This document shows positions 1 through 64,000 of a stretch of 64,000 nucleotides of DNA, one piece after another (position 1 is the stretch's first letter; every line of letters starts with the position of its first letter). The notes beneath the pieces were generated by a model. It was not told the DNA's origin. It did not search any database and saw nothing but the letters and a program-made list of their open reading frames with translations. Source of the DNA: Escherichia coli. GTDB lineage: Bacteria; Pseudomonadota; Gammaproteobacteria; Enterobacterales; Enterobacteriaceae. A program made the translations under genes and the position numbers. The stretch lies in NCBI RefSeq assembly GCF_017348835.2, contig NZ_CP071375.1. The stretch is one strand, 5' to 3'.

Positions 1-158
1 CCGTCGCTAATGCCTGACACAATGCCAAAAGTATCGAACACAGTCATCGGCGTGAGATAGGCCAGACCCATCATTACCACCTGCCACAATTTCAGTGATT
101 TTCGCAGACGGGTTTTGCCGGGTTGCGCAGCAATATTCAGTGGTGAATTAATAGCCAT
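1..158 (-). CDS. puuP: putrescine importer PuuP, N-terminal fragment (gene continues beyond window start)
   Basis: Minus-strand ATG at 158-156; translation [53 protein letters not shown] recognised as PuuP N-terminus. Confidence 0.8.
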
Positions 159-460
159 AATTGCTGCCTCCCCTGCGTAATAAGGTTTGCGGTCGTGTCG
201 ACCTGAAATCAAACCTGTTTAGCAAGGGAAGCAAAGGGGGCGGAGTCCAGTCAGTAGCAGGAGGGGCGCATACGCAACCTCCCTCGCCATGCGGGGATTT
301 AATCATCGGCATCATCTCATTTCCTCGTCACAGTCTTAATCGTTAACGGAAGCCCGTTGCCGCCTGCGCTCCATAACGCGACATCCGGGAAATGTCTGGA
401 TTACCAGCAAATGTCAGGCCTGGCTCCGCTCAGGCCGATGAAACAACCCCGCAAGGGGTA

Positions 461-1879
461 CTATGCGTTTTTCAACATCCACTCAATTTCTGTTTCTGTG
501 ATGAGGCGCTCAAACTGCAACAGCTCATCATTTTTACAGGCGTGATAGACATGGCAAAACCGTTCGCCTAAATAGCGGCGCAGGTGATCATTCTCGATAA
601 ACTCACCCAGGGCATCGCTCTGGCGAATCGGGAAGGGTAAGCCATCCTGTTCCAGCCCGTTGCCTTCGACTTCTTCCTGCAACGGCAGCTCGTTATCAAG
701 ACCGTGCAAAATACCGGCAAAAATCGCTGCCATCACCAGATATGGGTTGGCATCGGCACCCGCCACGCGATATTCCACGCGGTGATTATGGCGATCGCCG
801 CATGGAATACGCAGGGCGACGGTGCGGTTGTTATGGCCCCACGACGCCTGCGTCGGTACATACATCCCCGGCTGGAAGCGGCGATACGAGTTCACGTTTG
901 GTGCCAGCAACGCCATTGATGACGGCATCAGATCGATCATTCCGGCGAGCATTTTTTTCAGCAGCGGCGAATCTTCGCCTTCCGCGTCAGAAAGCACGTT
1001 CTCGCCACGATTATTTTGCATACTGATATGGATATGCATCCCGCTGCCCGCGTGCTCTTCATACGGCTTCGCCATAAAAGTGGCGTGCATCTTATGCTTT
1101 TCTGCCATCAGACGCACCAGGCGTTTTAGTGCCAGCGCATCATCGCAGGCTTCCAGCACGTTATCGGTATGGTAAAGATTGATTTCAAACTGACCCGGCG
1201 AGGCCTCAGCGACCGCGCCATCTGCCGGAATCAGCTGTAACTGCGCCAGTTCATCAATATCATTGAGCACGTCGGCGAAGTGATTGAGGTTATCAACGGA
1301 GTAAACCTGGCTTTGTGTATTGCGGTCATCGGTGCCGGGCGCGCAGGGCGGTTGCAGATACCCTTCAGCGTCACGCTGGCGATCCAGTAAATAGAACTCC
1401 AGCTCTACCGCTACGACCGGAAACAATCCGCGCTGGCGCAGCTGCTGCCACAGGCGGTTAAGAACGTTCCGCGGCTCAACGTCAAAGGGAGCGCCATCTT
1501 CATCGACCATGGTCAGGAGCATCTGACCGATAAACTCTGGATCGGCGGCAGAAGGGGTTAAGGAACCGAGAACAGGAACACAGGTACGATCCGGCTCGCC
1601 CATTTCCTGACCCAGACCTGCTTCTTCTACTACGTTGCCCAGAATATCCATTGCAAACACCGAGGCCGGGAAATAACATCCTTTCTCGAGCTTCTTCAGG
1701 CTTGAAACAGGAATACGTTTTCCACGGAAGCAACCATTCAAATCGGTAAGTAAAACATCAACATATTGCGTATTCGGGTAGCGCTCCAGGTAGCGTTTCA
1801 CTTCCTGCGTAAAGGCGCTACCCCGCCTCTCTTCTGACTGCTGAACAAAGTTCTCTACTTCAACGATATTGGTTTCCAT
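461..1879 (-). CDS. puuA: gamma-glutamylputrescine synthetase (glutamine synthetase family)
   Basis: 472-aa product from METNIVEVENF inside the 498-aa ORF-track frame; ATG at 1879. Confidence 0.95.
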   Translation of the reverse strand: METNIVEVENFVQQSEERRGSAFTQEVKRYLERYPNTQYVDVLLTDLNGCFRGKRIPVSSLKKLEKGCYFPASVFAMDILGNVVEEAGLGQEMGEPDRTCVPVLGSLTPSAADPEFIGQMLLTMVDEDGAPFDVEPRNVLNRLWQQLRQRGLFPVVAVELEFYLLDRQRDAEGYLQPPCAPGTDDRNTQSQVYSVDNLNHFADVLNDIDELAQLQLIPADGAVAEASPGQFEINLYHTDNVLEACDDALALKRLVRLMAEKHKMHATFMAKPYEEHAGSGMHIHISMQNNRGENVLSDAEGEDSPLLKKMLAGMIDLMPSSMALLAPNVNSYRRFQPGMYVPTQASWGHNNRTVALRIPCGDRHNHRVEYRVAGADANPYLVMAAIFAGILHGLDNELPLQEEVEGNGLEQDGLPFPIRQSDALGEFIENDHLRRYLGERFCHVYHACKNDELLQFERLITETEIEWMLKNA

Positions 1880-2090
1880 GATTCTTCGCCTTTGGTTTGT
1901 TTTCCGCTCGTTATCAAAGCGTAAAATATAATGACCACCATTCGAATCTGTATGCAAACTAAATGTTTGTCAAATGTTAAATTGAGTTTGCAAAAATGAA
2001 AATCCACTGCTAGATTGAAAAAATATTGAACATAAAGGTCATTTAAACCGCAGTAATGGCGATAATTTAGTCCACTTAGTGAGATTGAGC
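1880..2090. promoter_or_regulatory. divergent puuA / puuD promoter-operator region with repeated AAAATAT-ATGA-CA-like motifs (putative PuuR sites)
   Basis: AT-rich divergent intergenic region; motif copies near 1921-1935 and 2020-2032. Confidence 0.45.
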
Positions 2091-2855
2091 ATGGAAAATA
2101 TAATGAACAATCCGGTTATCGGTGTCGTAATGTGCAGGAACAGGCTTAAGGGGCATGCGACCCAGACTCTGCAAGAAAAGTACCTGAATGCCATCATCCA
2201 TGCAGGCGGCTTGCCAATTGCGTTACCACATGCGCTGGCGGAACCGTCCTTACTTGAACAACTTTTGCCGAAACTCGATGGCATTTATCTTCCTGGTAGT
2301 CCCAGCAATGTGCAGCCGCACCTATATGGTGAAAACGGCGATGAGCCTGACGCCGATCCCGGGCGTGATCTTCTGAGCATGGCGTTAATTAATGCCGCAC
2401 TCGAAAGGCGCATCCCCATTTTCGCCATCTGCCGGGGGTTACAGGAACTGGTGGTGGCAACCGGTGGTTCGTTGCATCGCAAGCTGTGCGAACAGCCTGA
2501 ATTGCTGGAACATCGGGAAGATCCCGAACTGCCGGTGGAACAGCAATATGCGCCGTCGCACGAAGTTCAGGTTGAAGAGGGGGGATTACTGTCTGCATTG
2601 TTACCTGAATGTAGCAACTTTTGGGTAAACTCTCTGCATGGACAAGGGGCGAAGGTCGTTAGCCCGCAGTTGCGTGTTGAAGCTCGCTCGCCGGATGGCC
2701 TGGTTGAGGCGGTGAGCGTCATCAATCATCCTTTCGCGCTGGGCGTACAGTGGCACCCGGAATGGAACAGTAGCGAGTACGCGCTTTCGCGTATATTGTT
2801 CGAGGGCTTTATCACCGCTTGTCAGCACCATATCGCTGAAAAACAGCGACTCTGA
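2091..2855 (+). CDS. puuD: gamma-glutamyl-gamma-aminobutyrate hydrolase
   Basis: 254-aa product starting MENIMNNPVIGVVM; class-I glutamine amidotransferase-like. Confidence 0.95.
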   Translation: MENIMNNPVIGVVMCRNRLKGHATQTLQEKYLNAIIHAGGLPIALPHALAEPSLLEQLLPKLDGIYLPGSPSNVQPHLYGENGDEPDADPGRDLLSMALINAALERRIPIFAICRGLQELVVATGGSLHRKLCEQPELLEHREDPELPVEQQYAPSHEVQVEEGGLLSALLPECSNFWVNSLHGQGAKVVSPQLRVEARSPDGLVEAVSVINHPFALGVQWHPEWNSSEYALSRILFEGFITACQHHIAEKQRL

Positions 2856-2881
2856 CCACTACAGTTTAAGGAAATGCAAAT

Positions 2882-3439
2882 ATGAGTGATGAGGGACTGG
2901 CGCCAGGAAAACGCTTGTCGGAAATCCGCCAGCAGCAGGGGCTTTCACAACGTCGTGCCGCCGAACTCTCCGGGCTGACTCACAGTGCTATCAGTACGAT
3001 AGAACAGGATAAAGTCAGCCCTGCCATCAGTACGCTGCAAAAGCTGCTGAAGGTGTATGGTCTGTCACTCTCGGAATTCTTTTCCGAGCCGGAAAAACCT
3101 GATGAGCCGCAGGTCGTCATTAATCAGGACGATTTAATTGAGATGGGCAGTCAGGGTGTGTCAATGAAGCTGGTTCATAACGGTAACCCGAATCGCACGC
3201 TGGCGATGATCTTTGAAACGTACCAGCCTGGCACAACCACTGGGGAAAGAATTAAGCATCAGGGTGAGGAAATAGGCACTGTACTGGAAGGTGAAATTGT
3301 TCTGACGATTAATGGTCAGGATTACCACCTCGTCGCGGGGCAAAGTTATGCCATTAATACCGGCATCCCGCACAGTTTCAGTAATACGTCGGCAGGTATT
3401 TGCCGAATTATCAGCGCCCATACGCCCACCACGTTTTAA
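2882..3439 (+). CDS. puuR: HTH-type repressor of the puu operon
   Basis: 185 aa, N-terminal HTH plus C-terminal cupin, sequence recognised. Confidence 0.95.
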   Translation: MSDEGLAPGKRLSEIRQQQGLSQRRAAELSGLTHSAISTIEQDKVSPAISTLQKLLKVYGLSLSEFFSEPEKPDEPQVVINQDDLIEMGSQGVSMKLVHNGNPNRTLAMIFETYQPGTTTGERIKHQGEEIGTVLEGEIVLTINGQDYHLVAGQSYAINTGIPHSFSNTSAGICRIISAHTPTTF

Positions 3440-3588
3440 TCTTTTTGTTCTGTAAGCCGGGTAAGCGCAATGCGCCCGGCAATCCATAAAGAATGTCGCC
3501 AGAAATAAACGGGCATACGGCCCGGGGATCTCTGCGCCCCGACGTTCACAAACTGCATATATCTGATAGACGTGAAACAGGAGTCATA

Positions 3589-5076
3589 ATGAATTTTCAT
3601 CATCTGGCTTACTGGCAGGATAAAGCGTTAAGTCTCGCCATTGAAACCCGCTTATTTATTAACGGTGAATATACTGCTGCGGCGGAAAATGAAACCTTTG
3701 AAACCGTTGATCCGGTCACCCAGGCACCGCTGGCGAAAATTGCCCGCGGCAAGAGCGTCGATATCGACCGTGCGGTGAGCGCAGCACGCGGCGTATTTGA
3801 ACGCGGCGACTGGTCACTCTCTTCTCCGGCTAAACGTAAAGCGGTACTGAATAAACTCGCCGATTTAATGGAAGCCAACGCCGAAGAGCTGGCACTGCTG
3901 GAAACTCTCGACACCGGCAAACCGATTCGTCACAGTCTGCGTGATGATATTCCCGGCGCGGCGCGCGCCATTCGCTGGTACGCCGAAGCGATCGACAAAG
4001 TGTATGGCGAAGTGGCGACCACCAGTAGCCATGAGCTGGCGATGATCGTGCGTGAACCGGTCGGCGTAATTGCCGCCATTGTACCGTGGAACTTCCCGCT
4101 GCTGCTGACCTGCTGGAAGCTTGGCCCGGCGCTGGCAGCAGGGAACAGCGTTGTCCTGAAACCGTCTGAAAAATCACCGCTCAGTGCGATTCGTCTCGCC
4201 GGGCTGGCTAAAGAGGCAGGCTTGCCGGATGGTGTGTTGAACGTGGTGACGGGTTTTGGTCATGAAGCGGGGCAGGCGCTGTCGCGTCATAACGATATCG
4301 ATGCCATCGCCTTTACCGGTTCAACCCGTACCGGGAAACAGCTGCTGAAAGATGCGGGCGACAGCAACATGAAACGCGTCTGGCTGGAAGCGGGCGGCAA
4401 AAGCGCCAACATCGTTTTCGCTGACTGCCCGGATTTGCAACAGGCGGCAAGCGCCACCGCAGCAGGCATCTTCTACAACCAGGGTCAGGTGTGCATCGCC
4501 GGAACGCGCCTGTTGCTGGAAGAGAGCATAGCTGATGAATTCTTAGCCCTGTTAAAACAGCAGGCGCAAAACTGGCAGCCGGGCCATCCACTTGATCCCG
4601 CAACCACCATGGGCACCTTAATCGACTGCGCCCACGCCGACTCGGTCCATAGCTTTATTCGGGAAGGCGAAAGCAAAGGGCAACTGTTGTTGGATGGCCG
4701 TAACGCCGGGCTGGCTGCCGCCATCGGCCCGACCATCTTTGTGGATGTAGACCCGAATGCGTCCTTAAGCCGCGAAGAGATTTTCGGTCCGGTGCTGGTT
4801 GTCACGCGTTTCACATCAGAAGAACAGGCGCTACAGCTTGCCAACGACAGCCAGTACGGCCTTGGCGCGGCGGTATGGACGCGCGACCTCTCCCGCGCGC
4901 ACCGCCTGAGCCGACGCCTGAAAGCCGGTTCCGTCTTCGTCAATAACTACAACGACGGCGATATGACCGTGCCGTTTGGCGGCTATAAGCAGAGCGGCAA
5001 CGGTCGCGACAAATCCCTGCATGCCCTTGAAAAATTCACCGAACTGAAAACCATCTGGATAAGCCTGGAGGCCTGA
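3589..5076 (+). CDS. puuC: gamma-glutamyl-gamma-aminobutyraldehyde dehydrogenase
   Basis: 495-aa aldehyde dehydrogenase starting MNFHHLAYWQDK; ATG at 3589. Confidence 0.95.
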   Translation: MNFHHLAYWQDKALSLAIETRLFINGEYTAAAENETFETVDPVTQAPLAKIARGKSVDIDRAVSAARGVFERGDWSLSSPAKRKAVLNKLADLMEANAEELALLETLDTGKPIRHSLRDDIPGAARAIRWYAEAIDKVYGEVATTSSHELAMIVREPVGVIAAIVPWNFPLLLTCWKLGPALAAGNSVVLKPSEKSPLSAIRLAGLAKEAGLPDGVLNVVTGFGHEAGQALSRHNDIDAIAFTGSTRTGKQLLKDAGDSNMKRVWLEAGGKSANIVFADCPDLQQAASATAAGIFYNQGQVCIAGTRLLLEESIADEFLALLKQQAQNWQPGHPLDPATTMGTLIDCAHADSVHSFIREGESKGQLLLDGRNAGLAAAIGPTIFVDVDPNASLSREEIFGPVLVVTRFTSEEQALQLANDSQYGLGAAVWTRDLSRAHRLSRRLKAGSVFVNNYNDGDMTVPFGGYKQSGNGRDKSLHALEKFTELKTIWISLEA

Positions 5077-5077
5077 A

Positions 5078-6358
5078 ATGACCGAACATACCAGCAGTTA
5101 CTACGCCGCCAGTGCGAATAAATACGCGCCATTCGACACGCTGAATGAGTCAATTTCCTGCGACGTTTGCGTGGTTGGCGGCGGCTATACCGGGCTGTCT
5201 TCCGCGCTACATCTGGCGGAAGCGGGCTTTGACGTAGTGGTTCTCGAAGCCTCACGCATCGGCTTTGGCGCCAGCGGACGCAACGGCGGGCAGCTTGTAA
5301 ACTCCTACAGCCGCGACATCGACGTGATCGAAAAAAGCTACGGCATGGACACCGCCCGTATGCTCGGCAGCATGATGTTCGAGGGTGGCGAGATCATCCG
5401 CGAACGTATCAAACGCTATCAGATTGACTGCGACTACCGCCCCGGCGGCCTGTTTGTGGCGATGAATGATAAACAGCTCGCCACACTCGAAGAGCAGAAA
5501 GAGAACTGGGAACGCTACGGCAATAAACAGCTGGAGCTGCTGGACGCCAACGCCATTCGCCGCGAGGTCGCCAGCGATCGCTACACTGGTGCGCTGCTGG
5601 ATCACAGCGGCGGGCATATTCACCCGCTGAACCTCGCCATTGGTGAAGCCGATGCCATTCGTCTCAACGGCGGACGTGTGTATGAGCTTTCTGAGGTGAC
5701 GCAGATCCAGCACACCACGCCCGCCGTGGTGCGTACTACCAAAGGCCAGGTGACGGCGAAGTATGTGATTGTCGCCGGGAATGCGTACCTGGGCGATAAA
5801 GTGGAGCCGGAACTGGCGAAGCGTAGTATGCCGTGCGGCACGCAGGTGATCACCACTGAGCGGCTGTCAGAAGATTTAGCCCGTTCGCTGATCCCGAAAA
5901 ACTACTGTGTGGAAGACTGTAACTATCTGCTTGATTACTACCGTCTTACCGCCGACAACCGTTTGCTGTACGGCGGCGGCGTGGTGTACGGCGCCCGCGA
6001 CCCGGATGACGTTGAGCGTCTTGTGGTGCCGAAACTGCTGAAAACCTTCCCGCAGCTGAAGGGCGTGAAAATTGATTACCGCTGGACGGGCAACTTCCTG
6101 CTGACCCTGTCACGGATGCCGCAGTTCGGTCGCCTCGATACCAACATCTATTACATGCAGGGTTACAGCGGCCACGGCGTCACCTGTACCCACCTCGCCG
6201 GGCGTCTGATTGCCGAACTGCTGCGCGGCGACGCCGAACGTTTCGATGCCTTCGCCAATCTGCCGCATTACCCGTTCCCCGGCGGGCGCACGCTGCGCGT
6301 ACCGTTTACCGCGATGGGCGCGGCTTATTACAGCCTGCGCGATCGTCTGGGCGTTTAA
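5078..6358 (+). CDS. puuB: gamma-glutamylputrescine oxidase (FAD-dependent)
   Basis: 426 aa, N-terminal GGGYTG dinucleotide-binding motif. Confidence 0.95.
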   Translation: MTEHTSSYYAASANKYAPFDTLNESISCDVCVVGGGYTGLSSALHLAEAGFDVVVLEASRIGFGASGRNGGQLVNSYSRDIDVIEKSYGMDTARMLGSMMFEGGEIIRERIKRYQIDCDYRPGGLFVAMNDKQLATLEEQKENWERYGNKQLELLDANAIRREVASDRYTGALLDHSGGHIHPLNLAIGEADAIRLNGGRVYELSEVTQIQHTTPAVVRTTKGQVTAKYVIVAGNAYLGDKVEPELAKRSMPCGTQVITTERLSEDLARSLIPKNYCVEDCNYLLDYYRLTADNRLLYGGGVVYGARDPDDVERLVVPKLLKTFPQLKGVKIDYRWTGNFLLTLSRMPQFGRLDTNIYYMQGYSGHGVTCTHLAGRLIAELLRGDAERFDAFANLPHYPFPGGRTLRVPFTAMGAAYYSLRDRLGV

Positions 6359-6395
6359 TTTCCGATTAACAGTGAAGAGTCAAAAGGTGTGAAAC

Positions 6396-7661
6396 ATGAG
6401 CAACAATGAATTCCATCAGCGTCGTCTTTCTGCCACCCCGCGCGGGGTTGGCGTGATGTGTAACTTCTTCGCCCAGTCGGCTGAAAACGCCACGCTGAAG
6501 GATGTTGAGGGCAACGAGTACATCGATTTCGCCGCAGGCATTGCGGTGCTGAATACCGGACATCGCCACCCTGATCTGGTCGCGGCGGTAGAGCAGCAAC
6601 TGCAACAGTTTACCCACACCGCGTACCAGATTGTGCCGTATGAAAGCTACGTCACCCTGGCGGAGAAAATCAACGCCCTTGCCCCGGTGAGCGGGCAGGC
6701 TAAAACTGCGTTCTTCACCACCGGCGCGGAAGCGGTGGAAAACGCGGTGAAAATCGCCCGCGCCCATACCGGACGCCCTGGTGTGATTGCGTTTAGCGGC
6801 GGCTTCCACGGTCGTACGTATATGACTATGGCGTTAACTGGAAAGGTCGCGCCGTACAAAATCGGCTTCGGCCCGTTCCCTGGTTCGGTGTATCACGTAC
6901 CTTATCCGTCAGATTTACACGGCATTTCAACACAGGACTCCCTCGACGCCATCGAACGCTTGTTTAAATCAGACATCGAAGCGAAGCAGGTCGCGGCGAT
7001 TATTTTCGAACCGGTGCAGGGCGAGGGCGGTTTCAACGTTGCACCCAAAGAGCTGGTTGCCGCCATTCGCCGCCTGTGCGACGAGCACGGTATTGTGATG
7101 ATTGCTGATGAAGTGCAAAGCGGCTTTGCGCGTACCGGTAAGCTGTTTGCCATGGATCATTACGCCGATAAGCCGGATTTAATGACGATGGCGAAAAGCC
7201 TCGCGGGCGGGATGCCGCTTTCGGGCGTGGTCGGTAACGCGAATATTATGGACGCACCTGCGCCGGGCGGGCTTGGCGGCACCTACGCCGGTAACCCGCT
7301 GGCGGTGGCTGCCGCGCACGCGGTGCTCAACATTATCGACAAAGAATCACTCTGCGAACGCGCGAATCAACTGGGCCAGCGTCTGACAAACACGCTGATT
7401 GATGCCAAAGAAAGCGTTCCGGCCATCGCGGCGGTACGCGGTCTGGGGTCTATGATTGCGGCAGAGTTTAACGATCCGCAAACGGGCGAGCCGTCAGCGG
7501 CGATTGCACAGAAAATCCAGCAACGCGCGCTGGCGCAGGGACTGCTTCTACTGACCTGTGGCGCATACGGCAACGTGATTCGTTTCCTGTATCCGCTGAC
7601 CATCCCGGATGCGCAATTCGATGCGGCAATGAAAATTTTGCAGGATGCGCTGAGAGATTAA
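6396..7661 (+). CDS. puuE: 4-aminobutyrate aminotransferase
   Basis: 421-aa class-III PLP aminotransferase. Confidence 0.95.
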   Translation: MSNNEFHQRRLSATPRGVGVMCNFFAQSAENATLKDVEGNEYIDFAAGIAVLNTGHRHPDLVAAVEQQLQQFTHTAYQIVPYESYVTLAEKINALAPVSGQAKTAFFTTGAEAVENAVKIARAHTGRPGVIAFSGGFHGRTYMTMALTGKVAPYKIGFGPFPGSVYHVPYPSDLHGISTQDSLDAIERLFKSDIEAKQVAAIIFEPVQGEGGFNVAPKELVAAIRRLCDEHGIVMIADEVQSGFARTGKLFAMDHYADKPDLMTMAKSLAGGMPLSGVVGNANIMDAPAPGGLGGTYAGNPLAVAAAHAVLNIIDKESLCERANQLGQRLTNTLIDAKESVPAIAAVRGLGSMIAAEFNDPQTGEPSAAIAQKIQQRALAQGLLLLTCGAYGNVIRFLYPLTIPDAQFDAAMKILQDALRD

Positions 7662-7688
7662 TACGCAGAAGCAGGGGCAACGCAATAA

Positions 7689-7772
7689 TGCCTGATACGC
7701 TGCGCTTATCAGACCTGCAAACGACGTATTGATTATGTATGCCGGATAAGGCGTTCACGCCGCATCCGGCAA
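7689..7772. repeat. REP (repetitive extragenic palindrome) cluster
   Basis: GCCTGATACGCTGCGCTTATCAG and GCCGGATAAGGCG...CGCATCCGGCA units between convergent puuE and pspF. Confidence 0.6.
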
Positions 7773-7791
7773 GTTGTATTGCCCAACTTCG

Positions 7792-8769
7792 CTAAATCTG
7801 GTGCTTTTTCAACAACGCGCGGAACTGATGATAGGTTAACCCCAGTAATTCAGCCGCGCGCTTCTGGTTATATTTCCCTTGTTGCAAACTGAGTTGCAGC
7901 AACTCTTTTTCCTGCTGCATCTGAAACTCACGTAAATCCAGCGGCAGCGTCGGAAGCGAGGTGGTTTCTGAAACGGCGATGGCTTCTTCAGGTGGACGCC
8001 GTTTAAAGGGATCAATAATGATGTCATCAAGCGGATAATCGCTGGTGCCGTGGCGATACACTGAACGTTCCACCACGTTTTTCAATTCACGAATATTTCC
8101 CGGCCAGCGATAATTCAGCAATGTTTCTCTGGCGTGTTCGGTAAAACCCGGGAACAGAGGCAGCTTGATTTCCCGACACATCTGGATGGCAAAGTGTTCT
8201 GCCATTAACATAATGTCGCTTTCGCGTTCGCGTAGTGGCGGCAGTTGTACAACATCAAAAGCCAGCCGGTCGAGAAGGTCAGCGCGAAAAGTACCTTCAT
8301 TGACCATCGCCGGGAGATCGGCATTCGTCGCGCATACCAACCGCACATTCACCTGCAACGGCTGGCTGCCGCCAACGCGCTCCAGTTCACCGTACTCAAT
8401 CACGCGCAATAATTTTTCCTGCACCATCATCGGTGCTGTAGCGAGTTCATCAAGAAATAGCGTACCGCCGTCGGCACGTTCAAATCTCCCTGGATGACGT
8501 TTTTGCGCACCGGTAAACGCCCCCGCTTCGTGACCAAACAGTTCGGAATCCAGCAGATTTTCATTTAACGCCGCGCAGTTAAGGGAAATAAACGGCCCTT
8601 GCCAACGGGAGGAGAGATAATGCAGGCGGCTGGCGATCAGCTCTTTACCGGTGCCGCGTTCGCCGATGATGAGCACCGGTTTGTCCAGCGGTGCGAGATG
8701 CGAAACCTGTTCCAGCACTTCGAGAAAGCTGTTCGCCTCACCAAGTAAATTATCTTTGTATTCTGCCAT
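7792..8769 (-). CDS. pspF: sigma54-dependent activator of the psp operon
   Basis: 325 aa from MAEYKDN; AAA+ sigma54-interaction domain (GERGTGKE, GAFTGA) and C-terminal HTH. Confidence 0.95.
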   Translation of the reverse strand: MAEYKDNLLGEANSFLEVLEQVSHLAPLDKPVLIIGERGTGKELIASRLHYLSSRWQGPFISLNCAALNENLLDSELFGHEAGAFTGAQKRHPGRFERADGGTLFLDELATAPMMVQEKLLRVIEYGELERVGGSQPLQVNVRLVCATNADLPAMVNEGTFRADLLDRLAFDVVQLPPLRERESDIMLMAEHFAIQMCREIKLPLFPGFTEHARETLLNYRWPGNIRELKNVVERSVYRHGTSDYPLDDIIIDPFKRRPPEEAIAVSETTSLPTLPLDLREFQMQQEKELLQLSLQQGKYNQKRAAELLGLTYHQFRALLKKHQI

Positions 8770-8863
8770 GATGAAATTCGCCACTTGTTAGTGTAATTCG
8801 CTAATTCATCCTGGCATGTTGCTGTTGATTCTTCAATCAGATCTTTATAAATCAAAAAGATAA

Positions 8864-9604
<741 letters not shown>

Positions 9605-9613
9605 TAACATCCA

Positions 9614-9635
9614 GGCGGCGTCCGAAAGCGCCGCC
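9614..9635 (+). other. intercistronic stem-loop between pspA and pspB (GGCGGCG-loop-CGCCGCC), no T-tract
   Basis: Inverted repeat read directly in the sequence; may act as a partial terminator or mRNA stabiliser. Confidence 0.4.
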
Positions 9636-9657
9636 GCTCATCGTCTAAGGAGTACTT

Positions 9658-9882
9658 ATGAGCGCGCTATTTCTGGCTATTCCATTAACCATTTTTGTGC
9701 TGTTTGTTTTACCGATCTGGTTATGGCTGCATTACAGCAATCGTTCTGGTCGCAGTGAATTGTCGCAAAGTGAGCAGCAGCGATTAGCGCAACTGGCTGA
9801 TGAAGCAAAACGGATGCGCGAACGTATTCAGGCGCTGGAATCTATTCTTGATGCAGAACATCCGAACTGGAGGGATCGCTAA
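9658..9882 (+). CDS. pspB: phage shock protein B
   Basis: 74 aa, single transmembrane segment. Confidence 0.95.
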   Translation: MSALFLAIPLTIFVLFVLPIWLWLHYSNRSGRSELSQSEQQRLAQLADEAKRMRERIQALESILDAEHPNWRDR

Positions 9883-10241
9883 TGGCGGGCATTAATCTCA
9901 ATAAAAAATTATGGCGTATTCCACAGCAGGGCATGGTCCGTGGCGTCTGCGCCGGGATTGCCAACTATTTTGATGTACCGGTAAAACTGGTGCGTATCCT
10001 GGTGGTGCTGTCGATTTTCTTCGGTCTGGCGCTGTTTACCCTGGTTGCTTACATCATTTTGTCATTTGCGCTTGATCCAATGCCGGACAACATGGCCTTT
10101 GGTGAGCAGCTACCTTCCAGCAGTGAATTGCTGGATGAAGTCGACCGTGAACTGGCGGCAAGTGAAACGCGTTTACGCGAGATGGAACGTTATGTCACTT
10201 CCGATACATTCACGTTACGTAGCCGTTTCCGTCAACTGTGA
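9882..10241 (+). CDS. pspC: phage shock protein C
   Basis: 119 aa, start overlaps pspB stop. Confidence 0.95.
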
Positions 10242-10249
10242 GGAAAGTT

Positions 10250-10471
10250 ATGAATACTCGCTGGCAACAGGCCGGGCAAAAGGTGAAGCCTGGTTTCAAA
10301 TTAGCAGGCAAGCTGGTACTTCTTACCGCACTGCGCTATGGCCCGGCGGGTGTGGCGGGCTGGGCGATAAAATCAGTTGCTCGCCGACCGCTGAAAATGT
10401 TGCTGGCTGTGGCGCTGGAACCGCTGTTAAGTCGGGCTGCCAATAAACTGGCACAGCGTTATAAAAGGTGA
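10250..10471 (+). CDS. pspD: phage shock protein D
   Basis: 73 aa from [10 protein letters not shown]. Confidence 0.9.
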
Positions 10472-10545
10472 GGGGAGTTTCGCAAAAATTGTTAAATCTC
10501 AGGCCTATAATGGATGGCAATTTTCATCCATAGAAGGACGCTTAC

Positions 10546-10860
10546 ATGTTTAAAAAAGGCTTACTTGCTCTGGCACTGGTGTTTTCACTGCCCGTTTTCG
10601 CCGCTGAACACTGGATCGATGTTCGTGTTCCAGAGCAGTATCAGCAAGAGCACGTTCAGGGGGCCATCAATATTCCCCTGAAGGAAGTGAAAGAGCGCAT
10701 TGCCACCGCCGTTCCGGATAAAAACGACACCGTGAAAGTGTATTGCAATGCCGGACGCCAGTCCGGGCAGGCAAAAGAGATCCTTAGCGAGATGGGATAT
10801 ACCCACGTTGAGAACGCCGGTGGCCTGAAAGACATCGCAATGCCGAAGGTCAAAGGTTAA
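10546..10860 (+). CDS. pspE: thiosulfate sulfurtransferase (rhodanese), periplasmic
   Basis: 104 aa with signal peptide and rhodanese active-site region CNAGRQS. Confidence 0.95.
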   Translation: MFKKGLLALALVFSLPVFAAEHWIDVRVPEQYQQEHVQGAINIPLKEVKERIATAVPDKNDTVKVYCNAGRQSGQAKEILSEMGYTHVENAGGLKDIAMPKVKG

Positions 10861-10875
10861 AAGAATTCACCATGA

Positions 10876-10899
10876 GCGGCGCTTATGCGCCGTTTTTTT
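10876..10899 (+). terminator. Rho-independent terminator after pspE
   Basis: GCGGCGC-TTAT-GCGCCG hairpin followed by a T7 run. Confidence 0.65.
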
Positions 10900-11070
10900 C
10901 TGTCACACCTTATTTACATCCCCATAGATTATTTGCGTCAGCTCACAAATACGCTTTTTCCCTGGTGAAAAATGATTTCCTGCGTGACTAAAACCCTTGT
11001 GCTCAATTGACAGTTTATTTTCTGCGGAGTAGTCTCTCGTTTCATGGGACCGCTACCACGGAAAGGCAAC

Positions 11071-12750
11071 ATGAAACAGAAAATTACGGATTACCTGGAC
11101 GAAATCTACGGTGGAACATTTACCGCAACTCATTTACAGAAACTTGTAACGCGTCTTGAGAGTGCGAAACGATTAATTACACAGCGACGTAAAAAACACT
11201 GGGATGAAAGTGACGTCGTGTTAATTACCTATGCCGATCAATTTCACAGTAATGATTTAAAACCACTACCCATATTTAATCAGTTCTACCATCAATGGCT
11301 GCAAAGCATTTTTTCACATGTTCATTTATTACCTTTTTACCCATGGTCATCTGATGATGGATTTTCGGTAATTGATTATCATCAGGTCTCCAGTGAAGCG
11401 GGGGAGTGGCAGGATATTCAGCAGCTCGGTGAATGCAGTCATTTAATGTTTGATTTTGTCTGCAACCATATGTCGGCAAAAAGTGAATGGTTTAAAAACT
11501 ATTTGCAACAGCTTCCGGGTTTTGAAGATTTCTTTATTGCGGTTGATCCGAAAACCGATCTCAGTGCCGTCACCCGTCCGCGTGCGTTACCGCTATTAAC
11601 GCCGTTTCAAATGGATGATAATTCCACGCGCCATTTATGGACCACCTTTAGCGACGATCAAATTGACCTCAATTACCGTAGCCCTGAAGTGTTGCTGGCG
11701 ATGGTGGATGTATTGCTGTGCTACCTGGAAAAGGGCGCAGAATATGTCCGTCTGGATGCCGTTGGCTTTATGTGGAAAGAGCCGGGAACAAGCTGCATCC
11801 ATCTGGAAAAAACACATCTGATTATCAAACTGTTACGGTCGATTATTGATGACATCGCGCCAGGTACGGTGATTATTACTGAGACGAATGTTCCGCATAA
11901 AGATAACATTGCTTACTTTGGCGAAGGCGATGACGAAGCGCATATGGTGTACCAGTTCTCGCTGCCGCCGCTGGTGTTACATGCGGTGCAAAAACAGAAC
12001 GTCGAGGCGCTGTGCCAGTGGGCGCAAAGTCTGAGCTTGCCCTCCGGTAAAACGACCTGGTTTAACTTCCTCGCCTCTCACGATGGCATCGGGCTGAACC
12101 CACTGCGGGGCTTGTTACCAGAAAGCGAAATATTAGCGCTGGTCGAGGCATTACAGCAGGAAGGTGCATTAGTAAACTGGAAAAATAATCCCGACGGTAC
12201 GCGCAGTCCCTATGAAATAAATGTCACCTATATGGATGCGTTAAGCCGCCGCGAGAGTAGCGATGAAGAACGTTGCGCCAGGTTTATCCTTGCCCATGCG
12301 ATTTTGTTAAGTTTCCCCGGTGTGCCAGCGATATATATTCAAAGTATTCTGGGCTCGCGTAATGATTACGCAGGTGTCGAAAAACTCGGATATAACCGTG
12401 CGATTAACCGTAAAAAATATCACAGTGAAGAGATAACACGAGAACTGAACGATGAAGCTACATTAAGGCATGCGGTATATCATGAGTTGTCGCGTTTAAT
12501 TACACTTCGTCGCAGCCATAACGAGTTTCATCCGGATAATAATTTTACCATCGATACGGTTAATTCATCCGTAATGCGTATTCAAAGAAGTAACGCTGAT
12601 GGTAATTGTCTGACTGGATTGTTTAATGTCAGTAAAAATATTCAGCATGTAAATATTACTGATCTGCATGGTCGGGATCTGATTAGTGAAGTTGATATAT
12701 TGGGTAATGAAATAACGCTGCGCCCCTGGCAGGTTATGTGGATTAAATAA
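11071..12750 (+). CDS. ycjM: glucosylglycerate phosphorylase (GH13_18 sucrose-phosphorylase-like)
   Basis: 559 aa from MKQKITDYLDEIYGG. Confidence 0.9.
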   Translation: MKQKITDYLDEIYGGTFTATHLQKLVTRLESAKRLITQRRKKHWDESDVVLITYADQFHSNDLKPLPIFNQFYHQWLQSIFSHVHLLPFYPWSSDDGFSVIDYHQVSSEAGEWQDIQQLGECSHLMFDFVCNHMSAKSEWFKNYLQQLPGFEDFFIAVDPKTDLSAVTRPRALPLLTPFQMDDNSTRHLWTTFSDDQIDLNYRSPEVLLAMVDVLLCYLEKGAEYVRLDAVGFMWKEPGTSCIHLEKTHLIIKLLRSIIDDIAPGTVIITETNVPHKDNIAYFGEGDDEAHMVYQFSLPPLVLHAVQKQNVEALCQWAQSLSLPSGKTTWFNFLASHDGIGLNPLRGLLPESEILALVEALQQEGALVNWKNNPDGTRSPYEINVTYMDALSRRESSDEERCARFILAHAILLSFPGVPAIYIQSILGSRNDYAGVEKLGYNRAINRKKYHSEEITRELNDEATLRHAVYHELSRLITLRRSHNEFHPDNNFTIDTVNSSVMRIQRSNADGNCLTGLFNVSKNIQHVNITDLHGRDLISEVDILGNEITLRPWQVMWIK

Positions 12751-12763
12751 AAAGGAACATCTC

Positions 12764-14056
12764 ATGATTAAATCAAAAATCGTGCTGTTATCAGCACTGG
12801 TTTCCTGCGCCCTGATTTCAGGCTGTAAAGAAGAAAATAAAACCCATGTATCCATCGAATTTATGCATTCTTCGGTGGAGCAGGAGCGTCAGGCAGTTAT
12901 CAGTAAATTGATTGCCCGTTTTGAAAAAGAAAACCCGGGCATCACCGTTAAACAAGTGCCAGTGGAAGAAGATGCCTATAACACCAAAGTCATCACCCTT
13001 TCACGTAGCGGCTCGCTGCCGGAAGTGATCGAAACCAGCCATGACTACGCCAAAGTTATGGACAAAGAGCAGCTTATCGATCGTAAAGCGGTTGCCACGG
13101 TCATCAGCAACGTTGGTGAAGGCGCGTTTTACGATGGCGTACTGCGTATTGTGCGCACCGAAGATGGGAGTGCCTGGACCGGTGTTCCTGTCAGCGCCTG
13201 GATTGGCGGCATCTGGTATCGCAAAGATGTGCTGGCAAAAGCCGGGCTGGAGGAGCCGAAAAACTGGCAGCAGCTGCTGGACGTTGCACAGAAACTGAAT
13301 GACCCGGCGAATAAAAAATACGGTATTGCGCTGCCTACAGCAGAAAGCGTGTTGACGGAACAATCCTTCTCCCAGTTTGCGTTATCCAACCAGGCCAACG
13401 TCTTTAACTCTGAAGGCAAAATCACCCTTGATACACCAGAGATGATGCAGGCGCTGACTTATTACCGCGACCTTGCCGCCAACACCATGCCGGGTTCTAA
13501 CGATATCATGGAAGTGAAAGACGCCTTTATGAACGGCACCGCGCCGATGGCGATTTACTCCACCTATATCCTTCCGGCTGTAATTAAAGAAGGCGACCCG
13601 AAAAACGTCGGTTTCGTGGTGCCAACCGAGAAAAACTCTGCGGTCTACGGCATGTTGACCTCGCTGACTATTACCGCCGGGCAAAAGACCGAAGAGACGG
13701 AAGCGGCGGAAAAATTTGTCACCTTTATGGAACAGGCGGACAACATTGCCGACTGGGTGATGATGTCGCCAGGCGCGGCGCTGCCAGTGAACAAAGCGGT
13801 GGTGACTACCGCCACCTGGAAAGACAACGACGTTATTAAGGCGCTGGGTGAACTACCGAATCAGCTAATCGGTGAACTGCCTAATATTCAGGTCTTTGGC
13901 GCAGTAGGGGATAAAAACTTTACCCGCATGGGCGATGTGACGGGTTCTGGTGTGGTGAGCTCCATGGTGCATAACGTCACCGTGGGTAAAGCCGATCTCC
14001 CTGGCACGCTACAAGCGAGCCAGAAAAAGTTGGATGAACTGATCGAACAGCACTAA
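12764..14056 (+). CDS. ycjN: ABC transporter periplasmic sugar-binding protein
   Basis: 430 aa with lipoprotein-type signal peptide. Confidence 0.9.
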   Translation: MIKSKIVLLSALVSCALISGCKEENKTHVSIEFMHSSVEQERQAVISKLIARFEKENPGITVKQVPVEEDAYNTKVITLSRSGSLPEVIETSHDYAKVMDKEQLIDRKAVATVISNVGEGAFYDGVLRIVRTEDGSAWTGVPVSAWIGGIWYRKDVLAKAGLEEPKNWQQLLDVAQKLNDPANKKYGIALPTAESVLTEQSFSQFALSNQANVFNSEGKITLDTPEMMQALTYYRDLAANTMPGSNDIMEVKDAFMNGTAPMAIYSTYILPAVIKEGDPKNVGFVVPTEKNSAVYGMLTSLTITAGQKTEETEAAEKFVTFMEQADNIADWVMMSPGAALPVNKAVVTTATWKDNDVIKALGELPNQLIGELPNIQVFGAVGDKNFTRMGDVTGSGVVSSMVHNVTVGKADLPGTLQASQKKLDELIEQH

Positions 14057-14076
14057 ACCCAGGACAGGAATCCGCA

Positions 14077-14958
14077 ATGAACAGGCTTTTTTCAGGTCGT
14101 TCCGATATGCCGTTTGCGCTGCTGCTTCTCGCGCCCAGCTTATTACTGCTGGGCGGTCTGGTGGCGTGGCCGATGGTGTCGAATATCGAAATCAGTTTTT
14201 TACGTCTGCCGCTCAATCCCAACATCGAGTCAACGTTTGTTGGGGTGAGTAACTATGTGCGCATTCTCTCCGATCCCGGCTTCTGGCACTCGCTGTGGAT
14301 GACGGTCTGGTATACGGCGCTGGTGGTGGCGGGCAGCACCGTGCTCGGGCTGGCCGTGGCGATGTTTTTCAACCGCGAGTTCCGCCTGCGCAAAACCGCG
14401 CGTTCGCTGGTGATCCTCTCCTACGTAACGCCGTCCATTTCGCTGGTGTTTGCCTGGAAATACATGTTCAACAACGGCTACGGCATTGTGAACTACCTCG
14501 GCGTCGATCTTCTGCATCTCTATGAGCAGGCACCGCTGTGGTTCGATAATCCGGGCAGTAGCTTTGTGCTGGTGGTGCTGTTCGCCATCTGGCGCTACTT
14601 CCCGTATGCCTTTATCTCGTTTCTGGCGATTTTGCAGACCATCGACAAATCGCTGTACGAAGCGGCAGAGATGGATGGCGCTAATGCCTGGCAGCGGTTT
14701 CGCATCGTCACGCTGCCCGCAATTATGCCGGTCCTGGCGACGGTGGTGACTCTGCGCACCATCTGGATGTTTTACATGTTCGCTGATGTTTATCTGCTGA
14801 CAACCAAGGTCGATATTCTCGGTGTCTATCTCTACAAAACCGCCTTTGCCTTTAATGACTTAGGGAAAGCGGCGGCGATCTCGGTGGTGCTCTTCATCAT
14901 TATTTTCGCTGTCATTCTGCTGACCAGGAAACGGGTGAACCTCAATGGCAACAAATAA
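14077..14958 (+). CDS. ycjO: ABC transporter permease
   Basis: 293 aa, MalF-type permease. Confidence 0.9.
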   Translation: MNRLFSGRSDMPFALLLLAPSLLLLGGLVAWPMVSNIEISFLRLPLNPNIESTFVGVSNYVRILSDPGFWHSLWMTVWYTALVVAGSTVLGLAVAMFFNREFRLRKTARSLVILSYVTPSISLVFAWKYMFNNGYGIVNYLGVDLLHLYEQAPLWFDNPGSSFVLVVLFAIWRYFPYAFISFLAILQTIDKSLYEAAEMDGANAWQRFRIVTLPAIMPVLATVVTLRTIWMFYMFADVYLLTTKVDILGVYLYKTAFAFNDLGKAAAISVVLFIIIFAVILLTRKRVNLNGNK

Positions 14959-15787
14959 ACGCACACTCAGTCGTATCGGATTTTACTGCGGGCTGGCGCT
15001 GTTTCTCATCATCACGCTGTTTCCGTTTTTTGTGATGCTGATGACCTCGTTCAAGAGCGCAAAAGAGGCGATCTCGCTGCATCCTACGCTGCTGCCGCAA
15101 CAGTGGACGCTGGAGCATTACGTCGACATTTTTAACCCGGTGATATTCCCGTTTGTCGACTATTTCCGTAACAGCATGGTGGTGTCGGTAGTTTCATCCG
15201 TGGTGGCGGTATTTCTCGGCATTCTCGGGGCTTACGCGCTTTCCCGCCTGCGCTTTAAAGGGCGGATGACCATCAACGCCAGCTTTTACACGGTATACAT
15301 GTTCTCCGGCATTTTGCTGGTGGTGCCGCTGTTCAAAATCATCACCGCGCTTGGCATTTACGACACCGAGATGGCGCTGATCATTACCATGGTGACGCAA
15401 ACCCTGCCCACCGCCGTGTTTATGCTGAAAAGCTACTTCGACACCATCCCTGATGAGATCGAAGAAGCGGCGATGATGGATGGCCTCAACCGTCTGCAAA
15501 TTATCTTCCGTATCACCGTGCCCCTGGCGATGTCCGGGCTGATATCGGTGTTCGTCTACTGCTTTATGGTGGCGTGGAACGACTATCTGTTTGCGTCGAT
15601 TTTCCTCTCCAGCGCCAGCAATTTCACCTTACCAGTGGGCCTGAACGCGCTGTTCAGTACGCCTGATTACATCTGGGGACGCATGATGGCGGCCTCGCTG
15701 GTGACCGCATTGCCGGTGGTGATTATGTATGCGCTTTCGGAACGTTTTATTAAGAGTGGTTTGACCGCCGGTGGCGTGAAGGGCTAA
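14945..15787 (+). CDS. ycjP: ABC transporter permease
   Basis: 280 aa, MalG-type permease; start overlaps ycjO. Confidence 0.9.
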   Translation: MATNKRTLSRIGFYCGLALFLIITLFPFFVMLMTSFKSAKEAISLHPTLLPQQWTLEHYVDIFNPVIFPFVDYFRNSMVVSVVSSVVAVFLGILGAYALSRLRFKGRMTINASFYTVYMFSGILLVVPLFKIITALGIYDTEMALIITMVTQTLPTAVFMLKSYFDTIPDEIEEAAMMDGLNRLQIIFRITVPLAMSGLISVFVYCFMVAWNDYLFASIFLSSASNFTLPVGLNALFSTPDYIWGRMMAASLVTALPVVIMYALSERFIKSGLTAGGVKG

Positions 15788-15817
15788 AGCGGCCAGTTTA
15801 TTGACAAGGAGTTTTAA

Positions 15818-16813
15818 ATGAAAAAGTTAGTAGCCACGGCACCGCGCGTAGCGGCGCTGGTTGAGTATGAAGACAGGGCGATTTTAGCCAATGAAGTGAA
15901 GATCCGCGTGCGTTTCGGCGCGCCGAAGCACGGGACGGAAGTGGTCGATTTCCGCGCCGCCAGCCCGTTTATCGATGAAGACTTTAACGGTGAATGGCAG
16001 ATGTTCACCCCGCGCCCGGCAGATGCGCCGCGCGGCATTGAGTTTGGCAAATTCCAGCTTGGCAACATGGTGGTTGGCGACATTATCGAATGCGGCAGCG
16101 CCGTTACCGATTACGCGGTGGGCGACAGCGTATGCGGCTACGGCCCGCTTTCCGAAACGGTCATCATTAACGCGGTGAATAACTACAAGCTGCGCAAAAT
16201 GCCGAAAGGCAGTTCGTGGAAAAACGCCGTCTGCTACGACCCGGCGCAGTTTGCCATGAGCGGCGTGCGCGATGCCAACGTGCGCGTAGGGGATTTTGTG
16301 GTGGTGGTAGGGCTTGGCGCGATTGGTCAAATTGCCATCCAACTGGCGAAACGCGCTGGCGCGTCTGTGGTGATTGGCGTCGATCCTATCGCCCATCGCT
16401 GTGATATTGCCCGTCGCCACGGCGCGGATTTCTGCCTTAACCCCATCGGCACTGACGTAGGGAAAGAGATCAAAACGCTGACCGGCAAGCAGGGTGCCGA
16501 TGTGATTATCGAAACCAGCGGCTACGCCGACGCGCTGCAATCGGCACTGCGCGGCCTGGCTTACGGCGGCACCATCTCCTATGTCGCGTTTGCCAAACCG
16601 TTTGCCGAAGGTTTCAACCTCGGACGCGAAGCGCATTTCAATAACGCCAAAATTGTCTTCTCCCGCGCGTGCAGCGAACCGAACCCGGATTATCCGCGCT
16701 GGAGCCGTAAGCGTATTGAAGAAACCTGCTGGGAACTGCTGATGAACGGTTATCTCAATTGTGAAGATTTAATCGACCCGGTGGTGACCTTTGCTAACAG
16801 CCCGGAAAGCTAA
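15818..16813 (+). CDS. ycjQ: zinc-type dehydrogenase YcjQ (D-guloside 3-dehydrogenase), ending 19 codons early at an in-frame TAA
   Basis: 331-aa ORF; the same frame continues in-frame after the TAA at 16811-16813 for 18 codons (MQYVDQHPEQSIKMGVTF) to a second stop at 16868-16870, giving the 350 aa I recall for the K-12 protein. Confidence 0.85.
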   Translation: MKKLVATAPRVAALVEYEDRAILANEVKIRVRFGAPKHGTEVVDFRAASPFIDEDFNGEWQMFTPRPADAPRGIEFGKFQLGNMVVGDIIECGSAVTDYAVGDSVCGYGPLSETVIINAVNNYKLRKMPKGSSWKNAVCYDPAQFAMSGVRDANVRVGDFVVVVGLGAIGQIAIQLAKRAGASVVIGVDPIAHRCDIARRHGADFCLNPIGTDVGKEIKTLTGKQGADVIIETSGYADALQSALRGLAYGGTISYVAFAKPFAEGFNLGREAHFNNAKIVFSRACSEPNPDYPRWSRKRIEETCWELLMNGYLNCEDLIDPVVTFANSPES

Positions 16814-16888
16814 ATGCAGTACGTTGACCAGCATCCGGAACAGAGCATCAAAATGGGCGTTACGTTTTAATTCAAAGGAATGAAAAAA

Positions 16889-17677
16889 ATGAAAATCGGC
16901 ACACAGAATCAGGCGTTCTTTCCGGAAAACATTCTAGAGAAATTTCGTTATATCAAAGAGATGGGCTTCGATGGTTTTGAAATCGACGGCAAACTGCTGG
17001 TCAACAACATCGAAGAAGTGAAAGCGGCGATCAAAGAAACTGGTTTACCGGTGACCACCGCCTGCGGTGGCTATAACGGCTGGATTGGCGACTTTATCGA
17101 AGAGCGTCGTCTTAATGGCTTAAAGCAGATAGAGCGCATTCTCGAAGCGCTGGCAGAAGTGGGCGGTAAAGGTATCGTCGTTCCGGCAGCGTGGGGCATG
17201 TTTACCTTCCGCTTACCGCCGATGACTTCACCGCGCAGCCTGGACGGCGACCGTAAAATGGTGAGCGATTCCCTGCGCGTACTGGAACAGGTAGCCGCGC
17301 GTACCGGAACCGTGGTGTATCTCGAACCGTTAAACCGTTATCAGGATCACATGATCAACACCCTCGCCGATGCCCGCCGTTACATCGTCGAAAACGATCT
17401 TAAACATGTGCAGATTATCGGCGATTTCTATCACATGAATATCGAAGAAGATAACCTGGCGCAGGCGCTGCATGACAACCGCGACCTGCTCGGTCATGTG
17501 CATATTGCCGATAACCATCGTTATCAGCCGGGCAGCGGCACCCTGGATTTCCACGCGCTGTTTGAACAACTGCGCGCCGATAATTATCAGGGCTATGTGG
17601 TGTATGAAGGGCGCATTCGGGCAGAAGATCCTGCCCAGGCGTACCGTGATTCTTTGGCCTGGTTGCGTACCTGCTAA
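16889..17677 (+). CDS. ycjR: sugar epimerase, xylose isomerase-like TIM barrel (3-dehydro-D-guloside 4-epimerase)
   Basis: 262 aa from MKIGTQNQAFF. Confidence 0.9.
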   Translation: MKIGTQNQAFFPENILEKFRYIKEMGFDGFEIDGKLLVNNIEEVKAAIKETGLPVTTACGGYNGWIGDFIEERRLNGLKQIERILEALAEVGGKGIVVPAAWGMFTFRLPPMTSPRSLDGDRKMVSDSLRVLEQVAARTGTVVYLEPLNRYQDHMINTLADARRYIVENDLKHVQIIGDFYHMNIEEDNLAQALHDNRDLLGHVHIADNHRYQPGSGTLDFHALFEQLRADNYQGYVVYEGRIRAEDPAQAYRDSLAWLRTC

Positions 17678-17686
17678 GAGGTCTTT

Positions 17687-18742
17687 GTGAAAAGTGCAAT
17701 GACAAGCTCTCCGCTGCGGGTCGCGATCATAGGCGCGGGCCAGGTGGCGGATAAAGTTCATGCTTCGTACTACTGCACCCGCAACGATCTGGAACTGGTG
17801 GCTGTCTGTGACAGCCGCCTTTCCCAGGCGCAGGCGCTGGCAGATAAATACGGTAATGCATCCGTGTGGGACGATCCGCAGGCCATGCTGCTGGCGGTGA
17901 AACCTGACGTGGTTAGCGTCTGCTCACCTAACCGTTTTCATTACGAACATACCCTGATGGCACTGGAAGCGGGCTGCCATGTGATGTGCGAAAAACCGCC
18001 CGCCATGACGCCAGAACAGGCGCGGGAAATGTGCGATATCGCGCGCAAACAGGGCAAGGTGCTGGCCTACGACTTTCACCATCGTTTTGCGCTCGATACG
18101 CAACAGCTGCGTGAACAGGTGACCAACGGCGTTTTGGGAGAGATTTACGTTACCACCGCCCGCGCCCTGCGTCGCTGCGGCGTTCCCGGCTGGGGTGTCT
18201 TTACCAATAAAGAACTGCAGGGTGGTGGCCCGCTGATCGACATCGGCATTCATATGCTGGATGCTGCAATGTATGTGCTGGGCTTTCCGGCGGTGAAAAG
18301 CGTGAATGCGCATAGTTTTCAAAAGATCGGCACGCAAAAGAGCTGTGGTCAATTTGGCGAGTGGGATCCGGCAACTTACAGCGTCGAAGATTCGCTGTTT
18401 GGCACCATTGAATTTCATAACGGCGGCATTCTGTGGCTGGAAACGTCATTTGCACTCAACATCCGCGAACAGTCGATTATGAACGTCAGCTTTTGCGGTG
18501 ATAAAGCCGGTGCGACGCTGTTTCCAGCACATATCTACACCGATAACAACGGTGAATTAATGACGCTGATGCAACGGGAAATGGCAGACGACAACCGCCA
18601 TTTGCGCAGCATGGAAGCCTTTATCAATCACGTACAGGGCAAGCCCGTGATGATAGCCGATGCCGAGCAGGGGTACATCATCCAGCAACTGGTGGCGGCG
18701 TTGTATCAATCCGCAGAAACAGGGACGCGTGTGGAATTATGA
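17687..18742 (+). CDS. ycjS: Gfo/Idh/MocA-family NAD-dependent oxidoreductase (D-glucoside 3-dehydrogenase)
   Basis: 351 aa, GTG start, Rossmann motif IIGAGQVA. Confidence 0.9.
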   Translation: MKSAMTSSPLRVAIIGAGQVADKVHASYYCTRNDLELVAVCDSRLSQAQALADKYGNASVWDDPQAMLLAVKPDVVSVCSPNRFHYEHTLMALEAGCHVMCEKPPAMTPEQAREMCDIARKQGKVLAYDFHHRFALDTQQLREQVTNGVLGEIYVTTARALRRCGVPGWGVFTNKELQGGGPLIDIGIHMLDAAMYVLGFPAVKSVNAHSFQKIGTQKSCGQFGEWDPATYSVEDSLFGTIEFHNGGILWLETSFALNIREQSIMNVSFCGDKAGATLFPAHIYTDNNGELMTLMQREMADDNRHLRSMEAFINHVQGKPVMIADAEQGYIIQQLVAALYQSAETGTRVEL

Positions 18743-21006
18743 CCAGGCCAGTAACGTTATCAGAACCCCATTTCAGCCAGCATACCCTGAACAAGTATGC
18801 ATCACTGATGGCGCAGGGGAACGGCTATCTTGGGCTTCGCGCCAGCCATGAAGAAGATTACACGCGCCAGACGCGCGGCATGTATCTGGCGGGGCTGTAT
18901 CATCGGGCGGGTAAAGGTGAAATCAACGAACTGGTGAACCTGCCCGATGTGGTGGGGATGGAGATTGCCATAAATGGTGAGGTTTTCTCATTATCCCGCG
19001 AAGCCTGGCAGCGTGAGCTTGACTTTGCCAGTGGCGAATTACGCCGCAGCGTTGTCTGGCGTACCAGCAACGGCACAGGTTACACCATCGCCAGCCGTCG
19101 CTTTGTTTCGGCAGACCAACTGCCGCTCATTGCGCTGGAAATCACTATTACTCCACTGGACGCCGACGCGTCAGTGCTGATTTCAACAGGCATTGACGCC
19201 ACGCAAACCAATCACGGTCGCCAACATTTCGACGAAACCCAGGTGCGGGTGTTTGGTCAGCATCTGATGCAGGGGATCTACACCACCCAGGATGGACGCA
19301 GTGATGTGGCCATCAGCTGTTGCTGTAAGGTGAGCGGTGATGTGCAGCAATGCTATACCGCCAAAGAGCGCCGTTTGCTGCAACATACCAGCGCGCAACT
19401 TCACGCAGGCGAAACGCTGACGCTGCAAAAACTGGTGTGGATCGACTGGCGGGATGACAGGCAAGCTGCTTTAGACGAGTGGGGCAGTGCGTCGCTTCGC
19501 CAGCTTGAAATGTGTGCGCAGCAGAGTTACGACCAACTTCTTGCAGCATCAACAGAAAACTGGCGTCAGTGGTGGCAGAAACGTCGTATCACGGTAAACG
19601 GCGGCGATGCGCACGATCAGCAAGCGTTAGATTATGCGCTTTATCATCTGCGCATCATGACGCCTGCTCACGACGAGCGCAGCAGTATTGCGGCAAAAGG
19701 CTTAACCGGAGAAGGCTACAAAGGCCACGTTTTCTGGGATACAGAAGTATTTTTGCTACCGTTTCATCTGTTTAGCGATCCGACGGTTGCCCGAAGTTTA
19801 CTGCGTTATCGCTGGCACAACTTGCCAGGCGCGCAGGAGAAAGCGCGACGCAACGGCTGGCAGGGCGCGCTATTTCCGTGGGAGAGCGCACGCAGTGGTG
19901 AAGAAGAGACGCCGGAATTTGCCGCCATTAACATTCGCACCGGGCTGCGGCAAAAAGTGGCCTCGGCGCAGGCTGAACATCATCTGGTCGCCGATATCGC
20001 CTGGGCGGTTATTCAATACTGGCAGACAACGGGGGATGAAAGTTTCATTGCTCATGAAGGCATAGCGCTACTTCTGGAGAGCGCAAAGTTCTGGATTAGC
20101 CGCGCGGTAAGGGTTAACGACCGTCTGGAAATTCATGATGTTATTGGGCCAGACGAATATACCGAACATGTCAATAATAACGCCTTCACCAGCTATATGG
20201 CGTATTACAACGTCCAGCAGGCGCTGAACATCGCTCGTCAATTTGGCTGTAGCGACGTTGCGTTTATCCATCGCGCCGAAATGTTCCTCAAAGAGTTGTG
20301 GCTGCCAGAAACTCAGCCCGACGGCGTTTTGCCGCAGGATGATTCGTTTATGGCTAAGCCGGCGATTAATCTGGCGAAATACAAAGCGGCGGCGGGGAAG
20401 CAAACCATTCTGCTGGATTATTCACGCGCAGAAGTGAACGAGATGCAGATCCTCAAACAAGCTGATGTGGTGATGCTCAATTACATGCTGCCGGAGCAGT
20501 TCTCAGCGGCATCGTGTCTTGCCAATCTGCAATTTTATGAACCGCGCACTATTCACGACTCGTCATTAAGTAAAGCAATCCACGGCATTGTTGCCGCACG
20601 CTGTGGCCTGCTGACCCAAAGTTATCAGTTCTGGCGCGAGGGGACTGAAATCGATCTTGGTGCTGATCCGCATAGTTGTGATGATGGTATCCATGCTGCC
20701 GCAACTGGCGCTATCTGGCTGGGGGCGATTCAGGGTTTTGCCGGGGTGAGCGTGCGTGACGGTGAATTGCATCTAAATCCGGCGTTACCTGAGCAGTGGC
20801 AACAGTTGTCTTTCCCTCTGTTCTGGCAGGGCTGCGAATTACAGGTCACGCTCGACGCGCAGCGTATTGCGATTCGAACTTCTGCGCCCGTTTCACTGCG
20901 TTTGAACGGCCAGCTTATATCCGTGGCTGAAAAATCTGTTTTCTGTTTGGGTGATTATATTTTGCCCTTCAATGGGACCGCTACCACGCATCAGGAGGAT
21001 GAATGA
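18739..21006 (+). CDS. ycjT: kojibiose phosphorylase (GH65)
   Basis: 755 aa. Confidence 0.9.
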
Positions 21007-21662
21007 AACTGCAAGGGGTAATTTTCGATCTGGATGGTGTAATCACCGATACCGCGCATCTGCATTTCCAGGCGTGGCAGCAGATTGCCGCTGAAATTGG
21101 CATCAGCATTGATGCGCAGTTTAACGAATCCCTAAAAGGGATTAGCCGCGATGAGTCTCTGCGGCGCATTCTGCAATACGGGGGCAAAGAGGGCGACTTT
21201 AACTCGCAGGAGCGGGCGCAACTGGCGTATCGCAAAAATCTGCTCTACGTCCACTCACTGCGCGAACTGACGGTTAATGCCGTTCTGCCGGGGATCCGGC
21301 CTTTGCTGGCAGATCTCCGCGCACAGCAGATCCCGGTAGGGCTGGCTTCCGTCTCCCTGAATGCGCCGACGATTTTAGCGGCGCTGGAGCTGCGCGAGTT
21401 TTTCACCTTCTGCGCGGATGCTTCCCAACTTAAAAACTCGAAACCGGATCCGGAAATCTTTCTCGCTGCTTGTGCCGGGCTGGGCGTGCCGCCGCAGGCA
21501 TGTATCGGCATTGAAGATGCGCAGGCGGGCATTGACGCCATTAACGCCAGCGGTATGCGCTCGGTGGGGATCGGCGCGGGCTTAACCGGGGCGCAATTAC
21601 TATTGCCTTCAACGGACTCCCTGACCTGGTCGCGGTTATCGGCCTTCTGGCAAAACGTATAG
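21003..21662 (+). CDS. ycjU: beta-phosphoglucomutase (HAD superfamily)
   Basis: 219 aa with HAD motif I ([10 protein letters not shown]). Confidence 0.9.
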
Positions 21663-21675
21663 CAAAGGAATCAAC

Positions 21676-22758
21676 ATGGCTCAGCTTTCGTTACAACATA
21701 TTCAAAAAATCTACGATAACCAGGTGCATGTGGTGAAGGACTTCAACCTGGAAATTGCCGATAAAGAGTTCATCGTATTTGTCGGCCCGTCGGGCTGCGG
21801 TAAATCGACCACCCTGCGCATGATTGCCGGGCTTGAGGAGATCAGCGGCGGCGATCTGTTGATCGACGGCAAACGAATGAATGACGTTCCAGCCAAAGCA
21901 CGCAATATCGCGATGGTGTTCCAGAACTACGCGTTGTATCCGCATATGACGGTCTACGACAACATGGCGTTTGGCCTGAAGATGCAAAAAATCGCCAAAG
22001 AGGTGATTGATGAGCGGGTGAACTGGGCGGCGCAAATTCTCGGCCTGCGTGAGTACCTGAAACGCAAGCCGGGCGCGCTTTCCGGCGGGCAACGCCAGCG
22101 TGTGGCGCTCGGGCGGGCGATTGTGCGCGAAGCGGGCGTGTTTTTAATGGATGAACCGCTCTCTAACCTTGATGCCAAGCTGCGCGTACAAATGCGCGCA
22201 GAGATCAGCAAGCTGCATCAGAAACTGAACACCACCATGATCTACGTGACCCACGATCAGACCGAAGCGATGACCATGGCGACGCGGATTGTGATTATGA
22301 AAGACGGGATTGTTCAGCAAGTGGGTGCGCCGAAAACCGTTTATAACCAACCCGCGAATATGTTTGTTGCCGGATTTATTGGATCACCAGCGATGAATTT
22401 TATTCGCGGCACGATCGATGGCGATAAATTCGTTACGGAAACGCTTAAATTAACCATTCCCGAAGAGAAATTAGCGGTTCTGAAAACACAGGAAAGTTTG
22501 CATAAGCCCATCGTGATGGGAATACGCCCGGAAGATATTCATCCGGACGCGCAAGAGGAAAATAACATTTCCGCCAAAATTAGCGTGGCAGAATTAACCG
22601 GTGCGGAATTTATGCTCTACACCACGGTTGGGGGGCACGAGTTAGTGGTCCGTGCTGGTGCGTTAAATGATTATCATGCAGGAGAAAATATCACCATTCA
22701 TTTTGATATGACGAAATGTCATTTCTTTGATGCAGAAACGGAAATAGCAATTCGCTAA
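21676..22758 (+). CDS. ycjV: ABC transporter ATP-binding protein (MalK-like), intact
   Basis: 360 aa with Walker A (GPSGCGKST), signature LSGGQRQR and Walker B (FLMDEP). Confidence 0.85.
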   Translation: MAQLSLQHIQKIYDNQVHVVKDFNLEIADKEFIVFVGPSGCGKSTTLRMIAGLEEISGGDLLIDGKRMNDVPAKARNIAMVFQNYALYPHMTVYDNMAFGLKMQKIAKEVIDERVNWAAQILGLREYLKRKPGALSGGQRQRVALGRAIVREAGVFLMDEPLSNLDAKLRVQMRAEISKLHQKLNTTMIYVTHDQTEAMTMATRIVIMKDGIVQQVGAPKTVYNQPANMFVAGFIGSPAMNFIRGTIDGDKFVTETLKLTIPEEKLAVLKTQESLHKPIVMGIRPEDIHPDAQEENNISAKISVAELTGAEFMLYTTVGGHELVVRAGALNDYHAGENITIHFDMTKCHFFDAETEIAIR

Positions 22759-22802
22759 ATACAGGGGGAAGGCATTCCCCCAGGATAATACAAGGAACAA
22801 TA

Positions 22803-23708
22803 ATGAAAAAGTTATTACCCTGTACCGCACTGGTGATGTGTGCGGGAATGGCCTGCGCACAGGCCGAGGAAAAGAACGACTGGCACTTTAATATCGGCGC
22901 GATGTACGAAATAGAAAACGTCGAGGGTTATGGCGAAGATATGGATGGGCTGGCGGAGCCTTCTGTCTATTTTAATGCCGCCAACGGGCCGTGGAGAATT
23001 TCTCTGGCCTATTATCAGGAAGGGCCGGTAGATTATAGCGCGGGTAAACGTGGAACGTGGTTTGATCGCCCGGAGCTGGAGGTGCATTATCAGTTCCTCG
23101 AAAGCGATGATTTCAGTTTCGGCCTGACCGGCGGTTTCCGTAATTATGGTTATCACTACGTTGATGAACCGGGTAAAGACACGGCGAATATGCAGCGCTG
23201 GAAAATCGCGCCAGACTGGGATGTGAAACTGACTGACGATTTACGTTTCAACGGTTGGTTGTCGATGTATAAATTTGCCAACGATTTGAACACGACCGGT
23301 TACGCTGATACCCGTGTCGAAACGGAAACAGGTCTGCAATATACCTTCAACGAAACGGTTGCTTTGCGAGTGAACTATTATCTCGAGCGCGGCTTCAATA
23401 TGGACGACAGCCGCAATAACGGTGAGTTTTCCACGCAAGAAATTCGCGCCTATTTGCCGCTGACGCTCGGCAACCACTCAGTGACGCCATATACGCGCAT
23501 TGGGTTGGATCGCTGGAGTAACTGGGACTGGCAGGATGATATAGAACGTGAAGGCCATGATTTTAACCGTGTGGGTTTATTTTACGGTTATGATTTCCAG
23601 AATGGTCTTTCCGTTTCGCTGGAATACGCGTTTGAGTGGCAGGATCACGACGAAGGCGACAGCGATAAATTCCATTATGCAGGTGTCGGCGTAAATTACT
23701 CGTTCTGA
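22803..23708 (+). CDS. ompG: outer membrane porin G
   Basis: 301 aa with signal peptide; beta-barrel sequence recognised. Confidence 0.95.
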   Translation: MKKLLPCTALVMCAGMACAQAEEKNDWHFNIGAMYEIENVEGYGEDMDGLAEPSVYFNAANGPWRISLAYYQEGPVDYSAGKRGTWFDRPELEVHYQFLESDDFSFGLTGGFRNYGYHYVDEPGKDTANMQRWKIAPDWDVKLTDDLRFNGWLSMYKFANDLNTTGYADTRVETETGLQYTFNETVALRVNYYLERGFNMDDSRNNGEFSTQEIRAYLPLTLGNHSVTPYTRIGLDRWSNWDWQDDIEREGHDFNRVGLFYGYDFQNGLSVSLEYAFEWQDHDEGDSDKFHYAGVGVNYSF

Positions 23709-23721
23709 TAATGGGCTAAAT

Positions 23722-23800
23722 TGCCGGATGCGGCGCGAGTACTTTATCCGATCTATAAATGTAGGCCGGATAAGATGCGCTAGCATCGCATCCGGCATTC
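23722..23800. repeat. REP elements
   Basis: GCCGGATGCGGCG and TGTAGGCCGGATAAGATGCGCTAGCATCGCATCCGGCA units between ompG and ycjW. Confidence 0.6.
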
Positions 23801-23818
23801 AGGCAAGGTAGCTGGTAT

Positions 23819-24817
23819 TTATTTCAGCGTCATATGCGTGGCAACGGTAATATTCTGTGGTGACGGTTTTCCAGAAATTAAGCGGAATAATAACTCGCAG
23901 CTTTGTTGACCTAACTCCTGCGTCGGAACATCGATGCCGCCCGGTGCAGGCGTTAAAATAAATGACAGCGTTTCATTGCTATAACCCACCACCGCTAACT
24001 GCTGCGGAATAGCAATATTTTTCTCTGCTGCCGCACGATAAATGCTCATTAATTTCAGGCTGTCAGTGGCAAACACCGCCTCAGGCAACGGTGACTGGCT
24101 TAATAATTCTCTCGCGGCTTGCAGTGCTGTTTCATGGGTATAACCGCCGTCAACAATCCATTCATCACGCACTGCAATATTATGCGCGGACAGACTTTGC
24201 TTATAACCATTTACCCGATCCACTGAAACATGGACATCAAGCGGTGCATGAAGGCAGGCAATGTTTTTATGTCCATTCTCAATTAATGCATCGGTTAGCG
24301 CAATGCTGTCACCAAAATTATCGGTATCGACAGAATAAACATGGGCATATTGACCTTCAACTTTGCCAATCACCACGACAGGAATATCGTATTTATCAAG
24401 TTGGGCAAAAAATGACTCATCCGCTGGCGAACTTAGCATAATAATGCCTTTAATCATTTTCTGCTTAATTGTGCTTTCACATTTTTGTAAGTCTTCTGCC
24501 AGGTTGTGCGACGTTTGTAATATCACGTCGAAACCTTCTTCTTCCGCTTTGGCGGTGATGGCATGTAGAACTTCTGAGAAAAACGGATTACCCGCCGTAG
24601 TTTTGGTCGAACGGGTAGAAATCACCATAATGGCATCAAAACCCGAAGAGGTCAGCGCGCGGGCCAGCTTGTTTGGCTGATACTGTAATTCTTCAATGGC
24701 CCGTAACACTTTTTCGCGCGCTTCCGGGGAGATATTGGTTTGCTTATTCAGCACGCGTGATACGGTGGATTTTGATACGCCTGCAACCCTGGCAATATCA
24801 TAAATAGTAGGGGACAT
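23819..24817 (-). CDS. ycjW: LacI-family transcriptional regulator
   Basis: 332 aa with N-terminal HTH ([19 protein letters not shown]). Confidence 0.9.
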
Positions 24818-24971
24818 AGGTCAGGAACTCCGTCCGAACGTGAATGCTGCACATCTTATGGAGTTCGCCCGTCGATGACAACACGGGCAGTTGATAATCA
24901 ATGGTCTGGCCCCCACATTCATATCCTTACGAACGATTTTTTTCTGGTCTTCAGAGCAGCACAGGACAGCA

Positions 24972-26369
24972 ATGAAGCGACTTAAAAATGAACTCAATGC
25001 GCTGGTGAATCGGGGTGTCGACAGACATCTGCGCCTCGCTGTAACCGGACTTAGCCGCAGCGGCAAAACAGCGTTTATCACCGCGATGGTTAATCAGTTG
25101 CTTAATATTCATGCCGGAGCACGCTTGCCGCTGTTAAGTGCGGTGCGTGAAGAGCGCCTGCTGGGCGTAAAACGCATTCCCCAGCGTGACTTTGGCATTC
25201 CGCGCTTCACCTATGATGAAGGGCTGGCGCAGTTATATGGCGATCCACCCGCCTGGCCAACGCCAACGCGCGGCGTCAGTGAAATCCGCCTGGCGCTACG
25301 TTTTAAATCGAATGATTCGCTGCTACGCCACTTTAAGGATACCTCCACGCTGTATCTGGAGATTGTGGATTACCCCGGCGAATGGTTGCTCGACCTGCCG
25401 ATGCTGGCGCAGGATTACTTAAGCTGGTCGCGCCAGATGACGGGCTTACTCAATGGTCAGCGCGGCGAATGGTCGGCGAAATGGCAAATGATGTGCGAAG
25501 GGCTGGACCCGCTAGCGCCTGCCGACGAAAACCGGCTGGCAGACATTGCCGCCGCGTGGACCGATTATCTCCACCACTGTAAACAGCAGGGGCTGCACTT
25601 TATTCAGCCAGGGCGCTTTGTCTTGCCGGGAGATATGGCAGGTGCGCCCGCGCTGCAATTCTTCCCGTGGCCGGATGTCGATGCCTGGGGCGAGTCCAAA
25701 CTCGCGCAGGCCGATAAGCATACCAATGCCGGAATGCTGCGCGAGCGGTTTAATTATTACTGCGAGAAGGTGGTGAAGGGGTTCTATAAGAACCATTTTC
25801 TGCGCTTTGACCGCCAGATTGTGCTGGTGGATTGCCTGCAACCTCTCAACAGTGGGCCACAGGCATTTAATGATATGCGTCTGGCGCTGACGCAGCTGAT
25901 GCAAAGTTTTCACTACGGGCAGCGAACCCTGTTCCGGCGTTTGTTTTCGCCGGTTATCGATAAGCTATTGTTTGCTGCCACTAAAGCAGACCATGTGACC
26001 ATCGATCAGCACGCTAATATGGTTTCATTACTGCAACAACTGATTCAGGATGCCTGGCAAAATGCGGCGTTCGAAGGGATCAGCATGGACTGCCTGGGGC
26101 TGGCGTCAGTTCAGGCGACCACCAGCGGCATTATTGATGTTAACGGTGAGAAAATCCCGGCGCTGCGTGGTAATCGACTTAGCGATGGCGCACCGCTCAC
26201 TGTTTATCCTGGCGAAGTTCCCGCACGTTTGCCTGGTCAGGCGTTCTGGGATAAGCAAGGCTTCCAGTTTGAGGCATTTCGTCCGCAGGTGATGGATGTC
26301 GACAAACCGCTGCCGCATATTCGTCTTGATGCCGCGCTGGAATTTTTAATAGGAGATAAATTGCGATGA
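24972..26369 (+). CDS. ycjX: conserved P-loop NTPase YcjX
   Basis: 465 aa from [15 protein letters not shown] with Walker A GLSRSGKT. Confidence 0.9.
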
Positions 26370-27427
26370 CCGAACCGTTAAAACCACGTATTGATTTCGA
26401 CGGTCCGCTGGAGGTCGATCAGAATCCAAAATTCAGGGCGCAGCAGACCTTTGACGAAAATCAGGCGCAAAATTTTGCCCCGGCCACGCTCGATGAAGCG
26501 CCTGAAGAAGAGGGGCAAGTTGAAGCGGTAATGGATGCAGCGTTACGTCCGAAACGCAGCCTGTGGCGCAAAATGGTGATGGGCGGGCTGGCTCTGTTTG
26601 GCGCAAGCGTTGTCGGGCAGGGTGTACAGTGGACAATGAATGCCTGGCAAACTCAGGACTGGGTGGCGCTGGGTGGATGTGCCGCTGGGGCATTGATTAT
26701 CGGCGCTGGCGTAGGTTCTGTGGTAACAGAGTGGCGGCGCTTATGGCGCTTGCGACAGCGCGCCCATGAACGCGACGAAGCGCGCGATTTGTTGCACAGC
26801 CACGGCACGGGCAAAGGCCGCGCATTTTGCGAAAAACTGGCGCAGCAGGCGGGTATTGATCAGTCGCATCCGGCGCTACAACGCTGGTATGCCTCAATCC
26901 ATGAAACGCAAAACGACCGTGAAGTGGTCAGCCTGTATGCGCATTTGGTCCAGCCAGTTTTAGATGCCCAGGCGCGGCGCGAAATCAGCCGTTCGGCGGC
27001 GGAATCAACGTTGATGATTGCGGTCAGCCCGCTGGCGTTGGTCGATATGGCGTTTATCGCCTGGCGCAATCTGCGTTTAATTAATCGCATCGCCACGCTG
27101 TATGGCATTGAACTGGGATATTACAGCCGTTTGCACCTGTTCAAGCTGGTATTGCTGAATATCGCTTTCGCCGGAGCCAGCGAACTGGTGCGCGAAGTGG
27201 GGATGGACTGGATGTCGCAAGATCTCGCTGCTCGTTTGTCTACCCGCGCAGCTCAGGGGATTGGTGCAGGACTTCTGACGGCACGACTCGGGATTAAAGC
27301 TATGGAGCTTTGCCGCCCGCTGCCGTGGATTGACGATGACAAACCTCGCCTTGGGGATTTCCGTCGTCAGCTTATCGGTCAGGTGAAAGAAACGCTGCAA
27401 AAAGGCAAAACGCCCAGCGAAAAATAA
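26366..27427 (+). CDS. ycjF: UPF0283 inner membrane protein
   Basis: 353 aa; start overlaps ycjX stop. Confidence 0.9.
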
Positions 27428-27486
27428 TGCAATATCGGGTGCTGACCGGATATCTTTACGCCGAAGTGCCCGTTTTTCCGTCTTTG

Positions 27487-27504
27487 TGTCAATGATTGTT
27501 GACA
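27487..27504. promoter_or_regulatory. TyrR box (autoregulatory) in the tyrR promoter
   Basis: Perfect palindrome TGTCAA-TGATTG-TTGACA, about 70 bp upstream of the tyrR start. Confidence 0.6.
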
Positions 27505-27574
27505 GAAACCTTCCTGCTATCCAAATAGTGTCATATCATCATATTAATTGTTCTTTTTTCAGGTGAAGGTTCCC

Positions 27575-29116
27575 ATGCGTCTGGAAGTCTTTTGTGAAGA
27601 CCGACTCGGTCTGACCCGCGAATTACTCGATCTACTCGTGCTAAGAGGCATTGATTTACGCGGTATTGAGATTGATCCCATTGGGCGAATCTACCTCAAT
27701 TTTGCTGAACTGGAGTTTGAGAGCTTCAGCAGTCTGATGGCCGAAATACGCCGTATTGCTGGTGTTACCGATGTGCGTACTGTCCCGTGGATGCCTTCTG
27801 AACGTGAGCATCTGGCGTTGAGCGCGTTACTGGAGGCGTTGCCTGAACCTGTGCTCTCTGTCGATATGAAAAGCAAAGTGGATATGGCAAACCCGGCGAG
27901 CTGTCAGCTTTTTGGGCAAAAATTGGATCGCCTGCGCAACCATACCGCCGCACAATTGATTAACGGCTTTAATTTTTTACGCTGGCTGGAAAGCGAACCG
28001 CAAGATTCCCATAACGAGCATGTCGTTATTAATGGGCAGAATTTCCTGATGGAGATTACGCCTGTTTATCTTCAGGATGAAAATGATCAACACGTCCTGA
28101 CCGGTGCGGTGGTGATGTTGCGATCAACGATTCGTATGGGCCGTCAGTTGCAAAATGTCGCCGCCCAGGACGTCAGCGCCTTTAGTCAAATTGTCGCCGT
28201 CAGCCCGAAAATGAAGCATGTTGTCGAACAGGCGCAGAAACTGGCGATGCTAAGCGCGCCGCTGCTGATTACGGGTGACACAGGTACAGGTAAAGATCTC
28301 TTTGCCTACGCCTGTCACCAGGCAAGCCCCAGAGCGGGCAAACCTTACCTGGCGCTGAATTGCGCGTCTATACCAGAAGATGCGGTCGAGAGTGAACTGT
28401 TTGGTCATGCTCCGGAAGGGAAGAAAGGGTTCTTTGAGCAGGCGAACGGTGGTTCGGTGCTGTTGGATGAAATAGGGGAAATGTCACCACGGATGCAGGC
28501 GAAATTACTGCGTTTCCTTAATGATGGCACTTTCCGTCGGGTTGGCGAAGACCATGAGGTGCATGTCGATGTGCGGGTGATTTGCGCTACGCAGAAGAAT
28601 CTGGTCGAACTGGTGCAAAAAGGCATGTTCCGTGAAGATCTCTATTATCGTCTGAACGTGTTGACGCTCAATCTGCCGCCGCTACGTGACTGTCCGCAGG
28701 ACATCATGCCGTTAACTGAGCTGTTCGTCGCCCGCTTTGCCGACGAGCAGGGCGTGCCGCGTCCGAAACTGGCCGCTGACCTGAATACTGTACTTACACG
28801 TTATGCGTGGCCGGGAAATGTGCGGCAGTTAAAGAACGCTATCTATCGCGCACTGACACAACTGGACGGTTATGAGCTGCGTCCACAGGATATTTTGTTG
28901 CCGGATTATGACGCCGCAACGGTAGCCGTGGGCGAAGATGCGATGGAAGGTTCGCTGGACGAAATCACCAGCCGTTTTGAACGCTCGGTATTAACCCAGC
29001 TTTATCGCAATTATCCCAGCACGCGCAAACTGGCAAAACGTCTCGGCGTTTCACATACCGCGATTGCCAATAAGTTGCGGGAATATGGTCTGAGTCAGAA
29101 GAAGAACGAAGAGTAA
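27575..29116 (+). CDS. tyrR: sigma54-interaction-domain regulator of aromatic amino acid genes
   Basis: 513 aa from MRLEVFCEDRLG with ACT/PAS, AAA+ (GDTGTGKD) and C-terminal HTH. Confidence 0.95.
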   Translation: MRLEVFCEDRLGLTRELLDLLVLRGIDLRGIEIDPIGRIYLNFAELEFESFSSLMAEIRRIAGVTDVRTVPWMPSEREHLALSALLEALPEPVLSVDMKSKVDMANPASCQLFGQKLDRLRNHTAAQLINGFNFLRWLESEPQDSHNEHVVINGQNFLMEITPVYLQDENDQHVLTGAVVMLRSTIRMGRQLQNVAAQDVSAFSQIVAVSPKMKHVVEQAQKLAMLSAPLLITGDTGTGKDLFAYACHQASPRAGKPYLALNCASIPEDAVESELFGHAPEGKKGFFEQANGGSVLLDEIGEMSPRMQAKLLRFLNDGTFRRVGEDHEVHVDVRVICATQKNLVELVQKGMFREDLYYRLNVLTLNLPPLRDCPQDIMPLTELFVARFADEQGVPRPKLAADLNTVLTRYAWPGNVRQLKNAIYRALTQLDGYELRPQDILLPDYDAATVAVGEDAMEGSLDEITSRFERSVLTQLYRNYPSTRKLAKRLGVSHTAIANKLREYGLSQKKNEE

Positions 29117-29121
29117 GCGCG

Positions 29122-29156
29122 AATATGCCTGATGGTGCAACACCATCAGGCATATT
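29122..29156. terminator. bidirectional terminator hairpin between convergent tyrR and tpx
   Basis: 16-bp perfect inverted repeat AATATGCCTGATGGTG-CAA-CACCATCAGGCATATT. Confidence 0.6.
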
Positions 29157-29159
29157 AAC

Positions 29160-29666
29160 TTATGCTTTCAGTACAGCCAGAGCTGCTTCGTAATCCGGCT
29201 CGGTGGTGATTTCATCCACCAGCTGGCTGAAAATCACATTGTCATTTTCATCAATAACCACAACGGCACGCGCTGCCAGACCTTTCAGTGGGCCATCAGC
29301 AATTGCCACACCGTAGGCTTGCAGGAATTCAGCGTTACGGAAAGTGGAGAGGGTGATAACGTTGTTCAGACCTTCTGCGCCGCAGAAACGAGACTGGGCG
29401 AACGGCAGATCGGCAGAGATACACAGCACAACGGTGTTGTCGATCTCGGTTGCCAGTTGGTTAAACTTACGTACTGATGCGGCGCAAACACCGGTATCAA
29501 TACTCGGGAAAATGTTCAGCACTTTGCGTTTACCCGCAAACTGACCGAGGGTGACGTCAGACAGATCTTTTGCCACGAGAGTAAAAGTCTGCGCTTTGCT
29601 ACCCGCCTGCGGGATGGAATTGGCGACTGTAACCGGGTTGCCCTGGAAATGAACGGTTTGTGACAT
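29160..29666 (-). CDS. tpx: thiol peroxidase
   Basis: 168 aa, sequence recognised. Confidence 0.95.
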
Positions 29667-29774
29667 GATTATCTTTCCTGTTTACATATAGTTAACGTCA
29701 CACCTAGTTTATGCTAACTGTCAATAACACAGCAAACGCTATTTGCGCTTAATCCGCAGACCACCGCGACAACA

Positions 29775-30724
<950 letters not shown>

Positions 30725-30750
<26 letters not shown>

Positions 30751-31453
30751 GATGCCAGCGCAGCAAGTTTGCCATCGCAAAGATATATTTTTCGCTGGCT
30801 TCGTCGGAGGAGATGGGCGGAAACTCTGCGGTGATGCAATGCAAGTTGAGATCTGCACACCAACTGCCGAAAGAGCCAGGCGTTTCATAACCGACGCTGG
30901 TTACCAGAGGCAATTCAAACGCCTGGGCCAGCCATTCGCCTAATTCGCTGTGTCTGGGATCTTCAATACAAGCCAGTGGATCGTGGAATGAGACCACCCA
31001 GGCAGGTTGAATGCGGTGTATAAGCTGGCACAGCGCCTGGGTTTCAGGTTCGGAGCCAGGTTTGTCACCTGTCAGTAATACGACATCACGTTCTTCAGCG
31101 GCGCTGTTCCAGCGATAAACCGTTTCACCTTCCTTCCAGTTCGCCGCCGGAAAGTTTCTGTTTAAATCCACACCATTAGCATTGGCCCGTAACCCCAGCT
31201 GGCAGCCGTCAGGATTCACACACAGCACCACATGATGGCGGCGCAAAGAAGGTGTCAAAGTCCGCAGAGCACAGGAGAGCGTGACGACCGAAGAGTTTTC
31301 ATCACCGTGAGTGCCAGCCAGAATCAAACCACTTTCGCGACTGGCTGCAGGGGCAGGAAACCAGATTAACGGCGCGCCCAATAATGAACGTCCGTAATGT
31401 TCTGTTCCGGGCGGAAATGCGCCGCGTTCGGCGCGTGGGCGGGTTACGGTCAT
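30725..31453 (-). CDS. mpaA: murein peptide amidase A (zinc carboxypeptidase family)
   Basis: 242 aa from MTVTRPRAERG; 3' end overlaps ycjG. Confidence 0.9.
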
Positions 31454-31743
31454 GATCGTCTCTGGTTCAGGAAGTATTACAGGCAGTGTTGTGCAAATTT
31501 TGCGGATTATCAAATCCTTTTCTTCAACGCTATGTCATCGATCTTGTATCACCTTTTTGCCGGAAGTTGTTTGTATTTTCATTGATGTGCAGATATTAGA
31601 ATTGTCGTAATGTTATATACATGGCGTATTTTATTCTTATTGGTTCTACACATGTTAATCGCATCTGATTGATCAGTTCACCTTAATAAGTTTAATAAAT
31701 CGTACTGCACATAGTACAGTACGATGGTAGCTATATAATTGAT

Positions 31744-32382
31744 TTACATGAAGAATGGCTTATCGCCATCAGTCCCGGGTTGATTGATGCCTATATTCTC
31801 ACCAATGTGTTTCTCAGGTTTATCGATGATATCTGTAATTAATGCTGCGACACTCTTACGTGATACGATCGTACCTTTGAATGGTTCATTGCGTGAGGTA
31901 AGCTCATAATCAATAATATCTTCATCCGTCAGCCAGGCAGGGCGAAGAATTGTATATTCCAGTCCAGAAGCCTCAATTGCATCCGCAGCCCTGCGGAATG
32001 GTTTTAGGGGTTCACCAATAACTGCATTATTCCATTCGCCAAATTTTCCTGGAACTTCATCATAAATGCCGAGGGAAAGAACAAAGATCAGACGTTTAAC
32101 ATCACAGGCTTTCATCGCAGCGATCACTGAATTTGCCTGAATATCTAAATCTTCCCCCGTAAGGTTGGCATACACAATATCCTGTCCCTGCATGGCCTGC
32201 TTCAGTGCTGCATGATTCAGTACATCCCCCATAATAATCTGGCTATTAGTTGGATAGGGTTTGTGTATTTTTGCTGGCTGACGAGCAAATAAAGTTTGTT
32301 TAATGGTTTGTTTATCTGCCAGTTGATTAATCACATGGCGGGCTATCTGACCGCCAGCACCAAGAATGAGTACTTTTTTCAT
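31744..32382 (-). CDS. NAD(P)H-binding protein (NmrA/atypical SDR-like), apparently intact
   Basis: 212 aa from MKKVLILGAGGQIARHV (Rossmann motif); possibly the intact counterpart of the K-12 ymjC remnant. Confidence 0.7.
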   Translation of the reverse strand: MKKVLILGAGGQIARHVINQLADKQTIKQTLFARQPAKIHKPYPTNSQIIMGDVLNHAALKQAMQGQDIVYANLTGEDLDIQANSVIAAMKACDVKRLIFVLSLGIYDEVPGKFGEWNNAVIGEPLKPFRRAADAIEASGLEYTILRPAWLTDEDIIDYELTSRNEPFKGTIVSRKSVAALITDIIDKPEKHIGENIGINQPGTDGDKPFFM

Positions 32383-32399
32383 AATATTTCTCATGAAAC

Positions 32400-33330
32400 T
32401 TATCCCAGATGGGTGTTGAAAAAAGGAATAACTTTTTCCAGCGCCTCCTGAACTGCTTCCGGTTTGTCATACAGTTCATAATGTGAGAAATCGGGTAACG
32501 AAACTAACTGACGATCCTGCGAAACCATCGCCCGGCCATAGACTTCCAGTCCATCACGATAAGCACCGAAGGCACCGACTTTTTCACCAACTACTACCAT
32601 CACCGGCTGAGTCAGTAACACTTCAGTAAATGCGAAGGCATCCCAGGCCAGCGTTTTCTGTGCATGTGAGAACAACATTTTTGTCGCACCTCCCGGTTGT
32701 TGCCCGCGTGGTGTTTTATAGTAGTCAGTTGCTTCATAAACATCGCGTTCGGTCAGTCCATGGGCTTTTGCTGCATCCAGGCTGGCGGGAAGTAATTCGT
32801 TGATCTGTAATTCTCCACCACGAGCCTCTTTGGTTCGTTGCGACGCCATTGCATTCAATGCGCCAATCGGATCGTAATTGCTGAAACCTTCCCGAAAAAG
32901 ACGCCCGATATTAACACCCGTAATACTCACTACAGCTTTAATTCGTTTTTCTGTCAGCGCGGCATTAATGGCATAGCCCCCCCCCACACACACCCAGCAC
33001 GCCAATGCGTTCAGCATCAACATATGGCAGAGTTACTGCATAATCGATAACACGGCTAATATCCTCTACGCGCTGTGTCGGATCTTCTATCCAACGAGGC
33101 TCCCCACCAGATTCTCCCTGGAAACTGGCGTCATAAGCGAGAACGACATAGCCTTTTTCAGCCAATGCCTTGCCATAGATATTGCCAGACGTCTGCTCCT
33201 TACAACTGCCAAAAGGATGGACGCTGATAATCGCCGGATACTGTTTTGACTCATCAAAATTTGGTGGAAACTGAATATTGGCAGCAATATGCCAGGCCAT
33301 ATCACTATTGCGGATTTGAATATGTTTCAT
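32400..33330 (-). pseudogene. dienelactone-hydrolase-like alpha/beta hydrolase, paralog of ycjY, disrupted by a frameshift in a C9 homopolymer
   Basis: Two overlapping ORFs (32965-33330 and 32400-33023) each cover half of the fold; frames switch in the C9 run at 32977-32985 (G9 on the coding strand) at the GVCGGGG-Y nucleophile motif; paralog ycjY reads GICAGAGY there. Confidence 0.75.
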
Positions 33331-34250
33331 TACAGAGTTTCCTCAAAGAACGGAGCTAATACTGAAATTGCTTCAGCCACATAGGCTTTGCCGTCATAAA
33401 GATCCATATGGTTTGCGCCTTCAACAATGTGATAGCGTTTATCCTGGCTTGATGCCCGATCGTACAGATCGTCACTCATCCATTTGCTCCCTGCCTGGCT
33501 GCCCGCCACAATCTGCATCGGCTGAGTCAGGTACACTTCCGCCATATGGTAAGCATCATAGGTAATAATCTGGTTAAGGCTGCGCAAAGTAGCGTAACCC
33601 GGTGCTGTTGGATACTGCGCGCGAGGGGTGTGGTAATACTCCCAGGCCTGACGCAGTTCTTCGTTCGGCGCATCGGACTCCTTCATTGGTGCCAGTGGCA
33701 TAATGGCGTATTCTCCGCTGCTAATATCGCTGGTTCTGGCGTTTGAACCCGCTTCAACGTATGGCAGGGCATCAATAGATTTCACATTGTTTTCCCAACC
33801 ATTACGGAACATCGAACCAATATTGACCGCACTAACGGTACCGATGGCCTTGATGCGGCGATCCTGAATTGCAGCATTGGCTGTATATCCTGCACCGGCA
33901 CAAATTCCCATCGCACCAATTCGGGTATTGTCGACATAAGAAAGCGTTGTCAGGTAATCAATCACGGCACTGACGTCTTCAGTACGAATGTATGGGTTTT
34001 CTAACTGACGCGGCTCGCCGCCGCTTTCACCTTGATAAGATGCGTCATAAGCAATAGTGACAAATCCCTTTTCCGCCAGTTTTTCGGCATAGGTTCCGGC
34101 CGTTTGCTCTTTAACGCCCCCACCAGGGTGAGATACCACAATTGCCGGATACTGACGGGTTTCATCAAATTTTGGAGGGAAATAGATCACTGCAGACAAA
34201 GAGATGGTTGGATTATTGCTGTTAGTGAAGCTGACTTTATTATTCATCAT
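33330..34250 (-). CDS. ycjY: alpha/beta hydrolase (dienelactone hydrolase / S9-like non-peptidase homolog)
   Basis: 306 aa from MMNNKVSFTNSNN; stop overlaps the start of the downstream paralog (TAATG). Confidence 0.8.
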   Translation of the reverse strand: MMNNKVSFTNSNNPTISLSAVIYFPPKFDETRQYPAIVVSHPGGGVKEQTAGTYAEKLAEKGFVTIAYDASYQGESGGEPRQLENPYIRTEDVSAVIDYLTTLSYVDNTRIGAMGICAGAGYTANAAIQDRRIKAIGTVSAVNIGSMFRNGWENNVKSIDALPYVEAGSNARTSDISSGEYAIMPLAPMKESDAPNEELRQAWEYYHTPRAQYPTAPGYATLRSLNQIITYDAYHMAEVYLTQPMQIVAGSQAGSKWMSDDLYDRASSQDKRYHIVEGANHMDLYDGKAYVAEAISVLAPFFEETL

Positions 34251-34387
34251 TCCGTTCCTCATGGAGTTGTCGGTTCGTTTTAACGGTTGGTGATATCACT
34301 ATAGATATTGATCATTAAGTTGATTAGACCCAAAATCATGATTAGACCTATCATTTAAATGATTAATAGATTGTATGGAGATACTGA

Positions 34388-35287
34388 ATGAAGCGTGAAG
34401 AAATCGCTGATCTGATGGCGTTTGTCGTCGTTGCAGAGGAGCGTAGCTTCACTCGCGCTGCAGCCCGCCTGAGCATGGCGCAGTCAGCTTTAAGCCAGAT
34501 AGTGCGCCGTATAGAAGAACGATTGGGATTGCGGCTTCTGACGCGAACTACGCGCAGCGTTGTACCAACTGAAGCGGGCGAGCATCTTTTGTCTGTTCTT
34601 GGCCCTATGTTGCATGACATAGATTCTGCCCTGACATCCCTGAGCGATCTGCAGAACCGCCCATCCGGGACAATACGTATTACTACTGTAGAACATGCAG
34701 CAAAAACGATATTGTTACCAGCAATGCGCACATTCCTGAAATCGCATCCTGAAATTGATATCCAGCTTACCATTGATTATGGTTTGACCGATGTCGTTTC
34801 TGAACGTTTTGATGCAGGCGTCCGTCTGGGTGGGGAGATGGATAAAGATATGATCGCCATTCGAATCGGGCCAGATATACCAATGGCTATTGTTGGCTCA
34901 CCGGATTATTTTTCTCGCCGAAGTGTTCCAACGTCAGTGTCACAATTAATAGATCATCAGGCAATTAATTTGTACCTTCCCACATCGGGTACAGCAAATC
35001 GCTGGAGATTAATACGCGGTGGACGTGAAGTTCGTGTTCGCATGGAAGGTCAGCTTTTACTGAATACGATAGACCTGATCATTGATGCTGCAATTGATGG
35101 GCATGGATTGGCGTATCTACCTTATGATCAGGTTGAGCGGGCTATTAAAGAAAAAAAACTGATACGTGTTCTGGATAAATTCACACCAGATTTACCCGGT
35201 TATCACCTGTACTATCCACACCGTCGACATGCTGGCTCGGCATTCTCATTATTTATAGATAGGCTGAAGTATAAAGGTGCTGTTTAG
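34388..35287 (+). CDS. pgrR: LysR-family regulator of peptidoglycan degradation
   Basis: 299 aa with LysR HTH. Confidence 0.9.
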   Translation: MKREEIADLMAFVVVAEERSFTRAAARLSMAQSALSQIVRRIEERLGLRLLTRTTRSVVPTEAGEHLLSVLGPMLHDIDSALTSLSDLQNRPSGTIRITTVEHAAKTILLPAMRTFLKSHPEIDIQLTIDYGLTDVVSERFDAGVRLGGEMDKDMIAIRIGPDIPMAIVGSPDYFSRRSVPTSVSQLIDHQAINLYLPTSGTANRWRLIRGGREVRVRMEGQLLLNTIDLIIDAAIDGHGLAYLPYDQVERAIKEKKLIRVLDKFTPDLPGYHLYYPHRRHAGSAFSLFIDRLKYKGAV

Positions 35288-35623
35288 CACTACTTGCTGA
35301 TACATTAATTTAATTCTTCTCTTAACGTATTCTCAGTTCCTTTCAACGTTTTGGTTATTTTTTATTCTTCGTACAATGGCGACAGATGCTGATTATGATA
35401 CCGAAAACTGGTTTGAACGTGCGAAGCCCGAACGTAGTGTTCGGTGTTCTATGTGCTTTGCCGCATTTTGGCGTCTATTATTTACACTAAATCTAATTTA
35501 ATATATTGATACATAAAACATTTTATGCTTCCTGTGTCACTTTTTTGATGGAAGTTGTTTGCATTTCTTTAAGGCGAAACAAATAATTACGCATCAATTT
35601 TAATGTCGGTTAGAGGGAAACTT

Positions 35624-37237
35624 ATGAAGCACTCTGTTTCAGTCACGTGTTGTGCGCTGTTGGTCAGCAGCATTTCTCTTTCGTATGCTGCAGAAGTTCC
35701 GAGCGGCACAGTACTGGCAGAGAAGCAGGAGCTGGTGCGCCACATTAAAGATGAGCCTGCGTCGCTGGATCCCGCTAAAGCCGTGGGCCTGCCAGAGATT
35801 CAGGTCATTCGCGATCTGTTTGAAGGACTGGTGAATCAGAACGAGAAAGGGGAGATTGTCCCCGGCGTTGCGACTCAGTGGAAAAGTAATGACAACCGTA
35901 TCTGGACTTTTACCCTGCGCGATAACGCAAAATGGGCGGATGGCACACCGGTAACGGCGCAAGATTTTGTCTACAGCTGGCAGCGTCTGGTGGACCCGAA
36001 AACGCTATCGCCATTTGCATGGTTTGCCGCGCTGGCGGGAATCAACAACGCACAGGCGATTATTGATGGTAAAGCTACGCCTGACCAGCTTGGCGTCACC
36101 GCAGTTGATGCCCATACTTTGAAAATTCAGCTTGATAAACCGTTGCCGTGGTTTGTGAATTTAACCGCTAACTTTGCCTTCTTCCCGGTGCAAAAAGCCA
36201 ACGTAGAAAGCGGTAAAGAGTGGACGAAACCCGGAAATCTGATCGGCAATGGCGCTTATGTTCTTAAAGAGCGCGTAGTCAATGAAAAACTGGTCGTGGT
36301 ACCGAATACCCATTATTGGGATAACGCCAAAACGGTACTGCAAAAAGTGACCTTCCTGCCAATTAATCAGGAATCCGCAGCCACTAAGCGTTACCTCGCG
36401 GGGGATATTGATATCACCGAATCCTTCCCGAAAAATATGTATCAGAAGCTGTTGAAGGATATTCCGGGGCAGGTTTATACGCCGCCGCAGCTCGGGACCT
36501 ATTATTATGCGTTTAACACGCAAAAAGGGCCGACGGCAGATCAGCGCGTTCGTCTGGCATTAAGTATGACGATAGATCGCCGCCTGATGACCGAAAAAGT
36601 ATTAGGGACGGGCGAAAAGCCAGCGTGGCATTTTACACCAGATGTTACCGCCGGATTTACGCCGGAACCTTCGCCGTTTGAACAAATGAGTCAGGAAGAA
36701 CTGAATGCGCAGGCAAAAACTTTGTTGAGCGCAGCTGGTTATGGTCCGCAAAAACCGCTGAAGCTGACGCTTTTGTATAACACTTCAGAAAACCATCAAA
36801 AAATTGCGATTGCTGTAGCATCGATGTGGAAAAAGAACCTTGGCGTAGATGTTAAATTGCAAAATCAGGAATGGAAAACCTATATCGATAGCCGTAACAC
36901 CGGCAATTTTGATGTTATCCGCGCCTCATGGGTGGGGGATTATAATGAACCCTCCACGTTCCTGACATTATTAACGTCAACGCATTCAGGAAATATTTCA
37001 CGCTTTAACAATCCGGCATACGACAAAGTTCTGGCCCAGGCATCGACGGAAAATACCGTTAAAGCGCGTAATGCCGATTACAACGCGGCAGAAAAAATCC
37101 TCATGGAGCAAGCACCGATTGCACCAATTTATCAATATACCAATGGACGATTAATCAAACCGTGGCTGAAAGGTTATCCCATTAATAACCCTGAAGATGT
37201 GGCGTACAGTCGGACTATGTATATTGTGAAGCATTGA
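35624..37237 (+). CDS. mppA: murein tripeptide periplasmic binding protein
   Basis: 537 aa from MKHSVSVTCCALL with signal peptide. Confidence 0.95.
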   Translation: MKHSVSVTCCALLVSSISLSYAAEVPSGTVLAEKQELVRHIKDEPASLDPAKAVGLPEIQVIRDLFEGLVNQNEKGEIVPGVATQWKSNDNRIWTFTLRDNAKWADGTPVTAQDFVYSWQRLVDPKTLSPFAWFAALAGINNAQAIIDGKATPDQLGVTAVDAHTLKIQLDKPLPWFVNLTANFAFFPVQKANVESGKEWTKPGNLIGNGAYVLKERVVNEKLVVVPNTHYWDNAKTVLQKVTFLPINQESAATKRYLAGDIDITESFPKNMYQKLLKDIPGQVYTPPQLGTYYYAFNTQKGPTADQRVRLALSMTIDRRLMTEKVLGTGEKPAWHFTPDVTAGFTPEPSPFEQMSQEELNAQAKTLLSAAGYGPQKPLKLTLLYNTSENHQKIAIAVASMWKKNLGVDVKLQNQEWKTYIDSRNTGNFDVIRASWVGDYNEPSTFLTLLTSTHSGNISRFNNPAYDKVLAQASTENTVKARNADYNAAEKILMEQAPIAPIYQYTNGRLIKPWLKGYPINNPEDVAYSRTMYIVKH

Positions 37238-37287
37238 TGTGATGGGAACTGGCGTTACCCTTGTGGATAACGCCAGTGATGTCTGAT

Positions 37288-38319
37288 TTAGCGACCCTGT
37301 TCCGGCGGTGTAATGTTATCCATATACAGCGTCTGGCTGGGGAAGGCAAAGTCCGCGCCGTGTGACTGTACAATATCGATAATCTTCAAATAAACGTCTT
37401 GCTGTGCAGCAAGCCACTCAGCCCATACCGTGGTTTTGGTAAAGCAATAAACCATAATATTCAATGACGAGTCAGCAAACTGGTTGAAATAAACCAGTAA
37501 GGTTTGTCGCTGGTCGATGGCCGGGTGATTTTTCAGCATCTCACGTACGGCTTCGACGATAACGCCCACTTTTGCCGCATCCTCATAACGTAAACCAATG
37601 GTCGTGGTAATGCGGCGGTTGGTCATTCGTCCTGGGTTTTCTACGCTGATCGACGAAAACAGCGAGTTCGGTACGTACAATGGACGATTATCAAAGGTCG
37701 TAATTTTGGTAATTCGCCAGCCAATTTCCGCTACTGTACCTTCGATATTTCTGTCCGGTGAACGGATCCAGTCGCCAATACTGAAAGGACGGTCGAAATA
37801 GAGCATGATCCCGGAAAAGAAATTACTCAGAATATCTTTACCGGCCATACCGACAGCCAGACCACCAATACCACCAAAGGTCAGCAAGCCAGAAAGGCTC
37901 ATGCCGAAATGTTCGCCATAAAGCAGAACAAGCACCACAATAATGGTGATTTTGATAATGCGCGACATAATCCGCGCACTGGTGATATCGCGACCTTTTT
38001 TAATCTGCTGTTTTTCAAACTGATTAATCAGCAAAAATAGCTTAATCGTCAGAATAACCGCAATCAGGGACGTACAGATAAAATCGATAACGCCTGGGGT
38101 GATAAATTTGAGTTTATAGTTTTCTATAACATAATTAATAATGCTACCAACAGCACTGATAATTATGGTGTAGATTAAAAATTGCACCGCATGGAATAAA
38201 AAACCTTTTCTTTTACGATTTCCGCGGCGAAACCAAAAGCTCATCAGAATCAATGCTGCGCAGCTACCGAAAATAATGACCAGATTAAGCGCATTATTTG
38301 TAAACAGTTCAGCGATCAT
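37288..38319 (-). CDS. ynaI: low-conductance mechanosensitive channel (MscS family)
   Basis: 343 aa. Confidence 0.9.
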
Positions 38320-38562
38320 TGTTTTATCAGGCTCCTCCAGATAATTGTCGTCATGCCGGAAACCCCTGGCGGGGCTATTTTACCGCGACAATTCATTCAG
38401 ATCATCAATAGTCAGGGAAGGAAGTAGCAACATTAGCTAACTAATCAATGCGTTGATTGTAAATCCAGCTAAGAGGTGAGGTTTTCAGAGCAGACAACGG
38501 TGAAATGTCATGGTATTGTTACGTTTAGGTAACAAGAAATTTGTCTGCACAAGGATTACATT

Positions 38563-38820
38563 ATGATTATGGCGAAACTGAAGTCAGCGAAAGGGAAGAA
38601 ATTTCTCTTTGGTTTGTTGGCGGTTTTCATTATTGCGGCGTCGGTTGTGACTCGCGCGACTATCGGCGGCGTTATAGAACAGTACAATATTCCGCTGTCT
38701 GAGTGGACGACATCAATGTATGTGATTCAGTCATCGATGATTTTTGTTTATAGCCTGGTCTTTACTGTGTTGCTGGCAATCCCGTTGGGAATTTATTTCC
38801 TTGGCGGCGAAGAGCAGTAA
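38563..38820 (+). CDS. ynaJ: small inner membrane protein (DUF2534)
   Basis: 85 aa with two predicted transmembrane segments. Confidence 0.85.
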   Translation: MIMAKLKSAKGKKFLFGLLAVFIIAASVVTRATIGGVIEQYNIPLSEWTTSMYVIQSSMIFVYSLVFTVLLAIPLGIYFLGGEEQ

Positions 38821-38830
38821 GTAAAAAATA

Positions 38831-38848
38831 GGCCCGATAACTCGGGCC
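38831..38848. terminator. bidirectional terminator hairpin between convergent ynaJ and uspE
   Basis: GGCCCG-ATAACT-CGGGCC flanked by A/T runs. Confidence 0.55.
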
Positions 38849-38869
38849 TTGTCAGTTATTGAAGAGTCG

Positions 38870-39820
38870 TTAATCGTCTTCTTCGTCATCCAGTTCAACG
38901 GGTGTCTGATACTGGTCAGGTTTAATGACCAACAGATCGCAGCGAAGATGATCAATCACCTGTTCCGCCGTGTTGCCGAGGAATGCTGCTGAAATACCGG
39001 TGCGTCCTACCGTGCCCAGAACCACAATCCCCGCCTGTAAGTGCTCCGCCAAATCAGGAATCACCTCTTCTGGCAGACCTTTTTCTACGTGCGTCATGTT
39101 TTCATTAATGCCGAATTTCTGCCGCAGAGCTTTCATTGCCAGCAAATGTTGCCCACGAATGGCATCGTTATAAACGCTCGGATCAAATTCCGGCAGTTCA
39201 ATCGCGATATTAATTGGCGTTACTGGGTAAGCGCCAACCAGATGAACTTCGGTATGGTTGACTTGTTCTGCCAGTTCGATCGTCTCTTTGACCAGTTTTT
39301 CATTGAGTGCATTATGATACGGCTCTTCACTGGCGAGATTCACCGCCACCAGCGCCTTACCTCCTTCCGGCCACGGCTGGTCTTTCACCATCCACACCGG
39401 GCTTGGGCATTTGCGTAACAGATGCCAGTCCGTTGGCGTAAAAATCACCGCTTCCAGACGGTCATGTTGGTGCGCCATTTTTAGCACCAAATCGTGCCCG
39501 CCGCTGATCACTTCCTGAATGATGGCTTCGAAAGGACGGTTATGCCAGACCACTTTAATTTCAATGGGAACGCCAGCATTGAGATAATATTTTGCTTGCT
39601 CGTGGATCCAGGCTGTACGCTGGCTGATGACGCCCTGACGCATAGCGGTACGTTCGTCCGGGGAGAGCAGGGTGGTCATTTCGTATGAGAAGTCATAGAT
39701 CGGCAAAAAGGCTTTAATTTTGCCACCAATCCGTTGATGTAAATAAACAGCTCGCCGCAATGCTGGTTGGTCGTCCTGGTTAGGATCGATAACAACGAGC
39801 ATGTTCTGATACATAGCCAT
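38870..39820 (-). CDS. uspE: universal stress protein E (tandem Usp domains)
   Basis: 316 aa from [15 protein letters not shown]. Confidence 0.95.
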
Positions 39821-39971
39821 ACAGGGTCTCCTTACAACAACTGTCAACGCAGTTTGTAATTAAAAGATTAACCCATATCTGGTGAATGAAACAGTGATGA
39901 ACCTTCTGCCAGATCAATAAATCAGAAAAATTTAATGATATGACAGAAGGATAGTGAGTTATGCGGAAAAA

Positions 39972-40724
39972 TCAGGCAACGTTACGCGTATGACCAGCAA
40001 GCTGGGCCAGCGCATCGTTATTTTCGATGGTGATGTATTTACCTTTGACTGCCAGCATGCCGCTTTTCTGGAAGCGACCCAGCAGACGGCTGATGGTTTC
40101 TACCGTCAGGCCCAGATAGTTACCGATATCGCCACGAGTCATCGTCAGGCGGAATTCACGAGGGGAGAAGCCGCGTTGGGCAAAACGACGGGACAGGTTG
40201 TAGATGAATGCAGCCAGACGTTCCTCGGCATTTTTCTTCGACAACAGCAGGATCATGTCCTGATCGCCTTTGATTTCACCGCTCATCAGACGCATCATCT
40301 GCTGACGCAGATTCGGCATTTTACCGGACAAATCGTCCAGCGTTTCGAACGGGATTTCACATACCATCGAGGTTTCCAGCGCCTGCGCGAAGCTCGGGTG
40401 ATGGCCGCTGCCGATGGCGTCAAATCCCACCAGGTCGCCTGCTAAATGGAAACCAGTGATTTGCTCGTCGCCTTGCTCAGTGATGGTATAACTTTTAATC
40501 GTACCGGAGCGGATGGCATAAAGCGATTTAAGTTCATCACCAGCCTTAAACAGCGTCTGGCCTTTCTGAATAGGCTTCTTCCGCTCAATGATATTATCAA
40601 GCTGATCAAGCTCATGTTCGTTGAGTGTGAACGGGATGCAAAGCTGGCTGATGCTGCAATCCTGGCAATGGATAGCACAACCGCCAGACTGAATGCGCCG
40701 TATAATTCGCTTTTCCGGGATCAT
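39972..40724 (-). CDS. fnr: fumarate/nitrate reduction global regulator (CRP/FNR family)
   Basis: 250 aa from [29 protein letters not shown] with the N-terminal Cys cluster. Confidence 0.97.
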
Positions 40725-40743
40725 AGGTCTGCTCAAGCCGTAA

Positions 40744-40757
40744 TTGATATTTGTCAA
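40744..40757. promoter_or_regulatory. FNR-box-like site in the fnr promoter region (autoregulation)
   Basis: TTGAT-ATTT-GTCAA, close to the TTGAT-N4-ATCAA consensus, immediately upstream of the fnr start. Confidence 0.5.
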
Positions 40758-40918
40758 TTTTAACATCTTTTTAGGGAGCAAGTAAGTCTAAGCAAACCTT
40801 AACAGCAGAGAATTCCGATATTAGATGTAAATATATGTCTATCTATTTGAAAAACCTTAAGTTGTTAAGGGTGACTTTACATAAAAGTGTGAACAAGCTG
40901 GCACAAATTGTTTAATGT

Positions 40919-41434
40919 TTACAGCAAAAGATAACCTTCGTGGCGCAATAACCACTCTTTTCGCTGAACTCCGCCTGCATATCCGGTCATGGTGCCGTTT
41001 CGGCCAATAACCCGATGGCAAGGTACGACGATGCTGATGGGATTCGATCCGTTTGCCGCACCAACGGCACGCGCCGCGCCAGGGCGGCCCAATTGTTCAG
41101 CCAGTTGGCCGTAATGCATTACCTGCCCGCAGGGGATAGTGCGTAGTGTTTTCCAGACTTCGCGCTGAAATGGCGTCCCCCCTGTGGCAGTGGGAAGCGT
41201 ATCAATAATGCTAAGATTACCGGCAAAATAATCACGAAGCTTGTCGCTTAAACCGCCTGGGTTGGTGGCAGAAATGCGCTCATAGCCTTCTTTGCGATAA
41301 TGGATGTCCAGCAACTGCACCATGCGTTCGCTGTACTCTTCCCATTCAACCGCCCGCAGGCGAAATTGCTCATCGCAAATCACCCATAGTGGACCCAGTG
41401 GTGTGGCAATTTTTTCTTCAAGTAATCTCAGCAT
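40919..41434 (-). CDS. ogt: O6-methylguanine-DNA methyltransferase
   Basis: 171 aa with PCHRV active-site motif. Confidence 0.95.
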
Positions 41435-41444
41435 CCGTTCTCTC

Positions 41445-42971
41445 TTAAGACAAACGTGGGTAAATACCCGGACCTATCGGCAGGCCCACAAGATACCACG
41501 CCAGCAACATTAGCAGCCATACCACCAAAAAGATAAGCGGATAGGGAAAGACTAACGAATAGTAAGTACCCAGTTTCGCGTCTGGTTTGTAGCGTTGCAG
41601 GAATCCAAGAAACAGTGGAACAAAAGGAGATACTAGCGCTAAAGGCAATACGGATGAGTCGGCAATACGAAAGAGGATTTGCGCAAATGCCGGGTGAAAG
41701 CCAAGTAGCATAAACATTGGTACGAAAATGGGGGCCAGAATCGACCAGATTGCGGAACCGCTGGCGATAAACATGCATAAGAAAGAGGAAAGCAACGCCA
41801 GACCGACAAACGCCGGGATGCCGCTAAGCCCTGAACTTTCCAGTATATCGGTCAGCCCCACGGCGATGAATTTCCCCATGTTGCTCCAGTTAAACATGGC
41901 GACAAACTGGGCGAGGGGAAAAACCATCACGATAAATCCCGCCATCTCTTTCATCGGTTCAATCATTAAATGCGGTAAATCCGCCTGACGTCGAATTGTG
42001 CGGGTAGCGATGCCATAAGCCAGCGAGACCACAAAGAAAAAAAGAATGATCAGTGGCACGATACCTTTAATAAAGGGTGATGGCATCACGGTGTGATTAA
42101 TCGGATCGCGCAATATCCCGTTTTCCGGGATCACCATCAGCGCAATCGCAGCAATAAAAAGTAGCGATACGACACCTGCTATGCGTAAACCAAAACGCTG
42201 ACTTTCGGTCAATGTCTGCAGTTTCTCATCGCTGTTTCCCTGCCATTGACCTAACCGTGGCTCGATGATTTTGTCGGTTATCAGGCCGCCAACAATCGTC
42301 AGTACGACTACGGAGCTGGCCATAAAATACCAGTTATCAATTACACTGACGTGCATTTGCGGATTGAACGCAGCCGCCGCTTCCGTGCTGATCCCCGACA
42401 GCAACACGTCGGTTGTGACAATCAGTAAATTAGCCGTAAAGCCGCAACCTACGCCTGCAATGGCAGCCAGTAAACCTGCAACTGGATGCCTGCCCACCGC
42501 CAGAAAAATCAGCGCACCCATCGGTGGCATGATCACTAACGCCGCATCGGAAGAAATGTGGCTGAAAAAAGCAATAAACAGCACCATATAACTGGCGTAG
42601 CGGGCATTAACATGCGATGCCATTTTAACCATTAGTGCTGGCAGTAAGCCGACGCGCTCCGCCAGACCGGCACCTAAAACCAGCGCCAGGATCGCACCAA
42701 GTGGAGCAAAACCGCTAAAGTTTTTAATAACATTGGGTAAAAACCAGTGTAATCCTTCCACACTGAGCAGGTTTTTCACCACCACCGGCGTACCATCGGT
42801 CGGGTTTTTCGCACTGACGCCAAAGGCCGACAAAATTGCCGTCGTCACCATGAGTACGATAATCAAATAGATAAAGAGCAAAAAAGGATGGAGAACCTTG
42901 TTACCAATTCTTTCGACCCAGCCATAGAGCTTCCCGGATTGGGAGGACGACGGTATGGATGACATACTCAT
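41445..42971 (-). CDS. abgT: p-aminobenzoyl-glutamate transporter
   Basis: 508 aa polytopic membrane protein from [11 protein letters not shown]. Confidence 0.9.
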
Positions 42972-43007
42972 GGGCATTCCTCGGTTGTTGTGTTTGCGTT
43001 GTTGTTG

Positions 43008-44453
43008 TTATTTTAAAGGTGACGGTGTCACGTTTTTCGGGATAGGGCAGTGATACGGTTGCGTGTCCGTAACTTGCTGATGCTCTTGTTGGCATTCTTG
43101 CAATAGCCCTGAATCAAGGAAGAGATTGACTGTGGTTGCTGCCATAGTTTTCGCCGCCAGCAGCATTCCTTTATGAGCAATAGATGTTCGCCCCTGGCTA
43201 ACCAGTTGCCACGTATGTAGGGGTGTACCGACGGCAAAACAGGGGCTGAAACACTGGGCAACAGGCAGTTTCCAACTGACGTCGCCGACATCAGTCGATG
43301 CCGCAAGCACGTTATCGGTGGCGGCATATGGAGCGACTTCATTCGCCAGTACCGTTTCACGATGACGTAGTGCAAAAACCTTGCCGTTTTCGCCACCGGT
43401 TGCGGCGATATTATTCAGACTGTTTTGCCGATCGTTGGAGGTGAGCGTAGCCTGAATTTGTTTCGCAAAAGCCAGTTCTTCGGAGTTCCATTCCGGGGTA
43501 CCAAAATGGGATAGGGCCTGGTACATGGCATTTTCTAAGGTGCGATTCGGGAGATAACTGGAACAGGCTTTGTCGAAGCGGCATTCAACCGTGGTTTCGG
43601 TCATCAATGCCGCACCTTCGGCGATTTTGGCGACCCGATCATAAATATGCTGCACGTCGGTCATTTCGGGGGCGCGGATAAGATAAAGCACTTCTGCCTG
43701 CGCCTGGACCACGTTGGGCGAGATCCCGCCGCTATTTGTGATGGCATAGTGTACGCGCGCTTTTTCAATAATATGTTCGTTGAGGAAGTTGGTGCCAGTG
43801 GTCATCAACGTTACGGCATCAAGGGCGCTGCGTCCCAAATGAGGGGAATTCGCGGCATGTGCTGCGATCCCTTTAAAGCGCCATGATGCCTGAATGTTTG
43901 CCAGCGTGCGGGTATTGAACATACCGGCAAAGGCTTCCGGGTGCCAGGTGAGTGCCGCATCCACATCATCAAATACCCCCTCGCGGACCATGAACGTTTT
44001 ACCCGAGCCGCCTTCTTCGCCAGGACAACCATAAAAGCGCACTGTGCCGCCTTGCCCATATTGTTCCAGCCATTTCTTGACGGCTATTGCAGCGGCAAAG
44101 GCGGCGGTTCCCAGCAAATTGTGTCCGCAACCATGACCATTTTCACCGGGCGTCGCGGATGTAGGTTGCGCGCATCCAGCTTGCTGACTTAAACCTGCCA
44201 GGGCGTCATATTCTCCAAGCAGGGCGATAACCGGTTTGCCTTGACCAAACGAAGCAATAAAGGCATTTGGGATATTGCCTACGTTGCGGGTAACGGTGAA
44301 GCCTGCAGATTCCAGCGCCGAAGCCAGATGCTCCGCTGACCAGAACTCTTCAAAACGTGTTTCTGGATGATCCCAGATTTGATCGGCAATATCGGTATAA
44401 CGTTGGCGATCGGCTTCAATCGCATCGTCGATAAAACGATAGATTTCCTGCAT
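43008..44453 (-). CDS. abgB: p-aminobenzoyl-glutamate hydrolase subunit B (M20 peptidase family)
   Basis: 481 aa. Confidence 0.9.
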   Translation of the reverse strand: MQEIYRFIDDAIEADRQRYTDIADQIWDHPETRFEEFWSAEHLASALESAGFTVTRNVGNIPNAFIASFGQGKPVIALLGEYDALAGLSQQAGCAQPTSATPGENGHGCGHNLLGTAAFAAAIAVKKWLEQYGQGGTVRFYGCPGEEGGSGKTFMVREGVFDDVDAALTWHPEAFAGMFNTRTLANIQASWRFKGIAAHAANSPHLGRSALDAVTLMTTGTNFLNEHIIEKARVHYAITNSGGISPNVVQAQAEVLYLIRAPEMTDVQHIYDRVAKIAEGAALMTETTVECRFDKACSSYLPNRTLENAMYQALSHFGTPEWNSEELAFAKQIQATLTSNDRQNSLNNIAATGGENGKVFALRHRETVLANEVAPYAATDNVLAASTDVGDVSWKLPVAQCFSPCFAVGTPLHTWQLVSQGRTSIAHKGMLLAAKTMAATTVNLFLDSGLLQECQQEHQQVTDTQPYHCPIPKNVTPSPLK

Positions 44454-45763
44454 CAGATACCTCGCGTCCAGGGAAAATTGAGCGCGGTGCGCGCCAGCGT
44501 TTCGACGGCAATAGCGAGAACCTGCTCGTCAAAATCGAATTTTTCGTTGTGATGACCTGCCGCCAGCTGTGTGCCAAACACCATGTAGGAGGCTTGCCCT
44601 TGATGTTGCTGCACGCGGGCCATCATTAATGTGGCATCTTCGGAACCCGCAGGCGCTTCGACACGTTCAATGGCCTGATTGACCCCCGCGACCTGAGCCG
44701 CCTGACTTTGCAACCATGCGACCCATTGCGGCGAAGGAGAACTGGCGGTAGCTGCACCCATCAGACGAGTTTCAACGCCGACACCATACATGGTTGCTGC
44801 GCCCTGAATCGCTTGTTGTGCACGATCAAAAACATATTGATTAATGACGTCGCTGGCCCCGCGTGTTTCCACTTTCAGCAACGCCGAGGCAGGAACAACG
44901 TTACGACCGCTTCCTGCCTGCATAACGCCCACGTTTACTCTGGAAGCTCCTTCGCTGTGCGGGGCGATTGCATGCAGTGCAAGAGTGGCTTGTGCTGCCG
45001 CCAACAAGGCATTGTGACCGTCTTCTGGTTTTGCGCCTGCGTGAGCGGCGGTACCGGTGAAGTGCGCGTCAAATTTGGTGGTTGCCATAAAATTATCACT
45101 GCCGCACACCACGGTGCCCGCAGGTACGCCAGTGCCAATGTGCGCGGCAGTAAAATAATCAACATCATCTACGACACCTGCATCGACCATCGCCCGCGCG
45201 CCACGCGTACCTTCCTCTGCAGGCTGAAAAATCAGTTTGATGACGCCATGTAGTCCGGACTCGAATTGTTTAAGGGTATGCGCCAGCCCAAGCCCAATGG
45301 CGGTATGCCCATCATGACCACAGGCATGCATCATTCCGGCGTTACATGACGCAAAACCGTCGCGGTAGGGGCGATGGCTGACATCCTGCTCTTCACTGAG
45401 ATCCAGCGCGTCCATATCGACACGGAAAGCCATCACCGGACCGGGGCGACCGGTATCCAGGGTGGCGACGATACCCGTGAAACCACCTTCAAAAGCCGCA
45501 ATCCATTGTGCTAGCGCACCCTGTTGCCGAGCGCGCTCGAATTCGCGTTGTAGAGTGAGTTCATCAGGAAGTCCCATCCGGCTACTTTCATTAACTACTT
45601 CGCGGCCCAGCGCCAGTGAATAGCCGAGCTGCTGCAATTCTTCCGCAACAAGGGTGGCAGTGCGGAATTCCACCCAGCCAGACTCTGCATAGTGATGAAA
45701 ATCACGTCGCCAGTGCGATAATTTTGGGGCAAGCGAATTAACAAATTGATTCAAAGACTCCAT
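44453..45763 (-). CDS. abgA: p-aminobenzoyl-glutamate hydrolase subunit A (M20 family)
   Basis: 436 aa from MESLNQFVNSL. Confidence 0.9.
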   Translation of the reverse strand: MESLNQFVNSLAPKLSHWRRDFHHYAESGWVEFRTATLVAEELQQLGYSLALGREVVNESSRMGLPDELTLQREFERARQQGALAQWIAAFEGGFTGIVATLDTGRPGPVMAFRVDMDALDLSEEQDVSHRPYRDGFASCNAGMMHACGHDGHTAIGLGLAHTLKQFESGLHGVIKLIFQPAEEGTRGARAMVDAGVVDDVDYFTAAHIGTGVPAGTVVCGSDNFMATTKFDAHFTGTAAHAGAKPEDGHNALLAAAQATLALHAIAPHSEGASRVNVGVMQAGSGRNVVPASALLKVETRGASDVINQYVFDRAQQAIQGAATMYGVGVETRLMGAATASSPSPQWVAWLQSQAAQVAGVNQAIERVEAPAGSEDATLMMARVQQHQGQASYMVFGTQLAAGHHNEKFDFDEQVLAIAVETLARTALNFPWTRGI

Positions 45764-45938
45764 AACCTTTCCCGTCATCAGTAAAAAGTGTGACCCGGTT
45801 CACGTAGCGATAGTTTTTACTTATCACTAACTGATTTTTCACAGTTTTAACCGTTCATAAATTACCCTGACACAATCATCTGCATTAAAGTAGATGCCAG
45901 TTTCTTTGGTCTGATAAATAACGGTTATCGGTGGCGTC

Positions 45939-46847
45939 ATGGCTTTTCAGGTAAAAATTCATCAAATTCGGGCTTTTGTTGAAGTGGCTCGTCAGGGCAG
46001 CATTCGCGGAGCGAGCCGAATGTTGAATATGTCGCAACCGGCACTGAGTAAATCTATTCAGGAGCTGGAAGAAGGGTTAGCGGCGCAACTCTTTTTTCGC
46101 CGTAGTAAAGGCGTGACGTTAACTGATGCCGGTGAAAGTTTTTATCAGCACGCCAGTCTTATTCTTGAAGAGCTGCGCGCAGCCCAAGAGGATATTCGCC
46201 AACGACAAGGGCAACTGGCAGGGCAGATTAATATCGGCATGGGGGCCAGTATTTCCCGCAGTCTGATGCCAGCTGTCATATCTCGTTTTCATCAGCAGCA
46301 TCCGCAGGTAAAAGTACGCATTATGGAAGGGCAACTGGTGTCGATGATTAATGAATTGCGTCAGGGAGAATTGGATTTCACCATCAATACCTATTATCAG
46401 GGACCGTACGACCACGAATTTACTTTTGAGAAATTACTGGAAAAGCAATTCGCGATCTTTTGCCGCCCGGGACACCCCGCCATTGGTGCCCGTTCGATCA
46501 AACAGTTACTGGATTACAGCTGGACAATGCCGACGCCACACGGCAGCTACTACAAACAGTTGAGTGAATTGCTTGACGATCAGGCGCAAACGCCACAGGT
46601 CGGTGTAGTCTGCGAGACGTTCTCAGCCTGTATCAGTCTGGTGGCAAAAAGCGATTTTCTCAGCATACTGCCTGAAGAAATGGGCTGCGATCCCTTGCAC
46701 GGACAGGGGCTGGTGATGTTGCCGGTTAGCGAAATTTTACCGAAAGCGGCCTATTATTTGATTCAGCGGCGTGATAGTCGCCAGACACCACTGACCGCGT
46801 CATTAATCACGCAATTCCGGCGAGAATGCGGCTATCTGCAAAGTTAA
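45939..46847 (+). CDS. abgR: LysR-family regulator of the abg operon
   Basis: 302 aa, divergent from abgA. Confidence 0.9.
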   Translation: MAFQVKIHQIRAFVEVARQGSIRGASRMLNMSQPALSKSIQELEEGLAAQLFFRRSKGVTLTDAGESFYQHASLILEELRAAQEDIRQRQGQLAGQINIGMGASISRSLMPAVISRFHQQHPQVKVRIMEGQLVSMINELRQGELDFTINTYYQGPYDHEFTFEKLLEKQFAIFCRPGHPAIGARSIKQLLDYSWTMPTPHGSYYKQLSELLDDQAQTPQVGVVCETFSACISLVAKSDFLSILPEEMGCDPLHGQGLVMLPVSEILPKAAYYLIQRRDSRQTPLTASLITQFRRECGYLQS

Positions 46848-46854
46848 AACTGCA

Positions 46855-46949
46855 TAAAAAAATAGAGTCTGTCGACATCCGCCAGACTCTACAGTACACA
46901 CAGCAGTGCATCCGCGTCTTAAATCCGGCATTGTCTCCTCTGCGCCGGT
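46855..46949 (-). ncRNA. mcaS: small regulatory RNA McaS (IsrA)
   Basis: Minus-strand sequence ACCGGCGCAGAGGAGACAATGCCGGATTTAAGACGCGGATGCACTGCTGTGTGTACTGTAGAGTCTGGCGGATGTCGACAGACTCTATTTTTTT recognised; ends in a terminator hairpin plus U-run. Confidence 0.85.
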
Positions 46950-47176
46950 GACTGTGTTATAACGGTTTTAACCTTTAGTTGCCAATTTTCTTCAGTGACA
47001 GATTTCACGAAAATATAAGTTACATTATTAATATCGTGAATGAATAATCATGCATAAGCATTTTGCTTAAAATATCGGCAATATTTGGAACTTATTACTG
47101 GAATTTTGGGTAATACGTTGTTGGACCGACCCGGTCTGGTTATCATATCGCGCTCTTAATTGCGGGAGGATGTAAC

Positions 47177-47740
47177 ATGAACCTTGACGACAAATCGCTG
47201 TTTCTTGACGCCATGGAAGATGTCCAGCCGCTGAAACGTGCTACCGATGTCCACTGGCATCCAACGCGTAACCAACGTGCGCCGCAGCGTATCGACACGC
47301 TGCAGCTTGATAATTTCCTCACCACCGGATTTCTCGACATCATCCCACTAAGTCAGCCGCTGGAGTTTCGGCGGGAAGGGTTGCAACATGGGGTGCTGGA
47401 TAAGCTGCGCAGTGGTAAATATCCGCAACAGGCGAGCCTGAATCTTTTGCGCCAGCCGGTGGAAGAGTGCCGCAAAATGGTGTTCAGTTTTATTCAACAA
47501 GCCCTGGCGGATGGTTTGCGTAACGTGCTGATTATTCATGGTAAAGGGCGGGATGATAAATCGCATGCCAATATTGTCCGCAGCTATGTGGCGCGCTGGC
47601 TGACCGAATTTGATGATGTTCAGGCATATTGCACCGCGCTACCGCATCATGGCGGCAGCGGGGCGTGTTACGTCGCACTACGTAAAACGGCGCAGGCGAA
47701 GCAAGAAAACTGGGAGCGCCACGCTAAGCGCAGTCGTTGA
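47177..47740 (+). CDS. smrA: Smr-domain DNA endonuclease
   Basis: 187 aa, sequence recognised. Confidence 0.9.
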   Translation: MNLDDKSLFLDAMEDVQPLKRATDVHWHPTRNQRAPQRIDTLQLDNFLTTGFLDIIPLSQPLEFRREGLQHGVLDKLRSGKYPQQASLNLLRQPVEECRKMVFSFIQQALADGLRNVLIIHGKGRDDKSHANIVRSYVARWLTEFDDVQAYCTALPHHGGSGACYVALRKTAQAKQENWERHAKRSR

Positions 47741-47760
47741 TCTCGAGACGCATCCGCGGC

Positions 47761-48993
47761 TTATGCCGCCAGCACGCGGTTGCGTCCATCATTTTTCGCC
47801 CGATACAAAGCATCATCAACGCGTTTAAACAGTTCATCGATGCTTTCATTTCCTTCGTGATGCGCCACACCAATGCTGACGGTAAAGCGTGGTAAGCCCG
47901 AAATACTCACTTTTGCCACGCTTACGCGGATAGTTTCAGCCAGCGAAAGCGCGGTATCCAGTGGGGTTCTTGGTAGCAATAAGACAAACTCTTCGCCTCC
48001 CCAACGAAACACCAAATCGCCTTTGCGAGCGCAACTTTCGAGGGTGCGGGCGAGGGCGCATAACACCTCATCACCTTTAGAATGCCCATAGAGATCGTTA
48101 ATGTGTTTAAAACGATCGGTGTCGATGAGCAACAAGCTGTAATCCTGAGCGATGGCGAGATGCTGCATTTGGCCTGGTTCCGTAATGTGATAAAACTGTC
48201 GCCGATTCAGTAATCCGGTCATCGCGTCATGGTGAGCAGCATGTTCCAGCTGCTCCTCCAGCCGTTTTTGCTCAGTAATATCATGCACAATACATAACAT
48301 GAGCTTGTCGCCATAAATTTCAATCGGTCCGGCATAGGTCTGCACATGACGAGTAGATCCATCCGCCAGTTTATGAATAAAATTCAAAGGTTTATGACCG
48401 CCGGGTAAATGCGAAATTTCATGCATGATAGGCATGACGCGACGCCCGAGCATATTTATTTCCCAGGTATGTTTCTGGCACATCGTTTCATGGTTATAAC
48501 CATAGAAATTGAGCGCGGCGAGGTTAGCATCGACGATTTGTCCATCTCGTGACGGGTCAATCAACAACATTGGTGCAGAGTTAGTCAGAAAAAAGCGCGC
48601 ATAAAAACCTTGTTTTTTGCGCTGATAATTTGCCGAGCGACTGGCTTTTAAACCCAGCGTTGCCGGCGCTTCGATACCTTCGAAAATAATCACCGGTTCT
48701 GTTTCTGTCAGCTCTCGCAAAACAAGCCGACAGCTTAATGCTGTTTCCTCTTCTTTACTTTGAACAGTGAGGATTTCGATAATATCGTGTTGGTTTTGCA
48801 GATCGGAGAGGTATTTCGGCAGTTCTTTTTGTGAGGAGACGGAATAGGGACCGGTTCGTAGCTGACTAAACGTGAGGTCTTGCATCAACAGTCGCGCCGC
48901 GCTATTGGCATAAATTAACTGTTCCTCAAAGGGCGAAACGATCCAGACAGGACTGGTGAGTAAGTCCAGGGTATTGAAGTTGTGCGTAATCAT
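47761..48993 (-). CDS. dgcM: diguanylate cyclase (PAS-PAS-GGDEF)
   Basis: 410 aa from MITHNFNTLDLL with GGEEF motif. Confidence 0.9.
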   Translation of the reverse strand: MITHNFNTLDLLTSPVWIVSPFEEQLIYANSAARLLMQDLTFSQLRTGPYSVSSQKELPKYLSDLQNQHDIIEILTVQSKEEETALSCRLVLRELTETEPVIIFEGIEAPATLGLKASRSANYQRKKQGFYARFFLTNSAPMLLIDPSRDGQIVDANLAALNFYGYNHETMCQKHTWEINMLGRRVMPIMHEISHLPGGHKPLNFIHKLADGSTRHVQTYAGPIEIYGDKLMLCIVHDITEQKRLEEQLEHAAHHDAMTGLLNRRQFYHITEPGQMQHLAIAQDYSLLLIDTDRFKHINDLYGHSKGDEVLCALARTLESCARKGDLVFRWGGEEFVLLLPRTPLDTALSLAETIRVSVAKVSISGLPRFTVSIGVAHHEGNESIDELFKRVDDALYRAKNDGRNRVLAA

Positions 48994-49226
48994 TGAGATC
49001 CCATTATTTTTATCAATTTTTGTTGCTATCCGATCGCAAAAAAGCCACGTCATATGATCAGATAATTCTGATAATGATAGACGCTATTTAACACTTCACA
49101 CGGTTTGTATACGGAAAAGCATTTTGCTTTTTGTATTCAATTTAGACAGAATTTTATTAATCATTTCAGGGTAATGGGGTGATGAGATGTTGCGTAACAG
49201 GGCCAGAAGGCTAGACTACAAAATAA

Positions 49227-50231
<1,005 letters not shown>

Positions 50232-50277
50232 CAAAAGCAATTTTTCCGGCTGTCTGTATACAAAAACGCCGCAAAGT

Positions 50278-50291
50278 TTGAGCGAAGTCAA
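50278..50291 (+). promoter_or_regulatory. FNR activator site for fnrS (class II position)
   Basis: TTGAG-CGAA-GTCAA centred about 42 bp upstream of the fnrS 5' end. Confidence 0.55.
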
Positions 50292-50326
50292 TAAACTCTC
50301 TACCCATTCAGGGCAATATCTCTCTT

Positions 50327-50448
50327 GCAGGTGAATGCAACGTCAAGCGATGGGCGTTGCGCTCCATATTGTCTTACTTCCTTTTTTGAATTACTGCATA
50401 GCACAATTGATTCGTACGACGCCGACTTTGATGAGTCGGCTTTTTTTT
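50327..50448 (+). ncRNA. fnrS: FNR-regulated small RNA FnrS
   Basis: Sequence GCAGGTGAATGCAACGTCAAGCGATGGGCGTTGCGCTCCATATTGTC...GACGCCGACTTTGATGAGTCGGCTTTTTTTT recognised, with intrinsic terminator. Confidence 0.85.
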
Positions 50449-50505
50449 GCCTGTTATTTATCAGCGTCTACCCTTTAAGAGTCCACCCAATGACCGGAGG
50501 GAAAT

Positions 50506-50679
50506 ATGACGACACTTATTTATTTGCAAATTCCTGTCCCTGAACCGATTCCTGGCGATCCTGTTCCAGTGCCCGATCCGATCCCTCGCCCGCAACCCAT
50601 GCCTGACCCACCACCCGATGAAGAACCGATTAAATTGTCGCATCGTGAGCGTAGATCTGCGAGGATACGCGCCTGCTAA
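50506..50679 (+). CDS. small proline-rich protein (57 aa), hypothetical
   Basis: ATG with GGAGG 5 nt upstream; MTTLIYLQIPVPEPIPGDPVPVPDPIPRPQPMPDPPPDEEPIKLSHRERRSARIRAC; below the ORF-track length cutoff. Confidence 0.4.
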   Translation: MTTLIYLQIPVPEPIPGDPVPVPDPIPRPQPMPDPPPDEEPIKLSHRERRSARIRAC

Positions 50680-50708
50680 CTTTGCGTCGATGACCACGAG
50701 AATAGATT

Positions 50709-52082
50709 GTGACCGCTTTTTCTACCCTGAATGTTTTGCCTCCCGCCCAACTCACGAACCTTAATGAGTTGGGTTATTTAACCATGACGCCGGTGCAGGC
50801 CGCCGCGCTTCCGGCGATCCTTGCCGGAAAAGATGTTCGCGTGCAGGCGAAAACCGGCAGCGGCAAAACGGCGGCTTTTGGCCTCGGCTTGTTACAGCAA
50901 ATTGATGCGTCGCTATTTCAAACCCAGGCTTTAGTGCTGTGTCCTACGCGTGAACTGGCGGATCAGGTGGCAGGTGAATTGCGTCGGCTGGCGCGTTTTC
51001 TGCCAAATACCAAAATTTTGACGTTGTGCGGTGGTCAACCGTTCGGTATGCAGCGTGATTCGTTGCAACATGCGCCGCATATTATCGTGGCAACGCCGGG
51101 GCGTTTGCTGGATCACCTGCAAAAAGGCACGGTATCACTGGATGCGTTGAATACGCTGGTGATGGATGAGGCCGACCGCATGCTGGATATGGGATTTAGC
51201 GATGCCATTGATGATGTCATCCGTTTTGCGCCAGCATCTCGACAGACGCTTCTGTTTTCGGCAACCTGGCCGGAAGCCATCGCCGCAATCAGCGGACGAG
51301 TGCAACGCGATCCTTTGGCGATTGAAATTGACTCAACAGATGCTTTGCCACCCATTGAACAACAATTTTATGAGACATCCAGTAAAGGCAAAATTCCTCT
51401 GTTGCAACGGTTATTAAGCTTGCATCAGCCATCCTCTTGTGTGGTGTTTTGCAATACCAAAAAAGATTGCCAGGCTGTCTGCGACGCGCTGAATGAAGTA
51501 GGGCAAAGTGCATTGTCGTTACACGGCGATCTGGAGCAACGCGATCGCGATCAGACCCTGGTACGTTTTGCTAACGGTAGCGCCCGTGTACTGGTTGCGA
51601 CTGATGTTGCTGCGCGTGGTATGGATATTAAATCGCTTGAGCTGGTGGTGAACTTTGAGCTGGCGTGGGACCCTGAAGTTCATGTACATCGCATCGGTCG
51701 TACAGCTCGTGCAGGAAATAGCGGTCTGGCGATCAGTTTCTGTGCTCCGGAAGAAGCACAGCGGGCCAATATCATTTCTGACATGTTGCAGATAAAACTT
51801 AACTGGCAAACGCCGCCAGCTAATAGTTCCATTGTGACGCTGGAAGCAGAAATGGCAACGTTGTGTATCGATGGCGGAAAAAAAGCCAAAATGCGCCCGG
51901 GTGATGTATTAGGTGCACTGACAGGAGATATCGGGCTTGATGGCGCAGATATTGGCAAAATCGCCGTGCATCCGGCGCATGTCTATGTCGCGGTCCGTCA
52001 GGCTGTTGCTCATAAAGCATGGAAACAGTTACAGGGCGGGAAGATTAAAGGAAAAACGTGCCGGGTGCGGTTATTAAAATAA
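50709..52082 (+). CDS. dbpA: ATP-dependent DEAD-box RNA helicase (23S rRNA-specific)
   Basis: 457 aa, GTG start, DEAD motif (MDEAD), sequence recognised. Confidence 0.95.
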   Translation: MTAFSTLNVLPPAQLTNLNELGYLTMTPVQAAALPAILAGKDVRVQAKTGSGKTAAFGLGLLQQIDASLFQTQALVLCPTRELADQVAGELRRLARFLPNTKILTLCGGQPFGMQRDSLQHAPHIIVATPGRLLDHLQKGTVSLDALNTLVMDEADRMLDMGFSDAIDDVIRFAPASRQTLLFSATWPEAIAAISGRVQRDPLAIEIDSTDALPPIEQQFYETSSKGKIPLLQRLLSLHQPSSCVVFCNTKKDCQAVCDALNEVGQSALSLHGDLEQRDRDQTLVRFANGSARVLVATDVAARGMDIKSLELVVNFELAWDPEVHVHRIGRTARAGNSGLAISFCAPEEAQRANIISDMLQIKLNWQTPPANSSIVTLEAEMATLCIDGGKKAKMRPGDVLGALTGDIGLDGADIGKIAVHPAHVYVAVRQAVAHKAWKQLQGGKIKGKTCRVRLLK

Positions 52083-52095
52083 TGAAATGTTGAAT

Positions 52096-52170
52096 TGCCG
52101 GGTGCAAGAGTAAACATCTGATTCGGGATTGCCGGATGCGACGCTGGCCGCGTCTTATCCGGCCTCCATA
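52096..52170. repeat. REP elements
   Basis: GCCGGATGCGACGCTGGCCGCGTCTTATCCGGCC-type palindromic units between dbpA and ttcA. Confidence 0.6.
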
Positions 52171-52210
52171 AGAGTAGCCCGATACGCTTGCGCATCGGGC
52201 GCCATCCTGG

Positions 52211-53146
52211 TTATTTCACTTCAACCACATTCAGCCGTAACTCATCCAACTGATTTTCATCTTCTTCTGGCTGCCAGCCCGCCGGTTGTAGTGGGATCTC
52301 TTCGCGATCAAACGCCAGATCACCCCCGTTAACCACTTCAGAACCGTGGGTGATGCCTTTGAAATCGAACAGGTTGGTATCGCACAGATGCGACGGCACC
52401 ACATTCTGCATCGCGCTGAACATCGTCTCGATACGCCCCGGATAACGTTTATCCCAGTCACGCAACATGTCAGCAATCACCTGACGTTGCAGGTTAGGCT
52501 GTGAACCGCACAGGTTGCACGGAATAATCGGGAACGCTTTTGCATCGGCAAATCGCTGAATATCTTTCTCGCGGCAGTAGGCCAGCGGACGAATAACGAT
52601 ATGTTTGCCATCATCGCTCATCAGTTTCGGAGGCATACCTTTCATCTTGCCGCCGTAGAACATATTTAAGAACAACGTTTGCAGGATATCGTCACGATGG
52701 TGGCCCAACGCGATCTTCGTCGCCCCCAGTTCCGTTGCGGTACGATAAAGAATACCGCGACGTAGCCGAGAACACAGTGAGCAAGTGGTTTTGCCCTCTG
52801 GAATCTTCTCTTTCACGATACCGTAAGTGTTCTCTTCAACAATCTTGTACTCAACGCCCAGCTTTTCAAGATACTCGGGCAGAACGTGTTCCGGGAAGCC
52901 CGGTTGCTTTTGATCGAGGTTAACAGCCACCAGCGAAAAATTGATTGGCGCGCTTTGCTGCAAATTGCGCAGAATCTCCAGCATGGTATAGCTGTCTTTA
53001 CCCCCGGAGAGGCAAACCATGATGCGATCGCCTTCTTCAATCATATTGAAGTCAGCAATGGCTTCGCCCACGTTACGACGCAGACGTTTTTGTAATTTGT
53101 TCAGGTTGTATTGTTCTTTCTTTGTAATTTGTTGATTTTCTTGCAT
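52211..53146 (-). CDS. ttcA: tRNA-cytidine(32) 2-sulfurtransferase
   Basis: 311 aa with PP-loop SGGKDS and CxxC motifs; 5' end abuts the prophage integrase. Confidence 0.95.
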
Positions 53147-53197
53147 TATTTCAGTTCTCTGGTACTAAATGGGGCAAATTGGGGGCAAACTTTGCAA

Positions 53198-54433
53198 CTA
53201 CGATAACCGCGCATTCAACATGGCTATCTGTTCGTCGTTCATGTCATCAATCCACATACCGTAAATTTCATACACCATCTGCGCAGTTTCATGCCCCATT
53301 TGGCTGGCTATAAATGCCGGGTTCGCTCCTGCCGTCAACAGCCAGCAGGCAAAAGTATGTCGCGTATGGTACGGATTACGGCGGCGAATACCAGCACGTT
53401 TTACTGCTGCATTCCACCTTGCCCCCAAACTGCTTACCGAGTAATAAGGTTTTTGTTTTCCGTTACACACCCTGGGCATGAAAACAAAATGCAGTTTTTG
53501 CTTTTCGGTTCTGCCGTACTCCCGATGATAAAAGGTGATTTCGCTTTTGCGATGATGCCCGGTCAGTTTGTATTGCTCCTTCAGTGCTTCAAGAGCAGGC
53601 TGCAGTAGTGTTACTGTTCGGATCCCGGCATTTGTTTTTGGGGGACCGAACATATCAAGTATCGTCAGGTTTCTTCTGACATTCACTATTCCCTTTTCGA
53701 GATCCACATCCTCCCACGCCAGAGCTGCCAGTTCCCCGTGACGAAGTCCTGAGTAAACGGCAAATTTCCACAAGTTCTGGCTCTGTCCTTTTTCACTTTC
53801 CATTAATGCATTGAATTCTGTTTTAGATAACGGATCAGGCTTTATTCTGTTTCGCTGTAATTTTTTTACTCCTTCAAATGGTTTGGTTGATATAAATCCC
53901 GACTGATACGCAAAACGCAACAGCGAACAGAGCAGGGCGATATAGTTATCAACTGTGCGCACGGTTCTTCCTTTTTTGTTGGATCTTGGATTATCCAGGT
54001 AAAGCGTTTCTCCATGCAGCAGTTCATTCCGGTAGTTTAAGATATCGCTATAACGAATATGTGATATCGGGGTACTTTCACAAATTATTATTCTGAGTGT
54101 TTTTAATTGTGATTTCGTTTTCTTCATTGTGTTTGTTGTTAACTCTGTCTCTTTAATTTTTGTCCAGATATCACAAAGCTCTCCGAACGTTTTTATGACT
54201 CTCGTTGTCACCATTTTTGCCCCAGTGCTGGACTGGGGAAAACGTCTTAAATACTCAAATTCACCGGAGTTTATTTCATGAACTATCAGCGCTCTTAAAT
54301 TTCCGGCCTTTTTAATATTACTGTTTGTAATCTCCCAGCCTTTTAATGTTTCCCGACATCGTTTTCCTCGAAACATGAACCAGATGCGAATGTATCTACC
54401 TCTAATCTCGACACCTGTTGGTAATTTAGACAT
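53198..54433 (-). CDS. intR: Rac-type prophage integrase (tyrosine recombinase)
   Basis: 411 aa, sequence recognised; ends 51 bp from the ttcA start. Confidence 0.9.
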   Translation of the reverse strand: MSKLPTGVEIRGRYIRIWFMFRGKRCRETLKGWEITNSNIKKAGNLRALIVHEINSGEFEYLRRFPQSSTGAKMVTTRVIKTFGELCDIWTKIKETELTTNTMKKTKSQLKTLRIIICESTPISHIRYSDILNYRNELLHGETLYLDNPRSNKKGRTVRTVDNYIALLCSLLRFAYQSGFISTKPFEGVKKLQRNRIKPDPLSKTEFNALMESEKGQSQNLWKFAVYSGLRHGELAALAWEDVDLEKGIVNVRRNLTILDMFGPPKTNAGIRTVTLLQPALEALKEQYKLTGHHRKSEITFYHREYGRTEKQKLHFVFMPRVCNGKQKPYYSVSSLGARWNAAVKRAGIRRRNPYHTRHTFACWLLTAGANPAFIASQMGHETAQMVYEIYGMWIDDMNDEQIAMLNARLS

Positions 54434-54434
54434 A

Positions 54435-54650
54435 TCATGAGTCTTTGATAAACTGATTTATCTTTGGATAGTTGTACCAGATAATCCCTCGTTTGCTGTC
54501 TGGCTTACCTAAAGGAGATACTCGTTTGAAGTGGAAGCCCTCCACCCAACAGTTCTGGCGGTATGCTTCAATTTGTCTGGCCCCCAGACCAGTGCGAAGC
54601 ATCAGGCCGTATTCAACCATCCACTCTTCATTAAAGATTACTTGTGCCAT
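54435..54650 (-). CDS. xisR: prophage excisionase-like protein
   Basis: 71 aa from [15 protein letters not shown], immediately upstream of intR. Confidence 0.75.
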
Positions 54651-54728
54651 CGCATCACCTCTGGCCGGCGCCAATGTTAGACTGAAATTGACGCCCGATG
54701 TTGATTATTAATAATCAGCTATGAAGTT

Positions 54729-54938
54729 TTAATTTGAATACAATGCAATTCTCGAGGACTGAAGTTTCTCGCAATTAAAATTTATCAGTTTTACTTTCTG
54801 CTCTCTGGAAACGCCTGCTTCTTTTTTACCTGAGAGCATTTTTTCGCATTCTGATTTCGTTAGTTTAGATTTTGAATATCTTGTCCAGTTAGTAGGAGTG
54901 CCACCTTCCTTTTCAATAGTGGCGGTAATTTTATACAT
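54729..54938 (-). CDS. ydaC: Rac prophage small protein YdaC (DUF1187)
   Basis: 69 aa from MYKITATIEKEGG. Confidence 0.75.
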   Translation of the reverse strand: MYKITATIEKEGGTPTNWTRYSKSKLTKSECEKMLSGKKEAGVSREQKVKLINFNCEKLQSSRIALYSN

Positions 54939-55009
54939 GAACACCTCCATTATTATTTCCAGTGGTTTGAACCGCCCCGGGTTTCCTGGAGAGTGTTTTA
55001 TCTGTGAAC

Positions 55010-55897
55010 TCAGGCTGCCAGATCATTATTTCCGATGGAAGCATAATAAGCTTTTTCTGCTTCTGCCGGAGGAATATGGCCCAGCCTTTCCAGCAATCGT
55101 CGATTGTTATACCAGTCCACCCACGTGAGTGTGGCCAGTTCCACTTCTGTCCGGTTTTTCCAGCTCTTACGGTGTATTACCTCCGCTTTGTAAAGACCAT
55201 TGATGCTCTCAGCCATCGCGTTGTCATACGAGTCGCCAGTACTCCCTGTTGATGCCAGTAATCCGGCTTCCTTAAGCCGCTGCGTGTAGGCCAGCGATAC
55301 ATACTGAGAACCTTTATCACTGTGATGGATTGTGCCGGACGGCCGACGGGCCCACAACGCCTGCTCCAGTGCATCCAGCACGAATGTTGTTTCCATGGAT
55401 GATGAGACCTGCCATCCCACGATGTATCCGGCGAACACATCAATGATGAACGCCACATAAACGAAGCCCTGCCATGTGCTTACCCAGGTAAAATCAGCCA
55501 CCCACAACTGGTCTGGACGTTCTGCCACGAACTGACGGTTTACGCGGTCGCATGCGGCAACGGCTTTCCGGCTGACGGTAGTGCGGACCTTTTTACCCCG
55601 GAGAACACCGGCAAGTCCCATAACTGCCATGAGACGTGCCACAGTGCATCTGGCCACTCTGATACCTTCCCGTAACAACTGACGCCAGACTTTACGCACA
55701 CCGTATACCTGGTGATTTTCATCGTATACGCGCTGTATCTCTTTCTTCAGCCAGTCATCGTGCTGCGCACGGGCACTGCGTTTATCCGGATGATGTCGCT
55801 GTTGCTGACAATGGTAATACGTTGACGGGGCAATATGCAGTTCGCTGCATACCGGTCCGACCCCGTACTGCTCACGCAGCTTATCCAGCAGTGGCAT
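55010..55897 (-). CDS. IS3-family transposase OrfB (DDE integrase domain)
   Basis: 295-aa frame with rve-type catalytic region; start overlaps the orfA stop (TAATG) next to an A-rich slippery stretch. Confidence 0.9.
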   Translation of the reverse strand: MPLLDKLREQYGVGPVCSELHIAPSTYYHCQQQRHHPDKRSARAQHDDWLKKEIQRVYDENHQVYGVRKVWRQLLREGIRVARCTVARLMAVMGLAGVLRGKKVRTTVSRKAVAACDRVNRQFVAERPDQLWVADFTWVSTWQGFVYVAFIIDVFAGYIVGWQVSSSMETTFVLDALEQALWARRPSGTIHHSDKGSQYVSLAYTQRLKEAGLLASTGSTGDSYDNAMAESINGLYKAEVIHRKSWKNRTEVELATLTWVDWYNNRRLLERLGHIPPAEAEKAYYASIGNNDLAA

Positions 55898-56223
55898 TAT
55901 TTTTTCCAGAGGCGGTCGAACTCCGCCTTCGCAAAATAAGCGGAAGCCTGGCGAAGGATATCGTTACTGCGGCGCAGTTCACGATTTTCACGTTCCAGCT
56001 CTTTCAGACGCTGACGTTCAGCGGTGGTGAGTCCACCATCACCACTCCCGGTATCCCGCTCATGCTGGCGAACCCAGACACGCAGAGTCTCCGGCGTACA
56101 GCCAATCTTTGGGGCAATGGAACAAATTGCCGCCCACTGTGAGTCATATTCATCCTGACTTTCCAGAACCATACGAATCGCCCGCTGACGGACTTCGGGG
56201 GAAAAACGAGTATTTTTAGTCAT
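55897..56223 (-). CDS. IS3-family transposase OrfA (HTH)
   Basis: 108 aa [42 protein letters not shown]... recognised as IS629/IS1203-type OrfA. Confidence 0.9.
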
Positions 56224-56277
56224 CCTGTTTACCTCTTTCTCAGGGAGTTTAGTCTCCAGGATTTCCGGGGCGGTTCA

Positions 56278-56438
56278 GTTCGTTTATTCCATCTTTCGAG
56301 TGCTTCTTTTTCACTTCCACCATAACCGGTTCGGGATTCGCATCCGTTACACTTCGCTCGGTAATATCCTGAAATGGCTTTCACCGTTACTGATGGACAA
56401 CCACAAAATGGACATGGTTTAACATTGTCATATCTCAT
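56278..56438 (-). pseudogene. ralR: restriction-alleviation protein RalR (Lar), 3' end interrupted by the IS element
   Basis: Frame MRYDNVKPCPFCGCPSVTVKAISGYYRAKCNGCESRTGYGGSEKEALERWNKR runs into the IS terminal repeat, after which 15 IS-encoded codons follow. Confidence 0.75.
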
Positions 56439-56494
56439 AATTTTTCTCATAAAAAATATTTCAAGTTGGCGGTGCATTACACCGCCAGGCTGAA

Positions 56495-57304
56495 TTATTC
56501 CTCTGAATTATCGATTACACTGTATTCCCCGGTTAATACAGAGGAATCTGCAGGATCGATTGTCAGTGGTTCCTTTTCATCCATTGATACTGCACGCTGG
56601 ATCTCAATTGATACGGGCAGATATTTGAACAGGCGACGAATAGCCGTTTTCTTTGCCATTTCTTCCCAGTGAGTTACCCACGGCCCGTTATTACCAGCTT
56701 TACTCAGGCTGCGCACCAGCTCAATCTGTTTGCGCGTCATAACTTCAAACTGAGTACCTCCGTCTTTCAGTCTTGCGACAGCATAGACGTGGGTAACCGG
56801 GGCATCTTCGTTTTCTCCCGGGCGGTGTATTAACTTTTCATCAAGGCCAAATTCGAAGCTAAACTCGTCACCTTCACGGACAACACGGGCTGACAGGCTG
56901 GCGATTTGACCAGAACGGCGAGCCAGATCAATCATGCCGCGATAGCCAATGATTAGCTGAACGTTCTTTTTACCGCTCTTTTCGTTTTTATTACCAAAAG
57001 GCAGTAAATATGCATGACCGAGGGCGCTACCTGGCTCAAGTCCGAGCTGTGAACACTGTACGATCGCACTGACAAAACTCATAGTGTCACAGTTTCCTAA
57101 CGCCGGAACTTTACGAATTTCTGTGGTGGCGATACGGATCATACGTTCAGCCGTCATATGGCGTGGAAGAGCTGCTGCCAGTTGCTCTTTCATTGATGGC
57201 TGGTTAATAAAACTAATCACGTCGCTATTTTTAACTGCTGCTGGTGCACGGTTTCCCTGAGTTTTTTGCAGATCGGCTTTTGCGATTGGTGGTTGCTTAG
57301 TCAT
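56495..57304 (-). CDS. recT: recombinase RecT (single-strand annealing protein)
   Basis: 269 aa from [18 protein letters not shown], sequence recognised. Confidence 0.95.
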
Positions 57305-58436
57305 TTGCATATTCCTTAGCCCAGCGGGGCAGTGATAATGTCTTAATAGCTGGCCATTCATCGGTATTCAGGCAGTCAGACAGGGTTCGCAGATTGCGGT
57401 GATATTCCTGTTGACCTGCCAGTTTTGCTTCTTCGCCCATCATGAAAATTTCAACCGGATAACGTCCGCATTCAATAGTTGTGCTGGCAACCAGAAAAAC
57501 GAAAGTTGGCTGCACTCCAAACTGTGCTTCATAACCGTCACTGTAGAATGCATCCTGAACGTGATAGCGGTAGTCGTAATAAGCGGTTTTGAATCGTTGA
57601 ATATCCGCCGTAGTTTTCACGTCCATGATCCAGTGAAATTCAGGGATAATTTTGTCCGGACGGCACCGACACAAAATTCCTGTTTCAGGATCTTCCCAGT
57701 AAATTGATGATTCAGCGTGTCCGGCGCTTTCAACAAGCCATTGCCCCAGCGGCAAAGCCATAACGCTTTGATACATGAGTTCAATTTTCCGGCCTTCTTC
57801 CGCAGTGATAACCGTTTTTCCTGTGCTTGCGCATTCCATCAGAAACGCTTTCTCTTCTTCTTTTCCGGCGTTTGTACGGCGGTTAAATTCAGGTGCTACG
57901 ATAAAGCGGTTACTGAATTCTTCCGGTTCAAGTACCCGGCAGTGGAAAGCAGTTCCTAAATCGAGCGTTTTTGTCTTTGTGGTGTCCACGGGGGCATTTT
58001 TACGCCACAAATATAGTGCCGGAGTATCAGCAATGTCATCGAGCTGAGACTTACTGATACCGGGACCCGCGTGGTAATTCTCATTCGAAATTCCGTAATA
58101 AATACCTGGCTCTATGTCTTCTACGATTACGGGATCTGCGACTTCGCCAGTTTCATCACTGCAATCGCGATGCGGATCGCTGCCAGCATTCTCATTGTGC
58201 GGATGTTCAGCGCCTTCCATTTCCTCCGGATCATTTTCCTTAGCTTCAACCTGACTCTCTTCATCGAATGTTTCCTGGTATGTTGCGTCGCCCATCACCG
58301 CACCACAGTCAGGGCAGTTATCCCCGCCAGTCTGGCCGCAGGCATTGCAGGCTATTTCCGGTTCCTGTTGCACTACTGGCTCAGGTTGATTCATATCTGG
58401 GCTGGTTTTTTCCGTTTCTGGCTGGTTCTGGTACAC
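57297..58436 (-). CDS. recE: exonuclease VIII RecE, C-terminal nuclease portion only (5'-truncated)
   Basis: 379-aa frame ending ...[11 protein letters not shown] and overlapping the recT start; K-12 RecE is 866 aa; frame open upstream only to a stop at 58521-58523; first start-like codon is GTG. Confidence 0.8.
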
Positions 58437-58474
58437 ACAATCGCGAGTCTGGATCCCCTTACCTGGCTGACACC

Positions 58475-59227
58475 ATGCATTTGTCAGCAGAGGAGCATGG
58501 TGCGTATTTGTTGCTGATGTTCAATTACTGGCAAACAGGAAAGCCAATACCTAAAAACAGGCTGGCAAAAATTGCCCGTCTGACTAACGAGCGATGGGCT
58601 GATGTTGAACCATCCTTGCAGGAGTTTTTTTGCGATAACGGCGAGGAATGGGTGCATCTTCGGATTGAGGAAGATCTGGCATCAGTCAGGGAAAAATTAA
58701 CCAAAAAATCAGCCGCAGGAAAAGCATCTGTTCAGGCCAGAAGAAGCAGAAAGGAAGCAGATGTTCAAACAAAACAAGAGAGAAATTTAACAGGTGTTCA
58801 AACAGATGTTGAAGTGGTGTTTGAACATGATGTCAACACAAAGGCAACTAATAAAGATACAGATAAAGATCTAAAAACAGATCCCCCCCTAAATCCCCCC
58901 CGGGGGAATCGAGGTGTCAAAAAGTTTGACCCTCTGGATATTGCTTTGCCGAACTGGATTTCTGTCTCGCTTTGGCGTGAGTGGGTTGAATTTCGCCAGG
59001 CATTGCGAAAACCGATTCGAACGGAGCAGGGCGCTAACGGGGCGATACGGGAGCTGGAAAAATTCCGCCAGCAGGGTTTTTCACCTGAGCAGGTGATTCG
59101 ACACAGCATCGCCAATGAATACCAGGGCTTGTTCGCGCCAAAAGGTGTTCGACCTGAGACGTTACTCCGACAGGTTAACACCGTCTCGTTACCGGATAGT
59201 GCGATCCCGCCAGGCTTCAGGGGGTAA
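58475..59227 (+). CDS. ydaU: prophage replication protein, DUF1376 plus DnaT-like C-terminal domain (YdaU-like)
   Basis: 250 aa from [19 protein letters not shown]; upstream in-frame residues (SPYLADT) still look like DUF1376, suggesting the true N-terminus is missing. Confidence 0.6.
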
Positions 59228-59233
59228 CTGACC

Positions 59234-59980
59234 ATGAAAAATATTGCGGCAGGCGGCATTCTTGAACGTATCCGCAGACTGGCCCCGCCACATGTAACCG
59301 CCCCATTCAAAACGGTAGCGGAGTGGCGCGAGTGGCAACTTTCCGAAGGCCAGAAACGTTGTGAGGAGATCAACCGTCAGAATCGTCAGTTGCGGGTGGA
59401 AAAAATTCTGAATCGCTCCGGCATCCAGCCGTTGCACCGCAAATGCTCGTTTTCGAATTACCAGGTGCAGAACGAAGGGCAGCGATACGCGTTGAGTCAG
59501 GCGAAATCCATCGCTGATGAACTGATGACCGGGTGTACAAATTTTGCGTTCAGCGGAAAACCTGGTACCGGAAAAAACCATCTGGCGGCGGCTATCGGGA
59601 ATCGCCTGCTGAAAGATGGCCAGACAGTGATTGTGGTTACCGTGGCTGATGTCATGAGTGCCCTACACGCCAGCTATGACGACGGGCAATCAGGCGAAAA
59701 ATTTTTGCGGGAACTGTGCCAAGTGGATCTGCTGGTTCTTGATGAAATTGGCATTCAGCGCGAGACAAAAAACGAGCAGGTGGTGCTGCACCAGATTGTT
59801 GATCGCCGGACAGCGTCGATGCGCAGCGTGGGGATGCTGACAAACCTGAATTATGAGGCCATGAAAACATTGCTCGGCGAGAGGATTATGGATCGCATGA
59901 CCATGAACGGCGGGCGATGGGTGAATTTTAACTGGGAGAGCTGGCGTCCGAATGTCGTCCAGCCAGGAATTGCGAAGTAA
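59234..59980 (+). CDS. ydaV: DnaC-like replication protein (helicase loader homolog)
   Basis: 248 aa, colinear with DnaC as I recall it ([17 protein letters not shown], Walker [26 protein letters not shown]). Confidence 0.85.
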
Positions 59981-60002
59981 TTTTTACCGGGAGAAAAATT
60001 TA

Positions 60003-60764
60003 ATGGAGACTGTTTTTGACGCACTGAAAGCAATGGGAAAAGCTACATCCATAGAACTTGCTGCGCGACTTGATATCAGCCGTGAAGAAGTGCTGAACGA
60101 ACTATGGGAACTGAAAAAGGCTGGTTTCGTTGATAAAAGCGCGTACACCTGGCGTGTGGCTGATAACAACGTTCAGCAGGAACAGCCAGCGCCGGCAGAA
60201 CTGCCGGAAGAAACTACCACGGCAACAGTCGCGAAAATTTCAGAGAGCGATTTAACTGCGACGATTGAACAACGTGGTCCACTAACTGCGGATGAACTGG
60301 CTACGTTGTTCGGTACCACATCCCGCAAAGTGGCTTCAACGCTGGCAATGGCAATCAGCAAAGCTCGTCTGATTCGCGTTAATCAGAACGGTAAATTTCG
60401 TTACTGCATGCCGGGCGGTAATTTACCAGCAGAGCCGAAAGCTGCATCGGTAGCGGAAACAGATGGTAAAGCCTTTCCTCAGCTAGCCGGTGTTGCGTTA
60501 CCAGTACAGGAAGCTGCAACACAGGAAGATATTAAAACAGAAACTGTGGCGGACATTGTGCAGTCGTTGCCATCGTTTACTGAAACGCAAGCGGATAACC
60601 TGATTTTACCATCGCTGCATATGGCAAACCGTGAACTGCGTCGGGCGAAAAATCATGTCCAGAAGTGGGAGCGAGTCTGCGCCGCGCTGCGGGAGCTGAA
60701 CAAGCACCGGGATATTGTTCGACAGATTACTGATTCTTCCCGCCGTGTTGTATCGGAAAAGTGA
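60003..60764 (+). CDS. hypothetical prophage protein with two winged-helix-like segments
   Basis: 253 aa from [45 protein letters not shown]; ATG at 60003 with GGGAGA RBS; the longer ORF-track start at 59952 overlaps ydaV. Confidence 0.6.
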
Positions 60765-60779
60765 TTGCCGGAGGCGCTT

Positions 60780-61211
60780 ATGGCAAAAGTATTTACACAA
60801 GAAGAGCGGGAAAAAATTAAAGGGCAGGTTGTTGAACTAGTACGCCGGAGTGGGCGCGAGACGTTACGGCAACTGGAAGCCAAGACAGGTGCGACAAGAT
60901 ATCTGATGAGCGTTCTCGCCAGAGAGCTGGTTGCCAGTGGCGATGTATACAACTCTGGTTACGGGTTATTCCCGTCTGAACAGGCTCGTAAGGACTGGCA
61001 AAATGCCCGCAAAAAACTATCTAGGGCAAAGGTGAAGAAACCATCTGTGGTTGATCCGGACCTTATCTGGTCATTACCAGACGGAGAAATACGCCGCTAC
61101 GACAGGCGTCTGAACATAATCTGTCGCGAGTGCCGGAAGAGCGAAGTTATGCAGCGTGTGCTGGCGTTTTATCAGAATGGTTTTCGAGAGAGGCTTGGAG
61201 ATCAGGGATGA
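60780..61211 (+). CDS. hypothetical prophage protein
   Basis: 143 aa from MAKVFTQEEREKIKGQVVELVRR; GGAGG RBS 5-6 nt upstream of the ATG at 60780. Confidence 0.55.
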   Translation: MAKVFTQEEREKIKGQVVELVRRSGRETLRQLEAKTGATRYLMSVLARELVASGDVYNSGYGLFPSEQARKDWQNARKKLSRAKVKKPSVVDPDLIWSLPDGEIRRYDRRLNIICRECRKSEVMQRVLAFYQNGFRERLGDQG

Positions 61212-61404
61212 ATAGAACGATGAAGGATGGAAGCTACATATTCTCGGTACTAAGATTTATTTTTCTGACACAAAATGACCATTTGGCGTTACATAATCCC
61301 AAAAAAACGTATCAAAAATCTCAAAATGCGTTACGATTAGAGAGTATTTTGATTCTGCGTGCTCATTTTTTGATTGCTGTGGCTTTTTGTTGTGGGAGTG
61401 TTGA

Positions 61405-62559
61405 ATGGATTATTTATCAGAAGTGTTAAAAATCATTGAAGGTGCAACAAAGGCAAATGCTTCGATGGCTAGTAATTATGCTGGGTTGCTGGCAGATAAG
61501 CTCGAACAAAAAGGGGAGGTCAAGCAAGCCAGAATGATAAGAGAAAGGTTGCTTAGAGCTCCCCAGGCGTTGGCAGGAGCTCAAAGGGCTGGAGGTGGGA
61601 TATCTCTGGGCTCATTACCGGTAGATATTGATAGTCGACTCAACACTGTTGATGTCAGTTATCCTAAATTAGACAGTTCAGAGATTTTTCTGCCTGCAGC
61701 AATCAGTACCCGTGTTGAAGAGTTTATCACTAATGTTCAACGTTATGATGAGTTTGTTAAAGCTGATGCAGCATTGCCGAGTCGTATGCTCGTGTATGGA
61801 AAGCCAGGAACAGGTAAGACTATGTTATCTAAGTACATCGCTACCCGCTTAGATTTTCCACTTCTTACAGTGCGTTGCGATACTTTGATTAGTAGTTTAT
61901 TGGGACAAACCAGCAAAAATCTTAGACAGGTTTTCGATTATGTAATGCAGAGGCCATCAGTGCTTTTTTTAGACGAATTTGATGCTTTAGCTGGAGCAAG
62001 AGGTAATGAGAGAGATATAGGTGAGCTTCAGCGAGTTGTCATTTCACTATTGCAGAATATGGATGCGGCATCAGAGGATACGGTAATTATTGCCTCAACT
62101 AACCATGAGCAACTTCTGGATCCTGCAATCTGGAGGCGATTTAGCTTCAGAATTCCAATGCCTCTGCCTGACATACATCAGAGAGAGTTAATTTGGAAAA
62201 ATCGTTTAAAGAATATGATATGTAGCGATCTAGATTTAAGTGATTTATCAAGAAAATCGGAAGGATTATCCGGAGCAATAATTGAACAGGTGAGCTTGGA
62301 TGCACGTAGGGATGCAGTTATTGAAGGTGCAAGTGTGATAAATCACCACAAATTGTATAGGCGTTTGTATCTTGCTCAATCGCTTATGGAAGGTGTAAAT
62401 TTAAGCACTTACGAAGATGAAATTCGTTGGTTACGTTCTAAAGATAAAAAATTATTTTCTATCAGAGTTCTTGCTAATTTGTACAAACTTACATCAAGAG
62501 TAATTTCAAACATTCTGAAGGAGTCAGGAGCATATGAGCAGAAGGGGTACACAGTTTAG
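61405..62559 (+). CDS. classic-clade AAA ATPase with ~125-aa N-terminal extension; first gene of the ATPase-protease cassette
   Basis: 384 aa; Walker A GKPGTGKT (61798-61821), Walker B VLFLDEFD (D190/E191 at 61972-61977), sensor-1 IIASTN, arginine-finger region DPAIWRRF; GGGAG RBS; AT-rich. Confidence 0.85.
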   Translation: MDYLSEVLKIIEGATKANASMASNYAGLLADKLEQKGEVKQARMIRERLLRAPQALAGAQRAGGGISLGSLPVDIDSRLNTVDVSYPKLDSSEIFLPAAISTRVEEFITNVQRYDEFVKADAALPSRMLVYGKPGTGKTMLSKYIATRLDFPLLTVRCDTLISSLLGQTSKNLRQVFDYVMQRPSVLFLDEFDALAGARGNERDIGELQRVVISLLQNMDAASEDTVIIASTNHEQLLDPAIWRRFSFRIPMPLPDIHQRELIWKNRLKNMICSDLDLSDLSRKSEGLSGAIIEQVSLDARRDAVIEGASVINHHKLYRRLYLAQSLMEGVNLSTYEDEIRWLRSKDKKLFSIRVLANLYKLTSRVISNILKESGAYEQKGYTV

Positions 62560-64000
62560 TAACGCAAAAGTTACAAACCCAACGTTAAGAATCCCTTTTT
62601 CCAGTAGTGACTTGGGTGCAATAGTAAACGCTGGCGGTGGGGCAAAGGTATTGGTTGATGTAACAGCCGAATATAGACAAGGGCTAGTAAGAAATTTAAC
62701 AACCAGTAAACATTATTTAGAATCCAAACTTTCAGAGTACCCTGGAAGCTTGGGTACTTTGGTTTTCAAATTAAGAGACCAGGGAATAGCCAAAACGCAT
62801 AGGCCGAACAAAATTGCTCAAGAGGCTGGATTGCAAAATGCCGGTCATGCCAAAATAGATGAAATGTTGGTTGCTGCTCATGCCGGCTGTTTTGACGTAT
62901 TAGAGTCAGTCATTTTAAATCGGAATATTAAAGCGATTTTGGCTAATCTAAGCGCGATTGAGCGCATTGAACCTTGGGATGAGAATAGGAAGGTTCCGGG
63001 AGGCACTGATGGTTTGTTTGAATCATCAAACATCCTTGTACGACTATTTGAGTACACAGGTGAAGATGCAACTTACAACAACTATGAAAACGTTATTTCT
63101 ATATTAGAACAATACGGAGTTAAATATGATGAAATTAGACAAAAATGTGGTCTTCCCTTATTAAGGATAATGGATTTATCCCCAAGTGATAGATATATAT
63201 TAGACATTCTCATTGATTACCCGGGTATAAGAACGTTAATTCCAGAACCAAAATATTCAGCATTCCCGGTTAGTGTAAGTGATTCTGTTGGCATTGAAAC
63301 AAATAGCTTTCCCGTACCATCAGAAGAATTACCCATTGTTGCTGTATTTGACACTGGGGTAAGCCCCATCGCGGCAACAATTACTCCTTGGGTAGTGAGT
63401 AGGGAAACATACGTAATTCCTCCTGATACGAGTTATGAACATGGGACTATGGTGTCTTCATTGATATCAGGCGCTCATTTTTTAAATGACAATCATCCAT
63501 GGATTCCTGATACAAAATCTAAAATCCATGATGTTTGTGCTTTAGATGAAAATGGATCTTATATATCAGATTTAATTCTGAGGCTAGCAGATGCTGTAAA
63601 TAAAAGACCAGATATAAAAGTCTGGAATTTGTCTTTGGGAGGCGGACCATGTAATGAGCAGATGTTTAGTGATTTTGCGATGGAGTTAGATCGGCTCAGC
63701 GATAAATTTGGTATTTTGTTTGTAGTTGCTGCAGGTAATTATGTAGATGAACCTATACGTACATGGCCAAATCCTGATCCGCTTGGAGGTGCTGATTTAA
63801 TTTCCTCTCCTGGAGAGTCAGTCCGAGCACTAACAGTTGGTTCAGTTTCTCATATGGAAGCTAATGATGCTTTAAGTGAAATTGGAACACCGACACCATA
63901 TACTCGTCGTGGCCCTGGTCCTGTATTTACTCCAAAGCCAGATATAATCCATGCTGGCGGTGGGGTTCATAGACCTTGGAATGTAGGAGCAAGCAGTTTA
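62534..64000 (+). CDS. subtilisin-like (S8) serine peptidase, partial (runs off window end); second gene of the cassette
   Basis: ATG at 62534 overlaps the ATPase 3' end by 26 nt; catalytic Asp in VAVFDTG (63350-63352), His in YEHGTMVSS (63440-63442), S8 motifs VWNLSLGG and VVAAGN (Asn at 63737-63739); catalytic Ser expected beyond 64000; ~270 aa precede the catalytic core. Confidence 0.8.
   Translation, partial: MSRRGTQFSNAKVTNPTLRIPFSSSDLGAIVNAGGGAKVLVDVTAEYRQGLVRNLTTSKHYLESKLSEYPGSLGTLVFKLRDQGIAKTHRPNKIAQEAGLQNAGHAKIDEMLVAAHAGCFDVLESVILNRNIKAILANLSAIERIEPWDENRKVPGGTDGLFESSNILVRLFEYTGEDATYNNYENVISILEQYGVKYDEIRQKCGLPLLRIMDLSPSDRYILDILIDYPGIRTLIPEPKYSAFPVSVSDSVGIETNSFPVPSEELPIVAVFDTGVSPIAATITPWVVSRETYVIPPDTSYEHGTMVSSLISGAHFLNDNHPWIPDTKSKIHDVCALDENGSYISDLILRLADAVNKRPDIKVWNLSLGGGPCNEQMFSDFAMELDRLSDKFGILFVVAAGNYVDEPIRTWPNPDPLGGADLISSPGESVRALTVGSVSHMEANDALSEIGTPTPYTRRGPGPVFTPKPDIIHAGGGVHRPWNVGASSL

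Follow-up and report, generated by a model that had tools for sequence, protein, structure and literature searches.

We have found that the open reading frame (ORF) at 50506-50679 of a 64,000-nt stretch of Escherichia coli DNA (contig NZ_CP071375.1; "the window" from here on) is, virtually beyond doubt, ynaL. This is a gene already known: it is annotated, it has a Pfam family of its own and its protein has been detected. The account that we favor for the gene as a whole, and that we hold with good confidence, is that of a free-standing, extended small protein, predicted to be EF-P-dependent, in which an X-Pro core would be the functional part and the C-terminal tail a by-product of the promoter of the following gene, dbpA. 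The features involved are collected in Table 1.

Table 1. Features of the fnrS-ynaL-dbpA region; positions refer to the window, and the last four rows are dbpA promoters of other genera.
Feature	Position	Strand	Description
fnrS sRNA gene	50327-50444	+	Rfam RF01796, 134.8 bits, full length
fnrS intrinsic terminator	50421-50448	+	8-bp GC-rich stem and T8; terminator scan
Candidate ynaL promoter	50447-50474	+	-35 TTGCCT 50447-50452, 16-nt variable spacer, -10 TACCCT 50469-50474 inside conserved TCTACCCTTTAAG
Shine-Dalgarno GGAGG	50496-50500	+	5 nt 5' of the ynaL ATG; read from the sequence
ynaL CDS	50506-50679	+	ATG start, 57 codons and TAA; RefSeq annotation, Pfam match, published protein detection
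Variable N-terminal segment, codons 1-17	50506-50556	+	Length and sequence differ between genera
Conserved X-Pro core, codons 18-42	50557-50631	+	DPVPVPDPIPRPQPMPDPPPDEEPI; amino-acid-level purifying selection
DPPPD, codons 34-38	50605-50619	+	Predicted EF-P-dependent motif
Upstream conserved block, dbpA promoter	50627-50641	+	CGATTAAATTGTCGC; -48 to -34, near-invariant at the nucleotide level
C-terminal tail, codons 43-57	50632-50676	+	KLSHRERRSARIRAC; encoded by dbpA promoter DNA
dbpA core promoter	50658-50674	+	TG 50658-50659; -10 GAGGAT 50661-50666; 8-nt GC-rich discriminator ACGCGCCT 50667-50674
dbpA transcription start site (TSS), G	50675	+	Published mapping, MG1655 NC_000913.2 position 1407501; 34-nt 5'UTR
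dbpA CDS	50709-52082	+	GTG start; downstream neighbor of ynaL
Buttiauxella dbpA promoter			TCTGC-TAATAT-GCGCGCC; extended -10, then GC-rich discriminator
Dryocola dbpA promoter			GCTGC-TAGAAT-GCGCACC; extended -10, then GC-rich discriminator
Cedecea dbpA promoter			TCTGC-TAGCAT-ACGCGCC; extended -10, then GC-rich discriminator
Franconibacter dbpA promoter			TATGC-GAGGAT-ACGCGC; extended -10, then GC-rich discriminator

The earlier note had described at this place a proline-rich ORF of 57 codons with a strong ribosome binding site between fnrS and dbpA, and the description is exact, the translation being identical letter for letter and the GGAGG being present. In the orthologues shown, GGAGG or GGAG is kept upstream of ynaL. 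By megablast, the region 50240-50760 was found in 5,392 of the 5,426 complete E. coli genomes, and in all the sampled full-length matches dbpA comes next after a gene annotated as "ynaL: proline-rich small protein YnaL" or as "protein YnaL". The BW25113 record has ynaL, as WP_001296046.1, between zntB and dbpA. Besides, the protein matched the Pfam family PF23677 ("Protein YnaL-like") over model positions 1-57 of 57, with 136.9 bits (cutoff 27, E = 2.1e-40). Compared with YnaL of E. coli K-12 (PF23677, WP_001296046.1), the 57-amino-acid sequence and the location between fnrS and dbpA are the same, and with no difference to be found we are dealing with the same gene.

VanOrsdel et al. (2018; PMC6001520) printed a ynaL sequence (fnrS/dbpA, 1409308-1409481) that is identical to the ORF found here. 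They fused ynaL to an SPA tag on the chromosome and showed by immunoblot that YnaL is made in ordinary LB cultures, and reported ynaL among the positives of a screen by tetracycline-inhibited ribosome profiling; the adjacency to dbpA is mentioned there only as a possible operon. The reading of the ORF as a small protein, one of the two that the earlier note had offered, is thus borne out by the tagged chromosomal protein, by PF23677 and by the RefSeq annotation, and two of the checks proposed there, epitope tagging and ribosome-profiling or start-site data, had already come out positive in this published work (PMC6001520). It was the sole paper found in a literature search on YnaL, and a function is absent from it.

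To avoid circularity, the genome scan that we used for comparison was anchored on fnrS and not on the ORF; it returned 120 species-level loci. From these, together with eight loci reached via homologues, we built a codon alignment of 73 distinct orthologous sequences. Over codons 18-40 pS was 0.63 and pN 0.084, with a dN/dS of 0.066, and codons 1-40 of dbpA, taken from the same genomes as a control, gave 0.072. Codon positions 1 and 2 of the X-Pro core are almost invariant and third positions are free to vary. The 25 residues of this core are therefore subjected to purifying selection at the level of the amino acids as strong as that acting on dbpA. Conservation of the reading frame across relatives, the remaining check of the earlier note, also favors the gene: the ORF is kept in more than 20 genera, and its frame survives in-frame indels, such as a duplication of 10 amino acids in Salmonella (P0053) and a deletion of 11 in E. 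coli E69, L057. Since functions exerted in cis by a nascent peptide conserve amino acids as well, dN/dS alone cannot tell a role in trans from one in cis.

The length of the ORF is unremarkable in this region, where there are many ORFs of at least 30 amino acids; ynaL stands out because of selection and experiment and not because of its length. The many chance ORFs of similar length are what would speak for a spurious ORF, intergenic and pervasively translated, whose product is unselected. However, the selection signature of the core effectively refutes this explanation, the frame preserved through indels over so many genera and the stable tagged protein (PMC6001520) also contradict it, and we give it practically no credence.

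The other end of the gene shows a very different pattern of substitution. Codons 41-46 are frozen at synonymous sites (pS 0.048), codons 47-49 are near neutral (dN/dS 0.71), with an in-frame stop in 15 of the 73 sequences, and codons 50-57 are again frozen (pS 0.005). The last ~15 codons are synonymously frozen because they overlap the core promoter of dbpA. Kim et al. (2012; PMC3415461), using TEX-enriched 5'-RACE-seq on cells in mid-exponential phase in M9 glucose, assigned to dbpA in their Table S1 a TSS at NC_000913 1407501 (+), with 126 reads. The published -50 to +1 sequence, ACCGATTAAATTGTCGCATCGTGAGCGTAGATCTGCGAGGATACGCGCCTG, is exactly window 50625-50675, so that the +1, G50675, falls in the Cys57 codon, two bases before the stop of ynaL. 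The TGcGAGGAT at 50658-50666 is an extended -10 whose hexamer has the A and the T expected at positions 2 and 6; the TSS comes 9 nt after the hexamer, and the position of the promoter fits the mapped start. A generic consensus promoter scan does not flag this -10, since the hexamer matches at only 3 of 6 positions. Nevertheless, the core promoter was invariant in 81 sequences, with the exception of the "n" of TGn (C or A in TCTG[C/A]GAGGAT). In a Cappable-seq supplement there were no matching positions.

In-frame stops ahead of the tail are found in about 15 of the 73 sequences (the E. cloacae/hormaechei group, Pseudescherichia, Kosakonia cowanii and others), and even in species where such a stop leaves it untranslated the string AGATCTG[C/A]GAGGATACGCGCC is invariant. 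Seven Kluyvera species miss the proline-rich ORF altogether, with a fnrS-dbpA gap about 145 nt shorter, and have kept the last ~60 nt; the upstream block CGATTAAATTGTCGC is kept in these Kluyvera as well and is recognizable in Cedecea and Buttiauxella. In these last two genera the DNA of the tail is homologous to non-coding DNA upstream of dbpA, and homologues of the extended -10 are located ~35-45 nt before the dbpA start in genera without ynaL at that place (Table 1). A tail that is kept despite stops or loss of the ORF is constrained as DNA or RNA, not as protein. It is promoter constraint that sets its sequence, with the rare codons AGA, AGG and ATA, and many lineages can dispense with it as a part of the protein.

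Other promoters are known that lie within the 3' end of an upstream gene, and a GC-rich discriminator is found in rrnB P1; the dbpA promoter, located in ynaL codons 41-57, resembles both. The difference is that the coding tail of ynaL seems to have come about by extension of the reading frame into promoter DNA that was already there. As for the parts of this promoter, we would guess that the upstream block is a UP-like or -35 region, or else the site of a regulator, and the discriminator invites the guess that dbpA might be regulated by ppGpp/DksA.

Other causes of the frozen sites were considered and discarded. A conserved RNA structure was not apparent in the 3' end of ynaL and the dbpA leader, where RNAalifold on the 81 sequences gave -3.9 kcal/mol with trivial helices only, and Rfam had no match at E values up to 10. 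A TCGCA...TGCGA stem and the palindrome CGCAGATCTGCG had no compensatory changes in their support. Mimicry of helix 92 of the 23S rRNA, for autoregulation by DbpA, amounted to a short resemblance with no hairpin, and the promoter fits instead. Motifs for sigma-E, sigma-32, sigma-28 and sigma-54 and a CsrA site were, by eye, poor matches to the conserved block or explained too little of it. Coding in an alternative or antisense frame was also rejected: in most species the +1 frame and one of the antisense frames are free of stops, as expected from composition, and they have no conserved start.

The location of the dbpA TSS bears directly on the second suggestion of the earlier note, that the ORF could be a regulatory leader peptide of dbpA, which found no support; very probably, ynaL is not a leader for this gene. 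Since this start is within codon 57 of ynaL, the mRNA that begins there does not contain the ORF. Of the three things to be expected from a leader, none was found: the ORF is not in the leader of the dbpA mRNA, there is no attenuator structure (nor any terminator-like site after 50448 up to dbpA in the terminator scan), and there is no constant co-occurrence with dbpA, Kluyvera having dbpA without the ORF and 29 species having the ORF without dbpA next to it.

A more restricted version would have ribosomes stalled at DPPPD, in response to EF-P or proline, control dbpA on read-through transcripts, through translational coupling or Rho-dependent polarity. With no terminator between the two genes, some bicistronic ynaL-dbpA transcripts probably exist. 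The DPPPD motif is conserved, the start of dbpA is GVG and its Shine-Dalgarno, GAGA, is weak, and the proline core is rut-like, being the most C-over-G-skewed 78 nt of the 64-kb window. There are also precedents in Salmonella, mgtL and mgtP (of mgtA and mgtCBR), leader ORFs whose proline codons sense EF-P or proline. Actually, the likeness to these and to classical attenuation leaders consists of a short ORF with consecutive proline codons upstream of a larger gene. On the other hand, here the dbpA TSS (the 126 reads) falls in the last codon before the stop of the ORF, alternative structures and a terminator are absent, conserved RNA structure and Rfam matches are missing, and the adjacency to dbpA is inconstant. 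The spacing between the ynaL stop and the dbpA start also varies, from about 27-29 nt in most genera to 14 nt in Klebsiella and an overlap in the K. oxytoca group, and early stops lengthen it to about 60 nt. Kluyvera lost the ORF and kept promoter and dbpA, and conservation spans 25 residues and not just the stalling codons. We regard this version as improbable.

An ORF that runs straight through the dbpA promoter, with a dispensable C-terminal tail, might also suggest transcriptional interference, that is, that transcription of ynaL and the coupled translation across 50627-50675 occlude or modulate the promoter while the peptide itself is functionless. This would leave the dN/dS of the core unexplained, and the same core is conserved in genes that do not overlap a dbpA promoter (the type B described below). 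We consider it very improbable. Selection on ynaL has two layers, for the peptide in the core and for the dbpA promoter in the tail.

What accompanies ynaL across species is actually the gene on its other side. The sRNA gene fnrS is nearly invariant across 8 genera, and the FNR box upstream of it, TTGAGCGAAGTCAA at 50278-50291, is conserved. Among the fnrS-anchored loci, 114 had enough downstream sequence to be used in a gene-order count, and in 103 of them an ORF of the YnaL family comes after fnrS. Two types could be distinguished. Type A (74 of the 114 loci) is the E. coli-type ORF, followed by dbpA. Type B (29 of the 114) has 45-55 codons, occupies the corresponding place behind the fnrS terminator and has no dbpA adjacent. 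Its sequence is ...SDPVPTDPVPVPDPIPRPQPIPDPPxDPDPxPIIDPPPH(M/R), and it is found in Pluralibacter, Phytobacter, Cedecea, Buttiauxella, Franconibacter, Trabulsiella, Dryocola, Mixta and others. In two type-B loci (Dryocola L079 and Franconibacter L066) ttcA comes next, in convergent orientation, and in those long enough to contain dbpA this gene is 2-10 kb off, with its own promoter. With the ORF after fnrS in so many loci, and 29 of them without an adjacent dbpA, ynaL travels with fnrS and not with dbpA.

The two types share the core as far as Pro-Ile, positions 41-42 in E. coli, and differ in their C-termini; the match of type B to the Pfam model of YnaL is limited to about positions 11-42. 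The point of divergence, at codon ~42, is the start of the DNA that is homologous to the non-coding sequence upstream of dbpA. The simplest reading of these comparisons is that a rearrangement joined a proline-rich gene linked to fnrS with the dbpA promoter, after which the ORF would read on to the first stop. The rearranged, type A group would be that of Escherichia/Salmonella/Citrobacter/Enterobacter/Klebsiella. Type B occurs in Mixta, one of the Erwiniaceae, as well as in the lineages of Cedecea and Franconibacter, which suggests, in an unrooted comparison, that this is the ancestral form. For the complete scenario, in which YnaL was ancestrally linked to fnrS in the type-B form, the dbpA promoter and gene were later placed against codon ~42 and the tail KLSH...RSARIRAC is translated promoter DNA, we see an even chance.

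The linkage to fnrS does not make of this pair a dual-function sRNA of the SgrS/SgrT type. There the ORF is inside the sRNA transcript; in contrast, ynaL is outside the fnrS transcript, starting 58 nt past the end of the T-run of the fnrS terminator.

This intervening stretch offers a candidate promoter for ynaL. A conserved block, GCGTCTACCCTTWAAG, follows the fnrS terminator and precedes the Shine-Dalgarno of ynaL, and the distance from TTGCCT, in which the T-run of the terminator ends, to TACCCT/TATGCT/TACGCT is exactly 16 nt in 87 of 99 distinct sequences, with a spacer that varies in sequence. The predicted start of ynaL would be near 50481. In the consensus scan the candidate does not reach the threshold. 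The TCTAYSCTTAA context of its -10 resembles the -10 consensus of sigma-S, a sigma-S-like context that we take as a lead. The table of Kim et al. (2012; PMC3415461), from mid-exponential cells in M9 glucose, holds no TSS between those of fnrS (1407153) and dbpA. We infer that ynaL is transcribed from a weak promoter of its own, abutting the fnrS terminator and partly using it, to which read-through of the terminator from fnrS possibly adds some transcript.

Read-through could instead be the main source of ynaL mRNA, making its expression FNR-dependent and anaerobic and YnaL a participant in the same physiology as the sRNA. This companion role would agree with the fnrS-ynaL adjacency in 103 of 114 loci, including those where dbpA is elsewhere, with the conserved FNR box and with the fact that the sole TSS upstream of ynaL in the data of Kim et al. 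is that of fnrS (PMC3415461). However, the fnrS terminator, with its stem and T8, looks strong, YnaL was detected in ordinary LB cultures (PMC6001520), and a promoter-like block at fixed spacing separates the terminator from ynaL. In Intestinirhabdus and Shimwellia the -10-like block stays with ynaL, which is there, as is dbpA, 1.4-2.2 kb from fnrS. Adjacency alone is no proof of co-expression, and we find this alternative unlikely. On our reading, ynaL is a genuine, independently expressed small-protein gene.

A conserved feature of the product is DPPPD: all 73 sequences have D34, P35 and P37, and 70 of them have P36, as 70 have D38; one variant of Citrobacter amalonaticus has PDPPQEDE, without PPP. 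In the type-B homologues a DPPPH is conserved near the C-terminus. Translation of XPPX motifs needs EF-P, and DPPPD combines motif classes reported as strong EF-P clients. With the conserved DPPPD, YnaL resembles the EF-P-dependent polyproline proteins that contain XPPX, such as CadC; it is plausible that translation of ynaL depends on EF-P through this motif. As a feature of the mRNA, the stretch of proline codons (C 42%, G 20% over the 78 nt) has a rut-like composition and is a possible Rho loading site; the C-over-G skew follows automatically from the CCN codons.

The product would be a non-globular peptide, extended in the manner of polyproline II. AlphaFold2, run on an alignment of 31 sequences, predicted no secondary structure (pTM 0.23), with a pLDDT of about 90 for residues 21-40, and so high a value in a core without secondary structure means a confidently extended chain and not a fold. 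A sequence search of the PDB gave no relatives. Similar chains exist in other contexts. The proline-rich spacer of TonB shares the alternating X-Pro and the extended, polyproline-II-type chain; however, YnaL has none of the TonB domains, and a relationship was discarded, as the NCBIfam match to the proline-rich region of TonB (E = 2.9e-4, far below the cutoff) is compositional only, without homology, and that to Pfam TonB_N has E = 0.68. The proline-rich antimicrobial peptides apidaecin, oncocin and Bac7 likewise alternate X and Pro, but they are cationic, the core of YnaL is acidic and there is no homology. The conserved core might be a trans-acting docking motif to which a partner binds. For YnaL as a trans-acting docking peptide, judged from its pattern of conservation alone, the case is evenly balanced.

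As a discovery the ORF adds nothing, and what may be new is modest: the overlap with the dbpA promoter, the two forms of the C-terminus and the linkage to fnrS. Those that study ynaL should find its anatomy, as described here, useful. Since the last 15 codons contain the dbpA core promoter and the TSS, C-terminal tags, deletions and "synonymous" recoding will change the expression of dbpA, and phenotypes of ynaL cannot be assigned to YnaL without controls for dbpA. If the rearrangement took place as we read it, the existing tags and deletions of ynaL necessarily disturb the dbpA promoter. A functional tie between YnaL and DbpA based on adjacency is weakened because the neighbor that is conserved across species is fnrS. 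The functional part of YnaL is narrowed to the 25-residue X-Pro core, including its EF-P-type motif, and, if the ancestral linkage to fnrS is true, the biology of YnaL would have to be sought with FnrS, in anaerobiosis or stationary phase, and with EF-P, and not with DbpA.

The promoter of dbpA was found to be lodged within the coding sequence of the small ORF that precedes it, ynaL. Its core consists of an extended -10 element, TGcGAGGAT, followed by a GC-rich discriminator of 8 nt. The start site published for dbpA, G50675, is itself a position of ynaL coding sequence (PMC3415461). The synonymous sites of the ynaL codons that overlap the promoter are frozen, with a pS of 0.005.

Features in and around ynaL (window coordinates)
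Feature	Position	Strand	Remarks
YnaN ORF	49187-49234	+	15 codons, just 5' of zntB; RefSeq 'protein YnaN'
FNR-box-like palindrome TTGAGCGAAGTCAA	50278-50291		5' of fnrS
Candidate ynaL promoter	50447-50474		-35 TTGCCT and sigma-S-like -10 context TCTACCCTTTAAG
Pro-codon stretch	50536-50631	+	
dbpA core promoter and TSS	50627-50675		inside last 15 codons of ynaL

In-frame stops (TAG, TAA or TGA) in a three-codon linker cut YnaL short after ...PIKLSHR or ...PIKMSR in loci L014, L056, L068, L075, L102, L111, L127, L036, L016, L034, L103, L026, L030, L061 and L094 of the genome scan; these stops arose independently, and the linker is unconstrained. The promoter string 3' of the stops is invariant in the loci that carry them. 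Kluyvera (L022, L053, L060, L072, L089, L090, L123) has had the Pro-rich ORF deleted, and what is left 5' of dbpA is promoter DNA, with a 14-codon remnant ORF, (M/L)SH...RSARIRAC. In the K. oxytoca group (L051, L088, L121) it is the ynaL stop that was lost, so that the ORF crosses the dbpA start in another frame.

Changes of length affect the X-Pro region too, as a 10-aa in-frame duplication in Salmonella (P0053/L002) and an 11-aa in-frame deletion in E. coli E69 (L057), and these indels are repeat-mediated. No other 78-nt segment on the + strand of the 64-kb window is as C-rich and G-poor as the Pro-codon stretch (C 42%, G 20%); its composition is rut-like, although CCN codons by themselves account for that.

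Upstream, the candidate ynaL promoter has a -35 built on the tail of the T-run in the fnrS terminator, its -10 context is conserved and the spacing is constant in 87 of 99 sequences; the TSS table of Kim et al. (2012) records no start for it. The palindrome 5' of fnrS is kept across 8 aligned genera. Further away, the YnaN ORF is probably a uORF of zntB.

Type B homologues of YnaL, which end differently (...PDPPxDPDPxPIIDPPPH), lie directly 3' of fnrS in genera that do not have dbpA next to it (L017, L029, L033, L040, L066, L076, L079, L106, L117 and 20 more loci), and convergent ttcA, not dbpA, comes next in both loci examined (L066, L079). It is thus with fnrS that the adjacency of ynaL is conserved. 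In Yokenella (L063) and Entomohabitans (L112) fnrS is present without ynaL or dbpA after it; in the former a convergent gene appears, by eye from the translation, to lie directly 3' of the fnrS terminator. In E. coli, where the dbpA promoter lies inside ynaL, tagging or deletion of ynaL, of any kind, will disturb the expression of dbpA.

Follow-up and report, generated by a model that had tools for sequence, protein, structure and literature searches.

A Rac-type prophage attachment site within the 5′ coding region of ttcA in Escherichia coli, with putative integrase relics upstream of the gene

The stretch of Escherichia coli DNA analysed here (64,000 nt of contig NZ_CP071375.1, hereafter the window) almost certainly contains the attL of a Rac-type lambdoid prophage, the recombination core of which lies inside the 5′ coding region of ttcA. 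Judged from the alignments presented below, ttcA in this strain is a hybrid gene, codons 1–8 being of prophage origin and the transition to host sequence falling within the core (codons 9–17) or immediately behind it. That the Rac attL is located in ttcA has already been published for E. coli K-12 (Liu et al. 2015, Sci Rep 5:16074), and the finding is correct but ordinary. A further idea, namely that relics of integrase genes persist upstream of ttcA and that a ttcA promoter is embedded in the integrase coding region, is new and unproven.

Results

Gene layout at the ttcA locus

The region consists of three genes read in the same direction and a short spacer:

52211–53146, minus strand: ttcA, encoding tRNA 2-thiocytidine(32) synthetase, 311 aa (open reading frame list, PP-loop domain and RefSeq annotation of the identical PE164 sequence)
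53147–53197, minus strand: 51-bp spacer, representing the P′ arm of attP and part of the lysogen's ttcA leader (conserved in the attP of contig L039 and phage PHB10, see below)
53198–54433, minus strand: intR, encoding a lambda-type tyrosine integrase, 411 aa (the same RefSeq protein as K-12 IntR, WP_000040852.1)
54435–54650, minus strand: xisR (ydaQ), encoding an excisionase with DUF1233 (PF06806, E = 8.9e-21; WP_000079604.1 in both PE164 and K-12)

The intR stop codon TAG occupies positions 53200–53198 and the ttcA start codon ATG positions 53146–53144, both on the minus strand, leaving a gap of exactly 51 bp (53147–53197), the distance that an earlier note on this DNA had given. The identity of window positions 52000–54700 is 100% with E. 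coli PE164 and 99.6% with K-12, and RefSeq labels the matching stretches of these two genomes dbpA, ttcA, intR and xisR. The layout is not a matter of chance, because the ttcA-intR-xisR block recurs with at least 80% query cover in 1,840 of 5,426 complete E. coli genomes. IntR combines an N-terminal Arm-DNA-bind_2 domain (PF12167, E = 3.9e-26, residues 5–69) with a Phage_integrase domain (PF00589, E = 6.6e-23), and when its catalytic domain is compared with that of Tn1549 Int, box II (RHTF), the MGH motif and the tyrosine align.

The remainder of the window is ordinary E. coli chromosome with, in this order, puu, psp, ycj, fnr, abg, dgcM, zntB and dbpA. Between dbpA and the 3′ end of ttcA there is a REP-like palindromic element (52127–52163) with a weak match to naRNA4 (29 bits, against a gathering score of 59.5).

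The attachment core and the two prophage ends

The distal end of the prophage lies outside the window and was read in the near-identical complete genome of PE164 (NZ_CP114128.1, locus L001), not in the window's own record. A window coordinate equals the L001 coordinate plus 50,657, and where the two sequences overlap they differ by 2 mismatches in 13,343 bases (99.985% identity), although the strain analysed here might in principle deviate from PE164 at the distal end. The comparison of both ends yielded the following features:

53097–53122, no strand assigned: att core (attL copy), 26 bp, TTGTTCAGGTTGTATTGTTCTTTCTT, identical in attL, attR and attB and spanning ttcA codons 9–17
53097–53111, no strand assigned: probable strand-exchange segment, 15 bp, TTGTTCAGGTTGTAT, identical between attL and attR in the diverged Rac-SA53 prophage

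The core, which occurs once in the window (0 expected in shuffles), has a second copy in PE164 that lies 24,995 bp further on in direct orientation (L001 2440–2465 and 27435–27460). This distal copy sits between sitA and uspF in a repeat of 43 bp with 93% identity around the exact 26-bp block, and to its right one finds, in the same register, the start of ttcA that was displaced (MSQNQEIS…) and, beyond it, a short leader followed by the uspF terminator. The earlier note had predicted precisely such a duplicated ttcA 5′ fragment, together with the core, at the far prophage end beyond the window, and PE164 has it next to uspF. The expected distal end reads TTGTTCAGGTTGTATTGTTCTTTCTT, then GCTAATTTCTTGATTTTGCGACAT, then uspF. 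As the origin of the repeat, a target-site duplication was rejected: an exact match of 26 bp embedded in an imperfect 43-bp homology, in company with an integrase, an excisionase and arm repeats, is a signature of site-specific recombination.

We built a predicted attB from the window sequence up to 53122 and the PE164 sequence past the distal core. The reconstructed site turned out to be contiguous in 2,489 of the 5,426 complete E. coli genomes, where its identity reaches 99.6% and ttcA adjoins uspF, which provides the comparison with a prophage-free ttcA locus that had been proposed; O157:H7 strain PV15-279, where ttcA lies directly beside uspF, is one example. In the three-way alignment of attB, attL and attR the partners switch across the common 26-bp block at 53097–53122, attB being equal to attL on its left and to attR on its right. 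The core thus located, 24–49 nt into the ttcA coding region, lies in the 5′ coding region as the earlier note had anticipated, to the left of the interval 53147–53197 in which that note had put the junction itself. A junction within this 51-bp gap, leaving ttcA wholly host-encoded with only its promoter displaced, would agree with that placement, with the non-coding nature of the gap and with the many phages that insert outside coding regions, but it has virtually no chance of being correct, as the three-way alignment rules it out: prophage-free genomes match the window only to 53122 and then follow the attR sequence, and in the contiguous attP the ATG and codons 1–8 go with the phage.

The attL of K-12 is base-for-base identical to that of the window, and within the aligned att region the attR of K-12 differs from that of PE164 by one base, just outside the core. 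The identical 26 bp are marked as the att site in GenBank entry KU052037 (Rac-SA53). In Rac-SA53 attL and attR part ways after the first 15 bp of the core, which suggests, from this one diverged prophage, that strand exchange takes place within 53097–53111. KU052037 itself gives the name "attP" to the core copy at attL and "attB" to the one at attR.

The phage form of the site is found on IMG/VR contig L039, a contiguous attP with the order xis, int, 51-bp spacer, ttcA 5′ mimic, core, P arm and tail-fibre assembly gene. The isolated phage PHB10 (MK524177), the integrase of which is 69% identical to IntR, has the same attP layout, with a 22-residue ttcA-mimic sequence after int. Most of the 80 IMG/VR loci inspected are prophage predictions cut at the int stop codon, and only L039 spans attP. 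The records of Rac-SA53, SPF_0923 and vB_EcoS-683R6 include host flanks and are for this reason not independent evidence for attP. The entries KU052037, ON032529 and ON470595, deposited as complete phage genomes, are prophage regions with host flanks (ttcA, uspF, ompN, nifJ).

Arms of the attachment site

Around the core we identified candidate protein-binding sequences on the plus strand:

53125–53137, plus strand: IHF consensus TAANNNNTTGATW (pattern match), between the core and the ttcA start codon
53171–53178 and 53182–53189, plus strand: candidate arm-type integrase repeats GGGGCAAA, with a degenerate third copy TTTGCAAC at 53192–53199 and a spacing of 10–11 bp

In the P arm, at the distal end of PE164, exact copies of GGGGCAAA occur at L001 27292, 27311 and 27322 and a degenerate copy, GCTGCAAA, at 27302, with a spacing of 9–11 bp. 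Five of the seven exact copies in L001 lie within 150 bp of the two cores (2 in P′, 3 in P), and the TGCCCC-N5-TGCCCC pair is kept downstream of ~70%-identical integrases (Enterobacter cloacae L092, PHB10) and in decayed sites. We infer that the GGGGCAAA repeats are arm-type IntR sites. At the distal end, PE164 and K-12 become homologous 153 bp away from the core, giving a lambda-sized P arm of ~150 bp. In K-12, an IHF GeF-seq peak has been reported at the Rac attL (PMC8407004), and the consensus at 53125–53137 corresponds to it.

The prophage-supplied 5′ end of ttcA and its transcription in the lysogen

Two further features concern the part of ttcA that lies on the phage side of the core:

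53123–53146, minus strand: prophage-supplied ttcA codons 1–8, MQENQQIT (adjoining the core in the contiguous attP of L039 and PHB10)
53257 and 53260, minus strand: published ttcA start sites, mapped to the identical window sequence, inside intR and 111 and 114 nt upstream of the ATG

The suggestion that the first ttcA codons are contributed by the prophage was borne out for codons 1–8. The phage-borne ttcA 5′ mimic differs from the displaced host copy by 7 nt and 4 aa, so that the TtcA N-terminus reads MQENQQIT in the lysogen vs MSQNQEIS in prophage-free genomes, both proteins having 311 aa. Excision of Rac from K-12 gives the same four TtcA substitutions (Liu et al. 2015; PMC11014345).

By the topology of attB, attL and attR, all DNA upstream of 53122 is prophage DNA, and the promoter of ttcA is likewise prophage-supplied, as the earlier note had it. 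In the Rac-positive strain MG1655, ttcA 5′ ends have been mapped to NC_000913.2 positions 1410083 and 1410086, with 8 and 15 reads (Kim et al. 2012, PMC3415461). Since these K-12 starts lie inside intR, the prophage-supplied promoter has experimental support in K-12. A sigma-70 promoter consensus scan of 52900–53700 returned no match, the int-internal elements scoring below the scan threshold in the lysogen, and a terminator scan of the same interval returned no terminator-like site between intR and ttcA. An Rfam search of the junction and leader gave no RNA family, and ttcA is not mentioned in supplementary data of three other start-site studies.

We propose, with high confidence, the following course of events. 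IntR, probably a heterobivalent tyrosine integrase, joined the phage attP with the bacterial attB at the 26-bp core in ttcA codons 9–17. Integration splits ttcA in such a way that the gene body stays at attL, fused to a phage mimic that provides the start, the first codons, the ribosome-binding region and the leader, and that the original ttcA start, leader and promoter are moved ~25 kb to attR as the ttcC′ fragment beside uspF. In the lysogen, ttcA is then transcribed from prophage DNA, with starts mapped in K-12 within the 3′ end of intR, and read-through may add to its transcription because no terminator-like site separates intR and ttcA. XisR and IntR, probably with IHF, could reverse the integration, yielding a ttcA′ with four N-terminal amino acid changes. 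What the sequences compared here show is the geometry of the site with its core, the existence of an empty site and of a contiguous attP, and the amino acid changes; excision, IHF binding and the start sites are taken from the K-12 literature. IntR/XisR-dependent excision and integration at this site have been demonstrated for K-12 Rac (Liu et al. 2015; PMC11014345), as has the function of XisR as an excisionase, and for excision IntR and XisR are sufficient (Liu et al. 2015).

Putative integrase relics and a promoter-like element upstream of ttcA

Part of intR (53351–53401) matches "host" DNA situated 105–155 bp to the right of the distal core (L001 27565–27615), with 76% identity over 51 nt (blastn E = 1.6e-4). 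The same relic is present in the O157 empty site (L002 2042–2094), between the native ttcA′ and the uspF terminator (…NPYHTRHSF…). On the ttcA strand the relic translates to KCADIFPSNPYHTRHSFYIRFLMLG, the corresponding IntR residues 345–369 being KRAGIRRRNPYHTRHTFACWLLTAG (tblastn E = 2e-5, in a small search space), and the stretch takes in the catalytic box-II Arg-His codons.

We surveyed the region upstream of ttcA in one genome per species with TtcA (L088–L119, 600 nt upstream in each). A full-length Rac-like int lies directly upstream of ttcA in L088, L092 (Enterobacter cloacae) and L095, and int pseudogenes with stops or frameshifts occupy the same place in E. albertii, Citrobacter youngae, Enterobacter spp., Kluyvera and Brenneria. 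Minimal relics of 9–25 codons, of the form (K)(R/H)AGIRRRNPYHTRHT, were found in Pseudocitrobacter, Superficieibacter, Pectobacterium, Mangrovibacter, Pantoea, Grimontia and the empty site of E. coli/Citrobacter. Enterobacter sp. Ag1 has two tandem int relics with an old ttcA 5′ fragment between them (L100, about 3478–3600 and 3677–3946), and in E. albertii the first 30 nt of the E. coli-type relic, by the uspF terminator, are followed by a deletion joint (L089 1040–1120); these two loci are footprints of serial occupation of the ttcA site.

The int genes, pseudogenes and relics upstream of ttcA have TAATCCGTACCATAC in common, a sequence that is also present in Rahnella and Budvicia (1–2 mismatches) and in five Vibrionaceae (2–3 mismatches), with a more diverged copy in Acerihabitans. 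It contains a sigma-70-like arrangement, for which the window has the following feature:

53366–53394, minus strand: sigma-70-like element in the IntR codons for AGIRRRNPYH, with the -35 hexamer CTGGTA at 53394–53389, a 17-nt spacer and the -10 hexamer TACCAT at 53371–53366 (hypothetical promoter)

Intact int genes have CTGGTA as the -35 hexamer, and the relics have CTGGCA or CTGACA, which are nearer to consensus; the spacer has 17 nt, and the -10 hexamer is TACCAT (TATCAT in Vibrionaceae). In the E. coli empty site, CTGACA-17 nt-TACCAT is the sole consensus promoter match between the uspF terminator and ttcA. Comparing Rac IntR with 70%-identical integrases, the proportion of identical codons among conserved residues is 0.40 gene-wide, 0.80 for codons 341–360 and 0.56–0.80 for codons 331–411. 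This conservation of intR codons 331–411 (53198–53441) is compatible with a constraint at the DNA level, exerted by embedded ttcA promoters or by the leader, or with local recombination, which could mimic synonymous-site conservation in intR.

Tentatively, these observations may be taken to mean that what looks like an "empty" ttcA attB, in E. coli as in many other Enterobacterales, is the fossil of an attL, and that its native leader and promoter descend from earlier Rac-like prophages, namely from the 3′ end of their int and from their P′ arm; we consider this a real possibility, if one somewhat short of being favoured. Rac-type integrases would, hypothetically, carry a ttcA promoter of the form CTGRCA-N17-TACCAT within their box-II coding region AGIRRRNPYHTRH. 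Repeated Rac-like integration followed by decay would have left int 3′ ends upstream of ttcA, kept for the transcription of ttcA, and in the relics the -35 hexamer would have drifted to a better match, from CTGGTA in intact int via CTGGCA to CTGACA. Relics would accumulate because ttcA relies on the int-embedded promoter, so that deletions removing a prophage must spare that piece.

A weak point of the embedded promoter is that the ttcA starts mapped in K-12 lie ~100 nt downstream of the sigma-70-like element. The sequence ATCCG just before the -10 hexamer is highly conserved, and the sigma-70 reading does not account for it. Two other readings of the motif were rejected: a sigma-54 promoter, as the motif has no TTGC -12 element and GG is absent from the E. 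coli relic, and an IscR type-2 site, as the second half-site is missing. The conserved motif also contains a partial palindrome, CGTAY-C-ATACG. A distant DNA search of the phage collection with the empty-site intergenic region gave two matching records only, both with host flank, and in full-text literature searches neither the promoter of E. coli ttcA nor int relics came up.

The direction of descent could also be the reverse, CTGRCA-N17-TAYCAT being the ancestral host promoter of ttcA and the ttcA-targeting integrases having copied it in their codons (PYHT, not AYQS). The motif is indeed found upstream of ttcA in Vibrionaceae, Budvicia and Rahnella where nothing else is int-like, and the integrase paralogues of 933W, Gifsy-2 and others (40–44% identical), which serve different att sites, have AYQS for PYHT and are without the DNA motif. 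We nevertheless regard this origin as unlikely, if not strikingly so, because it has to be set against the graded series at one and the same position, from full-length int through frameshifted pseudogenes to short relics; moreover, the spacer, which a host promoter would leave free to vary, is nearly identical to int in several genera, and the relics retain the catalytic Arg-His codons of box II.

Rather than from a dedicated promoter in the 3′ end of int, ttcA might be expressed in the lysogen mainly by read-through from xisR-intR. The co-directional orientation of xisR, intR and ttcA, the lack of a terminator-like site between them and the lack of a consensus sigma-70 promoter in 52900–53700 would all suit this explanation, but primary ttcA 5′ ends are located inside intR, 111 and 114 nt upstream of the ATG, and in prophage-free strains, where ttcA needs its own promoter because the uspF terminator is immediately upstream, the only consensus match is the int-derived element. 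Read-through as the main source is, in our judgement, distinctly unlikely; read-through and an int-internal promoter are compatible, however, and both can operate.

Decay and cargo of the prophage body

The prophage has a length of about 25.0 kb in PE164 vs 23.06 kb in K-12. Relative to K-12 Rac it has undergone a 5.25-kb deletion, with the joint at ~58459–58463, by which a truncated recE was joined to ydaU and recE-N, racC, ydaE, kilR, sieB, ydaF, racR, ydaS and ydaT were lost; the prophage consequently has neither a repressor/immunity region nor the toxic ydaS/ydaT. An IS3-family element (54968–56277; orfA/orfB with a programmed frameshift, ALIL pseudoknot at 55826–55942) lies in the 3′ end of ralR, where it swaps out about the last 11 codons of this toxin gene and parts it from its antitoxin sRNA RalA (54754–54932, Rfam 225 bits).

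As the prophage is more decayed than K-12 Rac, the argument for its excision competence comes from the intact int, xis and att only. The prophage might accordingly be a dead fossil, fixed in this strain and with an attL that is past supporting recombination, as the loss of recE-N, racC, kilR, sieB, racR, ydaS and ydaT and the truncation of ralR by the IS3-family insertion would suggest, and the more decayed int fragments at ttcA in other genera show that fixation does occur. Yet IntR and XisR are the same proteins as in the excision-proficient K-12, where excision requires nothing but these two (Liu et al. 2015), attL is identical to the K-12 attL, and PE164 retains an undamaged core and P arm at attR, all of which makes a dead fossil quite improbable.

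Several genes of the prophage body are accessory. An iteA/iteS anti-phage system (ATPase and S8 peptidase, by the PE164 annotation) extends over 61405–64000, where it is cut by the window end; this DNA is absent from K-12 Rac. In PE164 the iron/manganese transporter genes sitABCD (L001 23891–27075; sitB is an annotated pseudogene) are flanked by the tail-fibre assembly gene on one side and the attR P arm on the other, at a place where K-12 has pinR, ydfK and ynaM. The sit-attR-uspF stretch is also part of the deposited "Salmonella phage SPF_0923".

Discussion

The site described here is, in its essentials, that of K-12 Rac (Liu et al. 2015, Sci Rep 5:16074), with which it shares IntR and XisR, attL, the 26-bp core, the four TtcA changes and the host flanks, dbpA-ttcA on one side and uspF on the other. 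It differs from K-12 Rac in the IS3-family insertion between RalA and ralR, in the deletion from recE-N to ydaT (racR, kilR and sieB included) and in its cargo, which consists of iteA/iteS and sitABCD in place of the pinR/ydfK of K-12.

The architecture resembles that of phage lambda in that transcription of int, the gene nearest to attP, runs towards the site, the short P′ arm extends over ~75 bp as far as the int stop codon and the P arm over ~150 bp, candidate arm-type motifs are present on both arms, those of P′ being separated from the core by an IHF consensus, and the integrase has an N-terminal arm-binding domain. In contrast to lambda, the Rac core is located inside a coding region, the candidate arm and core sequences are unrelated to those of lambda, and among solved structures IntR has no sequence-detectable match to lambda Int, the best match being Tn1549 Int.

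As in phage 21 and e14, which integrate in icd, and in the phages that use tRNA genes, the gene end that is displaced has a near-copy on the phage, which leaves the target gene intact after integration; as with e14 in icd, small differences between the two copies of the gene end translate into allele changes on excision. Phage 21, e14 and the tRNA-gene phages replace the 3′ end of their target, whereas Rac replaces the 5′ end, for which a start codon, a region for translation initiation and a promoter have to be supplied as well. The Qin prophage at ydfJ, with an integrase of a related family, likewise is inserted at the 5′ end of a host gene; ydfJ, however, is described as having lost its promoter and being truncated, whereas Rac leaves ttcA full-length and transcribed.

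The Rac finding re-derives textbook knowledge, that is, the location of Rac and the toggling of the TtcA N-terminus by integration and excision, and its main use is that attL can be annotated correctly for this strain. Should the promoter within int and the series of relics prove real, the case would illustrate clearly how a conserved housekeeping gene can have its promoter rewired by a phage. A dual constraint would then act on the coding sequence of the integrase, the dependence of the host on phage regulatory DNA would limit the decay of the prophage, and the published view of TtcA′ as simply the ancient host copy would be revised.

Follow-up and report, generated by a model that had tools for sequence, protein, structure and literature searches.

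The window, which is the whole 64,000-nt stretch of Escherichia coli DNA analyzed here (contig NZ_CP071375.1 of RefSeq assembly GCF_017348835.2), carries an insertion sequence (IS) within a degraded Rac prophage that lies beside ttcA; the insertion is in the prophage arm nearest the integrase gene. The protein-coding genes around it are all on the minus strand: recE' comes first, followed by recT, ralR, the IS, rcbA, xisR and intR. The genes that frame the insertion are:

57297–58460, minus strand: recE', a 5'-truncated pseudogene of which only the C-terminal PD-(D/E)XK part is left (RefSeq annotation, Pfam and comparison with K-12)
56495–57304, minus strand: recT, upstream of ralR (RefSeq annotation of strains PE164 and F2_81 mapped to the window)
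56229–56438, minus strand: the ralR' fusion open reading frame, 69 aa (ORF list; RefSeq WP_096220726.1 in PE164 and F2_81)
54729–54938, minus strand: rcbA (ydaC, DUF1187; RefSeq and K-12 annotation; Pfam PF06688, E = 1.2e-38)
54435–54650, minus strand: xisR
53198–54433, minus strand: intR
after intR in the direction of transcription: ttcA, a chromosomal gene

Between ralR' and rcbA lies the element itself, whose parts and immediate borders are:

54968–56277, minus strand: IS629-group (IS3 family) insertion sequence, complete, 1310 bp (terminal inverted repeats and full-length 100% matches in other E. coli replicons)
56253–56277, unstranded: left inverted repeat (IRL), the orfA-proximal end, TGAACCGCCCCGGAAATCCTGGAGA in transposase orientation (repeat finder)
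54968–54992, unstranded: right inverted repeat (IRR), the end at the 3' side of orfB, TGAACCGCCCCGGGTTTCCTGGAGA on the plus strand (repeat finder)
55897–56223, minus strand: orfA, 108 aa, with an HTH_Tnp_1 domain (ORF list; Pfam PF01527, E = 2.9e-12)
55010–55897, minus strand: orfB frame, with HTH_21 (PF13276) and rve (PF00665, the DDE integrase core, E = 1.5e-26)
55900–55905, minus strand: A6 slippery run (TGG AAA AAA TAA TG) at the orfA/orfB overlap, a putative -1 frameshift site (sequence; RefSeq 'programmed frameshift' note)
55826–55942, minus strand: ALIL frameshift-stimulating pseudoknot (Rfam RF01497, E = 1.3e-31; 120.3 bits, gathering score 50)
54965–54967, unstranded: first copy of the target-site duplication, GTT (single GTT in the K-12 empty site)
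56278–56280, unstranded: second copy of the target-site duplication, GTT (single GTT in the K-12 empty site)

The sequence-only reading had described a 1310-bp IS3-family element with terminal inverted repeats, and reading positions 54700–56700 yields exactly this: the transposase is encoded on the minus strand, the IS begins with TGAACCGCCCCGGG... at 54968 and ends with ...CCGGGGCGGTTCA at 56277, and its terminal inverted repeats are 25 nt long, imperfect (22/25, or 88%, complementary) and terminate in TG...CA (TGAACC...GGTTCA). The span of 54968–56438 given for the feature in that reading holds at its start and fails at its end, as the IS stops at 56277, the stretch 56278–56438 is the surviving 5' part of ralR, and position 56438 belongs to the ralR start codon and not to an IS terminus. 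A single occurrence of the 28-nt IS end sequence was found in the window and none in 100 shuffles, and a blastn search of the window with the element returned no further copy, partial or complete.

Since a 3-bp flank agreement has a chance of 1 in 64 of arising by itself, the flanking GTT triplets, which had been taken as the mark of a real transposition, were tested against an empty site, the Rac region of K-12 MG1655. A comparison with an IS-free Rac had been proposed from the sequence, and K-12 MG1655 provides it: it aligns to window positions 51198–54967 (99.4% identity) and 56278–58463 (99.9%) in colinear fashion, and the two flank alignments overlap at K-12 locus positions 3768–3770, which is exactly one GTT. 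Because K-12 has this single GTT without an IS at the same position, the event is a simple transposition that duplicated 3 bp of its target, and the element at the ralR site is thus confirmed as a genuine simple insertion. The rival account, in which the flanks were not originally contiguous and the junctions stem from an assembly artefact or an IS-mediated rearrangement, draws on the fact that assemblies often go wrong at multi-copy IS elements and on the case of O111:H- strain 11128, where the IS1203 within recT has no duplication and abuts unrelated phage sequence. Here, however, colinearity of the flanks with K-12 is base-exact, and identical junctions recur in two complete genomes, which come from separate laboratories on different continents, as well as at the contig ends of draft assemblies; we rejected this account on these two grounds and regard its probability as practically negligible.

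The target flank at 54949–54965 (ATTATTATTTCCAGTGG), which lies right where the IS inserted, agrees with the frameshift-site region of the IS at 55896–55912 (ATTATTTTTTCCAGAGG) in 15 of 17 nucleotides. We treated this likeness as probably due to chance; IS629 has been described as lacking a target consensus (Rump et al., PMC3271280).

The coding content of the element has the layout expected for the IS3 family, in which orfA and orfB are joined by frameshifting and transposition follows a copy-out-paste-in route (bioRxiv 10.1101/2023.06.07.543989). Its length of 1310 bp lies within the family range of ~1.2–1.55 kb, its imperfect repeats end in 5'-TG...CA-3', it has two overlapping reading frames (orfA with the helix-turn-helix domain, and orfB in the -1 frame relative to orfA with the DDE/rve core) whose overlap is ATAATG, the A6 run followed by the ALIL pseudoknot provides a programmed -1 frameshift signal at the sequence level, and its GTT duplication falls within the family's 3–4 bp (duplications of 3 bp also flank four other copies). 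From this arrangement we infer a -1 frameshift site at the A6 run, and a shift modelled there gives an OrfAB of 404 aa, which is the 1214-nt joined RefSeq coding sequence at the same place in PE164 and F2_81, where the locus is labelled 'IS3 family transposase, programmed frameshift'. The two reading frames, the slippery run and the pseudoknot are all intact. On what is known of the family, a -1 shift at the A6 run, boosted by the ALIL pseudoknot, would produce the OrfAB DDE transposase, the element would be copied out as a circle, and the circle would be pasted into ralR through staggered 3-bp cuts, leaving the GTT duplication.

As to identity, the element shows 99.5% identity to a copy in the Stx1 phage BP-4795 that its depositors called IS629, 98.2% to copies in Stx2a phages (unnamed in the match list) and 95.9% to the IS1203 annotated in O111:H- 11128. 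The name 'IS629-like' proposed earlier is therefore apt by its match to a depositor-named IS629, and by sequence the element is assigned to the IS629/IS1203 group of the IS3 family. IS629 subtypes differ by 4–5%, IS1203 and IS3411 are isoforms, and the duplications made by IS629 measure 3–4 bp (Rump et al., PMC3271280). Compared with IS629 (isoforms IS1203, IS1203v and IS3411), the element at the ralR site is alike in its 1310 bp, 25-nt imperfect repeats and TG...CA ends, in its orfA/orfB -1 frameshift layout, ALIL pseudoknot and 3-bp target duplication, and in its prophage location, which is that of most IS629 copies (PMC3271280). We found no structural difference, and the element represents one subtype inside the described 4–5% spread.

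The sequence-only reading placed the IS directly upstream of recT and recE and supposed that it could alter their expression by outward promoter activity or polarity. The two are indeed adjacent and on the same strand, and only 56 bp separate ralR from recT. The order on the minus strand, however, places the IS 3' of recET, and neither part of the proposal survives. Polarity acts on downstream genes only. The IS cannot be polar on recET because it is downstream of them, and in the minus-strand gene order the genes exposed to any polarity or read-out would be rcbA, xisR and intR. A consensus scan of positions 54650–56550 gave 4 promoter-like sites against 2.3 expected, with no outward sigma-70-like promoter at either end of the IS, and a promoter leaving the IRL end would in any case run antisense to recT. 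One promoter-like site lies upstream of ralR (56464–56437) and overlaps its ATG; it is not relied on here. Moreover, recE is truncated at its 5' end and, with the preceding immunity/early region of Rac gone, the recET operon was already without its native upstream control. An effect of the insertion on recET expression is consequently very improbable; the recET genes lie upstream of the insertion and are untouched by it, and the insertion offers no handle on their regulation.

The gene that is altered is ralR. Merging the flanks over one GTT recreates a 64-aa RalR ending ...NKRTTGNNNGGVHV*, in place of which the window has the 69-aa fusion frame, and the earlier claim that the last ralR codons had been replaced by IS sequence is thus correct. 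Native codons 1–54 occupy 56278–56438, with the last base of codon 54 (Thr) supplied by the IS, and they are followed by an IS-encoded part of 15 codons and a TAA stop at 56229–56277 (TAA at 56231–56229). The displaced 3' end of the gene persists on the far side of the element:

54931–54964, minus strand: ralR 3' remnant, the last 10 codons (TGNNNGGVHV) and the stop (flank reconstruction; K-12 alignment)

The insertion therefore trades 10 native codons for 15 IS-encoded ones, and the new tail is strongly basic. RalR is a non-specific DNase toxin (Guo et al., PMC4041452), in which changes at positions 14, 37, 39, 49, 51 and 52 lower toxicity and K52 is required for DNase activity (PMC4041452). 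The Pfam domain Lar_restr_allev (PF14354) spans residues 5–54 and scores 53.2 bits in the fusion versus 53.5 in the intact protein, and all six of these positions lie before the junction and are retained. K52, at two residues from the new junction, is so near to it that the tail swap could inactivate or change RalR.

The last 15 residues of WP_096220726.1 are encoded by the IS inverted repeat. PGAP/RefSeq names this protein 'type I toxin-antitoxin system endodeoxyribonuclease toxin RalR' with no flag on the IS-derived tail, and the label 'RalR' conceals a chimeric C-terminus.

The earlier description of ralR as a restriction-alleviation gene alone missed its role as the toxin of the RalR/RalA type I toxin-antitoxin system (PMC4041452). 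RalA, the antitoxin, is a 179-nt trans-acting sRNA encoded antisense to ydaC that pairs with 16 nt inside ralR (PMC4041452). Both partners of this interaction are present in the window:

54754–54932, plus strand: intact gene for the sRNA antitoxin RalA, which runs antisense to rcbA (full-length Rfam RF02694 match over positions 1–179 of the model, 225.1 bits where the gathering score is 170; K-12 b4714)
56301–56316, minus strand: RalA-pairing site in ralR, 16 nt, mRNA AAGTGAAAAAGAAGCA (located in the sequence; defined in PMC4041452)

The RalA gene ends 35 nt from the IS, and the pairing site lies in the ralR mRNA 21 nt 5' of the insertion point and is retained. The pairing blocks, RalA 54816–54831 (TGCTTCTTTTTTACCT) and ralR 56301–56316 (TGCTTCTTTTTCACTT), share 11 contiguous matches (TGCTTCTTTTT). 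The sequence-level components of the type I system are present: an sRNA gene of 179 nt with a 5' stem-loop and a Rho-independent terminator, a Lar-domain RalR that keeps its toxicity residues though its C-terminal tail is non-native, and the 16-nt complementarity between RalA and the ralR mRNA. Relative to the RalR/RalA locus of K-12, the flanking DNA (99.4–99.9% identical), the full-length RalA and the 16-nt complementarity in both partners are alike, whereas the toxin here has an IS-encoded tail instead of TGNNNGGVHV, the IS separates ralR from ralA so that they are now 1.3 kb further apart, and ralR no longer overlaps ralA and rcbA at its convergent 3' end. RalA acts in trans, and the system would therefore be expected still to work unless the tail swap harms the toxin; judged from the sequence, RalR and RalA probably still work as a toxin-antitoxin pair in trans, with mild impairment of RalR as the alternative.

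On the downstream side, the start of rcbA originally overlapped the ralR stop, and 29 bp now separate it from the end of the IS. Effects on expression would fall on rcbA, xisR and intR and on the transposase, and transcription from ralR would read directly into orfA.

The TAA of ralR' (56231–56229) ends 5 nt before the orfA ATG (56223–56221), just past a Shine-Dalgarno-like GAGG. Because the stop sits so close to this start codon, termination-reinitiation could couple transposase synthesis to ralR expression.

The allele is rare. With an 800-bp empty-site query, a contiguous empty site was found in 1735 of 5426 complete E. coli genomes, and a filled site in 2 of the 5426, namely PE164 (pig, China) and F2_81 (pig, Australia), which are independent assemblies and the only complete genomes with both junctions at 100% identity. 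The window matches neither of these genomes exactly, with 6 mismatches to F2_81 over 13.3 kb and 2 to PE164 over 8.3 kb, and its source is thus closely related to the two. In a collection of 15 billion proteins the exact 69-aa fusion protein was found on 9 contigs, versus at least 1000 for intact RalR, and the recE'-recT-ralR' context was common to all of the fusion-protein contigs inspected (about 8 of ~9). The element itself, by contrast, has matches in 4260 of the 5426 complete genomes, and copies 100% identical to it reside on both the chromosomes and the plasmids of PE164 and F2_81. The porcine host lineage carries about 25–30 copies of this IS; the tally of IS copies elsewhere in the genome, which had been suggested from the sequence, came to 26–32 places per chromosome in these two relatives. 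Such identical copies, together with another about 9 kb away in F2_81, indicate that the IS has recently been active in the PE164/F2_81 lineage. We found no report naming ralR together with IS629, or describing the ralR insertion site, in the literature searched; the allele is already public and automatically annotated in existing genomes, and it provides a clean lineage marker for a small porcine E. coli group.

Four other, independent IS629/IS1203-group insertions were found in the intR-recT arm of Rac in other E. coli strains, three of them with 3-bp duplications:

strain VTB97448v (chicken): 96% identical IS at positions 3148–4457 of locus L003, 3 bp to the rcbA side of the ralR site, same orientation, GTG duplication
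O121 strain RM8352: IS with 23 mismatches at 1341–2650 of locus L009, between intR and xisR, ATC duplication
strain 3059 (human): IS with 55 mismatches at 1341–2650 of locus L010, between xisR and rcbA, ATC duplication
O111:H- strain 11128: IS1203 at 3577–4886 of locus L004, in recT with unrelated DNA adjacent, no duplication

These insertions belong to the same IS group and share the orientation of the prophage genes, and they differ from the copy at ralR in target position and IS subtype (23–55 mismatches); the O111:H- 11128 copy differs further in its lack of a duplication and its association with a deletion. The junction search recovers same-orientation insertions only, and an orientation bias is not to be read from this set. 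A search of metagenomes for IS629 ends no more than 30 bp away from a ralR anchor (CCGGGGCGGTTCA N{0,30} CATCTTTCGAG...) returned 0 matches and so adds nothing on a hotspot or on prevalence. Since 62% of IS629 copies are reported to lie in prophages (PMC3271280), the repeated insertion of IS629-group elements in the integrase-proximal arm of Rac fits a known preference for prophages.

The chicken isolate raises the question of whether the ralR 3' end is a favored adaptive target, with insertions selected for disarming or attenuating the RalR DNase or for changing rcbA expression. In its favor are this second, independent IS629-group insertion in the same orientation only 3 bp away, the closeness of K52, a residue essential for DNase activity, to the junction, and the loss of the rcbA overlap with ralR. 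The Lar domain and the six reported toxicity positions are, however, kept with the domain score unchanged, the allele is as rare as described above, elements of the group sit in neighboring non-toxin sites as well (intR/xisR, xisR/rcbA and recT), and the regional preference for prophages (PMC3271280) fits the pattern better than selection on ralR; we therefore consider selection unlikely. Two events 3 bp apart are a hint of a local hotspot, too few for proof. A stronger version, in which the ralR 3' end and rcbA start form a true IS629 micro-hotspot and the insertion rewires the toxin-antitoxin locus with the ralR promoter driving the transposase, strikes us as more doubtful still, a long shot; in this reading RalR gains its basic tail, and transposition would be linked to whatever governs the RalR/RalA module.

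Taken together, we hold with high confidence that the locus records one recent simple insertion of an active IS629-group element at ralR codon 54/55, in a degraded Rac prophage of a porcine lineage, and that it is likely near-neutral. A near-neutral passenger event is the most likely overall reading of the sequence. This is a known IS, a known kind of event and a known cryptic prophage, and as a textbook IS3-family insertion its significance beyond correct annotation is small.

The degradation of the prophage is itself visible in the window. Relative to K-12, Rac carries a ~5.25 kb internal deletion from recE (K-12 position 1415953) to ydaU (1421208), which affects window positions 57297–59227. 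Homology to K-12 ends at 58463 within recE and restarts at 58459 within ydaU, placing the deletion joint at ~58459–58463, with 5 bp common to both sides. The deletion removed the recE 5' part, racC, ydaE, kilR, kilS, sieB, ydaF and ydaG, as well as racR, ydaS, ydaT and the start of ydaU, and the prophage is therefore without its repressor/immunity region and without the KilR toxin.

Several minor observations concern the surroundings of the insertion. In F2_81 (NZ_CP043542.1) a second, base-identical IS629 copy lies at 2591419–2592728, ~1 kb past window position 64000, with its own AGG duplication and inverted relative to the copy in ralR; the two copies enclose ~9 kb of prophage, and an inversion of that stretch could arise between them. 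The Rac-like prophage of F2_81 is also annotated with iteA (an anti-phage ATPase) and iteS (an S8 anti-phage peptidase), in a region at record positions 2592882–2596275 that maps to about 61405–64000 of the window; the two genes come after ydaV and genes for DUF1627 and DUF977 proteins, where the Rac of K-12 has other content. Finally, between dbpA and ttcA (52127–52163, plus strand) there is a weak Rfam naRNA4 match of 29 bits, below the gathering score of 59.5, and this REP-like hairpin is most likely an ordinary REP element.

Follow-up and report, generated by a model that had tools for sequence, protein, structure and literature searches.

The arrangement at this locus, in which truncated recE and ydaU genes stand back to back on opposite strands inside a Rac-type prophage of Escherichia coli, raises the question of whether a piece of the prophage was lost or whether the phage modules were natively ordered in this way. 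We consider it very probable that, taken as a whole, the locus results from a recent, lineage-specific internal Rac deletion of about 5.26 kb, joined through a TT dinucleotide at a recurrent break and leaving silent remnants on both sides.

The stretch of DNA analyzed, hereafter the window, comprises 64,000 bp, of which only 3 positions differ from the corresponding sequence of E. coli PE164 (NZ_CP114128.1; pig, Nanjing). Its initial 50 kb are ordinary chromosome, with puu and psp, then ycj, fnr and abg up to dbpA, and its final 11 kb contain ttcA, intR, xisR, rcbA, an IS3-family element, ralR, recT, a recE fragment, a truncated ydaU (ydaU'), ydaV, genes for DUF1627 and DUF977 proteins, and iteA/iteS. 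The prophage is Rac, at its usual ttcA site: the left arm is adjacent to ttcA and keeps the order intR-xisR-rcbA-ralR-recT-recE, and the products of intR, xisR, rcbA and recT have the same protein accessions as those of K-12. On the other hand, the racR/ydaS/ydaT immunity switch and kilR are not present, the DNA being missing between positions 58460 and 58461. The recT gene (56495..57304, minus strand) is intact and encodes 269 aa (NF007351 RecT, 464 bits; PGAP CDS WP_000166319.1, as in K-12), overlapping the recE stop by 8 nt, and ydaV (59234..59980, plus strand), encoding a DnaC/IstB-like ATPase, is also intact (NF009043, 507 bits). The IS3-family element, of 1,310 bp, whose ends are IS629-like and which is flanked by a target duplication of 3 bp (GTT), lies at the ralR/rcbA overlap (54968..56277, minus strand), where it substitutes the final 10 residues of RalR.

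A preliminary description of this DNA held that the recE frame opens only 379 codons before its stop, and such an open reading frame was indeed found on the minus strand (57297-58436, GTG start, 379 aa). BLAST against K-12 revealed that recE homology extends 24 nt past the start of this frame, up to 58460, so that the remnant (57297..58460, minus strand) keeps 387 codons, namely codons 480-866 plus the stop, without a single amino-acid difference from K-12 RecE over these residues. The curated exodeoxyribonuclease VIII model NF007259 matched the open reading frame over model positions 500-877 only, with 849.5 bits against a cut-off of 1269, and the remnant therefore does not qualify as a full-length RecE. 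Translation might start at GTG 58436 (379 aa; Val488 in K-12) or at ATG 58394 (365 aa). Further upstream, 20 codons antisense to ydaU (58461..58520, minus strand) remain open in the recE frame and hold no start codon, and the frame is closed by an in-frame TGA (58521..58523, minus strand); the stop previously placed there was confirmed, since these positions read TCA, a minus-strand TGA, and 58521 minus 57297 gives 1,224, that is, 3 x 408. Residues 126-387 of the remnant aligned to chain positions 4-265 of the 265 in PDB 3H4R (E = 2e-181), implying that the PD-(D/E)XK nuclease domain is retained complete, as crystallized. According to a review (PMC11611040), the RecE nuclease domain (residues 564-866) genetically replaces the full-length protein, although efficient linear-linear recombination requires full-length RecE; the earlier proposal that the retained segment is the nuclease domain sufficient for recombination agrees with both the structural alignment and this review. 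The PGAP annotation of PE164 marks the remnant as a pseudogene lacking its N-terminus.

The plus-strand replication gene that had been reported to start about 40 bp away, also without its N-terminus, is ydaU. Its first usable ATG, at 58475, is separated from the recE' GTG by 39 nt and from the junction by 14 nt, and corresponds to Met36 of the 285-aa K-12 YdaU; the remnant (58475..59227, plus strand) thus encodes 250 aa, equivalent to K-12 residues 36-285, and codons 1-30 are deleted, as judged from the alignment and the DUF1376 match. The latter covers model positions 15-86 of the 86 of Pfam DUF1376 (PF07120), compared with 1-86 in K-12 YdaU, so the domain lacks its first 14 positions.

Alignment to intact Rac prophages, which had been suggested as a way of finding the endpoints, located them at the nucleotide level. 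By BLAST against the K-12 and FORC 064 loci (L002 and L007, respectively), recE homology ends at 58460 and ydaU homology begins at 58459, leaving at 58459..58460 a TT common to both parents. In coordinates of the K-12 locus the join is 13461|18720, positions 13462-18719 (about 5,258 bp) being absent. The junction reads GGATCCCCTT|ACCTGGCTGAC; the left parent runs on as TACCC, and the right parent has GCTGA before the break. Microhomology had been anticipated within 58437-58474, and TT is the sole exact one at the joint, a call that assumes a parent resembling K-12 and FORC 064 at both sites, the right arm of the nearest intact relative being only 99.3-99.4% identical. The DNA lost comprises recE codons 1-479 (the 5' 55% of the gene), racC, ydaE, kilR, sieB, ydaF, ydaG (a small phage gene), racR, ydaS, ydaT and ydaU codons 1-30. 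The preliminary description had already listed racC, kilR, sieB, racR and ydaS/T as absent from the recE-ydaU interval, where they are present in K-12 and FORC 064; to these must be added ydaE, ydaF and ydaG, which both intact prophages also carry between recE and ydaU.

Two readings of this joint had been left side by side, a deletion that removed the immunity/kil region and fused its flanks, and a naturally different arrangement of modules. The second finds some backing in the mosaic nature of lambdoid prophages and in the wide variation of Rac gene content among strains (PMC5700373). Against it, both flanks are collinear with the intact Rac of K-12 and FORC 064, with identities ranging from above 97 to 99.9%, and the joint interrupts two conserved coding domains. 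The left arm shows one base difference from K-12 in 2,183 nt, and over its initial 1.5 kb the right arm is 99.3% identical to FORC 064, whose recE-to-ydaU region is intact. Moreover, among 5,426 complete E. coli genomes the 120-nt junction was contiguous in just two, PE164 and F2_81, whereas a 200-nt probe centered on the ydaU site was uninterrupted in 741 genomes. This rarity, together with the intact FORC 064 region and the 741 uninterrupted genomes, indicates that the arrangement is derived; relatives carrying a short recE as an ancestral form, which a native arrangement would predict, were not encountered, and further junctions with other left ends exist. A native arrangement is thus effectively refuted, and we give it almost no credence. 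Both PE164 and F2_81 are pig isolates with the same nearby IS insertion, and several draft assemblies (L014-L018) carry the junction of the window as well; its occurrence in F2_81 and in drafts with the same IS insertion points to one clonal event. This event was probably recent, since the RecE remnant has no amino-acid change and the left arm a single base difference relative to K-12.

While the deletion reading of the preliminary description held, that description passed over the loss of the natural promoters of both flanking operons, which is dealt with below, and the recurrence of the right break. The right end TT|ACCTGGCTGAC is common to seven different left partners, located in recT, recE, ydaF and a foreign exonuclease module; this end, TT|ACCTGGCTGACACCATG, lies at positions 18720-18722 of the K-12 locus, equivalent to 58459-58461 of the window. 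These partners were collected from contigs encoding the 250-aa YdaU' (two allelic forms) or a 257-aa variant. In K-12 locus coordinates, the left partner is recE 13461 in the window and its clonal relatives, recE 13679 in FDN-24 and FDN-9, a diverged recE near 13573 in L030 and L031, recE 14387 in L023, recT 12260 in L011, L019 and L024, and ydaF 16769 in L025; in L022 it lies immediately upstream of a gene for an unrelated exonuclease of 429 aa. TT was found at the crossover in every readable left parent, and in four of them it formed part of GGTT, resembling the GATT of the right parent. At least six further Rac deletions of independent origin thus have, to the exact nucleotide, the same right end as the window deletion.

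How frequent this coincidence is depends on how deletions are searched for. The protein-based look-ups can register right ends only over a stretch of about 105 nt; of the eight deletion events recovered there, seven shared one right position and the eighth ended at 18690; by our own calculation, a coincidence of seven in eight has a probability of roughly 1e-11 under a uniform model. A survey of complete genomes is less biased: with a natural deleted locus as the probe, 21 complete genomes were found to join recE to ydaT/ydaU at short distance, in seven endpoint classes, two of which share the right position. As about 1,100 genomes carry the left arm at 99% identity or more, deletions between recE and ydaT/ydaU are rare. 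We found no description of a recurrent, nucleotide-precise breakpoint of this kind in the literature searched.

The surroundings of the break contain several elements that could account for a fixed end. A CCTGG, a site of the Dcm/EcoRII type, lies 1 nt to its right (58462..58466), followed, 6 nt from the break, by the inverted repeat GCTGACA-N9-TGTCAGC (58467..58489), detected by DNA folding and in the sequence itself. The corresponding hairpin, with a 7-bp stem and the ydaU' ATG within its loop, was predicted on both strands in the minimum-energy as well as the centroid DNA folds, although the folding energy of the region is unexceptional (z -1.1 and -0.4). The retained linker of ydaU (58722..58828), at a distance of some 260-370 nt on the right side of the break, contains iteron-like repeats, AAGCAGATGTTCAA, in four copies plus one inverted, with a 33-nt spacing among the first three copies and an A/T-rich stretch and then C-tracts after them. 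Judging from their layout, these repeats are a candidate phage origin, and only by inference would we tie them to oriJ.

With respect to the mechanism, the event was an illegitimate joining at TT, between the fixed recurrent break at ydaU codon 30/31, on one side, and an arbitrary TT inside recE, on the other. The joining would probably proceed from a 3' end terminating in AA, belonging to a stalled nascent strand or to a cut end, that paired with TT further left and was extended. In a rough ranking, we place template switching ahead of a site-specific cut followed by microhomology joining. Under template switching, a nascent strand moving leftward through ydaU would halt after the hairpin and the tail ...CCAGGTAA-3', dissociate, perhaps aided by the hairpin, and re-pair its terminal AA with a TT on the left, so that resumed synthesis would skip the intervening DNA; the strand could be the lagging one, or a leftward leading strand from a phage origin inside ydaU. 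The fixed right end with variable left ends, each with TT microhomology, is what this model would produce, and a stalled or released nascent 3' end re-pairing through its terminal AA fits the anatomy of the joint. The proximity of the hairpin points in the same direction, as does the observation, by eye, that short inverted repeats likewise occur at, or immediately 3' of, other right ends (18471, 19303 and 19258 of the K-12 locus); the iteron-like repeats on the right could provide the origin, and neither an IS nor a nuclease footprint is present. Nevertheless, 1.9-6.5 kb are considerable distances for simple slippage to skip, the region folds with ordinary energy and its hairpin is small, and the model gives no explanation for a stall precise to the nucleotide. 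We propose it only tentatively.

A cut at a specific site, with the ends then joined through microhomology, appears somewhat less likely still. According to this alternative, an IS3-family element once resided at the TTA of positions 18720-18722, where its transposase cleaved the DNA, and was excised together with its left flank by the IS-excision enhancer IEE, or some other nuclease, specific for a sequence or a structure, cut there. According to PMC9943667, IEE favors the joining of ends that share 2-6 nt, the IS-adjacent deletions resulting from IEE-dependent excision range in size between a few nt and over 40 kb, and upward of 33% of E. coli assemblies carry IEE. A single fixed end combined with differing second ends is the classic hallmark of IS-adjacent deletions, the short microhomology expected of them, TT, was present at all seven joints, and an active-looking IS629-like element lies 2.2 kb away in the Rac of the window. 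No joint ended at an IS terminus or at a documented insertion site, the nearest documented insertion being that of IS3 in NCTC9087, 10 nt away from the recurrent end. Among about 50 contexts examined, none carried an IS exactly at the recurrent right end; these include 21 metagenome loci, scanned in search of additional junction types and of alleles bearing an IS, every one of which was intact at the site. Furthermore, the seven events belong to different allelic backgrounds, and for each of them this alternative demands that an IS once stood at one identical nucleotide and was later lost completely. As to nucleases, a clean EcoRII-type cut at CCTGG cannot keep the A that is retained before the site, at 58461, and was rejected.

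Other candidates were also discarded. Cleavage of the IS200/IS605 type at TTAC/ATAC disagrees with the joint, which is TT|ACC and not TTAC|C, and a crossover within TTACC, 5 bp present in both parents and offset by one base, would yield three Ts where the window has two. A CCWGG lay within 6 nt of one end in five of the first seven deletion classes, compared with one CCWGG in every 277 bp locally, but two further junctions, L008 and L009, showed no such adjacency, which stands only as an observation. A second copy of the hot spot was not found elsewhere in the K-12 Rac locus, which leaves the site without an att-like partner, and the 2-nt overlap argues against Int-mediated recombination at a secondary site.

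The deletion also bears on the expression of what it left behind. The racR-ydaS intergenic region, where the divergent early promoters are situated, is gone, together with all the DNA from there to recE. Because both divergent early promoters and the repressor were deleted, recE'(480-866)-recT and ydaU'(36-285)-ydaV are probably transcriptionally silent remnants, as far as their anatomy allows one to judge. In line with this, a consensus scan of 57200-59400 for promoters and terminators returned a single promoter-like site, inside recE', which is fewer than the mean of 2.4 obtained with shuffled sequences; transcription of recE'-recT could still be driven by read-through or by an unrecognized antisense promoter in ydaU-ydaV. 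According to PMC5700373, RacR is an essential repressor, racR being dispensable only once ydaS/T are gone, and no E. coli genome has racR without ydaS or the reverse; from this work we infer that the loss of RacR would be tolerated since the toxic ydaS/ydaT were lost in the same deletion.

The opposite outcome would be an activating deletion similar to sbcA, with a new promoter driving recE'-recT and leading to constitutive RecET recombination. Such an outcome would be coherent with the kept RecE domain, which can stand in for the full-length protein, with the intact recT overlapping the recE stop, and with the activation of recET by classical sbcA mutations, mentioned in PMC3945230. However, the consensus scan found no promoter-like site on the minus strand of 58460-59400, upstream of recE', a stretch antisense to ydaU-ydaV; from the upstream stop to the internal GTG/ATG the frame offers no start codon, and ahead of these two codons no Shine-Dalgarno-like sequence was evident by eye on the minus strand. 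In addition, deletions of other lineages enter recT itself (L011 and L024), and this speaks against RecET function having been selected for. We therefore regard an activating deletion as quite unlikely.

The deletion itself is ordinary prophage decay, with a remnant that PGAP had already flagged, and documents one further decay step of a well-known cryptic prophage, as well as the fact that a strain can keep recT and the RecE nuclease domain without their normal controlling switch; what the analysis adds is the recurrent right breakpoint. It is conceivable, though we would not regard it as likely, that Rac-type prophages have, at the TT|ACCTGG of ydaU codon 30/31, a point where breakage or replication arrest is programmed or determined by structure, which could correspond to a stop of leftward synthesis when a dormant origin fires after derepression, or to the target of an unrecognized site-specific nuclease. 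If this were true, the site would repeatedly seed deletions of the immunity/toxin region, constituting a built-in route to convergent Rac domestication. If independent lineages keep breaking Rac at one nucleotide, the loss of its toxic control region is not purely random, and the recurrent site would then represent a simple natural model of how precise break or arrest points shape the domestication of E. coli prophages.

The products of the deletion resemble several known systems. The C-terminal RecE fragments used in recombineering and in structural work (564-866; 3H4R) have the same complete nuclease domain, identical in sequence within the remnant 480-866, but the fragment of the window is natural in origin, and neither a promoter nor a ribosome-binding site is evident for it. 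As in the sbcA mutations of Rac, the region upstream of recE is altered; those mutations, in contrast, switch recET on, whereas the deletion of the window removes the natural promoter region with no recognizable replacement. IEE-dependent deletions (Kusumoto 2011, cited in PMC9943667; Calvo 2023) likewise combine a fixed and a variable end, 2-nt microhomology, kilobase losses and an IS3-family element nearby, yet no allele seen in our analysis has an IS or an IS scar at the fixed end, and the IS629-like copy 2.2 kb away is intact with its target duplication. The joint absence of racR, ydaS, ydaT and kilR in natural E. coli coincides with that reported by Krishnamurthi et al. 2017 (PMC5700373), a study that consists of a presence/absence matrix of genes in 154 genomes and, in the text consulted, gives neither breakpoints nor a recurrent breakpoint. 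Finally, the Rac of K-12, with the order intR-xisR-rcbA-ralR-recT-recE-racC-ydaE-kilR-sieB-ydaF-ydaG-racR-ydaS-ydaT-ydaU-ydaV, lacks the 5,258-bp gap that deprives the window of the DNA from recE codon 479 to ydaU codon 30. It also differs in that the 3' end of ralR is broken by the IS629-like element in the window, and in the cargo past the DUF977 gene, where the window has the anti-phage pair iteA/iteS and K-12 a ydaW remnant, rzoD and trkG. Nonetheless, both prophages share the ttcA-adjacent integration and the gene order on both arms, with identities of about 99.9-99.95% in the left arm and 97.2% in the right arm.

The right end of the deletion falls at a position that is used repeatedly. 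The breakpoint TT|ACCTGGCTGAC, at ydaU codon 30/31 (window 58459-58461, corresponding to 18720-18722 of the K-12 Rac locus L002), is common to at least seven deletions, each of which has its own left end; besides the window, this set comprises the Rac loci L004, L011, L019, L022-L025, L030 and L031. No IS is present at this breakpoint in the window or in these deletion loci. An IS3 was found nearby in strain NCTC9087 (L012, LR134231.1, 4737-5994; 1,258 bp, target duplication GAC), where it is inserted within ydaU; the recurrent breakpoint lies just 10 nt to the left of this insertion, and the immunity region of this strain is, the insertion aside, intact. In addition, among the initial seven deletion classes, five have one endpoint no more than 6 nt from a CCWGG (Dcm) site (endpoints 18477, 18723, 14306 and 19257 on L002), the local density of such sites being 1 per 277 bp; this pattern is a post hoc observation, and such proximity was absent at two additional deletion junctions.

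At the junction of the window, the frame of the ydaU remnant is open into antisense recE, generating a plus-strand ORF of 319 aa (58268-59227, start ATG at 58268) composed of 64 novel residues followed by YLADT and the remaining YdaU'. This ORF is probably an in-frame fusion that arose by chance.

Where ralR and rcbA overlap, the window also carries an inserted IS3-family element of 1,310 bp (54968-56277). The ends of this element resemble those of IS629 (TGAACCGCCCCGG...), and the target sequence duplicated on insertion is the 3-bp GTT. The RalR toxin has lost its final 10 residues and gained 15 IS-derived ones. In the Rac locus of GCA_014105405.1 (L014), which descends from a window-type deletion, ralR, recT and most of recE' were additionally lost. 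Because an IS element immediately adjoins the final 552 bp of the recE remnant, this locus suggests a second, IS-adjacent deletion after the window-type event.

The slot behind the DUF977 gene contains different cargo among Rac variants (window 61405-64000; loci L003-L007, L011, L023 and L030): iteA/iteS in the window, and in others TetR, adenosine deaminase, Ham1 and SIR2, or GmrSD, or DUF262, or the combination of a DNA methyltransferase and an ATP-dependent nuclease. This slot looks like a defence-gene hot spot. Elsewhere in the window, the alpha/beta hydrolase gene at 32400-33330 is annotated as frameshifted in the pig strain PE164.

Finally, a AAGCAGATGTTCAA-like repeat occurs in the ydaU linker (58722-58828) four times in direct orientation and once inverted, the first three copies being spaced at 33 nt, and is accompanied by an A/T-rich stretch and C-tracts that reach approximately 58901. 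These repeats may be the Rac origin oriJ, and their layout resembles that of the lambda ori within gene O.

Follow-up and report, generated by a model that had tools for sequence, protein, structure and literature searches.

The two genes described here lie between the replication module of a Rac-like lambdoid prophage and an IetAS cassette, within a stretch of 64,000 nucleotides of Escherichia coli DNA that was analysed as a whole and is referred to below as the window. The gene order is ydaU (a DUF1376 initiator-like gene), ydaV (DnaC-like), DUF1627 and DUF977, all on the plus strand, and the locus is composed of the following elements:

59234-59980, plus strand: ydaV (the RefSeq name), a DnaC/IstB-like helicase loader and the last gene of the replication module (Pfam IstB_IS21 6e-20, Bac_DnaA 7e-9)
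60003-60764, plus strand: open reading frame of the DUF1627/YdaW family (ATG 60003, TGA 60764; 253 aa)
60780-61211, plus strand: DUF977 open reading frame (ATG 60780, TGA 61211; 143 aa)
61212-61404, plus strand: AT-rich spacer of 193 bp (36% GC), the 5' leader and presumed promoter region of the imported IetAS cassette
61405-62559, plus strand: ietA (iteA in RefSeq), the AAA+ ATPase of IetAS (PADLOC IetA 8.9e-143; NCBIfam IteA equivalog 526.6 against a cutoff of 510)
62534-64000, plus strand: ietS, S8 peptidase, cut by the window end; the window was mapped onto locus L001, whose full-length protein matches PADLOC IetS at 1.7e-300

A preliminary description, made from the letters of the sequence, had reported open reading frames for proteins of 253 and 143 aa followed by an AT-rich spacer of about 190 bp, and this was confirmed, the exact spacer length being 193 bp. 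The two frames are co-oriented, with gaps of 22 nt between ydaV and DUF1627 and of 15 nt between DUF1627 and DUF977, and a scan detected no promoter or terminator between the genes. Each start codon is preceded by a Shine-Dalgarno sequence, GGGAGA about 10 nt 5' of the ATG of the 253-aa gene and GGAGG at 60770-60774, 5 nt 5' of the ATG of the 143-aa gene. In strain SCU-104 the DNA is 100% identical and the same two coding sequences are annotated in RefSeq. The GC content of the two genes is about 50%, against about 36% in the spacer. Both genes are under purifying selection, with a median dN/dS of 0.16 for DUF1627 and 0.11 for DUF977 (against 38-39 distinct alleles), and these low values, together with the Pfam scores above cutoff given below, establish that both genes are real.

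The DUF1627 protein

The 253-aa protein (WP_000450660.1, 'DUF1627 domain-containing protein') belongs to Pfam DUF1627 (PF07789), which it matches over residues 88-242 with 323 bits (cutoff 28.1, E 3e-97), covering the profile in full (positions 1-155 of 155); it also matches phrog_630 at 7e-128. Two winged-helix-like segments had been noticed beforehand in this protein, and the AlphaFold model shows them too, one at residues 4-52 and the other at 81-135, so that three structured parts can be placed on the DNA:

60012-60158, plus strand: first predicted winged-helix domain (residues 4-52; AlphaFold pLDDT 87-94)
60243-60407, plus strand: second predicted winged-helix domain (residues 81-135; AlphaFold pLDDT 86-90)
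60615-60758, plus strand: long C-terminal helix (residues 205-252; AlphaFold model and invariant columns of alignment A2)

The first of these domains is modelled in a helix-helix-helix-hairpin arrangement and has weak matches to the HTH_Crp_2, HTH_20 and ArsR profiles, and across alleles almost all columns of residues 1-50 are invariant (alignment A2). The second weakly resembles the Ren/DUF977 winged helix (phrog_142, E=1.9e-4, residues 82-134), and a profile comparison of the DUF1627 alignment A2 with the DUF977 alignment A1 gave E=8e-5 at a probability of 60% (hhalign). A disordered acidic linker (residues 142-201 of the model) precedes the C-terminal helix, whose invariant core in A2 reads RELRRxK..V.KWERVC.ALRELNK.R. 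As modelled, full-length YdaW is very probably made of two small Ren-type winged helices, disordered linkers and a long conserved helix.

The best Foldseek matches of the model in the PDB were the tandem winged-helix scaffolds ScpB, the ESCRT-II subunits and the C-terminal domains of SelB (E 5e-5 to 7e-3). The likeness, two consecutive small winged helices, is one of architecture only, since TM-scores are low (about 0.2), there is no sequence similarity, and the DUF1627 domains are joined by a disordered linker instead of being packed together. A PDB sequence search with the DUF1627 and DUF977 proteins gave no match below E=0.3, and Foldseek against the PDB yielded generic winged-helix or tandem winged-helix matches only, none of them informative on the fold of the C-terminal parts.

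The relationship to the K-12 Rac genes, which had been left unclear in the preliminary description, could be resolved, as the 253-aa gene is the intact form of the truncated K-12 ydaW. The latter, annotated as a pseudogene or putative transcription factor, occupies the same place directly after ydaV and corresponds to the first ~450 bp (~150 codons) of the DUF1627 gene at 93.8% DNA identity, being cut off there and abutting the lysis gene; in K-12 DH1 a pseudogene of these first 450 bp is all that remains. Both winged helices are retained in K-12 ydaW, whereas the acidic linker and the conserved C-terminal helix are gone. K-12 Rac also differs in having no DUF977 gene, cargo slot, nin/Q region, holin or lysozyme genes. 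When overexpressed in a screen, K-12 ydaW blocked the retron-Sen2 toxin RcaT, an effect that may be non-specific.

The DUF977 protein and lambda Ren

The 143-aa protein (WP_001403739.1, 'DUF977 family protein') is a member of Pfam DUF977 (PF06163), with 99.7 bits against a cutoff of 22.1 (E 2e-28), the match spanning positions 1-133 of the 134 in the profile. Phage records name it 'LygF' or 'Ren-like exclusion protein'. A literature search for 'LygF' returned unrelated matches only, the name being a GenBank label without a described function. The second name agrees with phrog_142 ('Ren-like exclusion protein'), a profile family to which both the 143-aa protein (2.3e-46) and lambda Ren (1.6e-41) belong. 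Three features of the gene bear on this relationship:

60798-60971, plus strand: predicted winged-helix domain (residues 7-64; AlphaFold pLDDT 92-96)
61113-61172, plus strand: C-terminal 'Ren motif' NIICRECRKSEVMQRVLAFY, common to lambda Ren and conserved in alignment A1
61171-61176, no strand: mosaic boundary, at which homology with IetAS-free Rac-like prophages stops, directly after the Ren motif

The motif corresponds to NLVFKECRQSAAMKRVLAVY in lambda Ren, with 11 of 20 residues identical (BLASTP, E=2e-6), and full-length identity to lambda Ren is low, at 26% in a MAFFT alignment. The link to Ren draws on profile similarity and on this 20-residue motif. For the winged helix, the best Foldseek matches in the PDB were MarR, ArsR, GntR and AspA, with a probability of about 0.99 and E of about 0.03. 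Winged helices such as these would fit plain transcription factors equally well.

Lambda Ren (gene ren, 96 aa) and the 143-aa protein both have an N-terminal winged helix and the common C-terminal motif, and both genes stand at the 3' end of an initiator/helicase-loader operon, upstream of the nin/Q region. They differ in that the 143-aa protein is longer by 47 residues, with an extra helix (67-83) and a disordered insert (84-115), and has a CxxC where lambda Ren has a single Cys. The arrangement differs as well, a DUF1627 gene being intercalated between the loader and DUF977 genes, whereas lambda P and ren overlap with no DUF1627 gene. When scanned, lambda Ren itself fell short of the Pfam DUF977 model. 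From these comparisons, the 143-aa protein is in all likelihood homologous to lambda Ren, of which it is a long form; ren is the third gene in initiator-helicase loader replication modules.

An exhaustive HMMER search, in which the DUF977 protein was compared with 1.84 billion representatives, found only 104 matches, many of them fragments, and no informative fused domains were seen among them. Judged by its sequence matches, the family appears narrow and largely carried by enterobacterial phages.

Distribution and relation to IetAS

The pair follows directly after replication genes in the window, SCU-104, MINF_8D, O157 F7349, vB_EcoS-683R6 (ON470595), Rac-SA53 and Stx phage 75/02, as ren does after O-P in lambda, and the Ren-like position after initiator and helicase-loader genes was found in the window and in five other phages or prophages. 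Among 5426 complete E. coli genomes, the DUF1627-DUF977 pair occurs in 984 and the ydaV-DUF1627 junction in 1292, DUF977 DNA matches are present in about 76%, and this IetAS allele is found in 77. In a set of 80 viral contigs, DUF977 follows DUF1627 in 79, and IetA is present in 14. Each gene also occurs alone, DUF977 in mEp460_ev081 and DUF1627 in PPompW, and the idea of an obligate pair was rejected.

Both genes thus belong, with high confidence, to the conserved backbone of Rac-type lambdoid prophages and not to the defence cassette. With equal confidence we place them, for an intact prophage, at the end of the early rightward replication operon, whose order is racR / ydaS-ydaT-ydaU-ydaV-DUF1627-DUF977. 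Both are ordinary genes and widely conserved. Because racR through ydaT have been lost from the window prophage along with the early promoter region, the pair may not be expressed there.

Of the two readings offered by the preliminary description, the one that saw prophage regulatory or replication accessory proteins agrees with the place of the genes in the early rightward operon, after initiator and loader genes, and with the Ren homology of the second. The other, by which they would be components or regulators of the downstream system, is not supported, given the distribution described above and the presence of at least 34 different cargoes at the same site; when co-conservation with the ATPase-protease pair was checked, both genes were found to be widespread without the cassette, and this reading is close to refuted already. 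That the two proteins are extra IetAS components, or a self-immunity factor for IetAS, is in our estimation extremely improbable. Every one of the 77 IetAS copies found in complete E. coli genomes does directly follow a DUF977 gene, and DUF977 alleles with IetA behind them are usually 98-100% identical to that of the window; yet the association is one-way, IetA following at 77 of the 7187 places that have the DUF977 3' part, and such an association with a near-identical linked allele is expected from a single insertion followed by hitch-hiking. Moreover, IetAS stands beside a 93% DUF977 allele at L057 and L060, and identities between 89% and 100% are seen for the DUF1627 alleles that neighbour IetAS. 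Neither protein matches PADLOC defence models beyond weak, sub-threshold winged-helix matches, the PADLOC IetAS models comprise IetA and IetS only, and according to the literature the two genes of a Bacillus ietAS, once cloned, are active as a unit. By co-occurrence with IetA and IetS, neither the DUF1627 nor the DUF977 gene is a member of IetAS.

A variable cargo slot begins at the DUF977 gene end

At 55 of 84 loci the alignment ends at the mosaic boundary (61171-61176), and the tail NGFRERLGDQG that follows in the window is confined to loci with IetA downstream. The final ~12 codons of DUF977 travel with the cargo. The slot after the gene holds at least 34 cargo configurations (56 loci), including Tmn, NsnA/NsnB, HEC-04, HEC-06 and OLD-like ATPases. 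There is little doubt, in our view, that a highly variable cargo slot has its left edge at the conserved 3' end of the Ren-like gene and reaches to the DUF1367/nin-Q genes, and it is just as probable that IetAS with its AT-rich leader is one of the many cargoes of this slot. The spacer, at 36% GC, is near the 33-46% of the cassette and unlike the ~50% of the backbone, and it was found in exactly those 77 genomes that have IetAS; by composition and distribution it belongs to the imported cassette and not to the prophage backbone.

No consensus sigma-70 promoter was detected in 59900-61600, and terminators there were at chance level only. A relaxed scan gave one weak promoter candidate, CTGACA/GACACA...CATAAT at ~61265-61297 with 19-21 nt spacing, which is not relied on. 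The spacer has no stable RNA fold, its folding being no better than that of shuffled sequence (z=+1.3). Prophage sRNAs have been reported near DUF1627 genes; an Rfam scan of 59000-64000 gave no family at E<=1, which rules them out in that interval as far as curated Rfam models show. Only short repeats in two or three copies were found, among them 61168-61182 / 61413-61427 (13 of 15 identical), which touches the mosaic boundary and the ietA start and is probably due to chance.

The position of the pair just before a slot in which defence systems are frequent, and the MarR/ArsR/GntR-type winged helices of both proteins, would suit transcription regulators of any downstream cargo, that is, generic slot switches of the BrxR/CapW type. 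BrxR does appear far down the Foldseek list, at rank 38, and the sole further hint in this direction is that the N-terminal helix-turn-helix matches HTH_PafC below threshold (E=0.017). Against such a role, no WYL or other sensor domain was found with Pfam, NCBIfam or PADLOC, which places both proteins outside the wHTH-WYL group of BrxR and CapW. The cargoes are unrelated and lie in either orientation, and they include the non-defence Paa/AdfO adhesin, so that a common operator is unlikely; no inverted or operator-like repeats were found in 59900-61500; the spacer 5' of ietA came with the cassette and not with the regulators; and the same fold occurs in lambda Ren, whose gene is followed by the nin region only. 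We therefore consider slot regulation very unlikely.

As backbone genes, DUF1627 and DUF977 are flanks of the hotspot and not cargo. The slot follows the plan of the temperate-phage defence or moron hotspots of P2 and P4, in which conserved phage genes bound many alternative cargoes (Rousset et al., 2022, PMC9122126), and several of its cargoes are recognised defence systems (IetAS, Tmn, NsnAB, HEC-04, HEC-06). Its location is a different one: in Rac-like lambdoid prophages it extends from the ren-like gene to the DUF1367/nin-Q genes, and its left boundary falls inside the last codons of the flanking gene.

Discussion

The two proteins are most likely accessory proteins of the early replication operon, the Ren-like one of which would counter Rex-type exclusion. 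Taken together, their backbone identity and context and a Ren-like mechanism form the best explanation that we can offer, held at a little short of even confidence; the mechanism as a whole is the more tentative part. By analogy with what has been proposed for lambda Ren, the 143-aa protein would probably work by contacting other proteins while the phage replicates during lytic growth. Its winged helix and C-terminal Ren motif would bind replication-initiation complexes, the sensor of a Rex-type abortive-infection system, or both, with the outcome that the phage's own replication would not trigger exclusion by a resident prophage. Within this mechanism, YdaW would most likely be a related adaptor, dimeric and with tandem winged helices, whose accessory or counter-defence role is similar. 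Rex is not known to be common, and the relevant target of the Ren-like protein may consequently be something else. Lambda Ren binds RexA and RexB in two-hybrid assays, and on Rex+ lysogens the growth of lambda ren mutants is poor, a phenotype whose suppressors map to O and P (10.1101/2021.04.19.439022, supplement).

The O and P suppressors also favour a different reading, in which both proteins are pure replication accessory factors for assembly or regulation of the YdaU/YdaV replisome at the phage origin, with no counter-defence role. Origin binding via the winged helices, or control of the theta-to-sigma switch, would be example routes. The conserved place directly after the replication genes fits this reading, and according to the literature ren accompanies all initiator-helicase loader modules (10.1101/2021.04.19.439022, supplement) and is 'likely involved in DNA replication'. 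Nevertheless, nearly identical DUF1627 and DUF977 alleles (93-95%) are found behind no fewer than three replication modules that are unrelated to one another (YdaU with a DnaC-like loader, a DnaT-domain initiator with a lambda-P-like loader, and HTH_36 with a DnaB-type helicase), which makes contacts specific to a single initiator or loader less likely. In addition, lambda ren is dispensable for replication, and K-12 Rac and some phages are without one or both genes. A purely replicative role thus seems to us somewhat unlikely.

A broader form of the counter-defence idea, in which the Ren-like protein and YdaW are a general counter-defence module kept by lambdoid prophages at the head of the cargo slot, is in our judgement unlikely. 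The Ren-like protein would then directly bind and neutralise Rex-type and perhaps other replication-sensing abortive-infection systems, and the tandem winged helices of YdaW would neutralise nucleic-acid-dependent toxin systems, for example retron-Sen2 RcaT.

Returning to the genes as accessory members of the early replication operon, the findings have several consequences. The DUF1627 and DUF977 genes should not be counted as parts of IetAS in cloning or modelling, and what is called the 'gene' ydaW in K-12 is left over from a larger protein that is widely conserved. The Rac-like cargo slot, its left edge marked by the end of the DUF977 gene, could be mined for defence systems. As a probable long form of lambda Ren, DUF977 would offer a large natural allele series for studies of Ren, and if the general counter-defence module were true, two very common E. 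coli 'DUF' genes would be anti-defence genes.

Gene Structure and Prophage Context

Within a Rac-type prophage, two genes of the same orientation lie between the replication genes and the IetAS cassette:

59234-59980 (+), ydaV, helicase-loader gene
60003-60764 (+), ATG to TGA, 253-aa DUF1627/YdaW protein
60780-61211 (+), ATG to TGA, 143-aa DUF977/LygF/Ren-like protein
61212-61404, spacer of 193 bp
61405-62559, ietA (RefSeq iteA), AAA+ ATPase
from 62534, ietS, S8 peptidase

Both are genuine coding sequences, at the position where the preliminary description had placed them, with median Nei-Gojobori dN/dS values of 0.16 (253-aa gene) and 0.11 (143-aa gene) against 38-39 distinct alleles. Longer starts are available (ATG 59952, TTG 60765); Shine-Dalgarno sequences precede the shorter ones (GGGAGA about 10 nt 5' of 60003, GGAGG at 60770-60774), which are the RefSeq starts in SCU-104, an E. 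coli strain with a near-identical Rac prophage whose DNA is 100% identical over 59900-61500. The N-terminus METV... of the 253-aa protein does not vary among homologues. The pair has about 50% GC, the spacer about 36% and the downstream cassette 33-46%. A 99-aa GTG ORF (61130-61429, +) extends from within the 3' end of the DUF977 gene across the entire spacer, and its counterpart in phage ON470595 is labelled 'kinase (fragment)'; because it is AT-rich and without family support, this ORF is probably not a true gene.

The SCU-104 prophage is arranged as intR ... recT recE racC ydaE kilR sieB ydaF racR, then ydaS ydaT ydaU ydaV DUF1627 DUF977 iteA iteS, then DUF1367 DUF1364 DUF1133 (Q-like) ... 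holin, lysozyme and trkG. The ydaV-DUF1627 and DUF1627-DUF977 gaps are only 22 and 15 nt long and a scan found no promoter-like or terminator-like sites in them, so that, in an intact prophage, the pair closes the early rightward operon. The window's ydaV is uninterrupted (248 aa), while RefSeq lists its counterpart in SCU-104 (locus L001, 11335-12081), a prophage that is near-identical in other respects, as a pseudogene because of an internal stop. The gene that follows ydaV in K-12 (DH1) carries the annotation 'DUF1627 domain-containing protein, incomplete, missing C-terminus'. Since the match of this ydaW to the window's DUF1627 gene is confined to the first 450 bp (93.8% identity) and it abuts the lysis gene, it is the 5' remnant of the full-length gene; K-12 Rac has lost the DUF977 gene, the cargo slot, and the nin/Q, holin and lysozyme genes.

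Rearrangements of the window's own copy were called by comparison with SCU-104. An IS3-family element of about 1.3 kb (54968-56277), absent from SCU-104, lies inside the 3' end of the toxin gene ralR; it has two overlapping transposase ORFs (55010-56223, -) and leaves a chimeric 82-aa ORF (56229-56477). At 58459-58463, a point inside recE (- strand) is fused to ydaU near its codon 31 by a deletion of 5.25 kb, which removes racC, ydaE, kilR, sieB, ydaF, racR, ydaS, ydaT and the early promoter region, racR being lost jointly with the ydaS/ydaT toxin genes. The identical junction occurs in E. coli PE164 and F2_81, both pig isolates. As the early promoter region is deleted, the pair may be silent in this strain. 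Expression of IetAS, which has a leader of its own, would still be possible; promoter scans of the spacer gave no convincing sigma-70 site.

Relation of the Pair to IetAS

The downstream genes are ietA and ietS (PADLOC, 8.9e-143 and 1.7e-300; NCBIfam IteA equivalog above cutoff), and their occurrence was compared with that of the pair.

Occurrence in 5426 complete E. coli genomes
IetAS allele of the window: 77 genomes, all chromosomal, all at least 99% identical
DUF977-ietA junction: 77 genomes, the same number as the allele
DUF1627+DUF977 pair: 984 genomes, at 80% coverage or more
ydaV-DUF1627 junction: 1292 genomes
3' part of the DUF977 gene: 4134 genomes, 7187 places

Among the 80 viral contigs closest to the 253-aa protein, DUF977 is next in 79 and IetA in 14. 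Next to IetAS, DUF1627 alleles of 89-100% identity occur, and the replication genes there are also variable. Other prophages carry, after the pair, a Dcm methylase with an OLD-like nuclease and Hok, methyltransferases with an ATPase, ead-like genes with an IS1 element, or a RelE toxin-antitoxin system, while a phage with DUF1627 and no DUF977 has a Paa/AdfO adhesin at the equivalent position. Across the 56 loci with both genes, the DUF977-to-DUF1367 interval measures 2.2-6.1 kb and takes 34 distinct configurations (80% reciprocal coverage); the slot from the Ren-like gene to the DUF1367/nin-Q genes of Rac-like prophages (loci L001-L087; in the window, from 61171-61176 to past 64000) is a hypervariable cargo site. 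PADLOC recognised Tmn, NsnA+NsnB, HEC-04 (OLD/PtuA-like) and HEC-06 (GmrSD-like) in it. The OLD/PtuA-like ATPase comes with a Dcm methylase, and the cargoes include several large proteins without a PADLOC match, such as a 752-aa P-loop protein (locus L035) and a 471-aa protein (L082).

When the window was aligned with loci that do not carry IetAS, homology stopped at 61171-61176 in 55 of 84, straight after the codons for ...MQRVLAFYQ of the DUF977 gene. The final 6-12 codons differ and move with the cargo, the tail NGFRERLGDQG being found only where IetA follows. Other tails form a limited set of types (SNFRRLSGEHD, GDVRYLLK, GNFQEVLL and GNLRYL, for example; loci include L003/L013/L014/L032 and L011/L012). 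As these types are partly common to different cargoes, they suggest several nearby recombination breakpoints, not a single one. Two copies of a 15-nt direct repeat that agree at 13/15 positions, 61168-61182 (TTTATCAGAATGGTT) and 61413-61427 (TTTATCAGAAGTGTT), fall respectively on the boundary between backbone and cargo homology and at the start of ietA; the placement is suggestive, but the repeat is probably due to chance.

The counts, the alternative cargoes and the homology break together indicate that the spacer and IetAS are imported cargo, and that the DUF1627 and DUF977 genes belong to the prophage backbone. The preliminary description had considered the pair, as one option, to be additional components or regulators of the downstream system. 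Such membership is highly improbable: IetAS always follows DUF977, yet the pair occurs in 984 genomes and IetAS in 77, with 34 configurations in the slot; PADLOC defence models gave no match to the pair, apart from weak winged-helix matches of the 253-aa protein to CARF/Csa3 (E ~3-5e-4), and a Bacillus ietAS was cloned and active as a two-gene unit. Association runs one way only (ietA junction in 77 genomes, DUF977 3' part in 4134), the outcome of one insertion event at a hotspot of recombination.

Predicted Proteins and Possible Role

Pfam DUF1627 (3e-97) and phrog_630 (7e-128) both include the 253-aa protein, as a full-length member. Its AlphaFold model, built on an alignment of 17 sequences (mean pLDDT 68, folded parts 80-94), bears out the two winged-helix-like segments noticed earlier:

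residues 4-52, winged-helix domain 1
residues 56-76, disordered linker 1
residues 81-135, winged-helix domain 2
residues 142-201, disordered acidic linker 2
residues 205-252, single long C-terminal helix

Alignment of alleles showed a near-invariant winged helix 1 and C-terminal helix core, with mosaic linkers. Foldseek matched tandem winged-helix proteins (ScpB, ESCRT-II, SelB) and MarR/ArsR-type domains, a predicted likeness of architecture only.

The 143-aa protein belongs to Pfam DUF977 (2e-28) and to phrog_142 'Ren-like exclusion protein' (2.3e-46), the same family as the lambda ren product (J02459 40280-40570; 1.6e-41), with which it shares a C-terminal motif (NIICRECRKSEVMQRVLAFY and NLVFKECRQSAAMKRVLAVY, 11/20 identical, E=2e-6). 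Its model (pLDDT 78; 92-96 over residues 11-80) comprises:

residues 7-64, winged helix
residues 67-83, additional helix
residues 84-115, disordered insert
residues 116-132, short helices with the Ren motif

Foldseek matched the winged helices of MarR, ArsR, GntR and AspA. The Stx-phage 75/02 homologue is named 'Ren-like exclusion protein' in RefSeq, while 'LygF', from GenBank phage records, is a label without any described function. The family is narrow: when 1.84 billion representatives were searched exhaustively with HMMER, only 104 relatives emerged. Neither the DUF1627/YdaW nor the DUF977/LygF/'Ren-like' family is new to the catalogues, and RefSeq has identical proteins. Winged helix 2 of the 253-aa protein weakly resembles that of Ren/DUF977 (phrog_142 E=2e-4; hhalign E=8e-5, probability 60%), and therefore the two genes may be distant paralogues. 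Transcriptional control of the cargo, to which the MarR- and ArsR-type folds could point, is improbable for a pair that precedes so many different cargoes.

Either gene may occur alone: mEp460_ev081 has only DUF977, straight after a single replication gene, and DUF1627 is the sole member of the pair in PPompW phages. The replication modules that precede 93-95% identical alleles of the 253-aa protein are of at least three unrelated kinds, namely YdaU (DUF1376) with a DnaC-like loader, a DnaT-domain initiator with a lambda-P-like protein, and an HTH_36 protein with a DnaB-type helicase. What is conserved is the place behind the replication genes and not the identity of the initiator, which argues against a dedicated contact with one particular initiator. 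The supplement of Thomason et al. (10.1101/2021.04.19.439022) describes ren as third in initiator-helicase loader modules and co-translated with them, poor growth of heteroimmune lambda ren- phages on Rex+ lysogens, a defect for which suppressors map to O and P, and interaction of Ren with RexB in yeast two-hybrid and with RexA and RexB in bacterial two-hybrid assays; the sources named there are Weigel & Seitz 2006, Toothman & Herskowitz 1980 and Rajagopala et al. 2011.

Ren is dispensable for both P-lethality and replicative killing. From these published results, the reading that we tentatively favour over its rivals is that the 143-aa protein would act by protein contacts at the replication stage, where it would stop the phage's own replication from setting off abortive infection of the Rex type; for YdaW we envisage a related tandem winged-helix adaptor, probably dimeric. 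A hint for YdaW is a plasmid overexpression screen in which the toxin RcaT of retron-Sen2 was blocked by the truncated ydaW of K-12, an effect that could be non-specific. That the two are purely replication accessory factors is somewhat unlikely. The earlier reading of the pair as replication accessory or regulatory proteins was reasonable; its proposed membership of the cassette is not supported. The useful outcomes are that the DUF977 protein is tied explicitly to lambda Ren, that the cargo slot is defined together with its left boundary, and that K-12 ydaW is explained.

Follow-up and report, generated by a model that had tools for sequence, protein, structure and literature searches.

The gene pair at the end of the window

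The window analyzed here is a stretch of Escherichia coli DNA of 64,000 nucleotides whose end is taken up by two overlapping genes, one for an AAA ATPase and one, cut by the window end, for an S8 (subtilisin-like) peptidase. The question raised by this locus is what the pair is: the anti-phage defense system ietAS, a diverged or distinct family with the same domain composition, or a morphogenesis or housekeeping module. Judging from its sequence, the pair is very probably the canonical ietAS, which is spelled iteA/iteS by NCBI and listed as 'Gao_Iet' in DefenseFinder. Gao et al. 2020 reportedly presented ietAS as a defense system, and the IetAS pair on pTiC58 of Agrobacterium tumefaciens (Yamamoto et al. 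2009) is said to be the founding toxin–antitoxin pair. The system has already been published, named, and routinely annotated, and the copy in the window is no different from the standard E. coli allele. The features of the locus are as follows.

Spacer, 61212..61404, + strand: AT-rich, 193 nt, from the DUF977/Ren-like gene to ietA; presumed regulatory region.
ietA, 61405..62559, + strand: classical-clade AAA ATPase of 384 amino acids, complete in the window; putative antitoxin/regulator, as judged from homologues.
ietA/ietS overlap, 62534..62559, + strand: 26 nt, the 3' end of ietA with the 5' end of ietS.
ietS, 62534..64000, + strand: S8 subtilisin-like peptidase, about 489 of 754 codons, the gene being cut by the end of the window; putative toxin/effector, as judged from homologues.

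ietA and ietS are co-directional and adjacent, with ietA upstream. The 26-nt overlap given in the preliminary description was read directly from the sequence. In the list of open reading frames, the ietS frame begins with the ATG at 62534 and stays open to the end of the window over 489 codons, and the PGAP annotation uses the same ATG. AAGGAG and AGGAG are located 10 nt and 3 nt upstream of this codon, respectively. The overlap suggests that translation of ietS may be coupled to that of ietA. On the minus strand, no open reading frame longer than 59 amino acids is listed within 61405–64000.

Over its entire length, the window shares 99.99% identity with a region of E. coli PE164 (NZ_CP114128.1, 2344843–2408842; hereafter L001), where the complete ietS gene can be read.

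Motifs and family assignment of IetA

The motifs of the ATPase are intact, as had been claimed for it. Walker A is GKPGTGKT (residues 132–139, nt 61798–61821) with K138, Walker B is VLFLDE (residues 186–191) with D190 and E191, and sensor-1 is N233 in an ASTN segment. Arg244 and Arg245 align with the arginine-finger segment of both p97 D1 and p97 D2, and the alignment with these two domains covers the whole ATPase core. Pfam AAA (PF00004) matches residues 128–253 (E 5.6e-30), and no other Pfam domain matched IetA. A sequence search of solved structures with IetA gave matches only to generic p97/Cdc48-type ATPases.

The pore-loop-1 position differs among these proteins. The residues are L-L-G in IetA, W-F-G in p97 D2, and L-A-G in p97 D1. 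Processive unfoldases typically carry an aromatic residue in pore-loop-1. Since IetA has none there, threading of a substrate through its ring is not assured.

Two dedicated profiles place the ATPase. PADLOC IetA (PDLC02196) matches residues 1–374 at positions 1–371 of 374 (E 8.9e-143), and the NCBIfam equivalog NF042959 "anti-phage ATPase IteA" gives 526.6 bits, passing its cut-off of 510. Other AAA families were considered and rejected. TRIP13 in PADLOC scores E 2e-16, which falls short of the IetA value by 125 orders of magnitude and reflects the shared AAA core. The NCBIfam models for PAN, CDC48, and FtsH likewise match the AAA core only, with 80–124 bits against cut-offs of 500–1008.

Motifs, family assignment, and predicted structure of IetS

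The preliminary description had recognized the catalytic Asp and His of an S8 peptidase in canonical order, and both were located in the window: Asp273 in FDTGV (nt 63350) and His303 in HGTMV (nt 63440). Pfam Peptidase_S8 matches the window part of the protein with an E of 6.9e-14. The catalytic Ser is Ser505 (GTS505FAAP), which lies past the end of the window and was read only in the full-length gene of L001. All three residues are invariant in 43 homologues. The pair has intact ATPase motifs and an Asp-His-Ser triad, of which Ser505 comes from L001 only.

PADLOC IetS (PDLC02197) matches the window fragment with an E of 9.2e-175 over profile positions 3–479 of 749. NCBIfam NF042956 (IteS) gives the fragment 597 bits over 478 of 747 positions, a score that is this low only because 266 residues are missing; the full-length protein of 754 amino acids (L001 21335–23599) scores 1042.8 bits and passes the cut-off of 900. 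The profiles of PADLOC, the NCBIfam equivalogs, and the iteA/iteS names in RefSeq agree, so the likeness to ietAS that had been suggested by domain composition holds. A reader who has only the sequence is thus able to recognize ietAS by eye.

In a structure model of IetS (pLDDT 82.4, pTM 0.86), the N-terminal 260 residues form a long helix and two beta-alpha-beta-beta-alpha-beta modules, and the C-terminus forms a beta-sandwich. It is plausible from the model that the two modules are ferredoxin-like and share the fold of subtilisin propeptides. The fold matches of this N-terminal region are generic, with ACT domains scoring as high as propeptides. There is no solved structure of IetS; the sequence matches among solved structures are only generic subtilases with E of about 1e-5.

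Prophage context and base composition

The prophage is Rac, integrated at ttcA, as the order ttcA-intR-xisR-rcbA-ralR-recT-recE'-ydaU-ydaV confirms, in agreement with the earlier assignment to a Rac-type prophage. In the RefSeq annotation of PE164, the left part runs ttcA, intR, xisR, rcbA, an IS3 element, ralR, recT, and an N-terminally truncated recE. These are followed by ydaU, a DnaC-like loader, DUF1627, DUF977, iteA, and iteS, and then by DUF1367, DUF1364, DUF1133, lysis genes, trkG, and tail-fiber remnants. The Rac prophage of the window is decayed: recE is truncated, racC-kilR-racR-ydaS-ydaT are missing, and an IS3 element is inserted. Strain 266917_2 has a Rac that is more complete, and ietAS occupies the same position in it.

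The neighbors of the pair indicate the kind of site it occupies. The DUF977 protein upstream of ietA is classed by PHROG 142 (E 2.6e-46) as a "Ren-like exclusion protein", and the DUF1367 protein downstream of ietS is NinB-like (PHROG 319). The PHROG search found NinB-like, HNH, and Q-like genes in the downstream flank, the DUF1133 product being the Q-like antiterminator. With a Ren-like gene on one side and NinB-like and Q-like genes on the other, ietAS lies where a lambdoid genome has its ren/nin accessory slot.

This position also bears on whether the pair could be a phage morphogenesis or housekeeping module, the scenario that the preliminary description had said would overturn its reading. 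Such a module could be a prohead protease paired with an ATPase, or a quality control protease like FtsH. In the phage record ON470595, the ATPase bears the label "cell division protein FtsH", and partial NCBIfam matches to FtsH, PAN, and CDC48 point in the same direction. However, those matches cover the generic AAA core (the FtsH models give 80–101 bits against cut-offs of 600–1008), and neither an M41 peptidase nor a membrane segment occurs in the pair. The best PHROG matches are to 3757 and 3964, two dedicated families whose function is unknown and which are not head or tail families. The two genes belong to the early/nin region, with the phage replication genes before them and the NinB-like and Q antiterminator genes after them; the terminase and head genes are far away. 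The profile scores and the gene position rule out this module, whose probability we regard as practically nil.

The GC content is 40.0% in the ietAS coding block but 48.1% in the left part of Rac; in the chromosomal part of the window it reaches 50.8%. The AT-rich block described earlier is thereby borne out, and its low GC content marks a foreign origin. A hairpin with a 15-bp stem (AAATCAAACCCGC-TGTA-GCGGGTTTGATTT) is located 8 nt past the ietS stop codon in L001, which fits a self-contained cassette. In all probability, ietAS is an accessory (moron) cassette of the decayed E. coli Rac prophage.

Distribution of the cassette

Among 5,426 complete E. coli genomes, megablast found full-length matches to 61200–64000 with at least 99% identity in 77. 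These copies are chromosomal, one per genome, and every match takes in the tail end of the same DUF977 gene upstream. The junction from DUF977 through the spacer to ietA is common to all 77, and each of them matches the cassette of the window at 99.5% identity or more. A more sensitive search added only one copy, the divergent one of strain CT282 (65.5%). Since 77 copies are nearly identical and one is divergent, E. coli has essentially one ietAS allele. The preliminary description had allowed for a diverged or distinct family, a possibility dismissed by the match of 77 of the 78 ietAS-bearing complete genomes at 99.5% or more. The ietA DNA of the window agrees with iteA (WP_000385105.1) in strains PE164 and 266917_2 at 99.6–100% identity. 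Of the 77 genomes carrying the cassette, 60 or more have it annotated by NCBI as iteA/iteS, and all 25 records listed for the megablast search bear these names. In E. coli, the allele occurs almost only in prophages of the Rac type, and at a single insertion point.

The same arrangement is found in a phage. vB_EcoS-683R6, a sequenced, induced, Rac-like phage, carries ietAS with an IetS of 99.1% protein identity. Its genes carry no more specific labels than "cell division protein FtsH" and "S8 family peptidase".

Outside E. coli, full-length IetS homologues with 50–84% identity occur in Enterobacterales, Pseudomonas, Burkholderia, Comamonas, and others, and those named by NCBI are mostly called IteS. 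The protein cluster that contains IetS has 1,093 member sequences. A search of plasmids gave distant relatives only, with about 26–28% identity in Rhizobium/Agrobacterium, the exception being one Acidovorax iteAS at 52%. The S8 peptidases of the Rhizobium/Agrobacterium plasmids match the catalytic and C-terminal parts of IetS but not its N-terminal 260 residues.

The spacer and expression

The spacer upstream of ietA had been described as AT-rich and promoter-like. The first part stands, with a GC content of 35%, whereas the second does not: a scan for sigma-70 consensus sites over the spacer (L001 20013–20205, equal to 61212–61404 of the window) gave no site at the scan threshold, although the scan is crude. 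A search of 61–64 kb against Rfam gave no RNA family. An open reading frame at 61130–61429, unannotated in RefSeq, spans the spacer.

Complete Rac copies have, between racR and ydaS, a PR-like region that drives the rightward operon; in the Rac of the window it is deleted. With no consensus promoter in the spacer and the early-promoter/immunity region lost, expression of ietAS in this strain cannot be assumed. Both observations favor the view that ietAS is intact but silent relic cargo, left promoterless by the deletion of the prophage early region. However, the reading frames are conserved at 99.5–100% across the 77 genomes and are undisrupted in the part within the window, the scan is of the crude kind mentioned above, and a homologous ietAS has been cloned with its own native promoter (bioRxiv 10.1101/2022.08.27.505566). 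A silent relic is accordingly considered very unlikely.

Possible working of the pair

As two papers describe it, ietAS consists of a protease toxin and an ATPase antitoxin, stabilizes plasmids and islands (pTiC58 and SGI1), and protects against phages (PMC13069673, PMC5006074). Defense needs the protease activity, and construction of an ietA mutant proved impossible (PMC13069673, NAR 2026); the molecular mechanism was stated in 2026 to be unknown (PMC13069673). Among the papers available to our literature search, none dealt with the structure or mechanism of ietAS. The SGI1 homologue S026-S025 is a functional toxin–antitoxin pair (PMC5006074), and an S8/AAA pair of mycoplasma behaves likewise (PMC8562856). 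For the only case studied so far, Stokar-Avihail et al. reported that ietAS of Bacillus cereus acts in B. subtilis by abortive infection, that it becomes toxic once yosG of SPbeta is expressed, and that escaper phages are mutated in yosG (bioRxiv 10.1101/2022.08.27.505566). Wu et al. challenged ietAS of E. coli ECOR52 with 29 phages and described "limited anti-phage activity" for the system alone, synergy with Zorya II against T3, and a tendency of E. coli ietAS to be prophage-borne (bioRxiv 10.1101/2022.08.21.504612). In a survey of porcine ETEC, ietAS was present in 35 strains (PMC11267873).

By analogy with these homologues, the toxicity of IetS, its neutralization by IetA, and protection against phages may be carried over to the allele in the window. 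In an uninfected cell, a hexameric ring of IetA driven by ATP would hold IetS inactive. A phage protein, or a change induced by the phage, would upset this control. The freed IetS would then cleave essential proteins of the host, the phage, or both, and growth would stop before progeny are released. Such an arrest may also shut out phages that compete with the resident prophage.

The predicted structure of IetS invites a more specific scheme. The propeptide-like modules in the model make it plausible that IetS has an autoinhibited state maintained or remodeled by IetA. In a switch of the zymogen type, the two N-terminal propeptide-like ferredoxin modules would hold IetS inactive, the IetA ring would maintain or reset this state, and phage triggers would divert IetA. 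We put this forward as a tentative and rather improbable idea based on the model and on the generic fold matches. If true, it would concern the whole ietAS family and not this locus specially.

The same toxin–antitoxin character raises the question of whether ietAS in the window serves mainly as an addiction module that keeps Rac by post-segregational killing, with defense incidental or absent. The family was first described as a stabilization system of this kind, on pTiC58 and also on SGI1; an intact ietAS, with ietS read to the end of the window only, is retained in a heavily decayed Rac; and the ECOR52 pair by itself gave limited protection (bioRxiv 10.1101/2022.08.21.504612). On the other hand, addiction and defense are not exclusive roles, and an abortive-infection phenotype and a phage trigger have been reported for the family. 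The cassette, moreover, sits at a classic position for phage exclusion genes, beside the Ren-like exclusion gene. We consider a mainly addictive role unlikely, though it carries some weight. The preferred reading is a defense cassette of the prophage whose IetS is probably kept in check by IetA.

Comparison with known systems

The relation of the window pair to the described systems differs from case to case. ietHAS (Liu-DS4), a three-gene variant for which toxin–antitoxin behavior has also been reported, shares the ietA and ietS modules and a protease-dependent defense (PMC13069673), but its SNF2 helicase gene, ietH, is not beside the window pair: no ietH-type SNF2-family helicase is present at the locus, the neighbors being the DUF977/Ren-like gene (PHROG 142) and the NinB-like gene (PHROG 319). 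Salmonella Genomic Island 1, an integrated mobile element, carries SgiAT (S026-S025), a toxin–antitoxin pair of ATPase and S8 protease that is homologous to the window pair. However, it is nearer to the pair of pTiC58, with which it shares 50% and 36% identity, and resides on an integrative mobilizable island, not in a lambdoid prophage.

IetAS of pTiC58 has the same architecture of an AAA ATPase antitoxin and an S8 protease toxin, as it is cited in PMC13069673 and PMC5006074. It is a distant relative borne on a plasmid, and it was reportedly described for plasmid stability and not for defense.

The closest counterpart is ietAS of E. coli as defined by PADLOC and by NCBIfam NF042959 and NF042956. 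The window pair is the same in profiles, gene order, overlap, motifs, and prophage location, with no detectable difference save that the window cuts ietS at codon 489. The locus is a textbook case of a defense system that a lambdoid prophage carries in its accessory slot.

Surroundings and distribution of ietAS

The immediate upstream neighbour of ietA is a DUF977 gene (window 60765-61211, plus strand), which matches PHROG 142 "Ren-like exclusion protein" at an E-value of 2.6e-46. Since this Ren-like match adjoins ietA, two putative exclusion or defence functions neighbour each other in the ren/nin slot, the accessory position between the replication genes and the NinB-like/Q genes. On the other side, in the nearly identical E. 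coli PE164 locus that extends past the window end (L001, NZ_CP114128.1), a perfect hairpin with a 15-bp stem, AAATCAAACCCGC-TGTA-GCGGGTTTGATTT, lies 8 nt 3' of the ietS stop codon (L001 23607-23640, beyond the window end). This hairpin is probably the terminator of the ietAS cassette.

The cassette is also carried by the induced Rac-like phage vB_EcoS-683R6 (ON470595; L003 7872-11265), with 99.1% protein identity. In the phage record, the two genes are named "cell division protein FtsH" and "S8 family peptidase", and a small ORF spanning the spacer is named "kinase (fragment)"; ietAS goes without defence-system annotation there. Among the 5,426 complete E. coli genomes searched, a non-standard ietAS allele is found in one alone, that of the avian strain CT282 (NZ_CP095798.1 1198897-1201454, hit H126), with 65.5% nucleotide identity over half of the query.

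State of the Rac prophage

The immunity/kil region is absent from the Rac of the window (57297-59227), as compared with a locus carrying a more complete Rac (L004 2173-9028) and with vB_EcoS-683R6 (L003 1-5670). In the window, ydaU is directly abutted by recE with an N-terminal truncation, whereas the same interval in the more complete copies holds full recE, racC, ydaE, kilR, ydaF, racR, ydaS, and ydaT. The genes from racR to ydaT are missing, and therefore the repressor and the early rightward promoter region have both been lost from the prophage.

Insertion of an IS3-family element, which has a programmed frameshift, between RalA and ralR has set the two partners of this type I toxin-antitoxin pair 1.2 kb apart. 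In L001, the sitABCD iron/manganese transporter cluster, in which sitB is truncated (L001 33349-36533), comes directly after the tail-fibre remnants with which Rac ends on the right. Over its first 53 kb the window holds the usual core genes of E. coli (puu, psp, ycj, tyrR, fnr, ogt, abg, dbpA, and ttcA).

Features in the chromosomal part and around the RalA/ralR pair (window coordinates)
46854-46949, minus strand, McaS sRNA gene (chromosomal part)
50327-50444, plus strand, FnrS sRNA gene (chromosomal part)
54754-54932, plus strand, RalA antitoxin sRNA gene
about 55010-56223 (L001 13811-15024), IS3-family element
55826-55942, minus strand, ALIL pseudoknot
about 56229-56438, minus strand, ralR toxin gene

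Pore loop of IetA

At pore loop 1 (residues about 163-166, window about 61891-61902), IetA carries L-L-G in place of the W-F-G of the aligned p97 D2 domain. Like p97 D1 (L-A-G), IetA lacks the aromatic residue that AAA unfoldases which thread their substrates typically have there.
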